The position numbers and the translations under genes were made by a program. From the NCBI RefSeq assembly GCF_009914755.1, contig NC_060932.1: a stretch of 64,000 bases of DNA; one strand, 5' to 3'. The DNA comes from the human T2T-CHM13v2.0 reference genome, Homo sapiens. The notes below the pieces were generated by a model. It was not told where the DNA came from. It did not search any database and was given only the letters and a program-made list of their open reading frames with translations. Shown here piece by piece: positions 1 through 64,000 of this stretch. The stretch's first letter is position 1; every line of letters begins with the position of its first letter.

Positions 1-246
1 AAATACAATGAAATATCAAAAGAGCTTAGCCAAATGCATGACCCTTGTGTGGGCTCATGATGTGGGCTGCTGTCATCACTCTTAGAGAAGCTGAGGAGGT
101 AGACTGATTTGTAGAGTTTGGGGCTCCTCAGGAAGTGCACCCCAGTAGTTACTGAGGATGTATGAAATTCCAGTTCAGCCTGAAGCAGTGGGTGATGCTT
201 TTTGAACCCTGCTGAAGGTATTTTGGGTCCTCAGCTTCAAGGGTGC

Positions 247-857
247 TATGTTAGTCCATTTTTGCATTGCCATAGACAAATACCTAGGGCTGGATAATTT
301 ATAAAGGAAAGAGGTTTATTTGGTTCACAATTCTGCAGGCTACAGATGCATGGCTCCAGCACCTGCTTCTGGTGAGGATCTCTGGAAGCTTTCAATCATG
401 GCAGAAGGTGAAGGGGGGCCAGCGTGTCACGTGGTGAGGAAGGAAGCCAGAGAGAGAGGAGGAGGAGTCAGGCTCCTGTAAACTACCAGCTCTCTAGTGA
501 ACTAACAGCAAGAACTCACTTTTAAAAAACATTTTTATGGGTACATAGTAGATGTATGTATTTATGGAATACATAAAATGTTTCGATACAAGCATGCAAA
601 GTGAAATAAGCACATCAAGGAGAATGGGGTATCCATCCCCTCAATAATTTATCCTTTGAGTTACAAACAATCCAGTTACACACTTTAAGTTATTTTAGAC
701 TTATTACAATAGTGTGTACAATACAATACAATAGTATTACAATTATGAGGGATCTGTCCCCATGACTCTAACACTTCCCACTAAGCCTCACCTCCAACAT
801 TGGGAATCACATTTCAACATGAGATTTGGAGGGGGACAAAACATCCAAACCATATGA
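247..857 (-). mobile_element. MSTB-like ERVL-MaLR solo LTR, interrupted by an L1 fragment
   Basis: Reverse-orientation MST termini (tatgttagtcc...ccaaaccatatga) and internal motifs (atcatggcagaaggtgaagg, caacatgagatttggaggggg). Perfect 5-bp TSD ggtgc at 242-246 and 858-862. Confidence 0.9.
520..745 (-). mobile_element. L1MA 3' end fragment nested in the MST LTR
   Basis: tttttatgggtacatagtag...gagaatggggtatccatcccctca...gagttacaaacaatcca is the reverse complement of an L1MA 3' UTR. Confidence 0.8.
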
Positions 858-2323
858 GGTGCTGAGCAACACGGTTATGGCTTGTGATTAAGAATCAGAA
901 AGAGAAATTAGAGAGAGAAGGAAAGGGGCTGGAGTAAATAATTGAGTCATTCTAATTTTTTGTTATTATAATCTGTCCTACGCGGGAGTCTCCCATCGCA
1001 CATCAGTTCTGAATTTCAAAGATGAAGTGCATCCAGGGAAAGAGCCAAGCACTTCCTCTGAAACTTAGTGATGGGATTGGTAAGATATTTAAACTCCTTG
1101 GCTCTTGGTTTCCTCATCCATAAAATAAGAATAATAATCCTAAAAAAGTAATAAGAAAAAGAGATATTAGTAGGATAAAAGAGAGATCTTATGTGAGGGT
1201 AATTCTTCTCAAGCTTTTAGCCCTATTGAAATTTCATTTCCTAAAATTCCATTCTCTGACTCCCACACAGTTTTGTTATGAGGTCAAGTCTCCCATCTTG
1301 GAATAAACAATAATCTTTCTCAACAGGCCTACCTGCTACTTTACCAAAGCCAACTGAGATGTATGAGGGCATTTATAGTTCTATACTGCACAGAGCTCTC
1401 ACCTTACGTGGAGCAGGTGGGCGCTTCCCTCCCCACTCCTCAAAGGGGGCCCTTTGTCTCTGCAACTGCTCTGGTGCTTCAGGCCCTCTCTGCAGACTGC
1501 AGTGCCTCCATGGAAATCCACAGATCGTTTCTTCAGAAAAGGGAAGGGGTGAGAAGCCTCCAAACGTCTGAGTATTTATAGCCTTTTATTCTGATTTGAA
1601 ACACTACCAATGCAGAAAGGTAAACCAGGGTCTCCAGAAGCTTTTTTTTTTTTTTTGGAAGTTTTGCCTGTGACCCACTTTAGGCACATTTCTGGCTTTC
1701 CTTGATGACCACCATCCTAAACCCAGCAGCATATGCCTAAGGATGCAGCCCAGGACTCAAATCTCAGCTCTGCCACTTACTAGAAGTCAGCGGTTTGCCC
1801 AGCATATGAAGAATTTCAGGTAAAATCACTATCACAATATAAAGGATTATAGTAAATTTATAACATATATACCTAAGTCATGTACAGATATAGGTAGAGA
1901 TAAGTGCATCTCCTACCCTTTAGGAACACAGCACTTGTCCTCAATTCTACTCTCCTCCTGTTTCCAGCAATCATCAATACCATCCTAGCGATCCATTTAA
2001 CTGTGTGTGAGTTTTAAAATTACAAATGAGAAAATTTTTTTCAAGTTTTGTAAAGAAGCATATGTAGCTCCTCAATATACTATGGGAGTTAATTCCACTC
2101 CTAAGAGATAAAGTGAAGATGCCGTCTTTTTGCAGGGGATGAGCAAGGCAGGAAAAGTGGAAAGCTGGCATAAGAGAAATTGACTGATATTAGTTGTACC
2201 AACTGAAGGAGAAGGCAAGAGGTTAACATGAGAAAGTCTAACTGTGACACTTTTAAGAAAACAATGTCAAAGTTAAGGGAAAGGCGGAAAAAGTACTATC
2301 AAAACCTACTTTATTTATTTTGA

Positions 2324-2790
2324 GTGCAGAACAAAATGGTGGAACAGAAACCTACACCATTCATTCCCCCTGCTGGTACACCAAACTTTAACAACTATCT
2401 GCTCACAGAAAAGCACCATCACAAGAATAGAAATCAGGGAGCAATCAGAGCACCTGGTTTTAGGTCATCCTTGACAGAGGCATTAAAGAGGTCAGGAGAC
2501 ACAGTTCTGAAGCTCTAACAACACCCGCTTTCCATCCCCCAGCAACAGCTAAGCAGTCTGGAGAGAGAATCTGTCCACTTTGGGGAAGGAGAGCACAGTG
2601 ACAGGGAGACTTTACATGGAACTCAATGCTGCCCTGTCACAGCATAGAATAAAGCCATGTGGGGCTCAGCCAGTACCTGTGCACAGAGGGAGCACTTGAA
2701 CAAACCCAGAGAAAGGGGAATTGCCTATCCCAGTGGTCAGAACTTGGGTTTCTCTGCAAGCCTTACCACCATGGGCTGACGTGCTCTGGG
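2324..2790 (+). mobile_element. L1M1/L1MA 5' UTR remnant
   Basis: caaaatggtggaacagaa...tttaacaactatct...cacctggtttt resembles the L1M1-type 5' end as I recall it. Confidence 0.65.
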
Positions 2791-2824
2791 GAGACAATTT
2801 GACTTCCTCTTTTCCTATCTTTTC

Positions 2825-5245
<2,421 letters not shown>

Positions 5246-5269
5246 ACTGAAAAAAGAAATAAGTGAATG

Positions 5270-8200
5270 TGAAATGAAGAAAGCAATACAAAAGATCAAT
5301 GAAAAAAAAAGGTGGTTTTTGAAAAGATAAAATTGACAAACCTTTAGCCAGACTAAGAAAAAAAAAAGACCAAAGTAAATAAAATCAAAGGTGAAACAGG
5401 AGACATTATAGCTGATACTTCAGAAATTCAAGGTATCTTTAGTGGCTACGCTAAGCAACTATTTGCCAATACATTAGAAAATCTAAATTCCTAGACACAT
5501 ACAACTTATCAACATTGAACTATGAAGAAATCCAAAACCTGGACAGACCAATAACAAGTAACAAGATTGAAGCCATAATAAAAAAAGTCTTCCAGTACAG
5601 AAAAGCCTGGGACCCTATGGCCTCACTGCTGAATTCTACCAAACATTATAATAACTAATACCAATCCTACTCAAACTGTTCCAAAAAATAGAGGAGGAGG
5701 GAATACTTCCAAAATCATTATATGAGGCCAGTATTAACTTGATACCAAAACCATACGAAGATATATCAAAAAAAGAAAACTACAGGCTGATATTGCTGAT
5801 GAATATAGATGAAAAATCTGTAACAAAATACCAGCAAACTGAATTCAACAATACATTAAAAAGATCACTCATCATGACCAAGTGGGATTTATCCCAGGGA
5901 TGAAAAGATGGTTTAACATACACAACTCGATCAATGTGATACTTCATATTAACAGAATGAAGGATTGAAGAAAATGATATGATCATTTTAATTGATGCTG
6001 TAAAAGCATTTGAAAAAGTTCAACATTCATTAGTGATAACAACCCTCAAAAAAACTGGGTATAGAGGAAACATACTTCAACATAATAAAAGTCATATGAT
6101 ATGGTTTGTCTGTGTCTCCACCCAAATCTCACCTTAAATTGTTGTTCCCATAATCCCATGTGTCATGGGAGGGACCCAGTGGGAGGCAATTGAATCATGG
6201 AGGAGGTTACCCTCATGCTGTTCTCATGACAGGGAGTGAGTTCTTATGAGAGCTGATGGTTTTATAAGGGATTTTCCCCCTTTGCTTGGCACTTTTCTCT
6301 CCTGCTGGCATGTGAAGGACGTGTTTGCTTCCCCTTCCACCATGAATGTAAGTTTCCTGAGGCCTTCTTAGCCACGTGAAACTATGAGTCAATTAAGCCT
6401 CTTTCCTTTATAAATTACCTGGTCTTTATTAGCCGTATGAGAACAGACTAATACACCATATATAACAGACCCTCAGTTAGAATCATATTAAATGGGGAAA
6501 AACTGAAAGCTTTTCCTCTTAGATCTGGAACACGACAAGAATGTCCACTTTCATCACTGTTATGCAACATAGTACTGGAAGTCCTACCTGGACCAATCAG
6601 GCAAGAGAAAGAAATAAAAAGCATGCAATTTGGAAAGGAAGAAGTCAAATTATCTTTGTTTGCAGATGATATGATCTCATATTTGGAAAAAAACCTAAAG
6701 ACTTCATCAAAAAACTATTAGAACTGATAAATTCAGTAAAGTTGCAGGATACAAAATTAACATAGAAAAATCAGTAGCATTTCTATATGCCAACAGTGAA
6801 CAATCTGAAAAAGAAATCAAAAGAGTAATCCCATTTACAATAGCCACAAATAAAATAGCTAGGAATTAGCTTAATCAAAGTGAAAGTGAAAGGTCTCTAC
6901 AGTGAAAGCTATAAAATAGTGATGAAAGTAATTGAAGAGGATACACACAAAAAAGTGGAAAGATATTGTTAAAATGGTTATACTACCCAAAGCAATCTAC
7001 AGATTCAATGCAATATCTAATAAAATACCAATGACATTCTTCACAGAAATAGAAAAGGTATTCCTAAAGTTTATATGGAATCACAAAAGACCCAGAATAG
7101 ACAAAGCTATCATAAACAAAAAGAACAAAACGGGAGGAATCACATTACCAGACTTCAAATTATACTACAGAGTTATAGTAACCGAAATAGCATGGTACCA
7201 GCATAAAAACAAACCCATAGACCAACAGAACACAATAGGGAACCCAGAAAAAAATTCACACACCAATAGTGAGCTCATTTTCGACAAAGGTGCCAACAAC
7301 ACACATTGGAGAAAAGACAATCTCTTCAATAAGTGATGCTGGAAAAACTAGATATCCATATGTAAAAGAATGAAACAAGACCCCTATCTCTCATCATATA
7401 CAAAAACCAAGTCAAAATGAATTATAGACTTAAATCTAAGACCTCAAACTATGAAACTACTACAAGAAAACATTGAGGACACTCTCCAGGACATTGGACT
7501 GGGCAAACATTTCTTGAATAATATCTCGTAAGCACAAACAACCAAAGCAAAAATGGACAAATGGAATCACATCAAGTTAAAAAACTTCTGCATAGCAAAA
7601 GAAACAATGAAGTGAAGAGACAATCCACAGGATGGGAGAAAATATTTGCAAACTACCCATCTAACAAGATATTGGTAACCAGAATATATAAGAATTTTAA
7701 ACAACTATATAGGAAAAAATCTAATAATCTAATTTAATAGTAAGCAAACTATTTGAATAGACATTTTTCAAAAGAAGACATACAATAGGCAAACAGGCAT
7801 ATGGAAAGATGCTTGACATTATTGATCATCAGAGAAATGCAAATCAAAAGTGTGAAATGTCATCTCACCTCAGTTAAAAAGGCTTTTATCCAAAAGTCAA
7901 GTAAATGCTGGTGAGGATGTGGAAAGAAGGGAACCTTCGTGTTGATGGGAGTGTAAATTAGTACAACCACTATGGAGAACAGTTTGGAGGTTCCTCCAAA
8001 AACTAAAAGTAGAGCTACCATACAATCCAGCAATCTCACTGCTGGGTTTATACCCGAAACAGAGGAAATCAGTATATTAAAGAGATATCTACCCTCTCAT
8101 GTTTGTTGCAGCACTATCAAAATAGCCAAGATTTGGAAGTAACCTAAGTGTCCATCAACAGATGAATGGATAAAGAACATGTGGTACATATATACAATGG

Positions 8201-8605
8201 AATACTAGTCAGCCATAAAAAAGAATGAGAGTCTGTCATTTGCAACAACATGGATGGAACTGAAAATCAGTATGTTAAGTGAAATAAGCTAGGCACAGAA
8301 AGACAAACTTCACATGTTCTCACTTATTTGTGGGATGATTAATGGATACAAAAAAAAATAGATGAGTAAATAAGACCAACTATTTGATAGCACAACAGGG
8401 GGACTATAATCAATAATTTAATTGTGCATTTTTAAAAAATTAAGAGTATACTTGGATTGTAACACAAGGGATAAATACTTGGGGAAATGAATACACAATT
8501 TCATTGATGTGATTATTACGCATTGCATGGCTGTACCAAAATATCTCATGTAACTCATAAATATATATACTTAATATGTACCCACAAAAATTAAAAATAA
8601 AACAG
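5270..8605 (+). mobile_element. L1MA (L1MA2/3-like) ORF2 and 3' UTR, interrupted by THE1
   Basis: ORF2 peptide [12 protein letters not shown]...[12 protein letters not shown] (6932-7336), tttgcagatgatatg RT motif, and L1MA 3' end tatgtacccacaaaaattaaaaataaaa. Confidence 0.9.
6097..6455 (+). mobile_element. THE1 (C/D-like) solo LTR inside L1MA ORF2
   Basis: Termini tgatatggtttg...cagactaataca. 5-bp TSD tcata/ccata at 6092-6096 and 6456-6460. Confidence 0.92.
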
Positions 8606-8619
8606 TTTTTTAAAAAACA

Positions 8620-8900
8620 CGCTGGGCACAGTGGCTCATGCCTGTAATCCCAGCACTTTGGGAGGCCAAGGTAGGTGGATCATAAGGTCAGGAGTTCAAG
8701 ACCAGCCTGGTCAACATGGTGAAACCCTATCTCTACTAAAAATACAAAAATTAGCCGGGTATGCTGGCAGGAGCCTGTAATCCCAGCTACCTGGTAGGCT
8801 GAGGCAGATAATTGCTTGAACCCGGAAGGCAGAGGTTGCAGTGAGCCAAGATCATGCCACTGCACTCTAGCCTGGGCAACAGAGCGAGACTCCATCTCCA
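8620..8900 (+). mobile_element. AluS (Sg-like)
   Basis: Full dimer with ggatcataaggtcaggagttcaagacc. The tail is converted to an AT minisatellite. Confidence 0.93.
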
Positions 8901-9301
8901 AATATATAAACATATATAAAATATATAAATATATATAAATATATATATAAAAATATAGATAAATATAGATAAATATAGATAAATATATAAATATATATAA
9001 ATATAGATAAAAATAGATAAATATAGATAAATATATAAATATAGATAAATATATCAATACATATAAATATATAAATATATATAAATCTATAAATACATAA
9101 ATATATAAATAAATATAAATATATATAAATATATAAATACATAAATATATAAATAAATATATAAATATATAAATATATAAATATATATAATATAAATATA
9201 CATAAATATATAAATACATGTAAATATATATTTATATATTTATATGTAAATATATATTTAAATATATATAAATATATATATAAATATATAAATATATATA
9301 T
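8901..9301. repeat. AT-rich degenerate tandem repeat (AAATATAT/AAATATAGAT units)
   Basis: About 400 bp of near-pure A/T with 8-10 bp periodicity, read directly. Confidence 0.95.
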
Positions 9302-9340
9302 GGCAATTAGTTAAGTATCATTAAACAAGAAGTTATCCAA

Positions 9341-9392
9341 GTGTGTGTGTGCATATAAGAGAGAGAGAGAGAGAGAGAAAGAAAGAGAGAGA
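9341..9392. repeat. (GT)n and (GA)n microsatellites
   Basis: gtgtgtgtgtg followed by a gagagaga tract. Confidence 0.85.
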
Positions 9393-9726
9393 CACAAAGG
9401 AGTTGAGAAAGAGAATAGAAGGTAGAATTGAAGCAGCTGGCTACGTTAGATAAAATACTAAAATACGTGCATGTGTAAGTTGCCACCATTACATAAGATC
9501 ATTGCCACAACCATAAACTATCCTAACAGAGTGAAAACAACTCAACAACTTTATGAGTACCAACACAGTGAAACATACACATGCACATTCAGAATGTCTT
9601 AAAGCTTTCGCAATGGCATGAATGAGTCTTAAATTGTAATAGTATATAATGCAAAGATTCCATTTTGAAACTAAGACAATACAGGCACATCTGCCCTGGA
9701 AGATGCACATTAGTCAGCATGGGGTC

Positions 9727-10196
9727 TGTAGCAGAAGTTGCTATTTGGCCTCCAACATCCATTTTCCCCTTCCCTCCTGGTAAAACAATTTTTGGCTAGG
9801 CAAATACCTGCCCAAAATAGGGATAATTGTTGCAAACCCTTCTGGGAGTCAGGACTAAGTCCTGGCCAATGGTCTAACAGGGAAAAGATTGTATGCAATT
9901 TCTGAGCTGTGCCCTTAAAGGGAAAAGATATGTCTTTCTCTTTCTCTTTCTCTTTGTCTTCCCTTTTCTCACTTCCTGAGGGCCTGAACGTAGAGTAGAT
10001 GTTGTAGGTCATCTTAGTCCATGTGAAAAAGATAGTGCCCTAGGAATAGCAGAACAACCAACAACAAGGCACCTTGAACTATTCAGTTTATAATGAGGCT
10101 GAACTTCTTACATGAGTAGGAAAAAAAATCTTTCTTGAATAAGCTACTACCATTCTCAGTCTCTGTCACAGAAACCAAGCGCATGTTAAGATATCA
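9727..10196 (+). mobile_element. MLT1 (I/J-like) MaLR LTR
   Basis: tgtagcaga start, gactaagtcctggccaatgg motif, and a degraded MLT1-type end. Confidence 0.65.
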
Positions 10197-10309
10197 TCTC
10201 TCTTTTTTGCAAAAGTGCTAACACCATGTCATTAAGTTTGCATTGACTAACATGCCAGAGTTAGGAGTATGATAGGGTATAAAGAATTCCACAACCTTCC
10301 TCTGAATAT

Positions 10310-11076
<767 letters not shown>

Positions 11077-13209
11077 CCGAAGTCTTAATTCTCTGACACT
11101 CTAAAGATATCCAAAAGTAGTTAGAAAGAAGAGTGATAAATGACAAAAAAAATTGAAAGTAAAACAGTGGGAAATAATGACACACGTTTATCTTCAGGTT
11201 GTTTGTGTGAAGTTTCTCAACTTCTCTTTTGTCACAGATCCTACTAGGTTTTCCCAGTATGTAACAATTTCAAGCAAAACCTTGTTCATGATATTGAAGA
11301 TTGTCATAAAATGTTCTGCTGTAAGCAATAAGCATCTCTAACATATAATGATCCTTTTGATAAAAAGATTTCTGGGCCAAATTAAAATAATAATTTGTTC
11401 AGCCAACAAACTAAGTGAACACACAAAGTTTCTTCAAGATATTCATTGTAAATCATCACGTAAGTTCATTTCTCTTTTACTTCCCTTCAAGCCAGGAAAG
11501 GCTTGAGGAACCCCTTGGCTGTTTGCCTGAATTTGCTATTGAAATACCTTTTAGAAAAGTCCAATTTCTGGCTTTGATTTTCTTGCATTCAGAGGAACTT
11601 CCTGTATATATGCTTGAAACTGTATGCATGACAGTAACAGCACAGTTTACTGATGAGTAATAGCTTTTTGGTTTCTTCTATTGCTAGTGAAAACGTAATT
11701 CTTATTAATAAGGGAATTCAGTGAGTATAAAAATGAAGGGAACAATAGTTTAAAAGCTACTCATTTCCAAAATGTTTTATTCATATTGCTTTATATTTTT
11801 ATAGACTTAATTTACTGATCTGACTCACCCTTAATTTTAAGAACTATAAACTATTGAAAGTATAACTGTCACCATACCAGAGGCAGCATTATCTTCGCTT
11901 GTCATCTTTCCAACTAGATAATAGATGTACAGAAACTAATCTTACTGTAATACTCTGCTGTGTGTAGTAAACTTCATGATAACAAATCTTTGTATTTTAA
12001 AATAGAGGCATCGAAAAAAATGTAGATGCAGAAAATTTAACACAACTAATTCCAAGAGGTCTTGCTGCTTTGAAATGCAGAGCTCCTGCCATAAAGTAAT
12101 GGATTACTAACTAGCACCTCTAATGTTCTTCTTTTAAAGAAAACCAGGCCAACAACAGACAATGAATATGTGGTAAAGGGTGACCCCTTCAAAAAGAGAA
12201 ATATTTGATCATCGCACTGCAGTAAATGGGACCAGATAGCACAGGTCATTCTCATAAGATGCTCTTACTGCTCTACTTATGAAGCCATTGCATTATCTTT
12301 GATGTCATATTGTTTCCTATTTTTCAGAACTTAAAGTCAGACCAGGATTTCTCTTGCTCACTTCACAGTGTGGTGCCACGTGGAAGAAACTAGCATGGGT
12401 TAGATTTCACCAGCCTGTGGATCCCATTGAGGTCTCATTTCAGTTAGTGCTAAAATTATAAGCTCCACCTTCTTGTGCAGGTGCTTAGCCACACTCAAAA
12501 AGTCCTGGGTCCCTTCTGACCGTACACGTGTGTGTTGTCTCAAGTCCACTTGTGTTCTGAGCTGCTGCCAGTACTTTCTGTAGGCACACAGATCCATCCT
12601 GTGCAGTTCTAACAAGTGCTCTCCACTGAGAGTGCCCAGTTTCTGCTTCCAGCCATGTCAGACTCTCCCAGGGTTCCATGTCTTGATCTGAAGAAATGAC
12701 CCCTTAGCAAAGTAACTCCAGGGGCCCTTGAAGAACATTGTCCTGCACAGTGTCTCACCAAGCCTCTCAGGAAGTCAGCACCTTCAGCTTCTGGCTCTGA
12801 GCACCTGGCCTGCCGTCAGCAGCTACTCCAACAAAACAGAAATCTCATCAAGGGGGAAAGAAAAGTTTCCCCTAAATCTTTAGAGAAGAAACGAAACCAA
12901 ACATTTTCCTCAAGGGACTCAAGTGCAGAAGAAATACAATTCTTATTGAATGGAAAAATGTTAGATTATCATGAGTGAGTAGCAGTTTAGTCATTTAGAG
13001 AAGTCATCTCAGACAACTTTCCTACTGGCAATTCTGTACAATTGCAGAGTTAAACAATTCCCTGTAGGGAGGTTTCCCAGATCAAAGGAACAGACTGCTC
13101 CAAGTCCCACTTTTGCAACATGGAACACAAAATTCTTGTTGTTTGAAGTTACTGACTATATTCTTAATCTTCTACCATCCACATTAATATATTAAAAATA
13201 TTAAAGACA

Positions 13210-13501
13210 GGCTGGTCATGGTGGCTCATGCCTGTAATCCCAGAGCTATGGGTGGCTGTGGCAGGAAGATTACTTGGGGCAGGAGTTCAAGACTAGCCTG
13301 GGCAACATAGCAGGACCCCATATTTACAAAAAAAATTAAAAATAGCAGGACATGATGGTGTGTAGTCCCAGCTACACAGGAGGCTGAGGTGGGAGGATCA
13401 CGTTAGACCAGGAAGTCGAGGCTGCAAGGAGCTATGATAGTGCCACTGCACTCCAGCCTAGGCAACAGAGTGAGACCTCGTCTAACAGAAAAAAAAAAAA
13501 A
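13210..13501 (+). mobile_element. AluJ
   Basis: gcctgggcaacatag, gggaggatcac...gtcgaggctgca. TSD-like aaagaca on both flanks. Confidence 0.9.
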
Positions 13502-14239
13502 GACAAATTATAAGATGCACCCAGGCTTAATTAGGAAGCTCTTTATCCCACCCCTTCGCCAATTCCCAACTGATCAGCAGTAAAATAAAGTTCAATTCTG
13601 AAACACAGGCTGCAAAACGCACCACATCTTGCTTCAAGAATGTTGCTGACATTTAACCTGGCTTTTTTCCCCAGAGAATCTTTAAGATTGCTATGAAAAT
13701 AATATGTATCTAAAAGAAATTGCTGAATAAAATAAGCAACTTCATGTCAATATGTATGATCTCTAGACATTTTTTATTATACCACAAGATCATGCAATAA
13801 GATCTTTTGTAAGATCTTATTGTTTTACAATTTCACAAACTGCTTTTCTCACCTCAAGCATATGGTAAGAATCTGTGATTCAAATGTTTCTCAAATTCTC
13901 TTTTTTTTAATGGCTCCATAATATTCCATCAATGAATAAAGCATAGTTTACTTAAGTATTACCATATTATTAAACATTTAGATGTTTTTGTTTTTAGCTA
14001 TTATAGAAAATGTTATAATGTGTAGCTTATACTTCATAAATCTTTGAATCTCAAATTATTCCCTTAGAACATATTCTGTAAAGTAAAATTTTGAAGCATA
14101 GAGAAAATATTTGGTATAAGTATATAGCAAAACTTCTTTTCATTAAATTTAACAATTTGTAAAACCCTAGAAATACATAAGTATTCATTTCACTAGATCC
14201 TTATTAACTTTGAATACTATCATTTAAAAAGTCTCCTCA

Positions 14240-15640
14240 CTTCTCAAGATGGAGTATCCAAGGTATGAATTTAACCTTCCCATTTAAAACAAATAAAACA
14301 CCAGACAAAGCAGATGAAACAATAACACTCAAAATATTGGACATCAGGCAGCCAAAAATAGAGATTCTTCAAAAATAAATGAGGCAAACACTTATTTATC
14401 CAGCTAACTGGAGAAAGTGTCTTCATGGCAACACAGAGACGGGGAGCCCAGGCAAAACTAAGTCTTCCTGAGTTGAGGAGAAAAAGTTGGCTGTCAGGGT
14501 GTATTAGTCTGTTTTCATGCTGCTGATAAAGATATATCTGAGACTGTGCAATTTACAAAAGAAAGAGGTTTAAGGGATTTACAGTTCAACGTGGCTGAAA
14601 AAGCCTTACAATCATGGCAGAAAGCAAGGAGGAGAAAGTCAAGTATTACATGGATGGCAGCAGGCAAAGAGAGAGTTCGTGCAGGGAAATCCCCATTTTA
14701 AGACCATCAGATCTTATAAGACTCTTTCACTATCACAAGAACAGTACAGGAAAGACCCGCCTCCAAAATTCAATCACCTCCCACAAGGTTCCTCCCACAA
14801 TGCATGGGAATTACAGGAGTTGCAATTCAAAATGAGATTTGGGTAAGGACACAGCCAAACCGTATAACTGGGGAAGCCAAGGAAACTAGGGTTCACATGG
14901 CAGAGTACTATAAAGGAAAAAAACTATAGATCTGCATCTGGTCCCTTCAAGTCTTGAGCTGAGTACAAGTCAGAGAATAAATGTGAGGAAGGGCCAAGAA
15001 AGAACCGCTCTAAGGAAATAGAAAGAATAGTGCTCAGATCAAATATAGAGCTTGGAATAGTGCTTATTCTCAACAGCCAGAATAGAGTACCTCATTTTGG
15101 GACCCATCTGTTAGAGTACTAAGAAGGGTCTTAATTCCTTAATGGGAAAAATTAACCTTAGATTAAATACAGTTCTTGTACCACCCAACAAATCTTAAAT
15201 AAAAGACCTGAAAATTTCAAACTGTTTCCAACTAATCTAATCACATACCAGAACAAAGCTTAACAATAATTATAGGAATACAAAATAACTAACACCTAGC
15301 AAGATAAAATTCACAATGTCTTGCATGCAATCAAAAATTGCCAAGCATGCAAAAGGAACAAAAACACAATCCATAATGAAGACAAAAATCTACTAATTAA
15401 AATTGATCCAATATGACATAGATAATAGAAGTAGTAAATAAGGATGTTAAAACAGTTATAGCTGAATTCCATATATTCAAAAAACTAGAATATTAAATAG
15501 ATTAAGTAGAGATATGGCAGATACAACAAAGACCCAAATTCAAAGACCTAAATTGAACTTTTGGAGATGAAGATTAAAATTTCTGAGATGAAAAATATAC
15601 TGGATGAGATTAATTGCAGATAAAATATTATGAAAGAGAG
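14240..15640 (+). mobile_element. Ancient L1 (L1MC/MD/M4-type) 5' region, interrupted by THE1
   Basis: A-rich L1 5'/ORF1-like sequence (aacacctagcaagataaaattcacaatgtct, gagatgaaaaatatactggatgagattaa). Confidence 0.6.
14500..14867 (-). mobile_element. THE1C-like solo LTR
   Basis: tgtattagtctgttttcatgctgctgataaaga...gacacagccaaaccgtataa. TSD caggg/ctggg. Confidence 0.92.
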
Positions 15641-17390
15641 GTGGTCAGTTGGGAAAGCAGAAATATTGGTCAAAGGGTGCAAGGTTTCATACAGACCAGT
15701 TTGGTCACCATACTTTGTAATAATGTATTGTATATTTCAAAGTTGTTAAAAGAGTAGATTTTTAAATGTTCTCACCACAAATAATAATAGGTAGGTGAGG
15801 TGATGGATATGTTAATTAGCTTATTTAATAACTCTACAGTGCATACATATGCCAAAACATCACACTGTGATGTATCACATTGTGGGGTATCACATTGTAC
15901 CTCATAAACATATACAGTCATTATTTGTCAATAAAATAAAAATGACGGATTTTCTACAAAGGTGCCAAGAGCACACAATAGGGAAAGGAAACTCTCTTAA
16001 ATAAATGGTGTTGAGAAAACTGGGTATCTACAAGCAGAATGAAATTGAACCTTTATCTCACATCATAAACAAAAAATCAACTCAAAATTGATTAAAGATT
16101 TAAATGTAAGACCTAAAACTATACAACTCTTAGAAGAAAATATAGAACAAAATCTCCATAAGGTTGGTCTGGACAATGACTTTTTGGCTAGGACCCCTTT
16201 TTGAAGCACCAAAAACAAAAATAGAGAAATAAAATTGTATCAAACTTAGAAGCTCTTACACAGAAGCTTTACTTAACAAAGTAAAGAGAGAACCTACAGA
16301 ATGGGAGAAAATATTTGCAAACCATACCTCTAATAAGGGTTAATATCAAAAATATATAAGAAACTAAACTCAATAGCAAGAAAATAAATAGCCCTATTAA
16401 AAATGGACAAAAGACTTAAATAGACATTTCTCAAAAGAAGACACGCAAATGGCCAGTATGTATATGAAGAATGATCAACATCACTAACCATCAGGGAAAT
16501 ATAAATTAGCACCACAATGAAATAGCTATCACCTTGCACCTGATAGGATGGCTATTATCAAAAAGACAAAAGATAACAAATATTGGCAAGGATGTAGAAA
16601 ACAGGAAACACTTGTACACTGTCAATGGGAGTGTAAATTAGCATGGTCATTATGAAAAACAGTATGAAATTTCCTCAAAAAATTAAACAGAGAAATACCA
16701 TATGACCCAGCACTCCCACTTCTGGATATAAATCCAAAAGAAATGAAATCAGTATCTCAAAAAGATAGCTGCATTCCCATGTTTATTGCAGAATTATTCA
16801 CAATACTGAAGATACGAAAAGCAACCTAAGTGTCTGTCAACCAATGAATGAATAAAGAAAATGTGGTATATACACACAATGGAATACTATACGGCCTTTA
16901 AAAGGAGGAAATACTGTCATTTTTGACAATATGGATGACCTGGAGGACATAATACCAGGTCAAATAAGCCTGGCACAGAAAAACAAATACTGTTTGATCT
17001 CACTTATGTCTTATGTGTGGAATCTAAAAAAGTTGATTTCATAGAAACAGAGACTAGAAAAGTGATTACCAGAGGCTGGGTGAGGGAGAGGTTTGAGGAA
17101 AGAGATGATAATCAAAGGGTACAAAATTTAAGTTAAATTGGAGGAATACATTTTAGTAATCTACTGCACTGCATGGTGACCACACAGTTAATAATAATGT
17201 ATTGTATATTCAAAATTGCTAATAGATTTTTAATGTTCACACCACAAAATAAAAAGATAAATTTGTAAGGTATCGATATGTTAATTAGCTTGATTTTATC
17301 TTCCTACAGTGTATACATATATCAGCACATATTTTTGTGCCCCATAAATGTATACAATTATTATATGTCAATTGAATTTTTTTGAAGTTT
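15640..17390 (+). mobile_element. Two tandem L1MA pieces: a 3' UTR fragment (15640-15945), then ORF2 end plus 3' UTR (15945-17390)
   Basis: The L1MA 3' UTR motif (aatgtattgtatattt...atgttaattagctt) occurs twice, with ORF2 C-terminal sequence between. Confidence 0.8.
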
Positions 17391-18062
17391 GAAAATCACA
17401 AGTATAGTAGGATGAAATAAAACATTTGGTGTTTATGTTTCAAAATATTTTTTAAAGATATTATGGACGAAAGAATTAGTGAACTTGAAAACAAAGCAAA
17501 TCCTAGGCAAAATAAGACTCTAAAAAAAGAGTAAATAAAAAGGAACAGAGCCTCAGGAAACTGTAGGATAACATCAACCAGCCAAATATACTGCTATTGG
17601 AGTCCCTGAAGAAGTGAGAGGGAAAAGGCTAAAAAATATTTTTTTAAATGACAAAACTTGTCCAAATCTGATGAAAACTATAATCTTGAAGATCTATGAA
17701 GCTCAACAAATTCCAAGCACAAAGAGCTTGAAGAAAACTATACAAAGACACATAATAACCAAATAAACCTATAAGTTTAATGTGATGTGTATGCACATGA
17801 TAGCAGCTTCTTAAAAATAGAATTTGACAAGCCAATTCTAAATTTATATGAACATGTAAAGGACCTGGAATAGACAAAACAAAATATATAAAAAGAACAA
17901 AGTTTGAGAATTTTCACTACCTAATTTCAAATCTTGCTCTAAAGCTACATGACTCAAGGTAGTATGGTTTTGATGTAAAGATAGGCAGACACATTACTAA
18001 AACACAATAAACAAACCAAAAATAGACTCATATATACATGGTCAATTAATTTTTGGCAAAAG

Positions 18063-18489
18063 TGCTGAAATGACTTGGATGTCCGTCCTCTCGAGATCTC
18101 ATGTTGAAATGTGATTCTTAGTGTTGGAGGTGGGGCCTTCCGGGAGGTAATTGGATCATGGGGGTACACCCCTCATGAAAGGTTTAGCACCATCCCCTTG
18201 ATGATAAATGAGTTTATGCTTAGGTATTCCATAGGAGATCTGTTTGTTTAAAATTCTGGGACCTCCTCCTTCTCTCCCTCTTGCTGCCACTCTTGCCATG
18301 TGATGTGCCTGCTCCCACTTTGCCCTCTGCCATGATTGTAAGCTTTCTGAGACCCCCCACCAGAAGCGAGCAGATGTTGGTGCCATGCTTGTATAGTCTG
18401 CAGAATTGTGAGCCAATTAAACCTCTTTTCTTTACAAACTACACAGCCTCAGGTATTTCTTTATAGCAATGCAAGAACAACCTAACACA
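18063..18489 (+). mobile_element. MSTB-like solo LTR
   Basis: atctcatgttgaaatgtgat...ttggaggtggggcc...ctttatagcaatgcaagaacaacctaacaca. Confidence 0.9.
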
Positions 18490-18754
18490 AATGCTAACTA
18501 ATGTTAACTAATGTTATTAAATGGCATAAGGATTTTTTTTTTCAACAAATGGCATTGGACCAACTGCATGTTTATTATTTTTAAAAAAGAAAGAAAAGAA
18601 CCTTAATGCTTAATTTATGTCAAAAACAAAAATTAATTCAAAATGGATCATAGGGCTAAATGTAAAATTTTAAACTATGAAACATCTAGGAGAAAACATG
18701 GAAGAAAACATTTGGTACCTTGGAGCAAATATTCATTAGTATTAAAAAAATACG

Positions 18755-19498
<744 letters not shown>

Positions 19499-19914
19499 TT
19501 AAAAATATATATGACAGAAAATTTGTATTCAGGATATATAAAGAAGTCTTAAAACTCAATAATAAAAGAGACAACTCAATTTTTAAAAAAGATTCAGACA
19601 CTTCGCCAAAGAGGTATATAAATGGCCAGTAAGCACTTGAAAGTTCTTAATTTTATTAGTCATCAAGAAAATGAAAATAGAAATCACAAGACACCATTTC
19701 ACACCTACTAGAATAGCTAAAATTAAAAGGGCTAAGGACAGTCCATTTTGGGGAGAGTGTGAAGAAATTCAATCTCTCATTTATGGCTGGTAGAATTATA
19801 AATGATGCAGCCACTTGGGATTTCTATCCTTTTCCTAAAATGCTAGATATATACTTACTGTATAACTGAACACTTCTACTCCTAAGTATTCACCCAAAAG
19901 AAATGAAAGCACAA

Positions 19915-20346
19915 GTAATAAAGAGTCTGATTCTGTTTTTGTTGTTCAGTACCGACAATGTTAAAGCCCAGCCCCTTCCCCTTTTGCCCATATCTGTGCA
20001 AGACAGTGAGAAAACATGGGCATCCCTTCCTTCCTTTGGTACTGGAGAGAGATTCAAACGATGCAAACTCAGCTCATGGGAACACTCACCTTGACTCCAC
20101 TCATTAACTACAATAAAACCAAGTCCTCCAGCCTGTGCAATATAGGGAGATCCCAACTCTACAAAAAAATTAAAAAATTAGCCAAGCATGGTGGTGGGCA
20201 TGTCTGTAGTCCCAGCTGTTTGGGAGGCTGAGGTGAAAGGATTGCTTGAGCCAGAGAGGTTAAGGCTGCAGTAAGCGGAGATTGCACTGCTGCACTCCAG
20301 CTTAGGCAACAGAGCAAGAGTCTCTCTCTCTCTCTCTCTCTCTCTG

Positions 20347-20391
<45 letters not shown>

Positions 20392-20578
20392 CCCCTAGGC
20401 CCTCCTTTGCTCAAACCATTCTGGACCAGCTTGGTTTCTTGCCTTTCTCTCCCAAGAAAGCCCCACTGTGTGAGAAATAAAGACTTTTATGCCTTCTTGA
20501 TATATGTGGCGTCATACTCCAAATATTCAAACCAATTATCCACATAGGGTTGATAAAGCCCTCCACAGGACAACCACA
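19915..20578 (+). mobile_element. ERVL-class LTR fragment (MER54/73/74-like), interrupted by an AluJ
   Basis: Interrupts contiguous L1 sequence and has an LTR-like 3' end (gagaaataaagac...tgtggcgtcat...caaccaca). Confidence 0.5.
20126..20386 (+). mobile_element. 5'-truncated AluJ with a (CT)n(CA)n tail
   Basis: ccagcctgtgcaatatag...ggattgcttgagcc...cagagcaagag, followed by (tc)n(ca)n. Confidence 0.88.
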
Positions 20579-21039
20579 AAAAACAAATATCCATAAAAAT
20601 ACATGTATGCAAATACTCACAGCAACTTTATTCATTAAAGTCCCGAACTGGAAATATTCCAAATGCCATCAATGGGTAAACAGATAAATGAATAATGGTA
20701 TATTTATATAATGGATTACTACTCTGTAAAACAAAACAAAACAAATTATTAATATCCCTAAAGTAGCTAGATCTTAAAAACACGATGGAAAGGAAAGCCA
20801 TGCACAAGAGTACATATTGCATGAGTCCCCTATTTATATGAAATCAGTGGTTTCCTGGGGTTGGGGAATAGAGTGGTAAGATTGATTGCAGTAGAGAACA
20901 AAGAAACTTTCTTGGAAGATGGAAACGTTTTGTATTCTGGTTTCATCAAGAGTGCTTGACCTTAAAATGAGTGAAATTGATTTGTATATAATTATACCTC
21001 AAATAAGTTGATTTTGTAAAAAATGATTTTCAGGTTTAT

Positions 21040-22390
21040 CATGTGACCCCTAGCTGTATCCCAAAAAGATGGAAGAAAACATTCCTTCCACATGAAAATA
21101 TACAGCATACAGAGAGCAGCAGAATCATGTGGCTATACCTTGCAGATGGGATGCTTAATGAGAACTGGAGTATTCAAGGGGGACATGACAAGTAGGAGCA
21201 CTTAATATTAGAAATAAGGTAGACCTGTTTAACTCAATACATAGCATAACCATCCTTTAATGAGAATGCCAAAATGAATCTCTGATGGTGGCTAATTGAT
21301 TGTGGGAGGCCCAGGAATGGAAAAAGCTAGTCATTCCCATAAGTATTACTCAATCTTATACAATAATAGCAGTTGAAACTTTTAAGTCTAGTAGAGTTCT
21401 CAATTGAGTTCATAAGTACAGAATCATAGCTTTTCTTCCAATTCCTTCTTGAATGACAGGGAAGACCAGTAACTTTGAGAAATAATCCTGCAATGGTATC
21501 TCCAGTGTCAGGGAATTTTGCTTTCCTCAGTTTGGAACTTTGCATTAACACTGAGGAAGAGACATTCTTAGAAATCTGGAAGATTATAGAACAACTTAAG
21601 AAAAGAACTCTTCTCAGTGGGCAGACTTTTAAACTCTAGCATTTAAATCTACCACAATAGTCTAGAATGAGTTTTTACATTCCATATTTGGTTGCCTTCC
21701 AGGATTTTCTACCAACCTAAGTTACATATATGACCATTTTATTTTTGCTTAGAAGATCAAACCCCTACACGAATTCCCATGACATGGATAGAAGTCTCCA
21801 GGACAGAGTAGAAGGTTAATGGAGGTCAGATAATAAATTTTTGACCTAAATCCATCTCATAGTAGGCCCAGTGGGATACAAATCCATTTTGAGATTATTT
21901 TTCCAGTTTCTAAGTGGAAAACTTATTCTGGATGCAAATCCAGAATAAATATCCCTAGCAACAGACACAATCCACATATTAGCTTTCTAACTCATGGATA
22001 TGGCCTATTGTGACAGAAATAGCTAATATAAATCTTTTTAAATATCCTATTCTTTCAAATTATAAATCAAAATCAATACCACATCCCACATGGTTGAATT
22101 TCATTTATTAGTGTCATCACTAAAGACTTGTAGACTGCAGAACTGCTGAGTCCTATCATTTGCCCAATTAATCTTCTTATTTGGCGTATGTGGAAATTGA
22201 CAAATCTTGGAGAACAGCAGTGAATTATAAATTTAATAAGATTGTGATTTCAATTGCAACTGCTCTTCAAGATGTGATCTCTTTATTGAAGCAAAATCAA
22301 TTAGTCTCTGGCACCTGCATATGCAACTTTTGCCATACTGAATGTTTTCCCTGTAGCCTAGTAAGTAGAAAATACAAAAGCAATATATTT
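21040..22390 (+). mobile_element. ERVL-type (HERV-L/HERV16-like) internal gag-pro-pol relic
   Basis: ORF 22181: DKSWRTAVNYKFNKIVISIATALQDVISLLKQ resembles ERVL [35 protein letters not shown]. Upstream catctcatagtaggcccagtggg resembles the protease HLTVGPVG motif. Confidence 0.75.
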
Positions 22391-22399
22391 CACTCAATA

Positions 22400-22800
22400 A
22401 GTACAGTAGCACATATATTGACAAAATCCAACATGCTTTCATGATAAACACACTCAATAAACTAGGAATAGAAGGAAACTTTCTCAACCTAACAAAATAA
22501 ATCTATGAAAAACACACAGCTAAAATCACAACGATGAAAAACTGAAAGCTTTCTATTGAAGATTAGAAACAAAACAAGGATGCTTGCCCCTGCCTCTTCT
22601 ATTCAAGATTGTCTTTGGTGGTCTAGCTGGCATGATTAGCAAGGAAATGAAATGAAAAGTACCTAGTTTGGAAAGCAAGATGTAAACATATCTCTATTTT
22701 CAGGTGACACAAATATAGAAAATTCTAAAGCATCCACAAAAAACTATCAGAGCTAGTAAACTACTTCAGCAAAGTTGCAGGATAAAACATTAACATACAG
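22400..22800 (+). mobile_element. Old L1 ORF2 RT-region fragment
   Basis: ttgacaaaatccaacatgc...ctcaataaactaggaatagaagg...ttcagcaaagttgcaggata. Confidence 0.8.
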
Positions 22801-22924
22801 ACTTTTTTGTCTGATATTAATGTAGCCATTCCAGCTTTCTTTTAGTCACAGTTTGCAAGGTACATATTTTATCCTTTTATTTTCAATATATTTGTGCATT
22901 TGAATCAATTTGTGTCTCTCATAA

Positions 22925-23277
<353 letters not shown>

Positions 23278-25304
23278 CAATTTCTGTCTTTTAAGAGAGT
23301 TTAATACACTTTCTTCAATATTCTTACTGATAAGGTAAAATTTACCTCTACCTTTTTGTTTTCTACATGTCATGTCTTTTTCTTTTTCTTTTCCTCCATT
23401 ACTGCCTTCTTTTGTGTTAATCAATATTTTTAATGTATTATTTTAATTCTTTTGTCAATTTTACTATATGTTTTTTGTTATTTTATTAGAGATGGTGCTG
23501 GGAATTAAAATTAGCATCTTAATTTATAACAACCTAGTGTAATTCAGATCAACACTAATTTAATTTCAGTAGTATACAAAGGCCTGCTCTATATGGCTCT
23601 ACTCCCTCCCTAGTTTTTGAGTTTTATTGTCATACAAATTACAGCATGATACACTGTATGCCCATCAACATAGATTTATAATTACTGCTTTATGCAGTAA
23701 TCTGTTAAATCAGAAATAGGAAAAAAATTATTACAAGCAGAAAATGCACTTATATTGTCTTTTATATATACTTACATATTACCTTTACCAGTGCTCTGAA
23801 TTTCTAAATACCAGTTTGATTTATTGTCTAGAACTCTTTCATTTTGGCCTAAAGGACTACCTTTAGTATTTCTTGTAGGACAGGTTTGCTAGCAATGGAT
23901 TCTCTCCTTTTTTGTTTAGCTCAGATGTCTTTATATCTCCATTGTTTCAGTATAATTTTGCTGAGTATAGAAACCACTGTTGAAAGCACTCTGATTATGT
24001 TATCCTATTGCCTCCTGGCTTCAGTGATTTCTGATGAGAAACTAGCTGTTAATCATATTGAAGATCTCTTATACGTAAGGAATCGTTTCTCTCTTGCTAC
24101 TTTCATGCTTTTTTGTCTTTGGTTTTCAACAGTTTGATTATGATGTGTTCTAGATGTGAATCTTGTTGAATTTATTCTACTTGGAGTGTGTTGACTTCAG
24201 ATGTGTCAAAGACTCACAGTCCTGAACATGCACACAATGCTACACATGTGCATCAATGTCAAGATTTCCAGATATATGTTACAGCTTTACAAAGTTCCTT
24301 ATAGACAAGCTCAGGAGTATGGATTGTTGTAGACTAATGTTTCTCATCAAATGTGGAAGTTTTCAGTCATTATTTCTTCAAATATTAATTTCTATCCATT
24401 TCTATCTCTCCTCTCCTTCTGGAATTCTCATCATATGTATGTTGGTACATTTGGTGGTGTTCCACAAGTCTCTGAGGTTCTGTATATTTTTCCTTATTCT
24501 TTTTTTCTTCTGATCCTCAGACTGGAAAACCTCAATTGACCTGTCATGTTCTCTATTTCTGATTTCAGCCTGCTCAAACCTGCTGTTGATCACCTCTACT
24601 AAATGTTTAATTTCAGCTATTGTCTTTATCTATAGCATTTCTAGTTTTATCTTTTCTATCTCTCTATTGATATTCTCTTTTTGGTGAGACATCATTCTTA
24701 ATTTCCATTAGTTCTTTAGATGTGGTTTCCTTTAATTCTTTAAGCATATTTAAAATGACTGATTTAAAGTCTTTGTCTAATAAATTCAACATCTGGGCTT
24801 CCTCATGGAACAGTTTTAATTGACTGTTTTTTCTAGTGTTTATTCACATGTCTCACATTTTTGTCGAAAACTGATACTTTTTAAAAACGGAAATGCAAAG
24901 TCAGGTTCTACTCCCTCTCCAAGGTTTGTTTTTATTACTGTTTGTTGTCAATTGTCTTTTTAGTGACTTTTCTGAACTGACTCTATAAAGCCTGTATTTT
25001 TTCTCACTTTTGACACCTGGAGCCTCTGCTCATTTAGCTTAGTGGTCAGCTAATGATTGTATAGAGAATTCTTTTAAATGTCTGGAACCAGTAAGTCTTT
25101 GCAAAGGAACCAGTAGAGGCTTTGTCAAGATACTCTATGTGTGTGTTGGGCATGCTTTCAACACTCAGCCAGGCAGTTTATAACTCTGCCTTAGCCTTCA
25201 CTTCTTGCTTGTGCAGGGTCTAGAAGTTATACAGAGCTGAAACTCAGGTCTTTCCTGAGCATACTCACAGTCCTGAACATGCACACAGCCCTACACATGT
25301 GCAT

Positions 25305-25745
25305 TGTTAAAGCCAACTCAATATGGCCTGAGAAGGACTCCGTACTTCTATATTTAAGACCGTGTGGATGAACTGCAACCTAAGTTAATAGGTAGACAGG
25401 ATTGAAAACCTAACTTAAGAGTATGCACCTGTAACAACAGCTGAGTCTTGGCCAGTCTCAGCAGCCCTACTTCAACTACTCATACACTGCTGTGTTCAAA
25501 TAAGGCAAAGGTGGAGCTGTAACCAGTCCAATTGTTTCTGTACCTCAGCTCCAATTTCAGTATGTCACTTCCCTTTTTTTGGTCTACAAATTTGTTCTGA
25601 CCATGAGGCATCCCTGGAGACTGTCTGAATCTGTTGTGATTCTGGGGGCTGCCTGATTTACGAATCATTCATTGCTCAACTAAACTCCTTTAAATTTAAT
25701 TCGGATGAAGTTGTTTTTTGTTTGTTTTTGTTTTTGTTTTTAACA
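25305..25745 (+). mobile_element. MER57 (A1/B1-like) ERV1 solo LTR
   Basis: tgttaaagc...atatggcctgagaaggactccgtacttctat...ttttaaca. 4-bp TSD gcat at 25301-25304 and 25746-25749. Confidence 0.9.
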
Positions 25746-26992
25746 GCATCAATGTCAAGATTTCCAGAAACATGTTAGAGCTTTTCAAAGTTCCTTACAG
25801 ACATTTTATTCCCCAGAATTTTCTCTTGAGCTCTTTTGTTAGCCTATTTGCCCCCCAGCTGTTATCTACCACCTTAGGCAGGCAAAATGTTAAACAATTG
25901 CCTCTCATTGTTTTGACAAATGCCCCTGGAGAAAAGGTTATCCACACTAAATGAGCTATGACTGCAAGCTGTTCTTTTTTAAGGCTTCTGCAGATCTGGG
26001 CAAGGAAATGGGAACAGGGCAAGTTAAAATGTCACATATTTCACTGTTTCTGCAGAGATTAGCCTATTTGTCTTAACTAAACTGCAGATTTCTCCAAGCT
26101 TTTTAAAATTTTCAAATTGCTGAAAAAGTTAATTTTGGCTTTTTTGTGAGTATTTTCATTGTGTTTATGAAGGAGAATATTTTTGGAGGTCTTTGCCATT
26201 TTCACTGAATCCTCTTTTCATTCTCCAATTTGATACATAATCTTTTTATTAATCTGTTTGAGCAAACTTTTTGCTCAGGTTTGGAATGTTGAGTTTTCCT
26301 TGGGGTCTCATTTAATTACTAAATATTATTAATCAATTTTTATTTATACCTATGCATATATACAGATTTGTACAAATAGCTACAAAAGGAGACACATTAT
26401 TTGCAAAATCCCGATAGTCATGGACACACACACAAATGCACCCCCTCCCCGTCACCAACCCAATAAAATTCCTACTGAACTCTAGCATTCACTAATTCTG
26501 TCCTTACATGCATGCCAACTGGCTTACTTATAGTTATGCAGGAGAGAAACAAGTAGGAGCTACAGTGTGACAGATGCAGCAATTTCTGCAAGAATAATGA
26601 TCCTACCCCCTCAGGTCACACCACCTTCAACCTTTATCAGAAACTTTTGCCTTGAACAGTTGAAGAGAAAAGAAACTGGAAATGCAATAAGGCTCTCTTC
26701 ATATCACCTTCCTTTTCACTTAGATAAGAAATAGAAGACAAAGATCTAGGACTTTAAGTCACCTGGAATAGCTTCTAATGTGATCTATGCATTTTCAGGT
26801 CACCCAACTTTTGATCTTCCCAATGTTGACTGCTCAACTTACAGACTTCACTGAAAACCTGGAAAAGTTTCCTTTGAACAGGTAGAAATTGCATTGCTAA
26901 TGTTGGGCCAATTTTAGTTATGCTAATTGCTAACGAGAAAAGGTGTTAAACATTAAAATATACAAGTTGCATCAAACCTACCTGTCAAATGT

Positions 26993-27305
<313 letters not shown>

Positions 27306-28704
27306 CAAATTTTTTTTTTTTCTTGAAGCAGAATGATGTTATTCTACAACAAAGAGTGGAAAGCTTCTATGTAGATTAGGCACATTTGGAGTTTTCTAGT
27401 AACAACTTTATAAGGCCCTTGCACTGGAGCCTATAAAACACACAAGTAAAGATCCTTGGCTCTGAAGGCAACCTGCCAGAATCTCAGTAGTATTCACTTT
27501 AAAAATAATAACTTTGTGGACTAAACAGTATTTATGCAACTGAAAACAACATATTGCCTTTAATAAAATGAAAGGTACACTAGGAAAGGCCAGCTGTAAA
27601 GAATATTCTTGAGTAGTAAGCACAGAAGTAAATTCAACATTCCTTTTCCTAATAGGAAAAAAAAAAGGAAATTTTTATCTGCCTTTTTTTTAAACCTAAG
27701 AAATTCATGAGAGAAATATATATGTGGCTTCTTCCTTCCTTTGAAGGAAATTTTTCCATGTTTTCAGTGAAGTCTATAAGTTGTACAATCAGCATTGGGA
27801 AGATCAAAAAGATAATGCTCAGAGCACACCTTAAAACAAAACATAAAGGAGACTTATAGTACAGGGAAGGAAGTAAAATATTTAAGGGCTGTTGGGGGGT
27901 ACGAAAGTCTAATTCACTAGGTACAGGTTTGCTGTCACCAACCCTTATCTTCTAACTGAAGTTTTGTACTTTCAATATCTATAGCTTATCACAGGACCCA
28001 TCTTAAAAGCTTGAGAAATCATGCTTTAAAAATATATTTCTCACTTGTGTTGTACCCAATCCCAGACAGAGTTGTGGAAATCAGCACATACCATTTGCCC
28101 ATTAAACATCTCCTTCTTTCTTGTGTCTGAAAATCTTCATATTGTTTTTCTGTAGAAATAATTTACATTTAAAACGTAACACAGGGCTGTGAAATGTAGT
28201 CATGGAAACCATGACAGTAGGGATAAAAGAGAGATTTGAGGAGTTAGTGAGTGTTTTTGATTTTTCAAATACAATAGTTCCCTTAAGCAAAGTCAGTTGT
28301 GCCATATGGTGAACTGTGTGTGGTAATTTTCTAAGCTTGCAAATAGAATTCTGCAAAATGTGATCAACTGCTAAGTCAATGCAATCCAAGTGAGCTCAAA
28401 TTCTGCTCTTGCTCACTATTCCTAGGGATATACTGCAAACAAACAAACACTTAGTATTTAATTTTAAGAACCCCAAAACAAAGATTTATGTGATAGGATA
28501 GAAATTCACCAAAATCATTTAACTTTAAAGAACGGAGAAACAGTCGGTTTCAGAAGGCCACAGACTTTGTTGCACACTCATTGTCTATGTGAATCTCTAA
28601 ATTAGCCTGAGATTCAGTTCCTGCCCTCGCTCCATCACCCCAAACCCATAATATTGCCATTATTGTCTTCTTGAGGCAAACATTTTCTGTGTCATAAATC
28701 TTTA

Positions 28705-31410
28705 AATATAAATCAGCTTTGCTGCAATGCAATCAATCACAAAATCTCATTTGCATAACAAAAAGCATTTACTGTATTACTTTCTCATGCATCTATCTGC
28801 AAGCTGGCCGAGGCAGATCTGCTTTAGGCTGCAAGTCTGTGGGTTGAGCCAGCTCTGCTTCATGCATCTAACACTGGAGCCCTGTTTGGAGTGCCCACAG
28901 CTGCTCTATCAGGTCTTCCCATGGCCATGACCAAAGTGCAAGAGAGTAATCGCAACTGAGCAAATACATTTCAATCCTCTGCATACAGCACATTTGTTAA
29001 TATTTTGTTGGCCAACATAAGTTACAGAGTCAAGCTCAATGTCAAGGAGAAATGATATACGCTCTTCACATTGAGGTAGAGTATTAAAGTGAATATTTAA
29101 TTAACAATTTTAAAAAGTACTACAATCCACCCTTTTTGTTCTCAAATATTCTCTATCTTTTCATATGCAAAATACACTCACCCTAATTGCATCCATAAAA
29201 TCACAGCATCAAACTCAAAATCCAGAATCTCATGATCTACATCTGGTCTAGATACAACTCCTTTTGGTCCAGTGACCTATGAGCTAAACACAATTTATGG
29301 CGCCCCCACACACCCAATAAACCATTGTGCAACTTGGGTAGGGTATCCACAATTAATAATCCTATAGTTAAAGTCTGAGGAATGGAAAGCACCTAACAGT
29401 TACTAGTTTATAACAATTTTGGAGCCTCACAGAGCAAATCAGGTGTCCAAACAATAGGAAACTGAAATCACTGCTTGCTAACTGCTCTTGCCCCAAAGAT
29501 GGACCATAATAAGATTTATCCTGTATTGTAGCTAGTAGAAACAGGAGCAATGCTGAGTGCCACTTGGGCACTCCTCATAGGAGTAAATGAGCCTTTCTGC
29601 ACAAGGATACTCAATGGGAATCTGTATCTATACAATCATGTGAGTTGAGACAAGGTGATTCGTTTTGTCCTCCACTAATATGGAACCCACAAACACAAGA
29701 ATAATGGCCATGGTTCTTGATAAGACCCAGGTTATGCCCTCTTGGAGTTATGCCCTACTGTTCTCCAAACGTCTTGGGTTGACCCTCCTGAAGGTATTTC
29801 CTCTGCCTTCATCTTCCTTGACTATATCTAAGTGGGCATTTGAAAATAAGCCCTTCTTGGTGGCTCAGCAGTTTTAAATTCAATTTCTGGCAATATAGAG
29901 AGCAAGAGGTTTTGGTTACATTTCTAACATCTTGCGTTGTCTCATAGCCTAGACTGATGGCTGTTTTGCAGATATATGTCTCTCAAAAGCTTGTTTTGTT
30001 TTCTATGTATACACTTAAATTCTAGTTAAATACAAGTGCCAAAAGCCACACCCAAAATTCTCTCCAAGGCATGCCTCCATCTAGACTTAGTTATGGGCTC
30101 TTTGGGTACATTAGTCTTCTGAGGGGCCTTGCCCTTAATTTTTCTAGAAGCCGTTTCATCCACCTGAGAGGATCTGCTAAGCCCTCCTTTAATTATTAAT
30201 ATCTCATATGTCTTAACAAAGAATGTTAAAGCCATCATTAACTTGGTCTTTGTAATTACCATCCTTGTTTTGATAAGAAACTATTTTATTTTCCATACCT
30301 GAGATTTCTGGACTCTCTATAGTCTCCATAAATCCTGTTTGCAAACTGAGCTCATCTTTTTCCTGTAGCATTTTATTAATTGTGATTAATAAATATCTGT
30401 CCATGATTTTAAAATATCACCTCAAATGTTGTAAGCTTATTAGGTAGATTTTTCTGTCTTCTGAGTTACTGCAGGCAACAGTTTTTTTCAAATATTTTGT
30501 TATTTGATAACATATGTCACCACTTTTTCTACCACCTATGACAATTTCATTACTCACTGCCTGGTCTCAAAGCCAAAGCCAAATACTACATCATTCAGTT
30601 ATTACTACAACAATATTTCATTAAAAAGACACCCAAAATTTAGTGGTTTATGGTCATAAACGTTCATTCCCACATTTACGTATCTTCATGCTGGCTACTG
30701 TTCAGCTAACTAGGGACCAATTTAGCTGTGGTGGCTCTATGTCAGGCCGTAACTTGATTGGATTTGGTTCCACATGACAGCAGATATCTAGGAAATGTTC
30801 TTCTCCTGCAGAGGATTGTGTTGAGAGATAAAGCTCCATGGGTCACTCACATCTCTGCACATATTGAGAGCAGAGGCACTGACTGTCTTTGTTTCAGACC
30901 ATCTTTTCAAGGATGTATGGCAAACAGCCTTGGAATACAGAAATAAGATCTCCTTCCAGAATCAAAGGCAGACATGTTGAGTTTCCATTATAGAATATTT
31001 GGGCTCCCTAAGTGCAGAGTTTCTCTCTTGTAATGCAACTCACTGTGAGTGCAGTAATCAGGTGGCCTTCTTCATATTGTCCTGTAGGAACTGGAGCTTG
31101 GGGAACCAACACAAGAAAATATTGATATTCTAGCTACTGTTATTGCTGTGAGTAATAAAGTTTTTTGTTTCTGACATAGGAGTCTCATGTCTTCTTCAAG
31201 TATCCACGACACTGTGGCAGAGTAATTTGTTAGCTTGCAAATAGAGTAAAATATCAGACTATTAATAAATTTTGATTATTAAAAGTAAAACAAATCACAT
31301 AGCAAAGCCCAACATCAATGGTGTGAGGAAAGTATAATTCTACCGTGGAGGTGGGAGAGTGGGAAAAGTAAGAAGTAAATATTTGCTGAATGACAACCTA
31401 ATATACCATA
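28705..31410 (-). mobile_element. Degraded MLT1 MaLR provirus (LTR ~28705-29125, internal ~29125-30590, LTR ~30590-31410)
   Basis: Two similar reverse MLT1 LTR ends (caagctcaatgtcaagg...gtgaatattt...tacaatc and aaagcccaacatcaatgg...gtaaatattt...taatatacca) flank MLT-int-like sequence (caaaatacactcaccc, cccccacacacccaat). Confidence 0.6.
30819..31277 (+). mobile_element. LTR47-like ERVL solo LTR nested in the MLT1 LTR
   Basis: tgttgagagata..ctccatgggtc...agcagaggcactgactg...gctgtgagtaataaag...ttgttagcttgcaa. Confidence 0.8.
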
Positions 31411-32295
31411 ATATCTACCAGTAGTATCTATCATTTCTTCTCATTTACAACACATGGATTTTATTGTAAAAATAATAATCTGTAAGTGCTGTCTTCGTAG
31501 AATTGAGAAACAGAAATTTAAATGGCTCCAACCTCCATTGTGTTAGTCTTTTTCTATTGCTTAGAAACACATATATTTCTCATTCCTATTTTGTAGATTT
31601 TCTTATTGCATTTCCCCTTTCTGATCAAAGGCTTTTTCTCAGATCTTTAATGCCAGCGAAATATTTTAATATAGACAGAATTAATAAAAGTATTAAAAAT
31701 AAAGAGAGAATTATAAAAATGACACTTCAGGTTTGGAGTTGAATGAAAAGAAACCGGTGGGTTGTCTAGGGGTTTTCTGAAACTAAACAAGAGAGCTGGT
31801 AACTGTCACTTCTCTTAACACATCTACCACCTTTTGGACTCAACTAAAGCAGCAGGTATTACTAAAGACAGCATGGTGAAGGATAAGTTTAGTTTAGCTT
31901 ATAGAGTATGCTGTGATCTTACTTGCTCAATCCATGACTGTTAAATTAACACCTTTTGTAACAAAGACTGTTTCCTTGCACACATATAACTACAAGGGAT
32001 TCACAGAACACAAGAAGCAAAATCACCCCTCATGGTAAGCTGTTCTGCAATCGGTAATGGATAGGGATTTCCTACCTGGTTTCAGGTATATAGGACAAAA
32101 GCCTTGCAAACAAAAGGCAGATTAGATTTTGAAGTTAAAGCCAGTCCAGTATTCCCAATCAACAGAAAACTTCATTGAAGCTCTGAGAGTTTAAGCACTG
32201 AATTAAAAACAAGTTATTTTCAAAATTATAATTAAAATCAAGATTTGTAAATAGGTGTTGTGTCTTTTATGTTGGCACTCTACCTACTTGTCATA

Positions 32296-32732
32296 TTCCC
32301 CAAACTAAAGTTATTGTTATCTGAGAGCCTCAGGTAAGTTAAAGACAAAAATTAAACATAATAATTAATAACTAAGTAATAATTCATAAGTAAATACAGA
32401 AATCGTACATATCTATATGTAAGAAATGTTGAAAAACAAAACAATAAATCAAATCCTCAGGTTTTGCACAATGTTTGATTTTTTAAAAATTTTCTGCACT
32501 TATTATAATCTAAATATTTGCCTTACATTTCATTTTCACTGGACAAGTATTGTATTGAAAGTCTATGACTGCAAGAGAAAATAGCACTATTCTTGGCACT
32601 ATGGATACCAGTATAGCCAACACTTGCTTACTTATTACTTATTTACTGATGAATTATTGCTTACTTATTATGTTTAACTTTTGTCTTTAATCTACCTGAG
32701 GCTCTCAGATAACAATAACTTCAGTTTGGGAA
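32296..32732. repeat. Inverted repeat, ~95-100 bp arms (32296-32396 and 32640-32732), ~243-bp spacer
   Basis: Arms aligned by hand, including a 29-bp perfect core tacctgaggctctcagataacaataactt. Confidence 0.92.
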
Positions 32733-32999
32733 AATTCTAAGGCATCTTCCCAAACTGAACAAGTAAAGTCAAGTCCTCTGGTTTTGCATTCATATGTACA
32801 AGCGTAATGGACAGAATTAGGGCAAAGTCTGATGAGGTTCTGATGAACTAGGTAGGTTCAGGGGGAGGGTGCAAGGGGGATATTGCCCCAGCAACACAAT
32901 TCCTACAATGGGAAAAAGACCAGATCGAGGTTAAAAAAAAAAAAAAAAAGCTAAACTTTTGGTTCTTTGAATGTCACATTGGCAAGTTTAAACTTTTTC

Positions 33000-33215
33000 T
33001 CACAAGCTGTTTTAAAGCAGAAAAATTACATGATCTATGTTTTAGAAAAGCTCTGGGCAGAGAGAGGGATGGCTTGGAGAGATCAAAACCTAGAGACCAG
33101 GGCAGCTAGAGGACAATCACTGAGCCCTTGAGAAGAGATGACCGAAGGCCTGACAGATGGGGTCGAAGTGGAAGGGGCTTCACTGAGGTTGACTTGACTG
33201 AACTTAGTGACTCAT
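33000..33215 (-). mobile_element. L2 fragment
   Basis: catgatctatgttttagaaaag...gagaagagatgaccgaaggcctga resembles reverse L2. Confidence 0.5.
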
Positions 33216-33679
33216 TTTATAATTTTATAAAATTTCTATAATATTATCAAAACTCTTCAAAATGAAGCATCAGTAATGGTCCTTTTATTTTTTTAATAAA
33301 ATGTGAACATATAGAGGAAAATATAAGGAAAATCCACTGACCCACCACCCAACTTAAACAATAAAATGCTATAAATATAAATAAATCTCACTATGTGATC
33401 TTCCCAAAACTCAAGTCCTCCCTCTTGCTCAAAGACTACATCCACCTTAAATTTAGTGTTTATTTATATTCTATCTTTCCCTTCCTCTTATCTTTTCCCT
33501 TTTCTGTTGTCATAACTGTCTTTGCTCAATGAAGCAATATTTACCTGCTAAATGACAATTTTAACTATTTTCTATCTGTCTGCATTCTAGAGGAAGTCTC
33601 TCCCTTCACTACAAATTTGGCTCTCACACTATGGTCACAGCAATTCTCTTCTGTACATGGCATAAAACTGCATACATTT

Positions 33680-33900
33680 TTCCATTTATTCCTCAAACAT
33701 TTGTTAAAAACTAGTTATGTGCCAACTACTCTGCTAAGCAACTGGAAATATTATGTCAATAGACATGGTGGTCCCACTGTAATCACTTACTAAGTATATG
33801 CTGAATGAGTGAATAACAGACTCTCCCTGCCCTCAAGAGCATCTAGAATAATGAAGGAGAAAGACACAGATAAGCAATATTGAAAGGAAGAATAAAGGAC
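33680..33900 (-). mobile_element. L2 3' end fragment(s)
   Basis: catttattcctcaaacatttgtt...tatgtgcca...tctccctgccctcaagagc. Confidence 0.55.
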
Positions 33901-34309
33901 TGTAAGAATACGAAACCCATAAAAGTATTCCTTTGGCTTATTTCATGGTATTTCAGGATCTTGTCACTTAATCTAATGACTCGTCACTAAAACATTTTGC
34001 CAACCACCACCATTCTTACACCTTTATGAGGTAGACATATTAAGAAAATGTTCTTACTAGCCAAGATCAGAACCTCCTACAAAACATCCCAGTGCTATCC
34101 AGACAATATTGACTTCCCCGGAGTTGTAGTGGAGACATATCCCCTGTTTATTGCCAGCCATCAGCTCAGACCCCATCTTATCAAACCCCTAGAAGTCTGT
34201 CCACACAAAAGCCACTCCAAAGAGATTTCCTTGTCTTCCTACTTCCAATAGTGAGGACCTACTTTGACTATGGGATGAGAAGAACTACTCCCTCATCATA
34301 GTTACCTAA

Positions 34310-34740
<431 letters not shown>

Positions 34741-36585
34741 TAGGAAAAGGGCATGGCAATGAAAGTAAGCTTTGGTGCCCTTAGCAACTAATTATGGAAA
34801 AAACAATGATAATAATAATAACAACAATAACAGCATAGTAACTGAAAATGGGGCAGCTTGAGCAGAAAAAGGTCTGTGATGGAGAGGGCATCTTGTTGAA
34901 AGCAAGTGCAGGGACTGGATTGATCGCATTGCTCATTTGTTTAGTAGACAACTAAGAATAGGGTAAGAATTCACCTTCTCTTTGCTTGTCACACCATGCT
35001 GTGGTTTCATATTGCCTGAGGCAGCAGGGCCCCTACTGCAGTCTGTGTTAGTAACAGAAGAGTTATTTCCATGGTTCCCTTATGGTTTCTAAAGACAATA
35101 ATATATATTTTTAAAGCTTGGCTGATTTTATTCATGGAATCCACCCAATAGCTGACACATTAAAAGTGGCATAAGTCCATATTTTGTAACATGTATCAAC
35201 ATCTCACAGTTATGATAGAAAGATCTTTTAGAAATGATATCATCTACGACAGTCCTGCTCAGATCATCACACTGATGGTCAGCCTTGCTGAAGGGAACCA
35301 GGGTACCCTCATTGTCCCTGCTGGCCAGTCTCATCGAGGCCTCTTAGGATAGGATAGATGCAGAACAGCAATGCTCTCACCTCAGGTACCAATGCCAATG
35401 GATGGGAGGCCACAGAGAGCAATGCACCGATGGAGGGAGGCACTTGTAAGCTCTTAGGGTGAAATGTGGTCTATTCTTCAAGATGGAATGATTTACTCTT
35501 CTTAGTCATCATCTTTCCAAGAAAAGTTTCCACAGAGGGCATAGTATTTGAGCTGGATTTTGAAGGAAAAATAAGAACTCACCAGGTGGGTAAGTGGGTG
35601 AAGTCTTAACAGATGCAAAAACATAAAGGTATTGGAATGTTCTCAGCCTGTATCAAGATGAGCTGTGAGGCATATGTGCATTTTTATATGAGATCATACT
35701 CTGCCAGTTTTGTGTATTTTTTTCTTAAATATTATATCAGACTTCAAAATTCTTGAAAATGTCATGTTTGAAAATGGTATTTTATTATACACCTGGCCCT
35801 AATTTATTAACCATTCATTAATTGTTAGGCATTTTTAGGATTTTCCCCAATCTCTCTGTGTTATAAGCATGGCTGCAAAGAATATCATTGCGTATACATT
35901 TCCATCTGATTTTCTGATTATTTACTTAGCATATATTCCCAGAGGTGGAACTGCTGAGTAAAAGGAAATGGAATTATATGAACTTCTATATTGATAAAGT
36001 GCTCTCCAGAATTTTTTCCCAGGGGTTTGAGTTTCGATTGACCCTACATCTGGTTCTGTGAGACAGTGTTTGTTTCACCAAAGCATTTTCATCTTTGGGT
36101 ACCAACTTTTGTCAAAGCTTGCTAATGTGATTGAGGTACATTGGAGTGACATTATTGGAATTTGTTTACTTTTTTGAACATTTTCTTGCAATGTAAAAGA
36201 GTCTTTTGTGCATTGAATATAACAACATCCCTCCACTTTTGAAAAGGTGGCTCTGACTTGGAGAATATCACCTTCTACATTGTTTCTGTCTTACCAGAAT
36301 CTAGGCAGTAGAGAGGAGTACTGCCTAACATTTTGATCTGGCCTAAGTGGGGCATGGAGGAGAGGGAGGAGAAACTTTAATTTCCACATTTCTGCCTCAT
36401 GTTTGAGTAACTAAAGGTTTCTGGGCCTGTTGTTTGATAAGTTCCTGGGCATGATCTGGAAGCAGAAGGATGAGAAAATTATAATTAACATTGCACTGCA
36501 TAATAACATAATGCTCCACATTGCCTGTAAAAAAAAAAATCTCATTTTCCTTATTTTCTGAAAAGCATTGTCTGCTTTTGAAAGA

Positions 36586-36613
36586 TGTGTGTGTGTGTGT
36601 ATGTGTGTGTGTG
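36586..36613. repeat. (TG)n microsatellite
   Basis: Read directly. Confidence 0.85.
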
Positions 36614-36629
36614 TTCTCTTCACAATTAT

Positions 36630-37115
36630 ATAAATCAAAATTTACATGGTCACATGTGAACAGAAACTGAACTCAAAATAGCTGAAGCAATAAGTCATCG
36701 TTCGCTTAAGTAAGTGAAACGTAGGGGCTCTATTCAGTTATTAAAATGATGATCATGACTCCTATCATTTTCTCTCTCTTTGTTTTGGCTTTATTTTCCT
36801 CTGTGCTGGCTTTGCTCTCAAGCAGGCTTTCTCTATGTAGCAGTCTGCATGGCCCTCACCACCTCCATCATTCACAGGACTTAGTGTTCAAAATCTCAAA
36901 AGGAGAGGATACTTCTTTCCCAATCATTTTAGTAAAAATCCCAGAGAGGGCTTTGGTTTGTCCATCTTGGAATATATACCCATTTTAGTATCAATCACCA
37001 AGGCCAGGAAAGATGTGGTACTCTGCTTACTCTTGGAACCAGAGATTAGGATCAGCCCCAAATGAACCACCTGGGCTAAGAAATGGAAAAAGTGCAATCC
37101 CCCAAAGATATCCTA
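36630..37115 (-). mobile_element. Old MLT1 LTR
   Basis: gaacagaaactgaactcaaaatagctgaagcaataag and ctctcaagcaggctttctctatgtagc motifs. Confidence 0.55.
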
Positions 37116-37118
37116 GGG

Positions 37119-37302
37119 CAGTATTAGGTGGGTAAATGATTCCCAGTTGGCTCTCTGGAGTAGAAAAAGTATCTGATTTGTAGCAATTGCTGATTTCCAT
37201 AGTGTAAGCACTACCACAATGATTGATTTCAAGCAACCAACAAGATAGTGCTGAAGCAAGAATTAAGAAGAGATGCGTATGATTGGCTCTCTCACACCAC
37301 TG
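37119..37302 (-). mobile_element. MER63A-like hAT DNA transposon
   Basis: cagt...ctgatttgtagcaattgctgatttcc...gatttcaagcaaccaac...cacaccactg termini. Confidence 0.75.
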
Positions 37303-38074
37303 TGGCTGGACCAAAAAAGAAGGCTCAAGCAGAAAGCACCACCTCCCACCTGAATTATTCTGCTTAATCTTCCAACCTCACCCCACCAAACTTCATACAC
37401 CATGAAATATTATTATTAACAGTTAGATTGATAAATTATACTTTGGAAAATTTTATCCCAGGGATTACCTTGATATGGAAAGGAAGATGGAACCACGAGA
37501 TGACCAAACCCAGAGCAGAGAATGGAGTTTTTCTAAAGTTGGATAAGGATTTCACAGTAAAATTATAGGGCAGACCCTCTCTTGGAGTAGGGTGCACCTC
37601 AAGACTAATAAGCATATAACAATGGTGATTCCCTTCGATTTTTGAGAAAGTCATATTTAGTCTTTTAAGTTTTTTCAATCCCTGAACATTCAGCATACCA
37701 TGTTACATGCATACAAAGGGAAAGAAATGGAAAAGTGGTCTTTCCAGTGTTAGCCACCTACCAAGGCCAGTACTGTAGCGAAAGCACCGAATTGAAGGAG
37801 GAAAGTATGTCTAGAGTTTCAGGAGGTAGTGACAAAGCTGGAGGACACTCAAAATAGAGTTGGGAGAAATGGGGAGTTGGAAGCATTATGGAGAAATTAC
37901 CGAACGTGAAAGGAACAGGGAGCAGATTAAGAAGAAATCTCCTTTTCCTTCAAATACACTCAATAATAAAAGTAACCTATGGAAAAGATGTATTTTCTTC
38001 TTCAATGAATTCCTAGTCTATGTCCTTAGCTCATTTTTCTTTCCTTTGTGCTTTTAATGTTTTAGTTTTGATTT

Positions 38075-38570
38075 ATGTTTGAGATTGGTTTTCCTAGAAG
38101 AAGACCCTGAGATAAGAATTTGAACAAAAGCAATTTATTAAGAATTATTCCTAGGGAAAACTAATAGGGGAGTGGAGAAATTGGACAGGAAGGGGAGGAG
38201 GCTGAACAGGTTTGTGGCATCCACTGAAGTCCCATGGAAAATAACTTTGGTACTACTCCCAGGTAAGGTCTGGAGATGATAGAGATCACATCTCTAAATT
38301 GTCCTGATCCAAAGACAAGGGAGCTCTACCTCTTGGCCCTTGGTTAAGGACTCTTCCTGGGTTGGAAAGATTGGGTTCAGGCATCAATTCCCAGGCAGCT
38401 CTGACTCTCCATAGGTGTTAGTAAAAGCATGTTCAGGTTGGCTAACAGCAGTCTCCAAAGAAGACATGCAGGTACTAGTAGTGTTCACAAGGGAAATCTC
38501 ACCAGAAGCCAGTGACAAAAATGGAAAAGGATCCAAGGAAATGTGAGTAAAGTGCTGACAGTGTTCACTA
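38075..38570 (-). mobile_element. ERVL LTR (LTR16/33/41 group)
   Basis: agaagaccctgagataagaatttgaacaaaagcaatttatt is the reverse of the ERVL LTR 3' end. Confidence 0.55.
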
Positions 38571-39471
38571 TAATTCTGCTATAATTTGCCATACTACAAG
38601 TGTTTTTATACATTATCAATATTAACTTTTGTCATACTTAGTGAATATGTTTTCCCAAGATCATTGTTGGATTTTTAATTCTGGTTATGTTATTTTCTGA
38701 TATGCAGATGTTTTCAATGTTGATGCAGAAGGATGTTAATTATAATTTCTTTGCAAAGAAGGGACAACATAAATCTTGCTTATCAGTACCTACCAAAAGC
38801 CCTAACATGTATTAAGAGGTTAATGAATATTGAGATTATACTTTATATAATTTTGTATATTTAGTATTTTCCAGTTTGGGAAATGGCTCTTAATCATAAA
38901 ACCATAAAACCTTTCCCAGATTTCAAAATATTTCTCTCGAGAGTTCCACTTCAACGAAGAATACAGAAAGATGCAAGAGAATGTCACTCCCACTTTAAAA
39001 ATGAAAAAAAAAATCCAGATCTAAAAAATCATAAACTTTCTTAAGTTCATTAGCAGGCTGATGTCACATGGCAAATGTAAATTTGCTTCCGAGAGAAGAA
39101 TAAAAGCAAAAACCATCTGCCTTGGTGAAAAGAGGAGAAAATGCATCTGGGCACAGGATCCTGTTCTAATACAAAGCAAAGCATATGATAAATAAGATAA
39201 ACATATAAAAGAAAGTCTTTGTGACTCTGGGTTACAAAAGATTTTTTTGGATAAGACATAAAAAGGAGAACACATAAGAAATAATAAATTGGATTTTATC
39301 AAAATTAAAAACTTCTGATCTTTGAAAGCACTGGTAAGTTAAAAAAAAAAAAGACAAATCACAGACAAGGAGAAACTATTTGGAAAATACACATCTGATA
39401 ATTGGTATCCAGAATCTATATAAAAAAAAAAAACAACTTACAACTCAATTTTTTAAAAAATAGCCAAATCT

Positions 39472-40585
39472 TTTTTGCATGTATTTATTAACTTATTTTT
39501 ATATATTTAGATACAAGTTCAGATATCATCCATGCATATATGGTACCATGGTGAAGTCTGGGCTTCTGGTGCACCCATCACTCAAACAGTGAACACTGTA
39601 CCCAATAGGTCATTTTTCAACCTTTACCGCCTCTTACCCTGCAACCTTTTGTAGTATTCAATGTCTATTATTCTACTCTGTTTGTCCACAGGTACCCATT
39701 GTTTAGCTCCCACTTATAAGTGAGAATATGCTGTATATGATTCTCTGTTTCTGAGTTATTTTACTGAGGATAATGGCCTCCAGTTCCATCCACGTTACTG
39801 AAAAAGACATGACTTCATGTCGTTTTTACTGCTATAAGGAACACTTTATAGTAGTGTTCTATAGTGTATCTTTTTTATATAATGATTTCTTTCCCTTTGG
39901 GGATATACCCAGTAGTGGGATTGCTGGATCTAATGGAATTTTTCTTTGAGAAATCTCCATACTGTTTCCATAAATGTTGTACTAGTTTCTATTCTCACTA
40001 ACAGTATATAACTCTTCCCTTTTCTCTGCATCCTCACCAACACCTATTGTTTTTAGACTTTTTAATAATAGACACTCTGTGTAAGATGGTATCTCATTGT
40101 GGTTTTAATTTGCATTTCTCTGATTATTAGTGATTTTGAGGATTTTTCATATTTTTGTTGGCTGTGTGTATGTCTTCTTTTGAAAAATATCTGTGTACTT
40201 CACCCACTTTTTAATGGACTTATTTTTCTTTCTTGTTGAGTTGTTTGAGTTCCTTGTATATTCTGAATATTAGCTTTGTCAGATGCATGGTTTGAAAATA
40301 TTTTTCCCATTCTGTAGGCTGTCTGTTTACTCATTGATTGTTACTTTTGCTGTGCAGAAGATTTTTAATTTAAGTCCTATTTTCTTTTTTCTTTTCTTTT
40401 TTTTGCATTTGCTTTTGAGGACTTGGTCATAAATTATTTGCCTGGGCCAATATCCAGAAGAGTTTTCTGAGGTTTTCTTCTAGAATTTTTATAGTTTCAG
40501 ATCTTATGTTTAGATCTTTAATCCATCTTGTGTTAACTTTTATATGTGGTGAGAGGCATGGATCTAGTTTCATTCTTCAGCATAC
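39472..40585 (-). mobile_element. 5'-truncated L1PB4-like element
   Basis: Reverse L1PB 3' UTR (ggtgaagtctgggctt...gtacccaataggt). 14-bp TSD aaatagccaaatct at 39458-39471 and 40586-40599. Confidence 0.88.
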
Positions 40586-40715
40586 AAATAGCCAAATCTC
40601 TAAAACTGACCAAAGGTTTGGACACCTCACCAAAGAAAATATATGAATGACAAATAATCACATGCAAAGATGGTCAACATTAATAGATGTAAAGGAAAGC
40701 AAATTAAGACCACTA

Positions 40716-41328
40716 TGGATGGGCAGGAAAGGGTTAACTCAGGAGGCCTGTGTTGCTCAAACCCTGCATATTCCAAAGAAAGACCTGTCTTCAGGACTAG
40801 CCCTTGGGCTGTTCCTTTGATATAATGATTTCTTATTCTTATTTCTGGTCAGGCAGAATATTCCTGAATATTCAGAGAATATTCTGAGATTCCATACCAG
40901 TTTGACCAGATAAGTTTATTCCAGCAATGTGATTTATGATGAACACCTGGTTTTACTGCAATAGGGATGAAGTGCAGCATCCAGTCAGAGGAGCTGCCAG
41001 TCACATTCCCTGTGTTACTGACCCCTAGTAAAACTCTCGACACAGAGACTCAAGTGAGCTTCCCTTGTTGAAAACCCTCACACATGTTGTCACACATCAT
41101 TACTGGAAGAATTAAGCATGTCCCCAAGTGACTCTACTGGGAAGGGACACTTGGAAGCTTGCATCTGGTTGTTCTTGGACTTCATTCCATATGCCTTTTC
41201 CCTTTGCTGGTTTTAGTCTTTATCCCTTTACTATAAAAAATATAATCATGAATATCATAGTTTTTTCAAATCCTTCTAGTAAATTACTGAGCCTGAGGAT
41301 GATATTAGAGATTGCTAATGTAGTGACA
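40716..41328 (+). mobile_element. MER77/MER68-like ERVL LTR
   Basis: aaagggttaactcaggaggcctg...caaaccctgcatattccaaagaaag...gactctactgggaagggacacttggaagct...gtgaca. Confidence 0.75.
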
Positions 41329-43004
41329 TAATACTACACACCAACTTGAATGGATAAAATGAAAGAGATTGACACACCAAGATTGGCCAGAATTTGAAGC
41401 ACCTGGAACTTTCATATATCATTGGTTGGAATGCAAAATTGTACATACATCTCTTTTACACAACAGCTTGGCAGTTTCTTATAAAGTTAAATACATTTAT
41501 GTGGCCAGCAATAGCACTCCTAGATATTTAATGGAGAAATGAAAATATATGTCCACACAAAAACATATCTGCAAATGTTTTTGGCAACTTCATCCATAAT
41601 TTACAAACTCTTCAAATGTTCAATGCTTCGTGGATAGATTAAAAAATTGTGGAACATCTGTATATAGAATACTATTCTGCAATAAAAGAGGAACAAAGCA
41701 AAAATACGTGGAACAATGTGGATAAATCTAAAACACATTATACTATGTGAAAGGAGCAAGACACCAAAACCTACTTACTTTTTCCACATGATTCCATTTA
41801 TGTGATATTTGGGAAAAAGCAAAACTAAAGAGGTGGAATCAGATCAGTGGTTGCTTGAATTCAGAGGAAGAGATTGCAAAAGGGAATAACAGAATTAGAC
41901 TGATTATTATCACTGTGTATGTATTTGCAAAAACAAAACAACTTATTGGTCTAAAAATAATCCATGAGAAACATGTCTGATAAAACACATTTTCTGATTT
42001 AAAAAAAACCTAAACAATCATACAAGGAGAGTTAGGTACATATTTAAGTAAGATGTTTAAGGATTGAAACCACTGCCTGAGTTCTGTATCCCTAGCACAG
42101 TGCACTTAATAAATGCTTAATAATATGAAAAGAGAAGTCTCTCCTAAAACATGCATAATATTTCACCATAAACATTTCATTTAAACAATTGCCCTATTGT
42201 AGGACATGTCAGTTGTTTCTTCTAATATTTTACTATTATAAACAATGTTATAAGAACATCCTTATGTATGTTTTTCCCATCTTGAATTATTCTTTACAAA
42301 GCCTTTATGTCTAAGTCTTTATATATAAATATATGGAATATATATATATATATACATACTAGACAATGTCTCTCAAATGTCTACCTATTTTTCTAGTTTT
42401 CTGTGAAAAAAAAATAGCTCTTAAATTTCTGTGAAATTTGTCAAGTGAAAGTCCAAAGTTTTTTTTCCCTCTGTCATTGTCTTTAACGTACAAAGTTCTC
42501 TCCATTCAGCTATCTGAGTTAGGAGCTTTCTAGCTCCCTTTTTGATTTGTTTTTTGTGATCTTTAAGGACTTGGTTTAAACCACTATTTTAACACTAATA
42601 TACTGCTTTGTGATTATCCATTTGTTTGCCTTTTCTCCTGATATGGTGTGATTTACATGACAAGAAACCACTTTTTATTCAACTTCAGGTGTTCCCATCT
42701 CTGACCACGGCATGTGGCACACAGTAGGGACCCGACAAGGGTTCCTTGGCTCAATAAGCAGAAGAGGTCTGAACAGCGGGGCCCTATTTCTGCCCCTACC
42801 ACTGCCACAGTGTAAATGCAGTCCACCCTCTGAATTTGTTTATACAAGGTAAGTCCCTGCTTCTCAATGTCTTGTGGTGTCACCTCAAAGTAACCAAGCA
42901 ATTTCTACCAGAGGAGCATGTAAGTTTGCACACTGTCCTTTGTTCTTTGCTACCCACAACATTAGGGGGCCTCAATTTTTTTGCAGTGAACTGGGTTTCT
43001 TTGC

Positions 43005-43230
43005 CATAAGAGAGTATAGCTAGAGGTTCAGATGACAGGCCCTGGAAACAATTATTAGGATAAAAGGTGAACTTTGATCCTTACTACTTAGAGCTTTGGA
43101 AAGTTAGTGTCTTCCCCTGTAAAATGGGAAAATAGATGTATACCCTTCATAGAATTGGGTGACCTAATGTATGTAAAGGTCCCAGCATGTAGGAAAGGCA
43201 CAATAAAGGTGTGATCTATTCTTATTAGTT
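43005..43230 (+). mobile_element. MIR
   Basis: ctgtaaaatggga...taatgtatgtaaag core. Confidence 0.6.
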
Positions 43231-44269
43231 ACATCCTCCCTCTGTCTATCTGTACTGGGTGCTTATATTTCATGATAAGCTTCACACAGGCTGGCACATT
43301 GAGAACAGGGCTGGTGGTAATGTGCAGACATGCCTTCTTGTGCACACTTACCTTGCTGGTTGGGCAAAGGTGGCTGCCTTAGTGTTTCTGCAGTGAGTTC
43401 CTCCTACAGTCCAACCCCACAGCTCTTGACAGAAGAGCCTTCTCAAAGGGCTTTACTCTTGCTCTGTCTGCATAAAGATGAACTGTTATTTTTCATCTCA
43501 GTCTTGTCACCACTGCCCCTCAGTCATCACTTCTGCTTCTTCCCCTTATGCATAGGGTAAAAGATCAATGATCCCAGAAAATACTCTTATTCTAGCTCTA
43601 TTAATGCTGTGACTTCTCTCCCAGCTATCGAAAATGGTTCTGTTTGGGTGCCGTTTCAGCAGCTGGCTTCCTCTGCTCTTTGTGTTTCTCTTGTTTGCTT
43701 TACAAACTAGAGAGAAAAATTCTCTCTTTTTTTTTCATTTTTTATTTTTGTCATGGTACTGGGACCTGGGCAAAAGCTTATTTTCAAGTGTATATTTCTA
43801 GATGCCCCAAAAACAGGAACTCTAAGAGAACTACAGAGTTTGCTTTAAGATTAAGTACACCTGGGATCGTACCTGCTGGGTGGGTGTCTAGGCTATAAAT
43901 AAATACTAAACTAGTGGTTATTTCACCAGGATTTTAACTACAAACTCATATGCTTCAGTGAAATTCTAAGTGAGACTCATTTTTGTAATAGCTGGTGAAG
44001 AGAGACTTCAAACTCTGTATTCTAAGCAAATGGTATAGCCTCCCAAGGCCATCCACCATCTGCCAGCTACGTGTGTGAATTGCCACAGCTCAAATTCCAC
44101 TCCAGTAAACAACATTAACCAAAAGGTTCACTTTACTGAATCATTTTCAAGTCCTGGAAAGTGGTCCACACTGGCATTCAGTGTTTCACAGAGGGGGAAA
44201 CTGCATTTAAGAGGAAGGATGACCTGAGTGCAATTGATTTGAAGAAAAGCATGTGGATTAATAATAGTA

Positions 44270-44516
44270 AAATTATAATATATAACACTGATTAGAATTT
44301 ACTCCATACAGGGCCCTGGGCTTAGCACTTTACCAGTATCATCTCATTGAATTCTCAGCACAACCCTTTGAGGTAAGTACTAACATTGCCCAGTTTTGCA
44401 GATGATAAAAGTGGGGCTGAGAGAATTTCACTGACTTACCGAAACACACAGATGGCAAATGGCAGAACCAGGGCTTAAACCCTATCCTATCTAAAACCCA
44501 AAACTGTGCTCTGAAC
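44270..44516 (-). mobile_element. MIR
   Basis: tcattgaattctcagcacaaccctttgaggtaag...cagttttgcagatga. Confidence 0.75.
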
Positions 44517-44712
44517 CAGTGGTTCCTCAAATCCAGACTGGATAACAGCACTTCCTTAGTTATGCAGGCATCCCCTAAGAGCTCATAAAAATAGAAACCC
44601 TTGGCTTCACACTTACAGATGCTGATTTAGAGGGTCTCATGTGGGAGCCAAGGAATCTTGGTGGGAAGAACAGCTTAGGGTCTATTCTATAATGATCCCC
44701 AGGTTCTGGATC
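44517..44712. mobile_element. MER5-like hAT-Charlie MITE
   Basis: cagtggttcctcaaa terminus and cagatgctgattt..gggtct...gagccaaggaatc. Confidence 0.6.
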
Positions 44713-45006
44713 TGGATCAGAAGGTTACAGAAAATGTTCTCTAGTTTGTGGCTGCAGGCTAGAGAAAGACTGTTGGGTTTAAAGTTAAAGACATGGGCTT
44801 TCATCATTTGAGTAACTTGCTTGATAATGTTGCACCTTTCACATATGTGAGACCGATATCACAATATGTGCCATTGTATCTTTTAAGGTTATAATGAAGC
44901 TCAGAAAAGATAATGTAGCAAGAAGAGCCTTGAAAAATAGCAGATTGCTACATACACACAGATCACACATTTATGACTATGGTATTTTATTTCTTATTTC
45001 CTGGGT

Positions 45007-45477
45007 GTAGCAGATGATGTCAGTGCACTATCCAGAACAAACTGGATCCTGTTTTTACCATTTTTGCACAAATCTCACCCCTTCACACCCACACAACACA
45101 GTGTTATGTTTCCAACAACCAGCACCTGTGGCCCTTCTGAAAGTTGTACTGGGCAACTGAGGCTTCTGGGTCCTCAGAGGTTTACTCCTGTGGAGGAAAG
45201 CCGTTGTCCGAAGGCAGAGAGGTATGAGGGGAAGAGAGGCCAGTTCACTGGCTCAAGTCGGGACAATTCTGAAGCCTAACCTATTCTCCAGCCCTCCTCT
45301 GTGGATCAGGACTCTGCAGGTGTTCACCTGAGATCATACCCTGGCATGGCTTTCTGCCCGTTCCTGTCCTACCTTGCTCAGTTCCTCACTGATCTCTCCC
45401 AGAAACTCTTCCTTCATAAAGCACATGCCCAGGAGTCTTCAATGGAAGATCTGCTCCTGGGAAACCCAGTCTCAAGG
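45007..45477 (+). mobile_element. LTR33-like ERVL LTR
   Basis: tgtagcagatgatgtcagtgc start, gggacaattctgaagc, and ctgctcctgggaaaccca end. Confidence 0.7.
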
Positions 45478-46038
45478 TTTTTGACCCACATTATTGCATC
45501 AGTGCCCTTCTAACCAGGACCCATGAACATTAACATTCTTATCGCTTCCCCTTTGTCTTCCCTTCTTCCCAAGCCCAGTGCCTTTTTCTAGTTGAGGATT
45601 GTGATGGAGTCCTTGACTCCTCCACCTGCTCTTCAACATTTTCTTGCTGTCTTTCAGTTGATGAAAAGGCCCTAGGCATTGAGGAGGGAACAGAACAAGA
45701 ACAGGGATAGATACAGGCCGTCTGCTTGAGACAGTGCCACATCTCTTCCCTGAGGCAATGAAAGCAAAGAGGGAGAAAGAGGAGAAATTGATGGAGGTGA
45801 CATTAAGTCATACTTTCAAGATATTAAGCTACTTTACTCAGTATCACCATTACTTTTTTAGTTTTTGTTTATTGTTTATTGTTTATGTACCTTTTAACTC
45901 ATTAGTTCTCACTGGTCAACATTTTGGGAATGAAGATTCCCAGAAGTTACTTCTGCTGCTATTATCTTTTGTCTGTTTCTATTCTTTTTTGAGTGTCAAG
46001 CAGGGGCCCCTAAAAACTTGACTGTATTATTTTGGATA

Positions 46039-46152
46039 CATGTCCTTTGGAGGGACATGGATGAAGCTGGAAAGCATCATTCTCAGCAAACTAACACAGG
46101 AACAGAAAACCAAACACCTCATGTTCTTACTCATAAGTGGGAGCTGAACAAT
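46039..46152 (+). mobile_element. Isolated 114-bp L1PA fragment, an inverted copy of 47613-47726
   Basis: 2 mismatches to the reverse complement of 47613-47726 by manual alignment. No tail or TSD. Confidence 0.9.
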
Positions 46153-47284
46153 ACCAGCAGCCCTCTCTTCGACTCCATTATCCTGGGTTAGACAGGATTC
46201 ACTGGATGTGAGGGAAGTCACAACTCCTGAAATTTCTACATGAAAAAATAAATCCCTGACCATTAGAATGATGAGCCTTTTGAGTAACTAAACATCTTTC
46301 ACAATATGGCTATTTCAGCTTGTCTTATTTATTTAAGCCACAATAAGAAATTCTCTTAAAAAATAAAAATAAAAATCTGAACTCTTAAGAGTTAGTGCAT
46401 CTTTGCCTGAATATTGAACAGCTATAGACTCACAGAAAGCTTTAAGAAACTATTTTAGGGAACATATTGACACAGCAATCCTTAATTGAATGTTACCAAC
46501 TGCTTCATATCATATATTTAGAAAGAACCTGTTTATGTTGTTTTGCTACTCCAATGAATAAAGTCAGAATGGTTTAATCATCTTTTAAACATCAAATAGT
46601 CTTTATTTTAACAAATGTCTTTATTGGCCCAGGATTTGAAACCCTAGTCACTAGAGCAAGACAACACAGCCATTTTTATGCCAGCAAAAGAAGCAGCTAT
46701 GAGGCCTCACGGATAACAGAAAGAATTATCACACACCCAACTTACTGCCTGGCACAATCTATGTGATACTGAAACAGATCATTGAAAATCAAAACATGTA
46801 ACCTCTCCAATAGTTATTTCAGCTGTACATTGACAAATAGTTGGGTTGATTGTATTTTATTTCTGGCTAATAGATTTCAGATTTTAATTACTGACTGAGA
46901 CAACTGGATTAAAAAAATAATTTATGCCAGAGATGACTTGGAAAGGAAGGCTGACAAAAGAAAAGAGGATCATTTTCCAACCAATCTGGAAAAAAATGAC
47001 TAAAAACTCCGTAAATAATTCTAACGAAGGGCCTGTGGCAATAAGCTGCTTAACTTAACTGGAAAGGAAGAAACACAAAGCCCATGAATGAGGAAAAGGC
47101 ATCAATACTTTTAGATACATGGGGTTGAAAAAAATGAGTCCCATTTCACAGTCTCTTCAGTAAAATCTTAAATGATGGCTACAAACATATTATAGTAACC
47201 TGAAGCTAATAAAACTACTATCATATCACATTACAAATATGAGAAAATTAGTGTACAACATTTCATGTAATCAACAATTACATT

Positions 47285-48523
47285 TTTTTTTCGTGGAATC
47301 TATTCTGCAGGCAGGAAGCAGAGACTCTGTGACTCTGGAGAGTTTTGAGCAGGGTGGCACGAGGCATGCAAACATTTTCTTGGCTGTTTTTTTATTTTTA
47401 TTATTATTTTTTAATTATACTTTAAGCTCTGGGGTACATGTGCAGAACGTGAAGGTTTGTTACATAGGTATACATGTGCCATGGTGGTTTGCTGCACCCA
47501 TCAACCCATCACCTATATTAGGTATTTATCCTAATGCTATCCCTCCCCTAGCTCTCCACCCCCTGACAGGCCCCAGTGTGTGATATTCCCCTCGCTATGT
47601 CCATGTGTTCTCATTGTTCGGCTCCCACTTATGAGTAAGAACATGAGGTGTTTGGTTTTCTGTTCCTGTGTTAGTTTGCTGAGAATGATGGTTTCCAGCT
47701 TCATCCATGTCCCTCCAAAGGACATGAACTCATCCTTTTTTATGGCTGCATAGTATTTCATGGTGTATATGTGCCACATTTTCTTTATCCAATCTATCAT
47801 TGATGGACATTTAGGTTGGTTCCAAGTCTTTGCTATTGTGAATAGTGCTGCAATAAACATATGCATGCATGTGTCTTTATAGTATAATGATTTATAATCC
47901 TTCAGGTATATACCCAGTAATGGGATTGCTGGGTCAAATGGTATTTCTGGTTCTAGATCCTTGAGGAATCAGCACACTGTCTTCCACAATGGCTGAACTA
48001 ATTTACACTCCCACCAACAATGGAAAAGCTTTCCTATTTCTTCTCATCCTCTCCATCGTCTATTGTTTCCTGACTTTTTAATGATCGCCATTCTAACTGG
48101 CGTGAGATGGCATCTCATTGTGATTTTGATTTGCATTTCTCTAATGACCAGTGATGATCAGCTTTTTTTCATATGTTTGTTGGTCACATAAATGTCTTCT
48201 TTTGAGAAGTGTCTTTTCATATCCTTTGCACAACTTTTGATGGGGTTGTTTTTTTCTTGTAAATTTGTTTAAGTTCCTTGTAGATTCTGTATATTAGCCC
48301 TTTGTCAGATGGACAGATTGCAAAAATTTTCTCCCATTCTGTAGGTTGCTTGTTCACTCTGATGATAGTTTCTTTTGCTGTGCAGAAGCTCTTTAGTTTA
48401 ATTAGATCCTATTTATCAATTTTGGCTTTTGTTGCCATTGCTTTTGGTGTTTTAGTCATGAGGTCTTTGCCCATGCCTATGTCCTGAATGGTATTGCCTA
48501 GGTTTTTCTTCTAGGGCTTTTAT
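47285..48523 (-). mobile_element. 5'-truncated L1PA (7/8-like) with a 3' transduction
   Basis: Reverse L1PA 3' UTR/ORF2 end at 47413-48523, first tail 47387-47412, unique 47292-47386, second T-run. TSD aacaattacatt at 47273-47284 and 48524-48535. Confidence 0.93.
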
Positions 48524-50179
48524 AACAATTACATTCATATTTATGTTGAGAGGCACACAAAAATACCAGCAGCCCTGTTAGATTTGGGGCACTTTTCTTC
48601 CTTTCTTCTGCCCTCAAAACATTATGCAATATGGCTAAGTTGCTCACAGAAATATGAAAATATGAATTAACTGAAAAGACATATTGGTTTTAAGAGGAGC
48701 ACTTAGGTAAATCTCACAGAGCTCTGAAACCAAGTTGGCACTCAAGACGTGATTGCCACTTCCTCCATTCCCTAAAACTTGCATAACAGGGTTCCGTGGC
48801 TTCAGGAAACCTCCAGAGACAACAGCAGACTTCTCAAACTGCTGCATCATTAACACCCGTTTGACAACTTTGTCTTAATTAGTGTTTCAGAATAGCTGGA
48901 CTCTATAATGTGATGAAGCTTTAGGAATACCTTTACCAATTTATTCTGTTTCCATTCTCTTTTCTTGTATTCACATGGAGTAACATGTGAAAAAATATTT
49001 CTGGGTTTAATCAAGGTTAAGATAACTCTTTTAACAGGGATAAAATGAATATTCCAAGTGAGCGGAATCATGATGCCATAGTTTCATTGGCAGCCATTTT
49101 TCTTTAGCGGTATGTAAATATCGGAAGAGTCTGCAATCAGTGGTGTCTTAGATTGAATGAAACACTGCATTGTGGTAATGAGGAAACACAGGCATGTTTA
49201 GCAAGCTTTTTAGGTACTTTGGGCATCTTCAATTATTTTGGAACTACTGTACCCTCCTATTTTATTTAACATTATATACATTATTTAGGGGAAAGTCATT
49301 AACTCCATTAACAGGTAGTTTGTTAATGGATAGAGGTCTCAAAAACATAAAGAACAGTGAAATAATATCAAGACTAAAGATGGTTAAAAATTATCTCAAG
49401 AAAAACAGAAATCAGAGAGTTTTTATGACTTCTAATCATTTGGGAGAAATAATCAGTCTTTAAGGACAACTGTGGATATAAGAGTACCCAGGCAGGCAAC
49501 TACAGGGACAAGGGCTATCATTTTCATTATGTCCAAAGGAACAAAACCAGGAGAACAGAACATCTGCATATTGCCCCTCTCTTTCTTTACCTAATAGTAG
49601 TGAGTTAATAAACCCTCTCTGACCAGTGGCTACTGCTTAGTGGACTATATAATACAATTAACATATTTGCATTTTAATAAGATGTGGATTGAGCTCACAC
49701 GTTCTTTTGAAGACCAAAGAACCCAGACTTCAGAAAGCCGATAAAGGCAGATGATCATGTGACTTTTTTCCTGGATTTTTAGGGCCAGTCTTTCCCTGGA
49801 ATGAAGAAAGAGGTTTCCCCAGAGAGAATGAACATTTCCACGGCCAAGAATCCTGGGAAGTGATAAATTCTAGGGCAGGAAATAAAGACTCTATGGAGAA
49901 GTATGAGCTTGGAAATTGGCCAGGAGCTAGCTGGGCTGGAACTCTGTGGTCTGGAGACAACTGGAACATTTGGAGGAGGTGGGCAGGACACTGAATTGCT
50001 ACTGCCCATGTGAAGGCAAAGTACCCTCTTGGCGTGAGTCCTGGCCTGCGCAATTTTTCTGTGTTGTATTTTCCTTATGTAATAGTTTCAAGAGCTCCTA
50101 ATATAAGGTTCCTTTTTGGTGACATTGTTTTCTTCCCTCTTTCTTTTATGACATTTATTACTACAAGGAAAGGGAAAGA

Positions 50180-50696
50180 AGCAGGTACTAGATTCTGTTT
50201 ACGCATCACTCCAGATTTACGCACTTGCTTTGCTTTCTGACCTGTGAAGCCCCCAATAGAACTCACCCTCTTCCATAGATCATGGAGCCAGTTGTCTCCT
50301 GCCTTCACTGTGGCTACAGACCTAGAGGCTCAATGCAGCCAAATCCCCCCACATTCCTGTTGTGCTGAGGTTTGGGGGGACACCAGGACTTACTTGGCAC
50401 TCATGTTATAGTGAAAGCTCCATAGATCCAATTTTGACCTATAGGTTATGGAAGTGAGTGGACAGATGCTGCTTCCTTCCTTGCCCCTAGACAGAATGCT
50501 GGATATACAGTTTCTTCATTTATTCTCCCTAAAGATATCCCCAAAGGCCAAAGAATTTGCTTGCCATTAAGCTCAATAATATACTTCCTTACATTTTCTC
50601 TCCCTCTCTCCTGTTTTCTTGGCGTTGCGTTTCCCCAATCCAATATTGGCACATTAGTTTGGCCTCAGGCTCTGCTTTGTAGGAGATCTTAACTGA
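50180..50696 (+). mobile_element. Degraded ERVL-class LTR
   Basis: 3' end ctccctctctcctgttttc...ggcctcaggctctgctttgtaggaga resembles LTR16/41-group termini. The 5' boundary is uncertain. Confidence 0.45.
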
Positions 50697-50928
50697 TGCA
50701 ATAAACATACGCGTGCATGTGTCTTTATAGTATAATGATTTATAATCCTTTGGGTATATACCCAGTAATGGGATTGCTGGGTCAAATGGTATTTCTGGTT
50801 CTAGATCCTTGAGGAATGGCCACACTGTCTTCCACAATGGTTGAACTAATTTGCACTCCCACCAACAGTGCAAAAGCTTTCCTATTTCTTCACATCCTCT
50901 CCATCATCTATTGTTTCCTGACTTTTTA
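50697..50928 (-). mobile_element. Isolated 232-bp L1PA fragment, paralogous to 47849-48080
   Basis: Ungapped manual alignment gives 13 mismatches. No tail or TSD. Confidence 0.9.
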
Positions 50929-51019
50929 TTCCCAAAAGTCCATCCTAGTAAGAAGGATAAGACAAAATACAAGATCTGGCCAGATAGAAGGAGGAGTGGT
51001 GAGAAATAAAATCATATGA

Positions 51020-51250
51020 TAAAAACATAGCCTCTGGAGCCAGACTGCTTGGATTCAAATTCTGTCTCCACCACTTACTAGCTGTGTAAGCTAGGGCAAA
51101 TAATTCAGTTTTTATGCATACTTTTCTAATCTGTAAAAACAAACTAATAATAGAACTTGCCTCACAGGGCTACTGTGATGTCTGAAGGAGTGAATTAATA
51201 GAACATGGTAATTAATATACATGGTAAGATCTATATCAGCATGAACAGCT
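51020..51250 (+). mobile_element. MIR
   Basis: tctggagccagactgcttggattcaaat...ccacttactagctgtgt...atctgtaaaa. Confidence 0.8.
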
Positions 51251-51330
51251 ATCATCATCATCATCATCATCATTATAAGGCCATAATGGTGCTGGAAGAA
51301 TGAGGTGGAAGAATAAAAAGAAAAGCAGGG

Positions 51331-52677
<1,347 letters not shown>

Positions 52678-53261
52678 CTAAGAACACCCCCATTCCCTTG
52701 GGCACAGCATAGTAAGTGAAAAGCTTCACCAAGAAGCATTCAGTTCAGTTCCACATGCAATGTGTCTCCAGTGAAAGAGCACAATATTGGTGGAGAGCGA
52801 GACGTAGCACCTGGCTCTGAGCTGTCTGCATGTGCTACGTAGGGAATGTGGGTGTAGTGGTGTGAAGAATTCTCAGAGACGCGGGGGACAAGAAGATCCT
52901 TGGAGTAAAGCATATCAAATCGTACAGGACTATACTATAACCATTCTTGAGAGCTGAGCTATGGCAGGGACTATAGCCTTCAATCCACCAGAACAGGACC
53001 GCATCTCAGCAAACACCAGCAGTGAACAACCACTGGCCATTGCTTGGAAAATACCACAGAAACCAGAGCCACCTGCCCCCATCCCACAACAAAGTTACCT
53101 GTGCCTTTCTCTGCACACAGAGAGCAACTTGGGAAGACGGGGTGGGGTGGAGGAGGGACGAAATTTTTAAGAAAGAAGAACCACTCATTTAATGGAGTGT
53201 ATCTGTGAATTGATTAAATATTTACCAAAAAAATTACTGGAGGAATCTGAACTATATTTCC

Positions 53262-54247
53262 TGTGACATTATGTATGTTTTGGTCCACGACTCCTGGCTC
53301 ATAACTCCTATAGCCCTTGTGACAGGCTCTTGTTATAACGTTGGGGTGCTTTAGGCCTCAGAAGCAAGCTTCAGGAAACAGGATCTCTCTCTCTCTCTCT
53401 CTCTCATTCTCTCTCTTTCTCCTGCCTTCCTTTCAACTATTACTTTTTTCTCCCAGAAAACAAGACTCTAATCTTCCCCCACCTTTCTGTAGTGGAGCTG
53501 GCCATAAAGAAATTCTCTGACCTACCCTGTCTATTGTAGGTCATAAGACCTACATTTTAGAAGTTCTGCTCCATACCTTGGTACCCTGTCTTCTGTCTGC
53601 TCAGAATCTTCTTGGCCTTCCTGGGTTTCCATTAGTATTAGATCATACCCTTTTTATCAAATCACATTTCTACATGATGGTCAATCACACCTATCCAATA
53701 AAGTCCCCATAAAAGCCCAAGAAGACTGGGTACCAGGAGCTTCTGGGATAGCTGAGCTCCTGGAGGGTGGCATGCACAGGGAGGGCATGGAAGCTCCACA
53801 CTCCGTCCCTCATACTTCACCCTATGCATCTCTTCATCTGTATCTTTTGTAATATCCTTCATAATAAACCAGTTTACAAAAGTAAGTGTTTCCCTGAGTT
53901 CTGTGAGCCACTCTAGCAAATTAATCAAACCCAAGAAGGGGATTGTGGGAAAACTGATTTACACCGAGTCAGTCAGAACCACAGGTAAAACAATCTGGGG
54001 TTTATGATTGCAATCAGAAGTGGGGTAACCTGTGGGGCTGAGCCCTTGACTTGGGGGATCTGATGCTATTTCCAAGTAGATAGTGTCAGAATTGAATTGG
54101 AGAACACCCAGCTGTGTCCACGGCAGAATTGATTGACTGCCTGATAATGGGAAGAAATGCCTATACATATATAAGGTCACAGAAGTCTGTGTTGATTGTT
54201 TTGGTGTGACCACAGAGGAAAAACAGTTTGTGTTTTTTCCACTCAGA
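53262..54247 (+). mobile_element. MER21-family LTR
   Basis: tcctggctcataactccta...ggagggcatggaagctcc...ttccctgagttctgtgagccactctagcaaattaatc...gatagtgtcagaattgaattg. Confidence 0.8.
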
Positions 54248-55899
54248 TTTTTGTAGAAAATTGAAGCTGACCACTCTCTTCTGTCTCCTCCATCAGAGAG
54301 GAGAGCTCTTGTGCTAGCTATAGATGATAAAGGAAGTTACTTTTATTTATTTATTTATTTATTTATTGCACATTGGAAGAACTCTCAGAAATAGGTGTGG
54401 ATTTAAAAAAAGCATTCATTGCAGAACTCAGGTGTGTAGAATGCTTATTTCTGACAATAAAACACTTTGGGGTTTGTAACATTGAATTTTAAAATCTTTA
54501 TATCTTTAAAAAGTCCCTGTATAGTACTGTTACTTCTCTAAGGCCACTTCCACTCAATATTATCAATTTCTTTCCAAAGGAGCAATTAGTGGCAAAAAAG
54601 AGGTGGGTACTAGAGATTTAATGTTTCCGAAACCAGACAACAAGAGGAGGGGCCAGCTGCAAATGGGAAGCGTATTCTACCAGATTATCACTGGGGTAAA
54701 CAGCACATATTCCTTAAGGTCAAGCAAGTACAGAATCTCAAGCGTGAATAATTAATAAGGATGTACAAGATGTCACAACTCACATTCCCTGGATTTGCTA
54801 AGATACAGATAAATTGGAATCTGACATAAACAAATTGTGTTTAATAACCCTTAAAAACGTGATCCCTGAAGCATTCTGCACTGCTTCAGTTGCCCCTTGT
54901 CCAACTCCTTCTATCTTAATTTATCGTTGACAAGGACTAGTAACAAAAAAGTGCTTGAACTTAAGTAATAAAATCAGTTATAAAACCACTTACTTTATCA
55001 CATATTTAATGTGCTTTCCTACCACTTTTTTTTATAACTTTCTAATCTCTCTATTTAGGGAAGATACATAAAGTATCATTTAATTTCAGCTGAGAGAGCG
55101 TCTTCCAGAGCCAACCCTGGCATCAGCATCATGGCATGAATCATCCTTGCTAACTTTCTTGCTTAAGTGAAAGAGTTGGGTGATAGAAACCAGCCTCCCA
55201 TAGACCAGAAAAATAAAATGCCCTCTGAGACCTCAAAAGCAGAAATTCCCAAGATGAGACATAGTTCTTTCATGGGCAAAATTATGAAGCCAGGGAGAAA
55301 TTATATTGTTATATAATTTTGTGTTCCTCCAAATTTTTATCCACCATTTCTTCTTGGGGGCATCTTCAAAGTGCTCCATTAGTGCCTGGCAAATATTATT
55401 CATCTGCCTTTTTCAGATTATCCAAATATATTATTTTGTCGAGGATAGATATTTCTAGTTAGAGCTCAACTGTACATGTCTCACAACTAAAGAAGATAAA
55501 ACATGAGTACTATAAGTTACTCCAAAGGAATATAATACAAATAATCCTCCTACATCCCCCCAAAAGGAAAGCATTACCAGAACTCAAGGTAGCATTCAGT
55601 TTAAGTGGGTCCAAATTTTTTCAGCAACTCTCTAATTTACCTGGAGTTAAATGATGTCTTTGGTGTGTGTCTTTCACAGTGTTCTGTGTGTATATGTGTA
55701 ACAAAATAATACTAAGAACACATTTCTCCAGAGACTTGACACAACATCCAAAAAATATATACATATTTCTTTTTTTAATCTCAAGTAATTTGCTTAGATA
55801 TTAAGAAAAATGATGGGACTAAAAGTAGGGGTAGGGGATAAGGAGAAATTACGTTTACAAGTTATTAACCATTGAGTATAAATACTACATTAAAAATTA

Positions 55900-58800
55900 A
55901 TATTTTCTGATAAAGTTGAAATTTCCAGTCACTGAGAAAATGATGCATTATTCACTAAATGGTATTGGAACAAATTACAATCATCTGTATGACAAATTAA
56001 AGGAGTTCATATATTATACAGCACCAAAATAAATTTCATATGAATTACAGATTTAAATATAAAAAATAAAACCATAAAATATTAACAGAAAATAGGAGTG
56101 TTGATTTATGTAATCATGTGTGTAGAAGGCCTTTGTAAAGATTTTGCCAAAAGCAGAAAGCATTAAAAAAGATATTATTAAACTTGATCACATAAAATTT
56201 AGAACTTATGTATATTAAAGATCCACTGTAAAAAAAATAAAGCAATATGGAAAATTTAGGAAAAAATATTTCCAACTTATGATAGAAACAGAATTGAGGT
56301 ACTAAAATCCTCTCACAAACAAATTAGAAAAACAAAACAGCTAGCAAAAAAAGTTACCAATGAAATGAAAAAGCACTTCACAAAAACTAAAATCAGCTAC
56401 TCCACAGCATATAAAAAATGTACAAAGCACTAGTAATCAAGGAAATGCACATTAAAACAATAATGAGATGCTCTTATTTATCCATCAAATTGGGCTAAAG
56501 ATTTTTTTGAAGCTAAAATCCTGGAGATTGGCAAGTATTCAGAAAAATGGTCCCTCTGAGAAATATAAATTGTTGGGAATATGAATGAAAAGACTTAGAA
56601 TTATTCTTACCCTTTTCCCAGTGCTCTCACTCCTGGAAATTATCCTAAAGAACTAGGCATGAATGGCAATTTAATAATACATATCAGAGAATCACAGAGC
56701 AGACTGACTCATTCACCTCCATTGCAACTATCTGTCAATGAATATAGACCTACATAACCAATTTTAACGGCTTTATAATACTGCATTGAGGGAATGTATA
56801 ATTTATGTGTTCATTGCCATTCTGACAGACATTGAGGATGTTTCAAGATGTTACTTTTGTTTAAAAATATTCCAAAAACATCCTACTAAATATATCTTTG
56901 TATGCATCCCCAATTTGTTTTTTAAGATTAATTCCTAGGTGTAGAATTACTGAGTCAAAGTGTGCCCATTTAAATTTAAGTATGGTGTTAAAAAGCTGTA
57001 ACAATTTATTCCCTCCAGCATTATACAGGTGCCATTTTTCACACTCTTCCTTCAGAGAATGTTAACAATCCTTTCCAGCATTATCTTTCTTATTGGTAAA
57101 AATTAATATCTCCTAGCTTTATTTGGTAACTCTTTTTTGTACATAATAGAGAATGAATTTGCCCATTTTCCTATTTGTTATGTTAACCATTTTAAAACAA
57201 TCTTGTTATATCAAGAATATTATTTTTTTCTACCTATACATTGCAAATAGGTTCTCCAAATACAGTTACCTTTAAACTTTGCTAACATTGATTTTTTTCC
57301 CAGTATAAAAATGTTTAATTTCTACATAGTTATATCTTTAAACTTTTCCTTTATGGTTTCTATACTTGATGTAATTTCCAGAAAGTCCTTCCCACTTGGC
57401 ATAAATAATAGAAATATTCATTATATTCACTTTTAAAAATATTTTATGAAAAATTTCAGATATATATGAAAATGAAGAGAATAACACATAGACCGATCCC
57501 AAGGTCCAGACTTAACCAAACATTGGCAACTCTCGCTTTATTTATCCCTGTTTCTATTTTAACAGTTTTTCTTTACCGAGGTATTTTGAAGCAAATTCCT
57601 GACATTATACCATCCCTATGTCATTCACGGTTCATCTCTAAAAATAATTCTTACAAATCCACAATGACATTTTCACAGCTAACAAAATTAACAATTTTTG
57701 GTATCATTTATCCCAACTATAATCAAATTTACCAAGTTGACTAAAAGGTGTCTTTTTATAGCTGTTGGTTTGAATCAGTATCTAAGCAAGTCCCACACAC
57801 TACTTCGGATTTCATGTGTCTTAGATCTCTTTTAATATAAGAAAGTCCTCTTCTTTTATTTTTCTTTTTGCTATTGAATTGTGGCAGAGGCCAGATTAAT
57901 GATCCTTAAAAAATGTTTCCATTTTTCAGATGTAGCTGTCTACTTCCTTAGGGTTTCATTTAACTTATTCCTCTATCCCATAATTCTCGTAAATAGAAGT
58001 TAGCTCTAGAAGCTAAATTAGACTTGAGTTTAGTGCGTGTGCACGCGCACGTGTGTGTGCATGTGTGTTTTACAAGAACACCTCATAGGTGTTACTGTGG
58101 GCTCCATATAGTCTCATATCTGAATCAAACATCTGATTGTCCCACTTAATGATGGAAAGACAGATCAAAGGATTGATTTAGTTTTCTCATGAACTAGAGC
58201 TATTGATTGCCCTGAATTTTCCTCTTTTAATGGCAAATTTCAGAGTAAGAATGAGGCACTTAGTTACTTCAAGGTGTGTCCAATGACTGTACTTTATTTT
58301 TATTTTTTGCATTATGAAACTATGGTTTTCATATATTCAATGTGTGAGTCATTTGTTCTTTTTTTTTTTTTTTTGATGCTCAAATGGTGCCATTTTGGCC
58401 AATTTGGACTTTTCATGTTGGCTCCAATGTCATTTGACATAAAATTAATAAGTTTTTAAGTAAATGTTAGTTTCAGAATAGTTTTACATTTATAGAAAAG
58501 TTTCAAAGATAATACAGAATTCCCATGTATAACCCACACCCATTTTCTCCTGTTATTAACATCTTACATTAGTATGGTACGTTTGTCACAATGAGCCAAT
58601 GTTGATTGTTATTAACTGAAGTCCCTTCTTTATTCATAATTCCTTAGTTTTTACCTAATGTCCATTTTATGTTGCAAGATTCTATCCAAAACACCATATT
58701 GCATTAGTTGTTGTGTCTTCTTAGATTCCTTTTGTCTGTGACAGTTTCTCAAACATTCTTGGTTATTAACAGTTTTCAATATCTGAGATTCCATCTTGTA

Positions 58801-59140
58801 TTTCTCCTGCTCCAGACTTGTAATTAGTCATTTATCAAAGTACCCTGATTTCTTTAAGTAGAGAATCATATTTAAAGACTACAAACTGGAGAAGTGTGCT
58901 CATTGTTATGACATTGTCATTGCATTTAAGCTTTTTCAGCAAGCATAACTAAAAATACATATTTTGGGGTAAAAGCAAATTTATACTGATATTTCCAAAG
59001 CAAAGTTAACATTATAAAATTTTTACTTAAATTATTTCACTTTATACTTTTATTTTAGAGTAAAAATCCTAACTCCTAACATCATAGATATAATTACTTA
59101 TTAGTATTATTTTATGATGTATAAAAAACAGTCTCAAAAC
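55900..59140. mobile_element. Cluster of ancient L1ME/L1MC/L1MB fragments (+ about 55900-56700, then mostly -)
   Basis: ctagtaatcaaggaaatgcacattaaaac on +. On -, gaattactgagtcaaag and L1MC/MB 3' end tagttttacatttatagaaaag...acattagtatggtac. Confidence 0.6.
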
Positions 59141-59149
59141 AATACCAAT

Positions 59150-59476
<327 letters not shown>

Positions 59477-60639
59477 TTAGACTACTAAATGGAGTTTAGG
59501 GTTTCTTGGCAATTTTTTTCTTTTGAAATATATTCCAATAAATATGTATAATCAAAATACTTTATTCTAAACTCAATTGAAAGAACACTCCTCTCTCTGA
59601 TATAAATTTAGGTTTATTTATTTCCATTTTCATGGCTTTTTTATTAAGTTAATTTTATGATTATGCAACACATATGTTTCCAAAGCCATTTACAAAATAT
59701 ATATGTATAATTATTTTTAAAATGCCCTTTTTAGAAATAAAGGTTTTAAATTATTTTCCTAATATATGTCATTTAGTGGCTTTGATGATTATGTTGGATT
59801 TTTAGCTTTTACATGAGTTTATCAGTTAGTTCCAAATATGTCAGATCAACTAACTTTATTTGCTACTTCAGTTATGGCCTGATCCACCTGCAGGTATGTC
59901 TCCAGACCAATGACAGTTTTAATATACAAATTCTTAAAGGAACCAAAATATCATATAGAGCAAATTAATGTACTATAGTAATATAATTGTCACAAAAGAA
60001 TCTTCAAAAAAGTTAGAACGGTACTTTTTAAAGCTATCAATGGTACATATAAAGATTAATTTATTTTAGAAAGTAACTTACCTAGTTGGAAACAGATCAA
60101 TGAAATGATCCTTAAATTTCTTCCTGTAAGGCCTAAATTGACATTGTTAATCAAGGAGACAGAGTCAGCTTTGAAAAATCAAGGAATCATTATGCCTAAT
60201 AAACTGAAGTAAAAATTACTAGTTGTTCAACATTAACTTTTCCTAAACTCAAATGTATTTTTATAAACTAATATAAATAATGTTTATGTTACAATTTTAA
60301 CTGGTTTTCATTTTTATAACTGGTAGACTAAACCTTCCTTAAAGTTTTAGAAGTAAAACAAAGGCTCAATTGAATTTGTGAGAATAAAAAACGTTTTTCC
60401 TAATAGTCGTAGAATAAAATAGATTAGTTACCAGGTGTTTATTGTGCCAATGTAAATTGTAATTTACCAAAGGAAAATACATAATTTTCTTGGTCTTGCA
60501 AAAAAAGTTCTCTTGAAAGAACTCTTTCCAATAAGTAAAACCTCCAAATTACCAGTAAAAATAAATAAATAAATTAATTAAATAAAATAAAATTAATTTT
60601 AATTTTTTTTTTTTTTTCAGAGACAGAGTCTCTGAAAAT

Positions 60640-61022
60640 GTGTGGATGCCAAAACAAAGTTACAAAAAACATGAAGAAATGAGGAAATGGCCCAATAAAA
60701 GGAACAAAATAAATCTCCAAAAGCTGACCCTAAAGAGGAAGCATATTACATTGAAAAAGAGTGAAAAAAGCCTGAGGAACTTAGGGGATACTCTCAAGAG
60801 GATCAATATTCATATGATGGGATGCCTAGAAGAAAAGACAGAGAAAGTGGCAGAAAATTTATTTAAAAAAATAACGACCAGAAACATCACAAATCTGGGG
60901 AAGGAAATAGCCGTCCAGATTCAAGAAGCCCAACAAGTACAAAATGAGTTAAATGTTAAGAAATCTACAATGAGACACATTATAATCAAATTGTCAAAAG
61001 TCTAAAGACAGAATTTTGAAAG

Positions 61023-61072
<50 letters not shown>

Positions 61073-61610
61073 TTCATCACATACAAGGGAACTTCATAAG
61101 ATGGTCAGTGGATTTTTTTTAAGCAGAAACCTCCAGGCCAGAAGAGAATGAGATGATATATTCAAAGTGCTGAAAGAAAAAAGCTGCCAACCATGAATAC
61201 TGTATCTGGCAAAACCTTCCTCCAAAAATGAAGGAGAAGAAGACTTTCCCAGAAAAGCAAAAGCAAGGGAGGTCATCATCACTAGACCTACCTTATAAGA
61301 AATGCTAAATTTAGCCCATCAAGGTGAAATAAGATGATCAAAGAAGGACAAATATTACATGAATACATTTATATGAGGCATCTGAAGTAGTAAAACTCGT
61401 TGAAGCAGAAAGTAGAATGGTGGTTGCCAGGGGCTGGGGGAAAGGGGAAGTGGTGAGTTGCTGTTCAATGAGTATAAAGTTTCACTCATGGAAGACAAAA
61501 AAGTTCTAGAGATCTGCTGTGCAATAATGGGCTTATACTAAACGATACTGTACTGTTCACTTTTAAAAGTTGCTAAGAGGGTAGATCTCATGCTCTAATT
61601 TAAAAACCGT
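60640..61610 (+). mobile_element. Old L1 ORF1 remnant joined to an L1MB-type 3' end
   Basis: ORF1-like SLRNLGDTLKRINIHMMG...QIQEAQ...RHIIIKLSKV. 3' UTR agtagaatggtggttgccaggggctgg. Confidence 0.75.
61027..61070 (+). repeat. Pure poly(A), 44 nt
   Basis: Counted directly. Confidence 0.95.
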
Positions 61611-61829
61611 AAAGTGAAAGTACAAATTCTTTAATGTTAAATTTACACTGGAAGTGTCAATATGAATTCATGATAGTTTTCATTTTTCAAAAGTACATAT
61701 TTCCTTGCCCTGTTCATTAAAAATATCTAAAAGCGATGGAAATCTATATGCTCTACATCCCATTCTTCTTCTTGCTTTTTTCACTTAATATATGCAAGAG
61801 ATCATTCTATCTTAGCCTATGGATGTTAT

Positions 61830-62770
61830 ATTGAGTTACAATTTATAAACCATAAACTTGACCCACTTTAAATATACAATTGGATGATTTTTAGTAAATT
61901 ACTAAGTTGCACATTCTTAATCCAGTTTTAGGACATTTTCATCACCCAATAAGATCTCTAATTCCCTTTTACAGTTAATCCATTTTGCCATCCCCAGTCC
62001 CACTAATCGATTTTCTGTCTCTATAAATTTGCCTTTGACATCTGCATAGTGTTCAACTGTACAGATGAATAATAATTTATTCAACCAGTCCTCTCTTGGC
62101 AGACATTAATTTCTTATATTTTGCTACTACAAATAATAACAGAGTGAATAACTTTAAATCATTTCATTTCATGTGAACAAATTATTTCATATTTTTACCA
62201 TATTATACCTAAATGTATGTTAAGGTAGATTCTTAGAAATGAAATTGCTAAGTAAAGGATAAATGTATATGTAATTTTGCTACCTGTTACCGAATTCCTC
62301 TCCATAGAAGTTGTTTTATTTGCATTCTCAATAACAATATATAACAGAGTGTCTGTTTCCTCACAGTCTTATCAATTGAGAAGGCAGTGAACTTTGAATT
62401 TTGTCAGTCTGCAATGTAAGAAGCATATCCTGGAGAATTTTAGTTTGCATTGCTGTTATATTAAGTATATTTGAGTACATTTTTGTGTGTTTAAGAGTCA
62501 TTTTCATGTCTTCTGTGAAATATTTGCTCATATATTTTGCCCATTTTGCTGTAGGATTGTCGATCTCTTTTTCCATCTTGGGAATTTTTAAATATTAGAT
62601 TTTTTTTGGTAAAAAATGCATACATGTATTTCCCTTGTGCTGTTTTCCTTTTGTTTTTGCCATGCATAGAATTTTTAACATATCATATTATATATTGATA
62701 TTTTCTCCATGACTTCTGAATTTTGAGACAGTTTTTTTTCTACTTAAAGATTATAAAGCTATTCATCCAT
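61830..62770 (-). mobile_element. L1MB/L1ME fragments
   Basis: tttaaatatacaatt.gatgatttttagtaaatt and tttagtttgcatt...tcttctgtgaaatatttgctcata. Confidence 0.65.
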
Positions 62771-62870
62771 GTTTCCTTCTTGTTCTTTAATGCCACAACA
62801 ATACCTGATGTTAGCAGGACTTAGTGCTTCATTTAGTAAGAAACTGTCTTTCGTGCTAAGAAATACATAT

Positions 62871-63193
62871 TTCTTTCTTTTTTCTTTTCCTTTTTTTTTT
62901 TTTTTTGAGACAGGGTCTTGCTCTGCTGTCATCCAGGCTGGAGAGCGATGGCATGATCACAGCTCACTGCGGCCTTGACCACCTCGGGCTCAGGTGATTG
63001 TCCCACAGCAGCCTCCTGAGCAGCTGGGACTACAGGCACAAATCATTACTCCCAGCTAACATTTCTGTATTTTCAGTAGAAACAGGGTTTCGCCATATTG
63101 GCCAGGCTGGTCTTGAACTCCTGGCATCAAGCAATCCACCCACCTTGGCCTCCCAAAGTGCAGGGATTACAGGCATGAGCACCATGCACTGCC
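62871..63193 (-). mobile_element. AluJ
   Basis: gagacagggtcttgctctg...atcacagctcactgc...caagcaatccacccaccttggcctcccaaagtg. Confidence 0.9.
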
Positions 63194-63220
63194 ATATTTC
63201 ATATTTTAAAAGAACCAATT

Positions 63221-63633
63221 TGATACGGTTTGGATCTGTGTCCCTGCCCAAATCTCATGTGACAGTGTAATCCCCAATGTTGGAGGTGGGGCCTGGTGGG
63301 AGGTGATTGGATCATGGGGGTAGATCTTTCCTGAATGGTTTAACACCACCCCCTCGGTGCTGTTCTTATGATAGTGAGTTCTCATGAGATTTGTTTAAAA
63401 GTGTGTAACACCTTCCTCCTCCCTCTCTCTCTCTTACGCCTACTCCTGCCATGTAAGTAGTGCCTGCTCCCTCTCCTGCTTCCTCCATGATGTATTTCCT
63501 GAAGCCTCCCCAGGAGCCAAGCCAGCTTCATGCTTCCTGTACAGCCTACAGAACAGTGAGCCAATAAAACCTATTTTATTTATAAATTATCCAGTCTCAG
63601 GTATTTATAGCAATGCAAGAATGGACTGATAAA
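63221..63633 (+). mobile_element. MSTA-like solo LTR
   Basis: tgatacggtttggatctgtgtccc...tagcaatgcaagaatggactgataaa. TSD-like caatt/ctatt. Confidence 0.9.
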
Positions 63634-63639
63634 CTATTA

Positions 63640-64000
63640 ATTCTTATTTTATTGAATTTTTTAAAATGAGAAATAGGTGTTTAATATTGTCTAATGTATT
63701 TACCATATTCATGGAGATGATTATATTAACCATCTTTATATTTTTCAGTGAACTACACTTGGATATTATGTACTTTTTTAATATGCTGATAGATTCTATT
63801 TATTATTGCTTTTGAGATTTTTTGATCAACATTAGTAAGTATGATATATTGGTTTATTTTTTTACAATCATTATCAGAGGTTGATATGAATATCATGTTT
63901 ATAGAACTAGAAATCTGGAAGTTTCCCTTCTTTTTCTATCTGGAGCACTTTAAGAAAAGTTGGTATCTAAACTTTAAAAGCTTGGTAGAATTCCCTATGA
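63640..64000 (-). mobile_element. Old L1 ORF2 fragment
   Basis: tttgagattttttgatcaac...aaaagcttggtagaattccc. Confidence 0.6.

What the first reader, a model, noticed from the sequence alone, without database searches (positions are those of the whole stretch)
46039..46164. Chimeric patch: inverted 114-bp copy of the neighbouring L1 fused to 15 bp of that L1's flank
Seen: 46039-46152 matches the reverse complement of 47613-47726 with 2 mismatches. Both share variants absent from the other L1PA in this window (4921-5035): tttgGaggga vs tttgCaggga, cacCTcatgttctTactc vs cacTGcatgttctCactc, gggagC vs gggagT. Through an aat overlap the patch continues as aataccagcagccct (46150-46164), identical to 48562-48576, about 40 bp beyond the L1's 5' junction. 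There is no poly(A) and no TSD. Inference: a break at 46.0 kb was filled by serial template switching onto two sites 1.5 and 2.4 kb away (MMBIR or Pol theta-type templated insertion). The flank piece implies the integrated locus was the template. The result is a ~98% identical inverted pair able to form dsRNA or a hairpin.
Basis: partly seen in the sequence, partly recalled or inferred. Interest (0 to 1): 0.8.

Follow-up and report, generated by a model that had tools for sequence, protein, structure and literature searches.

The report
Repair patch copied from neighbouring L1
A 126-base insert in otherwise unique human DNA was stitched together from two nearby templates, an old L1 repeat 1.5 kb away and the DNA just beyond that repeat, which is a clean but ordinary footprint of error-prone break or fork repair.

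Summary
46039-46152 is the reverse complement of 47613-47726 (112/114), and 46150-46164 is identical to 48562-48576.

It is well beyond chance:
- Only three places in the 3.1-Gb genome match the 114-mer within 3 mismatches: itself, the neighbour (2) and one chr18 copy (3).
- The patch carries 4 of the neighbour L1's 5 private positions in that stretch.
- The 15-mer occurs 6 times genome-wide, two of them here.
- Both flanks are single-copy.

The two pieces lie in opposite relative orientation and join through an AAT overlap. This fits DNA-level serial template switching and excludes one continuous cDNA. The polymerase and pathway (MMBIR/FoSTeS-like or Pol theta) and any deletion cannot be settled without an outgroup genome.

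New here: 50697-50928 is a second local copy of the same L1. It is direct, 235 bp and 94% identical. It shares a 27-place haplotype found only twice in the genome, against 16,433 hits for the usual form.

Germline templated insertions are a known kind, so interest is modest. The dsRNA or hairpin consequence remains hypothetical.

The parts
46039..46152 (+). Patch piece 1: 114-nt copy of the neighbouring L1 (L1 sense on +), inverted relative to its template
   Evidence: 112/114 to the reverse complement of 47613-47726. Unique best genome hit. Shares 4 of 5 neighbour-private positions.
46150..46164 (+). Patch piece 2: 15 nt identical to the L1's flank. The first 3 nt (AAT) overlap piece 1 as microhomology, so 12 nt are unambiguous.
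   Evidence: Exact match to 48562-48576. The 15-mer occurs 6 times in the genome. Junction view.
47613..47726 (-). Template 1, inside the neighbouring L1
48562..48576 (+). Template 2, unique DNA 39 nt beyond the last L1 base (27 nt beyond the probable TSD)
47385..48523 (-). Donor element: 5'-truncated L1 3' end (about 1.1 kb) with an A-rich tail, seen as a T-rich run at 47385-47414 on the + strand
   Evidence: Sequence read. Best genome-wide relatives are only 90-92% identical over 1109 nt. 38 private positions.
47273..47284 (.). Probable target-site duplication of the L1 (AACAATTACATT); the second copy is at 48524-48535
   Evidence: D9 (first 12 nt exact)
48524..48535 (.). Second copy of the probable target-site duplication
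   Evidence: D9
50697..50928 (-). Second local copy of the same L1 (template 47849-48080). Direct orientation, internal fragment, no tail and no TSD.
   Evidence: 221/235 identical (D2, 32). Shares with the neighbour variants that 19-20 of 20 best genome hits lack. The 27-place haplotype occurs only at 48031 and 50879 in the genome, against 16,433 hits for the usual form.

Best explanation
The 126 bp at 46039-46164 are a templated insertion. A broken end or stalled nascent strand at about 46.04 kb, in unique DNA, was extended by copying 114 nt from the old, already mutated L1 1.5 kb away, on the opposite strand, so the copy is inverted. The strand then disengaged and re-annealed through AAT (5 of 6 over AACAAT/AAAAAT) to unique DNA 2.4 kb away, just beyond the L1's 5' end. 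It copied 12 more nt in direct orientation and was rejoined at 46165. The templates stayed intact, so this was copy, not cut.

Shown: the identity and uniqueness of both templates, the shared private mutations, the opposite orientation of the two pieces, and the microhomology at the internal junction.

Inferred: that a break or fork stall started it, the order of copying, and the pathway. A microhomology-mediated template-switch process of the MMBIR/FoSTeS or synthesis-dependent end-joining type is favoured. Pol theta is possible but not the typical scale.

The event is younger than the L1: each lineage has 1 private change in 114 nt, and 4 of 5 L1-private changes predate the copy. The same L1 also donated a 232-235 nt direct copy to 50.7 kb, either earlier or in the same complex event.
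For: -: only self, the neighbour (2 mismatches) and one chr18 copy (3 mismatches) match the 114-mer within 3 mismatches genome-wide.
- the neighbour ranks first of 40 scored (2431 candidates).
- against 20 outgroup L1 copies, 5 neighbour-private positions fall in the segment and the patch carries 4.
- shared G12 occurs 67 times against 4986 for the usual base. Shared T90 occurs 156 times against 4442.
- the one other copy seen with both variants is only 89% identical to the neighbour and 107/115 to the patch.
- the 15-mer occurs 6 times in 3.1 Gb, two of them here.
- both flanks are single-copy.
- there is no extended homology between patch flanks and template flanks, so this is not a decayed larger duplication.
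- the neighbour is only 86-92% identical to other L1 copies, so 98% is not family background.
- junction sequences.
- Passages read in PMC8421209 describe germline human templated insertions with inverted copies, microhomology and up to five templates.
Against: - No outgroup or second human assembly could be consulted. The empty site, any deletion and the outer-junction microhomologies are unknown, and 46153-46164 has not been shown to be absent ancestrally.
- The margin over the next best L1 copy is one mismatch (2 against 3).
- The left junction shows no microhomology.
- The tool warns that counts for large families are lower bounds, although pattern counts are stated to be whole.
- Template distances of 1.5 and 2.4 kb and the 114-nt length exceed what short-range surveys report. 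These are templates within 100 bp in PMC8421209 and a median of 12 nt with a maximum of 128 in PMC7954356.
Confidence: 0.85

Rival explanations
1. One complex multi-break event. The patch at 46.04 kb and the L1 copy at 50.7 kb would be the two junction fillers of a single rearrangement of the 4.5-kb segment 46165-50693, for example an inversion or a small chromoanasynthesis-like event, both templated from the L1 inside that segment.
For: - Both inserts derive from the same L1 and bracket it.
- Their divergences from the donor cannot be told apart statistically: 2/114 against 13/232, Fisher p=0.16; shared against unshared private sites, p=0.11.
- Copy-private changes are similar: 1/114 and 2-3/232.
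- Two short junction-spanning matches of the 50.7-kb copy map in inverted orientation to 45491-45503 (13 nt) and 45922-45931 (10 nt), just left of the patch. The empirical chance per k-mer is 0.011% and 0.34%.
Against: - Point estimates differ: 4 of 5 private sites shared for the patch against 3 of 11 for the 50.7-kb copy, and 1.8% against 5.6-6% divergence. This suggests two events at different times.
- The short junction matches were picked post hoc, and other 10-11-nt junction matches exist elsewhere in the window.
- There is no extended homology.
- An inversion cannot be seen without an outgroup.
Confidence: 0.17
2. RNA- or cDNA-mediated patch. Fragments of a read-through transcript of the L1 locus were reverse transcribed and captured at a double-strand break, as in endonuclease-independent L1 insertion or a class 2 templated-sequence insertion.
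For: - There is no TSD, no poly(A) and no endonuclease-type site, as in such insertions (abstract of PMC1920257; passages of PMC5110952).
- Both templates lie within 1 kb of each other and could sit on one transcript.
Against: - The two pieces are in opposite relative orientation compared with their source, so one continuous cDNA with an internal jump cannot give the patch. Two separately captured pieces or a strand switch would be needed.
- The donor is a 5'-truncated, heavily mutated L1 in a window without annotated genes.
- There is no evidence of transcription.
Confidence: 0.06
3. Independent old L1 fragment of the same subfamily that happens to resemble the neighbour, with the 15-mer match a coincidence. 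Gene conversion between two L1 copies is a variant of this reading.
For: - L1 copies are very numerous: 2431 candidates.
- A chr18 copy is only one mismatch worse.
Against: - 4 of 5 neighbour-private positions are shared.
- The best genome-wide hit lies 1.5 kb away, out of thousands of copies.
- The 15-mer has 6 genome occurrences and directly abuts the L1 piece.
- Gene conversion does not explain the non-contiguous flank piece, nor the sharp 114-nt borders in unique DNA.
Confidence: 0.02

Closest known systems
MMBIR/FoSTeS-type templated insertions (germline 'MMB-TI', Osia et al. 2021, PMC8421209; passages read)
   Same: - An inverted copy of a nearby template, which is retained.
- Microhomology at a switch point.
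- A multi-template ('complex') insert.
- Present as a germline or evolutionary variant without gross rearrangement.
   Different: - Templates lie 1.5 and 2.4 kb away, whereas that survey only looked within 100 bp.
- The second piece is direct, not inverted.
- The outer-junction microhomology is unknown.
Short-range template switches in great apes (Walker et al. 2021, PMC7954356; passages read)
   Same: A small templated insert created by a strand switch and return, which creates an inverted repeat.
   Different: - Those events are local (tens to hundreds of nt), with a median copied length of 12 nt and a maximum of 128.
- The authors state that small-scale non-local switching is left unresolved. 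This locus is an example of that unresolved class.
Pol theta-mediated end joining with templated inserts (recalled; review listings only)
   Same: Copy-and-retry synthesis primed at microhomology, which yields direct and inverted snippets of nearby DNA at a repaired break.
   Different: Typical inserts are a few to tens of nt, copied from close to the break (recalled). Here 114 nt were copied from 1.5 kb away. Enzyme dependence is not testable.
Endonuclease-independent (non-classical) L1 insertion (Sen et al. 2007, PMC1920257; abstract read)
   Same: An L1 fragment with no TSD, poly(A) or endonuclease site, interpreted as break repair.
   Different: Those derive from L1 RNA. Here the copy bears the private mutations of a dead neighbouring copy and is fused to non-L1 flank DNA in the opposite orientation.
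Class 2 templated-sequence insertion polymorphisms (Onozawa & Aplan 2016, PMC5110952; passages read)
   Same: A patch without TSD or poly(A), with microhomology, consistent with double-strand-break repair.
   Different: - TSIP donors are distant loci and are thought to be cDNA. Here the donors are local and the geometry argues for a DNA template.
- Polymorphism status is unknown.

Membership tests
Microhomology-mediated templated insertion (MMBIR/FoSTeS type) | The insert is a near-identical copy of a nearby sequence that is still present | tested here: met
   112/114 and 15/15; both templates are intact; the templates are specific genome-wide
Microhomology-mediated templated insertion (MMBIR/FoSTeS type) | Microhomology at the switch junctions | tested here: inconclusive
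   The internal switch has AAT (3 nt; 5 of 6 extended). The left junction has none. The right and outer junctions need the ancestral sequence.
Microhomology-mediated templated insertion (MMBIR/FoSTeS type) | Strand switch (inverted copy) and/or several templates in one insert | tested here: met
   Piece 1 is inverted and piece 2 is direct, from two sites
Microhomology-mediated templated insertion (MMBIR/FoSTeS type) | An ancestral allele without the insert | not testable with these tools
   No primate or second human assembly was available
Pol theta-mediated end joining insert | A short insert templated from the immediate break flanks (scale recalled, not from a call) | tested here: not met
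   114 nt from 1.5 kb and 12 nt from 2.4 kb away. No template was found in the adjacent flanks.
Classical L1 retrotransposition (TPRT) | 3' poly(A), target-site duplication, 3'-end-anchored copy | tested here: not met
   An internal 114-nt piece with no A run and no flanking direct repeat. The donor L1 itself does show a tail and a 12-nt TSD.
Endonuclease-independent L1 insertion | An L1 RNA-derived copy at a break, lacking TSD and poly(A) | tested here: not met
   It lacks TSD and poly(A). However, it carries 4 of 5 private mutations of the truncated neighbour, and it is fused to flank DNA in the opposite orientation.
Twin-priming L1 inversion | An inverted 5' segment adjacent to, and not overlapping, the 3' segment within one TSD pair | tested here: not met
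   The patch duplicates sequence present in the L1 and lies 1.1 kb outside its TSD, on the tail side

The most novel reading that the evidence does not exclude
The 46.04-kb patch and the newly found 50.7-kb L1 copy may be the two scars of one germline multi-break event. That event would be a small inversion or a chromoanasynthesis-like reshuffle of the 4.5-kb segment between them, with each junction filled by polymerase hops onto the same L1 and onto DNA next to the other breakpoint. It would be a fixed, kilobase-scale example of the non-local small-scale template switching that great-ape surveys say they cannot yet see.
Probability: 0.17. Interest if true: 0.45.

Novelty: new member of a known kind. 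Interest (0 to 1): 0.3.

Why it matters
This is a well-resolved natural example of serial template switching with donors 1.5-2.4 kb away. The donor's own private mutations prove the local origin.

Surveys of such events in apes are restricted to templates within about 100 nt. Loci like this one show that kilobase-range events exist, and that they can be found from a single genome by asking whether a tailless repeat fragment shares private mutations with the nearest copy of the same family.

The insert also created a 114-bp, 98% inverted repeat with a 1.46-kb spacer. One L1 served as donor twice. No function is indicated: the region has no annotated gene.

Tried and rejected
- **Extended homology, patch flanks against template flanks**: scores fell within the shuffles, so this is not a decayed larger duplication.
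- **Further templated snippets next to the patch**: only scattered 11-14-nt matches across the window, as expected by chance.
- **Extended homology, region left of the patch against flanks of the 50.7-kb copy**: none convincing.
- **13-nt and 10-nt junction matches to 45.49 and 45.92 kb**: they are suggestive but were picked post hoc, so they are not used as evidence for the main claim.
- **'Local' k-mer control:** it is dominated by the tandem repeat at 51.6-52.5 kb and was not used. The genome-wide count of the 15-mer was used instead.
- **Source of the 92 nt between the two T-runs at the L1 tail (47293-47384):** one 83-85% homologue at C8:28578899-28578983, with no L1 next to it. A 3' transduction is plausible but the source is unresolved.
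- **Gapped patterns joining two variant sites**: not accepted by the genome tool. Each variant was counted separately.
- **L1 subfamily:**
- **Other assemblies and RNA data:** no primate genomes, human pangenome or RNA-seq were available.

Full report
**Observation.**

The window is human (T2T chr8), and its genome could be searched.
- 46039-46152 is the reverse complement of 47613-47726 with 2 mismatches.
- AATACCAGCAGCCCT is identical at 46150-46164 and 48562-48576 and overlaps the L1 piece by AAT.
- There is no A/T run and no flanking direct repeat.

**Is it more than family resemblance?**

- A similarity search of the genome scored 40 of 2431 candidates. The neighbour ranked first at 98%, followed by copies at 97, 96 and 95%.
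- A pattern search of the whole 114-mer allowing 3 mismatches found three places only: self, the neighbour (2 mismatches) and C18:27142116 (3 mismatches).
- The margin is small, so I asked whether the shared bases are private to the neighbour. G at patch position 12 occurs in 67 genomic places, against 4986 for the usual C. T at position 90 occurs in 156, against 4442.
- The T90 list showed only the first 100 of its 156 places. The one other copy seen with both variants (C2:228.70 Mb) is 89% identical to the neighbour over 1.1 kb and 107/115 to the patch. That is a coincidence of the size expected.
- For an independent outgroup I took the 20 best genome hits to the whole 1109-nt L1, which are 91-92% identical. 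38 neighbour positions are carried by at most 1 of the 20. Five of these lie in the copied segment, and the patch has 4 of them.
- The neighbour is 86-91% identical to 17 other related copies aligned over at least 600 nt. So 98% is not background.

**The flank piece.**

- The 15-mer occurs 6 times in 3.1 Gb, two of them here, and the control pattern gave 0.
- It abuts the L1 piece exactly.
- The patch flanks (45730-46038 and 46153-46460) each have one genomic candidate, themselves.
- There is no extended similarity between the patch flanks and the template flanks.
- The whole 126 bp is therefore accounted for by two local templates, with no untemplated bases.

**Anatomy of the donor.**

- The donor is a 5'-truncated L1 3' end on the minus strand. 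Its body is 47415-48523 and its A-rich tail is 47385-47414.
- AACAATTACATT occurs at 47273-47284 and 48524-48535 (D9) and is the likely target-site duplication.
- Between the left copy and the L1 tail lie a T-run and 92 nt of other sequence. The only homologue of that sequence is 83-85% identical at C8:28.58 Mb and has no L1 beside it. This looks like a 3' transduction of unresolved source.
- Template 2 thus lies in pre-existing flank DNA, 27 nt beyond the duplication.

**Mechanism.**

- Relative to their sources, piece 1 is inverted and piece 2 is direct. A single cDNA copied from one transcript with an internal jump would keep both in the same orientation, so it is excluded by geometry. This is an inference.
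- The templates are intact, so the pieces were copied, not moved.
- The internal junction has AAT (5 of 6 over AACAAT/AAAAAT), and the left junction has no microhomology.
- The best reading is that a broken end or stalled strand was extended on the L1, released, re-primed at microhomology on the flank, released again and joined.
- This matches germline templated insertions attributed to MMBIR. Those include multi-template events but were surveyed only for templates within 100 bp (PMC8421209, passages).
[quoted passage not shown] In that survey the median copied length was 12 nt and the maximum 128 (PMC7954356, passages).
- Pol theta is possible, but 114 nt from 1.5 kb is outside its usual scale (recalled).
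- Endonuclease-independent L1 insertion (PMC1920257, abstract) and class 2 templated-sequence insertions (PMC5110952, passages) share the lack of TSD and poly(A). They are cDNA-based and do not fit the orientation or the private mutations.

**Timing.**

- In the 114 nt, the patch and the neighbour each have one private change. The neighbour's is a C that forms a CpG.
- Four of the neighbour's five private changes predate the copy.
- The patch is therefore clearly younger than the L1, perhaps a fifth of its age, with wide error. Absolute dates need outgroups.

**A second copy.**

- 50694-50928 matches 47846-48080 in direct orientation, 221/235. L1 homology starts at about 50697.
- By overall identity the neighbour is only one of many 94% hits, and the best is 96%.
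- Column by column, however, this fragment and the neighbour share bases that 19-20 of the 20 best genome hits lack.
- A 27-place pattern holding two of those bases occurs only twice in the genome, at these two places. The usual form occurs 16,433 times.
- With the independent outgroup, 3 of the 11 neighbour-private positions are shared, 8 are not, and the copy has 2 clear private changes.
- It has no tail and no TSD.
- It looks older than the patch, but the difference is not significant (Fisher p=0.11 and 0.16). One complex event remains possible.
- Short junction-spanning matches of this copy to 45491-45503 and 45922-45931 hint at a link to the patch site, but they are post hoc and weak.

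**Consequences.**

The two arms would pair at about -218 kcal/mol as RNA. No gene is annotated in the window and no expression data were available, so dsRNA formation is hypothetical.

**Verdict.**

The observation and its core interpretation are correct. The kind of event is known. The locus is a clean instance, with the added curiosity of one L1 donating twice.

Noticed in passing
window 50694-50928 (template 47846-48080): A second tailless copy of the same L1: direct orientation, 94% identical. It shares a haplotype found only at these two places in the genome, against 16,433 hits for the usual form.
   Followed up: yes
window 47285-47384; L034 1479-1585: Between the L1's probable TSD and its A-rich tail lie a second T-run and 92 nt. 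Their only homologue (83-85%) is at C8:28578899-28578983 and has no L1 beside it. This is a possible 3' transduction whose source is lost or unresolved.
   Followed up: partly
window 50692-50704 vs 45491-45503; 50928-50937 vs 45922-45931: Both junctions of the 50.7-kb L1 copy carry short inverted matches (13 nt and 10 nt) to DNA just left of the 46.04-kb patch. These could be further template hops linking the two sites, or chance.
   Followed up: partly
window 47849-48080: In this segment the donor L1 has 8 private changes not shared with its 50.7-kb copy, while the copy has 2-3. The changes include two adjacent double changes (47903-47904 and around 47971-47972). The asymmetry is not significant (binomial p=0.11) but is unexplained.
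   Followed up: partly
window 51624-51904: A long tandem array with an 8-nt period (GGAA/GAAA-rich), which dominates local k-mer repeat statistics.
   Followed up: no

What the first reader, a model, noticed from the sequence alone, without database searches (positions are those of the whole stretch)
47273..48535. L1PA carrying a 95-bp 3' transduction, bracketed by a 12-bp TSD
Seen: aacaattacatt occurs at 47273-47284 and 48524-48535. The left copy does not abut the L1 tail. It is followed by a T9 run, 95 bp of non-L1 sequence (47292-47386) and only then the L1's own tail (47387-47412). On the L1 sense strand the extra segment ends ...gAATAGAttccacg-A9, with a variant poly(A) hexamer just before the second tail. 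Established: L1 read-through of its weak poly(A) signal mobilises downstream flank (3' transduction). Inference: the 95 bp is a tag of the source locus of this old element, and repeat annotation would leave it labelled as unique DNA.
Basis: partly seen in the sequence, partly recalled or inferred. Interest (0 to 1): 0.78.

Follow-up and report, generated by a model that had tools for sequence, protein, structure and literature searches.

The report
L1 copy tagged by vanished parent
An old jumping-gene (L1) copy on human chromosome 8 carries 95 bases that match a spot 36 million bases away where no L1 sits today, so it is likely the offspring of a parent L1 that once sat there and was later lost from the population, which is a known and fairly common kind of event.

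Summary
The structure is real. An exact 12-bp target-site duplication, found only twice in the window, encloses a 5'-truncated 1.1-kb primate L1, its 26-nt tail, 95 bp of non-L1 DNA and a second short A-run. The 95 bp has one paralogue in the genome searches, at chr8:28,578,897-28,578,983 (6 substitutions in 87 columns plus an 8-bp indel). That paralogue runs on without a poly(A), so it is the donor. No siblings were found. The AATAGA hexamer is only 7 nt from the tail and reads AATAGC in the donor, so it is weak support. Best reading (0.78): 3' transduction from a source L1 that never fixed, a described class ('proxy' elements; donor-less transductions). Rivals are a repair patch or a template switch into the L1 tail. 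A separate templated patch copied from this L1 lies 1.1 kb away. This is an ordinary member of a known kind; interest is low.

The parts
47273..47284 (.). Target-site duplication, copy at the 3' (tail) end of the insertion
   Evidence: Exact match to 48524-48535; only two copies in the window
47285..47291 (-). Outer poly(A) remnant, A7 on the L1 sense strand (A9 with the two A that begin the TSD)
   Evidence: Absent from the donor, which continues with non-A sequence after the segment end
47292..47386 (-). 95-bp segment copied from G000:C8:28578897-28578983 (+); carries an 8-bp tandem-type insertion relative to the donor
   Evidence: E 5.7e-23, the only other match; 6 substitutions in 87 aligned columns
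47387..47412 (-). Inner A-rich tail of the L1 (26 nt, 22 A); its distal part may include a copy of the donor's A-rich tract (inferred)
   Evidence: local alignment to the donor extends through the tract at low complexity
47413..48523 (-). 5'-truncated primate L1 (end of ORF2 with stops and frameshifts, plus 3' UTR); the label L1PA7/8 is recalled, not tested against a consensus library
   Evidence: 90-92% identical to the 39 best-scoring other copies listed; 55 of 1,109 sites differ from the column majority of 29 relatives; translation
48524..48535 (.). Target-site duplication, copy at the 5' truncation point; abuts the L1 with no microhomology
   Evidence: Relatives continue upstream with L1 sequence where the window has the TSD

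Best explanation
This is one L1 insertion that carries 95 bases from chr8:28.58 Mb, likely because a full-length parent L1 once sat at the A-rich tract there, read through its own poly(A) signal, and was later lost from the population without becoming fixed. Shown: one TSD encloses L1, tail, segment and second A-run; the donor is unique in the searches, has no tail at the segment end, starts exactly behind an A-rich tract, and has no L1 upstream. Inferred: (1) an active L1 of roughly 30-40 million years ago inserted at the tract, whose bottom strand reads TTTT/AC, 5 of 6 to the endonuclease motif; (2) its transcript ran about 90 nt past the L1 end and was polyadenylated; (3) target-primed reverse transcription copied the outer tail, the segment, the inner tail and 1.1 kb of L1, then stopped; (4) the daughter fixed 36 Mb away while the parent allele drifted or was selected out, leaving the empty site.
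For: TSD exact and flush with both ends, null 10 of 8,572. Unique donor; it lacks the terminal A-run, so the A-run was added. The segment starts directly behind a tract with 16 A in 19; such positions are 0.26-0.41% of local DNA. The donor site scores 5 of 6 to TTTT/AA. Ages are compatible: segment vs donor 6 of 87 (95% CI 2.6-14.4%), L1 55 of 1,109 from the majority of its relatives, P=0.27 for 6 or fewer changes at the two-lineage rate. Three AATAAA lie 122, 206 and 215 nt before the segment end, all upstream of the A-tract: a transcript started in an L1 at the tract would not contain them, whereas one coming through the RPL5 pseudogene would have to skip all three. Precedent: 248 of 349 somatic transductions were under 100 bp, and truncated reference L1s tagged by a source absent from the reference are described as 'proxy elements' (PMC13009371, passages). 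In non-human primates full-length donors were not seen at source loci apart from one macaque region (PMC4862182, section 14).
Against: No L1 or L1 remnant at the donor: nothing in 2.2 kb upstream against 29 L1 loci; the nearest 3' piece is 7,955 bp away, on the opposite strand and 85% identical. No sibling daughters. No poly(A) hexamer of the 18 tested lies 10-30 nt before the end in donor or copy, whereas 274 of 349 modern transductions had one. The C interruptions of the donor tract are not seen in the copy's inner tail, which has T interruptions. The insertion site itself matches the endonuclease motif at only 3 of 6. Two other apparently templated pieces lie within 2.2 kb of the insertion, so patch-type repair has acted here.
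Confidence: 0.78

Rival explanations
1. The L1 inserted first with a long poly(A) tail. A later break inside the tail was repaired by copying about 90 bases from chr8:28.58 Mb, primed by pairing between the tail and the donor's A-rich tract. This splits one tail into two, and no source L1 ever existed at the donor.
For: It explains at once the missing donor L1, the start at an A-tract, the lack of a well-placed poly(A) signal and the short outer tail. A patch of inverted L1 sequence plus flank lies at 46039-46164, and a probable second local copy at 50694-50928. Patches from distant sites are described as class 2 templated insertions (PMC5110952, passages).
Against: No A microhomology at the segment's 3' junction. 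The segment's divergence from the donor fits the age of the L1 and does not require a later date. The neighbouring patches have templates within about 3 kb, not 36 Mb. Transductions are common (23% of somatic L1 insertions); that distant patches landing in a tail are far rarer is my judgement, not a measured rate.
Confidence: 0.09
2. An L1-independent polyadenylated RNA from the donor region was reverse-transcribed first, and the enzyme then switched onto the poly(A) tail of an L1 RNA at the A-tract. A variant: such an RNA inserted in trans into the tail of the resident L1, with an all-A and hence invisible duplication.
For: Same anatomy, and no donor L1 needed. The donor lies 93 bp behind a same-strand RPL5 pseudogene of similar age (67 of 1,019 sites from the parent exons, against 55 of 1,109 for the L1, P=0.11). 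Template switching between L1 and other RNAs is documented (PMC13174262, passages), as is trans insertion of polyadenylated intergenic RNA.
Against: Such an RNA would have to skip three upstream AATAAA and end at a site without a well-placed signal. The chimeras in the passages seen have the foreign RNA at the 5' side of the L1, not the 3' side. No Rfam family overlaps the segment at E up to 1. No transcript data were available.
Confidence: 0.09
3. The source L1 did fix at the donor and was later removed exactly by recombination between its two TSD copies.
For: It would leave the same clean A-rich site.
Against: Precise deletions are very rare: 0.003% in toothed whales, stated to be slightly higher than in primates (PMC10531181, abstract and passages; SINE data).
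Confidence: 0.03
4. The 12-bp repeat is chance; the 95 bp was already here and the L1 landed beside it.
For: The target site is a poor endonuclease match, 3 of 6.
Against: The repeat is exact, unique and flush with the L1 5' end (null 10 of 8,572), and no alternative TSD abuts the L1 tail. The segment begins exactly at the tail and ends exactly at an added A-run.
Confidence: 0.01

Closest known systems
Partnered L1 3' transduction (as described in PMC13009371 and PMC9311842)
   Same: TSD, 5'-truncated L1, tail, short unique segment, second tail; donor elsewhere in the genome in the same sense; length under 100 bp is the commonest class (248 of 349).
   Different: No L1 at the donor, and no poly(A) hexamer 10-30 nt before the end. 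The event is tens of millions of years old rather than polymorphic or somatic.
'Proxy elements' (PMC13009371) and donor-less germline transductions (PMC4862182)
   Same: A truncated reference L1 carries a tag whose source L1 is absent from the reference.
   Different: In the proxy cases the source is a polymorphic L1 that still produces insertions. Here it is inferred to be long gone and has not been seen in any genome.
Templated sequence insertions, class 1 and class 2 (PMC5110952)
   Same: Copy of a distant unique sequence, donor intact.
   Different: Here the copy sits between an L1 tail and an A-run inside the L1's TSD; it has no TSD of its own that can be seen.
L1 chimeras by template switch or ligation (PMC13174262)
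   Same: L1 and non-L1 sequence in one orientation under one TSD.
   Different: The catalogued partners lie 5' of the L1 and are known RNAs or exons; this segment is 3' and matches no Rfam family.

Membership tests
L1 3' transduction | One TSD encloses L1 and extra segment | tested here: met
   12-bp exact, unique in window, flush with both ends; null 10 of 8,572
L1 3' transduction | Order L1, A-tail, unique segment, second A-tail | tested here: met
   outer tail only A7-A9
L1 3' transduction | Segment has a donor elsewhere that lacks the terminal A-run | tested here: met
   G000:C8:28578897-28578983
L1 3' transduction | Source L1 directly upstream of the donor | tested here: not met
   None in this genome. 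Absence from a reference is common in validated cases, so this lowers proof, not likelihood, by much.
L1 3' transduction | Poly(A) signal 10-30 nt before the second tail (usual, not universal: 274 of 349) | tested here: not met
   AATAGA ends 7 nt before; donor has AATAGC; none of 18 hexamers in range
L1 3' transduction | Endonuclease-type insertion site | tested here: inconclusive
   Target 3 of 6 to TTTT/AA, possibly decayed; donor tract 5 of 6
L1 3' transduction | Empty orthologous site lacks both L1 and segment | not testable with these tools
   No other primate genome is held (header: no relatives)
L1PA7/L1PA8 subfamily | Best match to the subfamily 3' consensus | not testable with these tools
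   No repeat consensus library. Divergence of 5.0% from the majority of 29 relatives fits the recalled range; ages of about 30 and 40 Myr from bioRxiv 10.1101/2021.04.06.438727 (passages)
Class 2 templated insertion (repair patch) | No TSD or poly(A) of its own; microhomology or small deletions at junctions | tested here: inconclusive
   A-tract homology at the 5' junction, none at the 3' junction; an A-run follows, which could be the split L1 tail

The most novel reading that the evidence does not exclude
The 95 bp is not a transduction at all but was captured into the L1's poly(A) tail from 36 Mb away by A-tract pairing (repair patch or template switch). With the two neighbouring pieces copied from this same L1, the locus would record repeated templated repair over tens of millions of years, and some fraction of old 'donor-less transductions' would be misread captures.
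Probability: 0.15. Interest if true: 0.45.

Novelty: new member of a known kind. Interest (0 to 1): 0.22.

Why it matters
Modestly. The tag marks where an active L1 likely sat in an ancestral primate population and then vanished, which no present-day repeat annotation of this genome can show. Pipelines that need an L1 beside the donor would probably miss it (inferred). It gives a one-look test in primate alignments: is the chr8:28.58 Mb tract occupied by an L1 in any lineage? No functional effect is indicated: no gene is annotated in the window.

Tried and rejected
Siblings: a search with the segment gave 2 matches from 2 candidates. A search with 691 bp of donor flank gave 40 matches; only the donor and this copy covered the segment, and the other 38 hit a downstream repeat. 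A 26-nt pattern with up to 3 mismatches gave 3 matches against 0 for the reversed control; the third (chr3) does not extend. None of 29 L1 relatives examined carries the segment (best hit 14 nt). These searches skip common words and score only top candidates, so diverged siblings are not excluded. Source L1 displaced by the RPL5 pseudogene: rejected, because the pseudogene has its own 9-bp TSD and no L1 lies just upstream. A-tract as the tail of another retroposed element: no upstream direct repeat of 10 bp or more covering the segment start within 9.4 kb. Segment as a small RNA: none of 7 Rfam matches overlaps it. 235-bp piece as a mere subfamily relative: weakened, since none of 10 top genome hits tested shares four of the variants it shares with this L1. 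Papers sought but not held: Szak 2003, the journal version of Hoyt 2022 and three others. Earlier scan findings were not open.

Full report
Observation. The 12-mer at 47273-47284 and 48524-48535 is identical and occurs only there in the window on either strand. Of 8,572 sampled positions, 10 gave an exact match of 12 or more bases in the same geometry. The best alternative TSD next to the L1's own tail had 3-10 mismatches over 7-20 bases. On the minus strand the order is TSD, 1,111 bp of 5'-truncated L1 (48523-47413), a 26-nt tail with 22 A, 95 bp of other DNA, A7, TSD. The L1 is 90-92% identical to the 39 other copies listed from 40 scored of 16,654 candidates. Against 29 of these it differs from the column majority at 55 of 1,109 sites, and its 5' end meets the TSD without microhomology. 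The subfamily label L1PA7/8 is recalled and was not tested against a consensus library.

The donor. A genome search with the 95 bp gave two matches from two candidates: itself and G000:C8:28578897-28578983 (+), E 5.7e-23, 36.4 Mb away on the same chromosome. The two differ by 6 substitutions in 87 columns and an 8-bp indel that looks like a tandem duplication in the window copy. The distant copy continues into ordinary sequence where the window copy has its A-run, so it is the donor and the A-run was added. The divergence (95% CI 2.6-14.4%) is compatible with two lineages each as old as the L1 (P=0.27).

No L1 lies 5' of the donor. The upstream 2.2 kb gave no hit against 29 L1 loci. The nearest L1 3' piece is 7,955 bp away, on the other strand and 85% identical. 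Instead the order is: an RPL5 processed pseudogene (Pfam Ribosomal_L5e, E 1.8e-54; own 9-bp TSD; 67 of 1,019 sites different from exons on chromosome 1), 67 bp of apparently single-copy DNA, a tract with 16 A in 19, then the segment. Positions preceded by such a tract are 0.26-0.41% of local DNA, so the start point is unlikely to be chance. The tract's bottom strand matches the L1 endonuclease motif at 5 of 6 positions, while the window's own target site matches at only 3 of 6. An opioid-neuropeptide exon lies 38 kb downstream on the same strand (the gene name PNOC is recalled). No siblings were found, within the limits of a search that skips common words.

The poly(A) signal. AATAGA ends 7 nt before the outer tail, and the donor reads AATAGC. 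None of 18 hexamers lies 10-30 nt before the end in either copy. In a modern set, 274 of 349 transductions had a signal in that range, so 75 did not (PMC13009371, passages). Three AATAAA lie 122-215 nt upstream in the donor, all before the A-tract. They argue against a transcript coming through the pseudogene and are irrelevant to one starting in an L1 inserted at the tract.

Mechanism. The best reading (0.78) is a 3' transduction from a full-length L1 that sat at the A-tract about 30-40 million years ago (subfamily ages from bioRxiv 10.1101/2021.04.06.438727, passages) and never fixed. The single TSD, the donor, the added A-run and the empty A-rich site are shown. The parent L1, the read-through and the loss are inferred. 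There is precedent. Truncated reference L1s tagged by a source absent from the reference are called proxy elements, and 248 of 349 tags were under 100 bp. In validated non-human primate transductions, full-length donors were not seen at source loci apart from one macaque region (PMC4862182, section 14 read). Rivals with the same anatomy: a repair patch primed in the L1 tail (0.09); a template switch or trans insertion of a donor-region RNA (0.09; PMC13174262 and PMC5110952, passages); precise deletion of a fixed source (0.03; PMC10531181, abstract and passages); chance (0.01). Only other primate genomes can separate these, and none is held.

Neighbouring pieces. 46039-46152 is an inverted copy of 47613-47726, 112 of 114 identical. 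It shares 4 of the 5 sites where this L1 differs from the majority, while 29 relatives are 89.5-94.7% identical over the same span. This L1 is its best other match among 40 scored of 2,320 candidates, with the next at 97%. It runs, through a 3-nt overlap, into a 15-mer found again only at 48562-48576 in this L1's right flank; a 12-mer recurs this close in 120 of 5,025 trials. It has no TSD, which fits a locally templated repair patch, probably younger than the L1 (P=0.012 for 2 or fewer changes at 7%). 50694-50928 is a same-strand copy of 47846-48080, 94% identical, sharing 6 of 16 variant sites. Four of these are absent from all 10 top hits tested, but other loci match it as well or better overall, so a local origin is likely, not shown. 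These pieces lie outside the TSD and raise the patch rival only slightly.

Known or new. The kind is well known. The T2T survey reported 183 top-confidence L1 3' transductions among 971,811 L1s and 15 transduced loci on chromosome 8 (bioRxiv 10.1101/2021.07.12.451456, passages). Its table of events and Szak et al. 2003 could not be seen and may list this locus. My searches were by topic; only aimed at the donor, by a recalled pseudogene name, and gave one unrelated paper (listing only). In the supplements of PMC13174262, RPL5 and PNOC had no hits and I saw only the first two chr8 places in each of three files. PMC9311842 was seen as passages. So I do not claim the locus is unreported. Verdict: real, a new member of a known kind, interest 0.22.

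Noticed in passing
window 46039-46164: Composite insert without TSD: 114 bp inverted copy of this L1's 47613-47726 (112 of 114 identical, shares 4 of 5 variant sites) joined by a 3-nt overlap to a 15-mer from the L1's right flank (48562-48576). Looks like a locally templated repair patch younger than the L1; not in the hub's list of masked stretches. An 11-mer just left of it (46026-46036) recurs at 49232-49242 and may be a third piece or chance.
   Followed up: partly
window 50694-50928: Internal 235-bp L1 piece without tail or TSD, same strand as the focal L1, 94% identical to 47846-48080 and sharing 6 of 16 variant sites; it keeps CpGs that the focal L1 has lost. Likely an older local copy.
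   Followed up: partly
window 4136-5233: Plus-strand L1 of similar age, 91% identical to the focal L1, sharing 13 of 54 variant sites against 2-7 for each of 29 relatives; several of the shared sites are common among relatives, so this may be a sub-lineage effect.
   Followed up: partly
L002:378-1414 (G000:C8:28577774-28578810): Near full-length RPL5 processed pseudogene with stops and frameshifts, A-tail and a 9-bp TSD, 6.6% from the parent exons; ends 93 bp before the donor segment.
   Followed up: yes
L002 about 2041-2200 and 2480-2540: Inverted arms of an old repeat flank an Alu-type element downstream of the donor; they give sub-threshold hairpin matches in Rfam and many 66-85% genome hits.
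   Followed up: no
window 51630-52567: Long purine-rich simple-repeat field (AAAG, AAGG, AAAGG units) around Alu-type pieces.
   Followed up: no

What the first reader, a model, noticed from the sequence alone, without database searches (positions are those of the whole stretch)
50697..50928. Second orphan fragment of the same L1 lineage 2.2 kb downstream
Seen: 232 bp in direct orientation with 47849-48080, ungapped, 13 mismatches. It shares variants not in the 2.8-5.2 kb L1PA: tagtaTaatg, aaaagcTttcc, tatttcTtc, ctctccaTc, tctAttg. One site reads tttggg vs ttcagg, as expected from opposite-strand decay of one shared ancestral CpG. No tail or TSD. Inference: this is an older local copy, or a piece of the same cDNA deposited during the original insertion. 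One L1 therefore has two satellite fragments from non-overlapping parts of itself, one on each side, with different divergence (~2% vs ~6%), suggesting repeated use as a repair template.
Basis: partly seen in the sequence, partly recalled or inferred. Interest (0 to 1): 0.72.

Follow-up and report, generated by a model that had tools for sequence, protein, structure and literature searches.

The report
Repair-copied scrap of neighbouring LINE-1
This 235-base piece of a human LINE-1 jumping gene shares rare mutations with a truncated LINE-1 about 2 kb away and was likely copied from it, long after that copy had died, while a DNA break was being patched, which is a known and probably ordinary kind of local duplication.

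Summary
In detail: 232 bp, 13 mismatches, ungapped, no tail, no TSD. The fragment descends from the neighbouring truncated L1PA. Of its 10 non-majority alleles the local L1 shares 6, while 37 other copies share at most 2 (P about 6e-6). Genome-wide, only the local L1 carries all four alleles of a 42-nt test stretch. The 'same cDNA at insertion' idea is disfavoured. One shared allele destroys ORF2p C1130, and the fragment has too few private changes for the L1's age (P 0.009). New here: about 29 nt of filler, an acceptor site at the end of an old LTR-like repeat, and a 15-nt second donor on the upstream fragment. This fits repair-mediated duplication (Pace 2009), whose screen excluded repeat donors. 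'Repeated, preferred template' is not shown: the two copy dates overlap (p 0.10-0.16), and the window holds three similar duplications of non-repeat DNA. No primate outgroup was available.

The parts
50694..50928 (-). Fragment 2 (the finding): L1PA ORF2 piece matching ORF2p residues 1123-1200, antisense on +; acceptor copy of 47846-48080
50929..50957 (.). About 29 nt of non-L1 DNA at the right junction, likely filler; no second place in the genome at up to 3 mismatches
   Evidence: filler status inferred from motif spacing, no outgroup
50664..50964 (+). Acceptor site: two short motifs that lie 13-17 nt apart in other genome copies of an old LTR-like repeat end lie about 280 nt apart here
   Evidence: (22 hits, reversed control 0); the repeat class is recalled, not looked up
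47387..48523 (-). Donor: 5'-truncated L1PA (L1PA7-like by recall) with A-rich tail; 5.0% from the panel majority
47846..48080 (-). Donor segment for fragment 2
47292..47386 (-). 3' transduced segment; its only other genome match is G000:C8:28578903-28578983, where no L1PA lies next to it
   Evidence: 6 substitutions in 87, plus an 8-nt insertion
47273..47284 (.). 12-nt target-site duplication, copy 1 (followed by a short T run, the second tail)
48524..48535 (.). 12-nt target-site duplication, copy 2
46039..46152 (+). Fragment 1: inverted copy of 47613-47726 (end of ORF2); shares 4 of the L1's 5 derived alleles
46150..46164 (+). 15-nt exact copy of 48562-48576, overlapping fragment 1 by 3 nt; likely second donor of a chimeric insertion
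   Evidence: background 134 of 45,492 unmasked positions have such a match within 5 kb
48562..48576 (+). Second donor for fragment 1, in genomic flank 27 nt beyond the right TSD and outside the L1 RNA

Best explanation
The fragment at 50694-50928 shares rare mutations with the truncated L1 at 47387-48523 and was likely copied from that chromosomal copy, after it had already decayed in place, into a likely double-strand break 2.2 kb away by templated repair synthesis (repair-mediated duplication). Shown: shared rare alleles, donor with TSD and tail, acceptor with neither, distance under 5 kb. Inferred, step 1: an L1 with a 3' transduction inserted by ordinary target-primed reverse transcription and mutated neutrally. 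Step 2: at roughly 0.56 of the L1's age ago (0.34-0.78), a broken end near 50694 invaded the L1 on the same, sister or homologous chromatid and copied about 235 nt. Step 3: it rejoined the other end with about 29 nt of filler. Step 4: fragment 1 arose the same way, probably later, from two templates (L1 and flank) joined at a 3-nt overlap. No function is implied; both fragments are likely neutral scars.
For: The local L1 shares 6 of the fragment's 10 non-majority alleles. Among 37 other L1PA copies, 19 share 0, 16 share 1 and 2 share 2; P 5.5e-6. With pattern-selected copies added, the maximum is 3 among 43. Genome-wide, 9 places lie within 2 mismatches of a 42-nt stretch; only the local L1 has all four test alleles and the other 7 have two. 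ML trees pair fragment and L1: 85.5/91 for fragment 2 and 93.3/97 for fragment 1. The shared 48056T falls in the codon for C1130, giving a stop in the fragment and Arg in the L1, against Cys in 41 of 43 copies. Four of the five rare shared alleles change the protein. The CTD is required for retrotransposition (PMC10830420, passages). Fragment-private changes are 4 in 235 against 5.0% whole-element divergence, P 0.009; for fragment 1, P 0.022. Size, distance, filler and two-donor chimeras all lie within the ranges of Pace 2009. Negative control: an orphan L1 piece 2.4 kb from an L1 in locus L016 shares 0 derived alleles with it.
Against: By raw identity the local L1 ranks only 7th of 44, and the best genome hit is on C11 at 96%; this is explained by 10-11 private changes in the L1 against 3-4 in the fragment, an asymmetry with p 0.09-0.12. 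Two pairs of unrelated loci have higher bootstrap (98, 96) than the fragment-L1 pair, so the tree alone is not decisive. No empty site in another primate was seen, so microhomology, deletion and filler are inferred. The LTR-like flank is weakly supported: clear upstream similarity in 2 of 12 loci, marginal in 3, and 3 of 12 downstream controls also exceed the shuffles. A DNA versus an RNA template cannot be told for fragment 2. The transduction clock is wide (6 of 87, CI 2.6-14%).
Confidence: 0.82

Rival explanations
1. The fragment is part of the same L1 RNA or cDNA, captured at a nearby break during the original insertion; the shared alleles were those of the source element.
For: The source L1 is missing from this assembly, so its alleles cannot be read. 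The transduction clock (3.4% per lineage, CI about 1.3-7%) does not alone exclude a younger insertion.
Against: The source would have carried a stop or Arg at C1130 and about 3% private divergence, yet no sibling with the haplotype was found (best whole-element hit 92%). Both fragments have fewer private changes than the L1's age predicts.
Confidence: 0.05
2. A transcript of the dead local L1 was reverse-transcribed in trans and patched into the nearby break (an RNA-templated, non-classical L1 insertion from a local template).
For: It explains the shared alleles and the lack of tail and TSD equally well. Sen 2007 prefers RNA capture for tail-less L1 fragments (PMC1920257, passages).
Against: It does not by itself explain the proximity. 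Fragment 1 joins two donors read from opposite strands, one outside the L1. Three nearby duplications of non-repeat DNA show the same anatomy.
Confidence: 0.07
3. An independent L1PA fragment inserted first and was later homogenised by gene conversion from the neighbouring L1.
For: Orphan L1 pieces unrelated to the nearest L1 exist (L016). Conversion between close repeats is established knowledge.
Against: It needs two events and a tract spanning 47864-48062, nearly the whole fragment. It does not explain the second donor of fragment 1.
Confidence: 0.04
4. The fragment is an unrelated L1PA copy and the shared alleles are subfamily alleles or chance.
For: 48062A is a subfamily allele, and six copies are closer by raw identity.
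Against: P 5.5e-6; the haplotype is unique in the genome-wide pattern search.
Confidence: 0.01

Closest known systems
Repair-mediated duplication (RD) by capture of proximal DNA, Pace et al. 2009, PMC2671141 (read: parts 1-6 of 8 of the text; Table S1 searched by terms)
   Same: Donor within 5 kb, 50-619 bp, no poly(A), filler of 1-68 nt, insertion into an older repeat, and chimeric acceptors with two donors 289-3,432 bp apart (here 836 bp).
   Different: Their pipeline excluded donors that are part of a repeat, so an L1 donor is outside their list; no chr8 row near this place was found (the hg18 position is recalled). Here the donor is identified by shared post-insertion alleles.
Non-classical (endonuclease-independent) L1 insertion, NCLI, Sen et al. 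2007, PMC1920257 (read: 12 passages)
   Same: L1 fragment with no tail and no TSD, and extra nucleotides at a junction.
   Different: Their 21 loci are young L1s (under 2% diverged) and the authors prefer mRNA capture, with SDSA minor. This fragment carries the alleles of an old, dead neighbour.
'Doublets' of Thomas et al., as cited in PMC2671141 (original not read)
   Same: Short local non-tandem duplications attributed to imperfect break repair.
   Different: Those surveys covered short near-identical pairs; this pair is 235 bp and 6% diverged.
L1 3' transduction (established knowledge)
   Same: The donor L1 itself has tail, transduced flank, second tail and TSD.
   Different: It applies to the donor only; the fragments lack these marks.

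Membership tests
Repair-mediated duplication (Pace 2009) | Donor and acceptor on one chromosome, more than 50 bp and less than 5 kb apart | tested here: met
   2.6 kb between donor segment and acceptor
Repair-mediated duplication (Pace 2009) | One identifiable donor | tested here: met
   Met by shared alleles, not by their best-BLAST-hit rule, which this repeat-derived case would fail
Repair-mediated duplication (Pace 2009) | No poly(A) tail or long TSD at the acceptor | tested here: met
Repair-mediated duplication (Pace 2009) | Filler, microhomology or deletion at the breakpoints | tested here: inconclusive
   About 29 nt of filler inferred from motif spacing; 3-nt overlap between the two donors of fragment 1; no empty site seen
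Repair-mediated duplication (Pace 2009) | Empty orthologous site in an outgroup that has the donor | not testable with these tools
   The genome tool holds no relatives of this assembly
Non-classical L1 insertion (Sen 2007) | L1 fragment lacking tail and TSD | tested here: met
Non-classical L1 insertion (Sen 2007) | Derived from a young, near-consensus L1 mRNA | tested here: not met
   Carries rare alleles of the old neighbour, including the change at C1130
Classical TPRT insertion | 3' end with tail and TSD | tested here: not met
   Not met for the fragment; met for the donor L1
L1PA7 subfamily | Diagnostic positions against curated subfamily consensus | not testable with these tools
   No repeat library was used; the label is recalled. 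Panel copies are 3-7% from their majority

The most novel reading that the evidence does not exclude
A sizeable share of tail-less 'orphan' L1 fragments in primate genomes are DNA copies of a dead neighbouring L1 rather than captured L1 RNA. They form the repeat-donor half of repair-mediated duplication that the 2009 screen excluded. Some loci such as this one (five RD-like events in 64 kb, two from one 1.1-kb L1) would be long-lived break-and-patch hotspots. Shared post-insertion alleles give a simple genome-wide test and an internal clock.
Probability: 0.25. Interest if true: 0.55.

Novelty: new member of a known kind. Interest (0 to 1): 0.3.

Why it matters
As a single locus it is a neutral scar. 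Its value is methodological. A best-BLAST-hit rule assigns this fragment to chromosome 11, while shared rare alleles assign it to its neighbour and date the copy. A repeat annotator would count it as a separate L1 insertion or as RNA capture. If common, such copies inflate L1 insertion counts and hide a record of germline break repair. They also place direct and inverted repeats 1-3 kb apart, which could seed small deletions or inversions (inference; the same point is made for RDs in PMC2671141).

Tried and rejected
1. Source element: the transduction search gave one other place, and 20 kb around it holds no L1PA next to the match, so source alleles could not be compared.
2. Second donor for the 29-nt filler: none in the window (best 19 of 29) or in the genome at up to 3 mismatches.
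3. A 13-nt match across the left junction of fragment 2 to 45491-45503: noted, too short to use.
4. Different ages of the two fragments: not significant.
5. Hotspot: 3 unique-donor events in the window vs 1 in 57 control loci (220 kb, about 141 kb effective), p 0.09. Two tandem/VNTR-like control pairs (L028, L036) and all pairs hitting other loci were dropped before the count.
6. The CpG story at tttggg/ttcagg: possible, but needs one more event than the alternative.
7. In one search the automatic frame for fragment 1 was wrong; it was redone. The 7/83 transduction figure was a miscount; one search gives 6/87.
8. Paper searches for a report of L1-donor local duplications found only Pace 2009 and Sen 2007 as relevant. 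A search for C1130 data found no direct test of that residue; the passages seen concern C1143/C1147 (PMC2951350) and the CTD as a whole.
9. The best genome hits of fragment 1 were ranked but their sequences were not aligned. Earlier scan findings were not seen.

Full report
1. Observation. The pair is real: 47849-48080 and 50697-50928 are 232 bp, ungapped, with 13 mismatches, extendable to 235 bp with 14. Similarity stops at both ends. There is no A-tail and no flanking direct repeat longer than 4 nt. The upstream fragment 46039-46152 is an inverted 114-bp copy of 47613-47726 with 2 mismatches.

2. The donor. The L1 lies on the minus strand at 47387-48523. It is followed by a 95-nt transduced piece (47292-47386) and a second short tail, and is bracketed by a 12-nt TSD at 47273-47284 and 48524-48535. 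The transduced piece has one other match in the genome (2 of 2 candidates scored). That place is an A-rich site just after a processed-pseudogene-like stretch (RPL5-like by recall), with no L1PA next to it in 20 kb. The source L1 is therefore absent from this assembly. The two copies differ at 6 of 87 sites. The local L1 is 5.0% from the majority of a 37-copy panel, typical of the panel. Its best whole-length relative among 40 scored of 16,662 candidates is 92% identical.

3. Does the fragment come from this L1? Raw identity misleads. Among 40 scored of 4,799 candidates, four places score above the local L1, the best at 96% on C11. I aligned 7 of those 39 non-self hits, 29 of the 39, the window's other L1PA, and later the pattern hits. 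Polarised against the panel, the fragment has 10 non-majority alleles and the local L1 shares 6 of them (47864, 47885, 48030, 48042, 48056, 48062). Among 37 copies not chosen by pattern, 19 share none, 16 share one and 2 share two (P 5.5e-6). Seen from the L1's side, with the enriched 43-copy panel, P is 1.5e-3. A genome-wide exact-pattern search with a 42-nt stretch and up to 2 mismatches gave 9 places: the fragment, the local L1 with all four test alleles, and 7 others with two each, none with 48056T. Trees pair the two at 85.5/91, though two unrelated pairs reach 98 and 96. For fragment 1 the local L1 is the best non-self hit (98%, 40 scored of 2,320), shares 4 of 5 derived alleles against at most 1 in 44 copies, and pairs at 93.3/97. 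The test is not trivially positive: an orphan L1 piece in control locus L016 shares none with its neighbour (20-copy panel).

4. When was it copied? The segment matches ORF2p residues 1123-1200. The shared 48056T lies in codon 1130: stop in the fragment, Arg in the L1, Cys in 41 of 43 copies. Whichever of the two states existed at copying, that cysteine was already gone. That it is the first ligand of the CCHC motif is my recall; the papers seen state that the CTD is required for retrotransposition (PMC10830420 passages; bioRxiv 10.1101/721357 passages) and that L1 proteins prefer their own RNA (PMC2951350 passages). Four of five rare shared alleles in fragment 2 and three of four in fragment 1 are non-synonymous. 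These look like neutral decay after insertion, not alleles of an active source, although rare trans-mobilisation of a defective L1 cannot be excluded. The fragments also have fewer private changes than the L1's age predicts (P 0.009 and 0.022). A Poisson model puts fragment 2 at 0.56 of the L1's age (0.34-0.78) and fragment 1 at 0.20 (0.03-0.56). Both post-date the insertion; that they differ from each other is not established (p 0.10-0.16).

5. Junctions. Left of fragment 2 is a motif (50664-50678) that is followed within a short gap by a second motif in 22 genome places (reversed control 0; spacer 13-17 nt in the 12 measured). Here the second motif lies at 50958-50964. The simplest reading is an insertion into the end of an old LTR-like repeat, consisting of the L1 copy plus about 29 nt of filler that has no other genome match. 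Support beyond the motif is weak. Fragment 1 continues directly into a 15-nt exact copy of 48562-48576, just outside the L1's TSD, with a 3-nt overlap; 134 of 45,492 unmasked positions have such a match within 5 kb. Two donors on opposite strands, one outside the L1 transcript, point to DNA templates.

6. Mechanism. Most likely a germline break was patched by synthesis from nearby chromosomal DNA (SDSA-like, or polymerase-theta-type templated insertion; the sequence cannot separate these). The rivals are same-event cDNA, local RNA template, conversion and chance, and together they hold under 0.2.

7. Comparison. Pace et al. 2009 (PMC2671141; parts 1-6 of 8 read) describe 824 human duplications with donors within 5 kb, up to 619 bp, with filler and microhomology, and 20 two-donor chimeras. 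They state that repeat donors were excluded. Term searches of their Table S1 found no chr8 row at 65.4-65.8 Mb (one search showed 15 chr8 rows, 30 of 151 occurrences; the hg18 position is recalled). Sen et al. 2007 (passages) class tail-less L1 fragments as RNA capture and note one locus with a same-chromosome match. This locus works like an RD and meets every RD feature I could test except their best-hit rule; the empty-site test was not possible.

8. Is the double use special? The window has three more local duplications of DNA not repeated in my loci, one a two-donor chimera with a 4-nt overlap. Controls gave 1 in about 141 kb effective; p 0.09. With rates of 7-48 per Mb, and assuming half of the events post-date the L1 and 50,000 such L1s, 0.4-18 L1s with two satellites are expected genome-wide by chance; with Pace's minimum rate, essentially none. 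So a preferred template is neither shown nor excluded.

9. Verdict. A real feature, correctly traced to its neighbour, and a new member of a known kind. Interest 0.3.

Noticed in passing
window 24212-24307 vs 25263-25304 and 25746-25803: Two-donor chimeric local duplication of non-repeat DNA: 42 bp (93%) and 58 bp (91%) joined at a 4-nt overlap; matches the chimeric RD model.
   Followed up: partly
window 26809-26874 vs 27744-27809: 66-bp inverted local duplication, 89%, no hit in other loci held.
   Followed up: partly
window 32296-32396 vs 32640-32733: About 100-bp inverted local duplication, 85%.
   Followed up: partly
window 2791-2818 vs 3280-3307: 28-bp inverted copy at the 5' end of the 2.8-5.4 kb L1; possibly a 5' inversion or a templated junction piece.
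   Followed up: no
L010 (G000:C8:28577403-28580483), about 390-1400 and 1470-1585: The transduction source is an A-rich site with no L1PA, about 80 bp after a processed pseudogene (RPL5-like by recall). The source L1 was probably polymorphic and lost, or deleted.
   Followed up: partly
window 47292-47386: The transduced piece has an 8-nt insertion relative to its source that looks like a small tandem duplication.
   Followed up: no
L016 449-659: Orphan 211-bp L1 piece inside an Alu-like sequence, 2.4 kb from an L1PA, 94% identical to it but with no shared derived allele.
   Followed up: partly
L020 801-931 vs 3356-3491: 136-bp local duplication (89%) spanning an L1PA, another RD candidate.
   Followed up: no
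window 47960-48071: The donor L1 is more mutated here (11 of 112) than on average (5.0%); over the 235-bp segment P is 0.09.
   Followed up: partly
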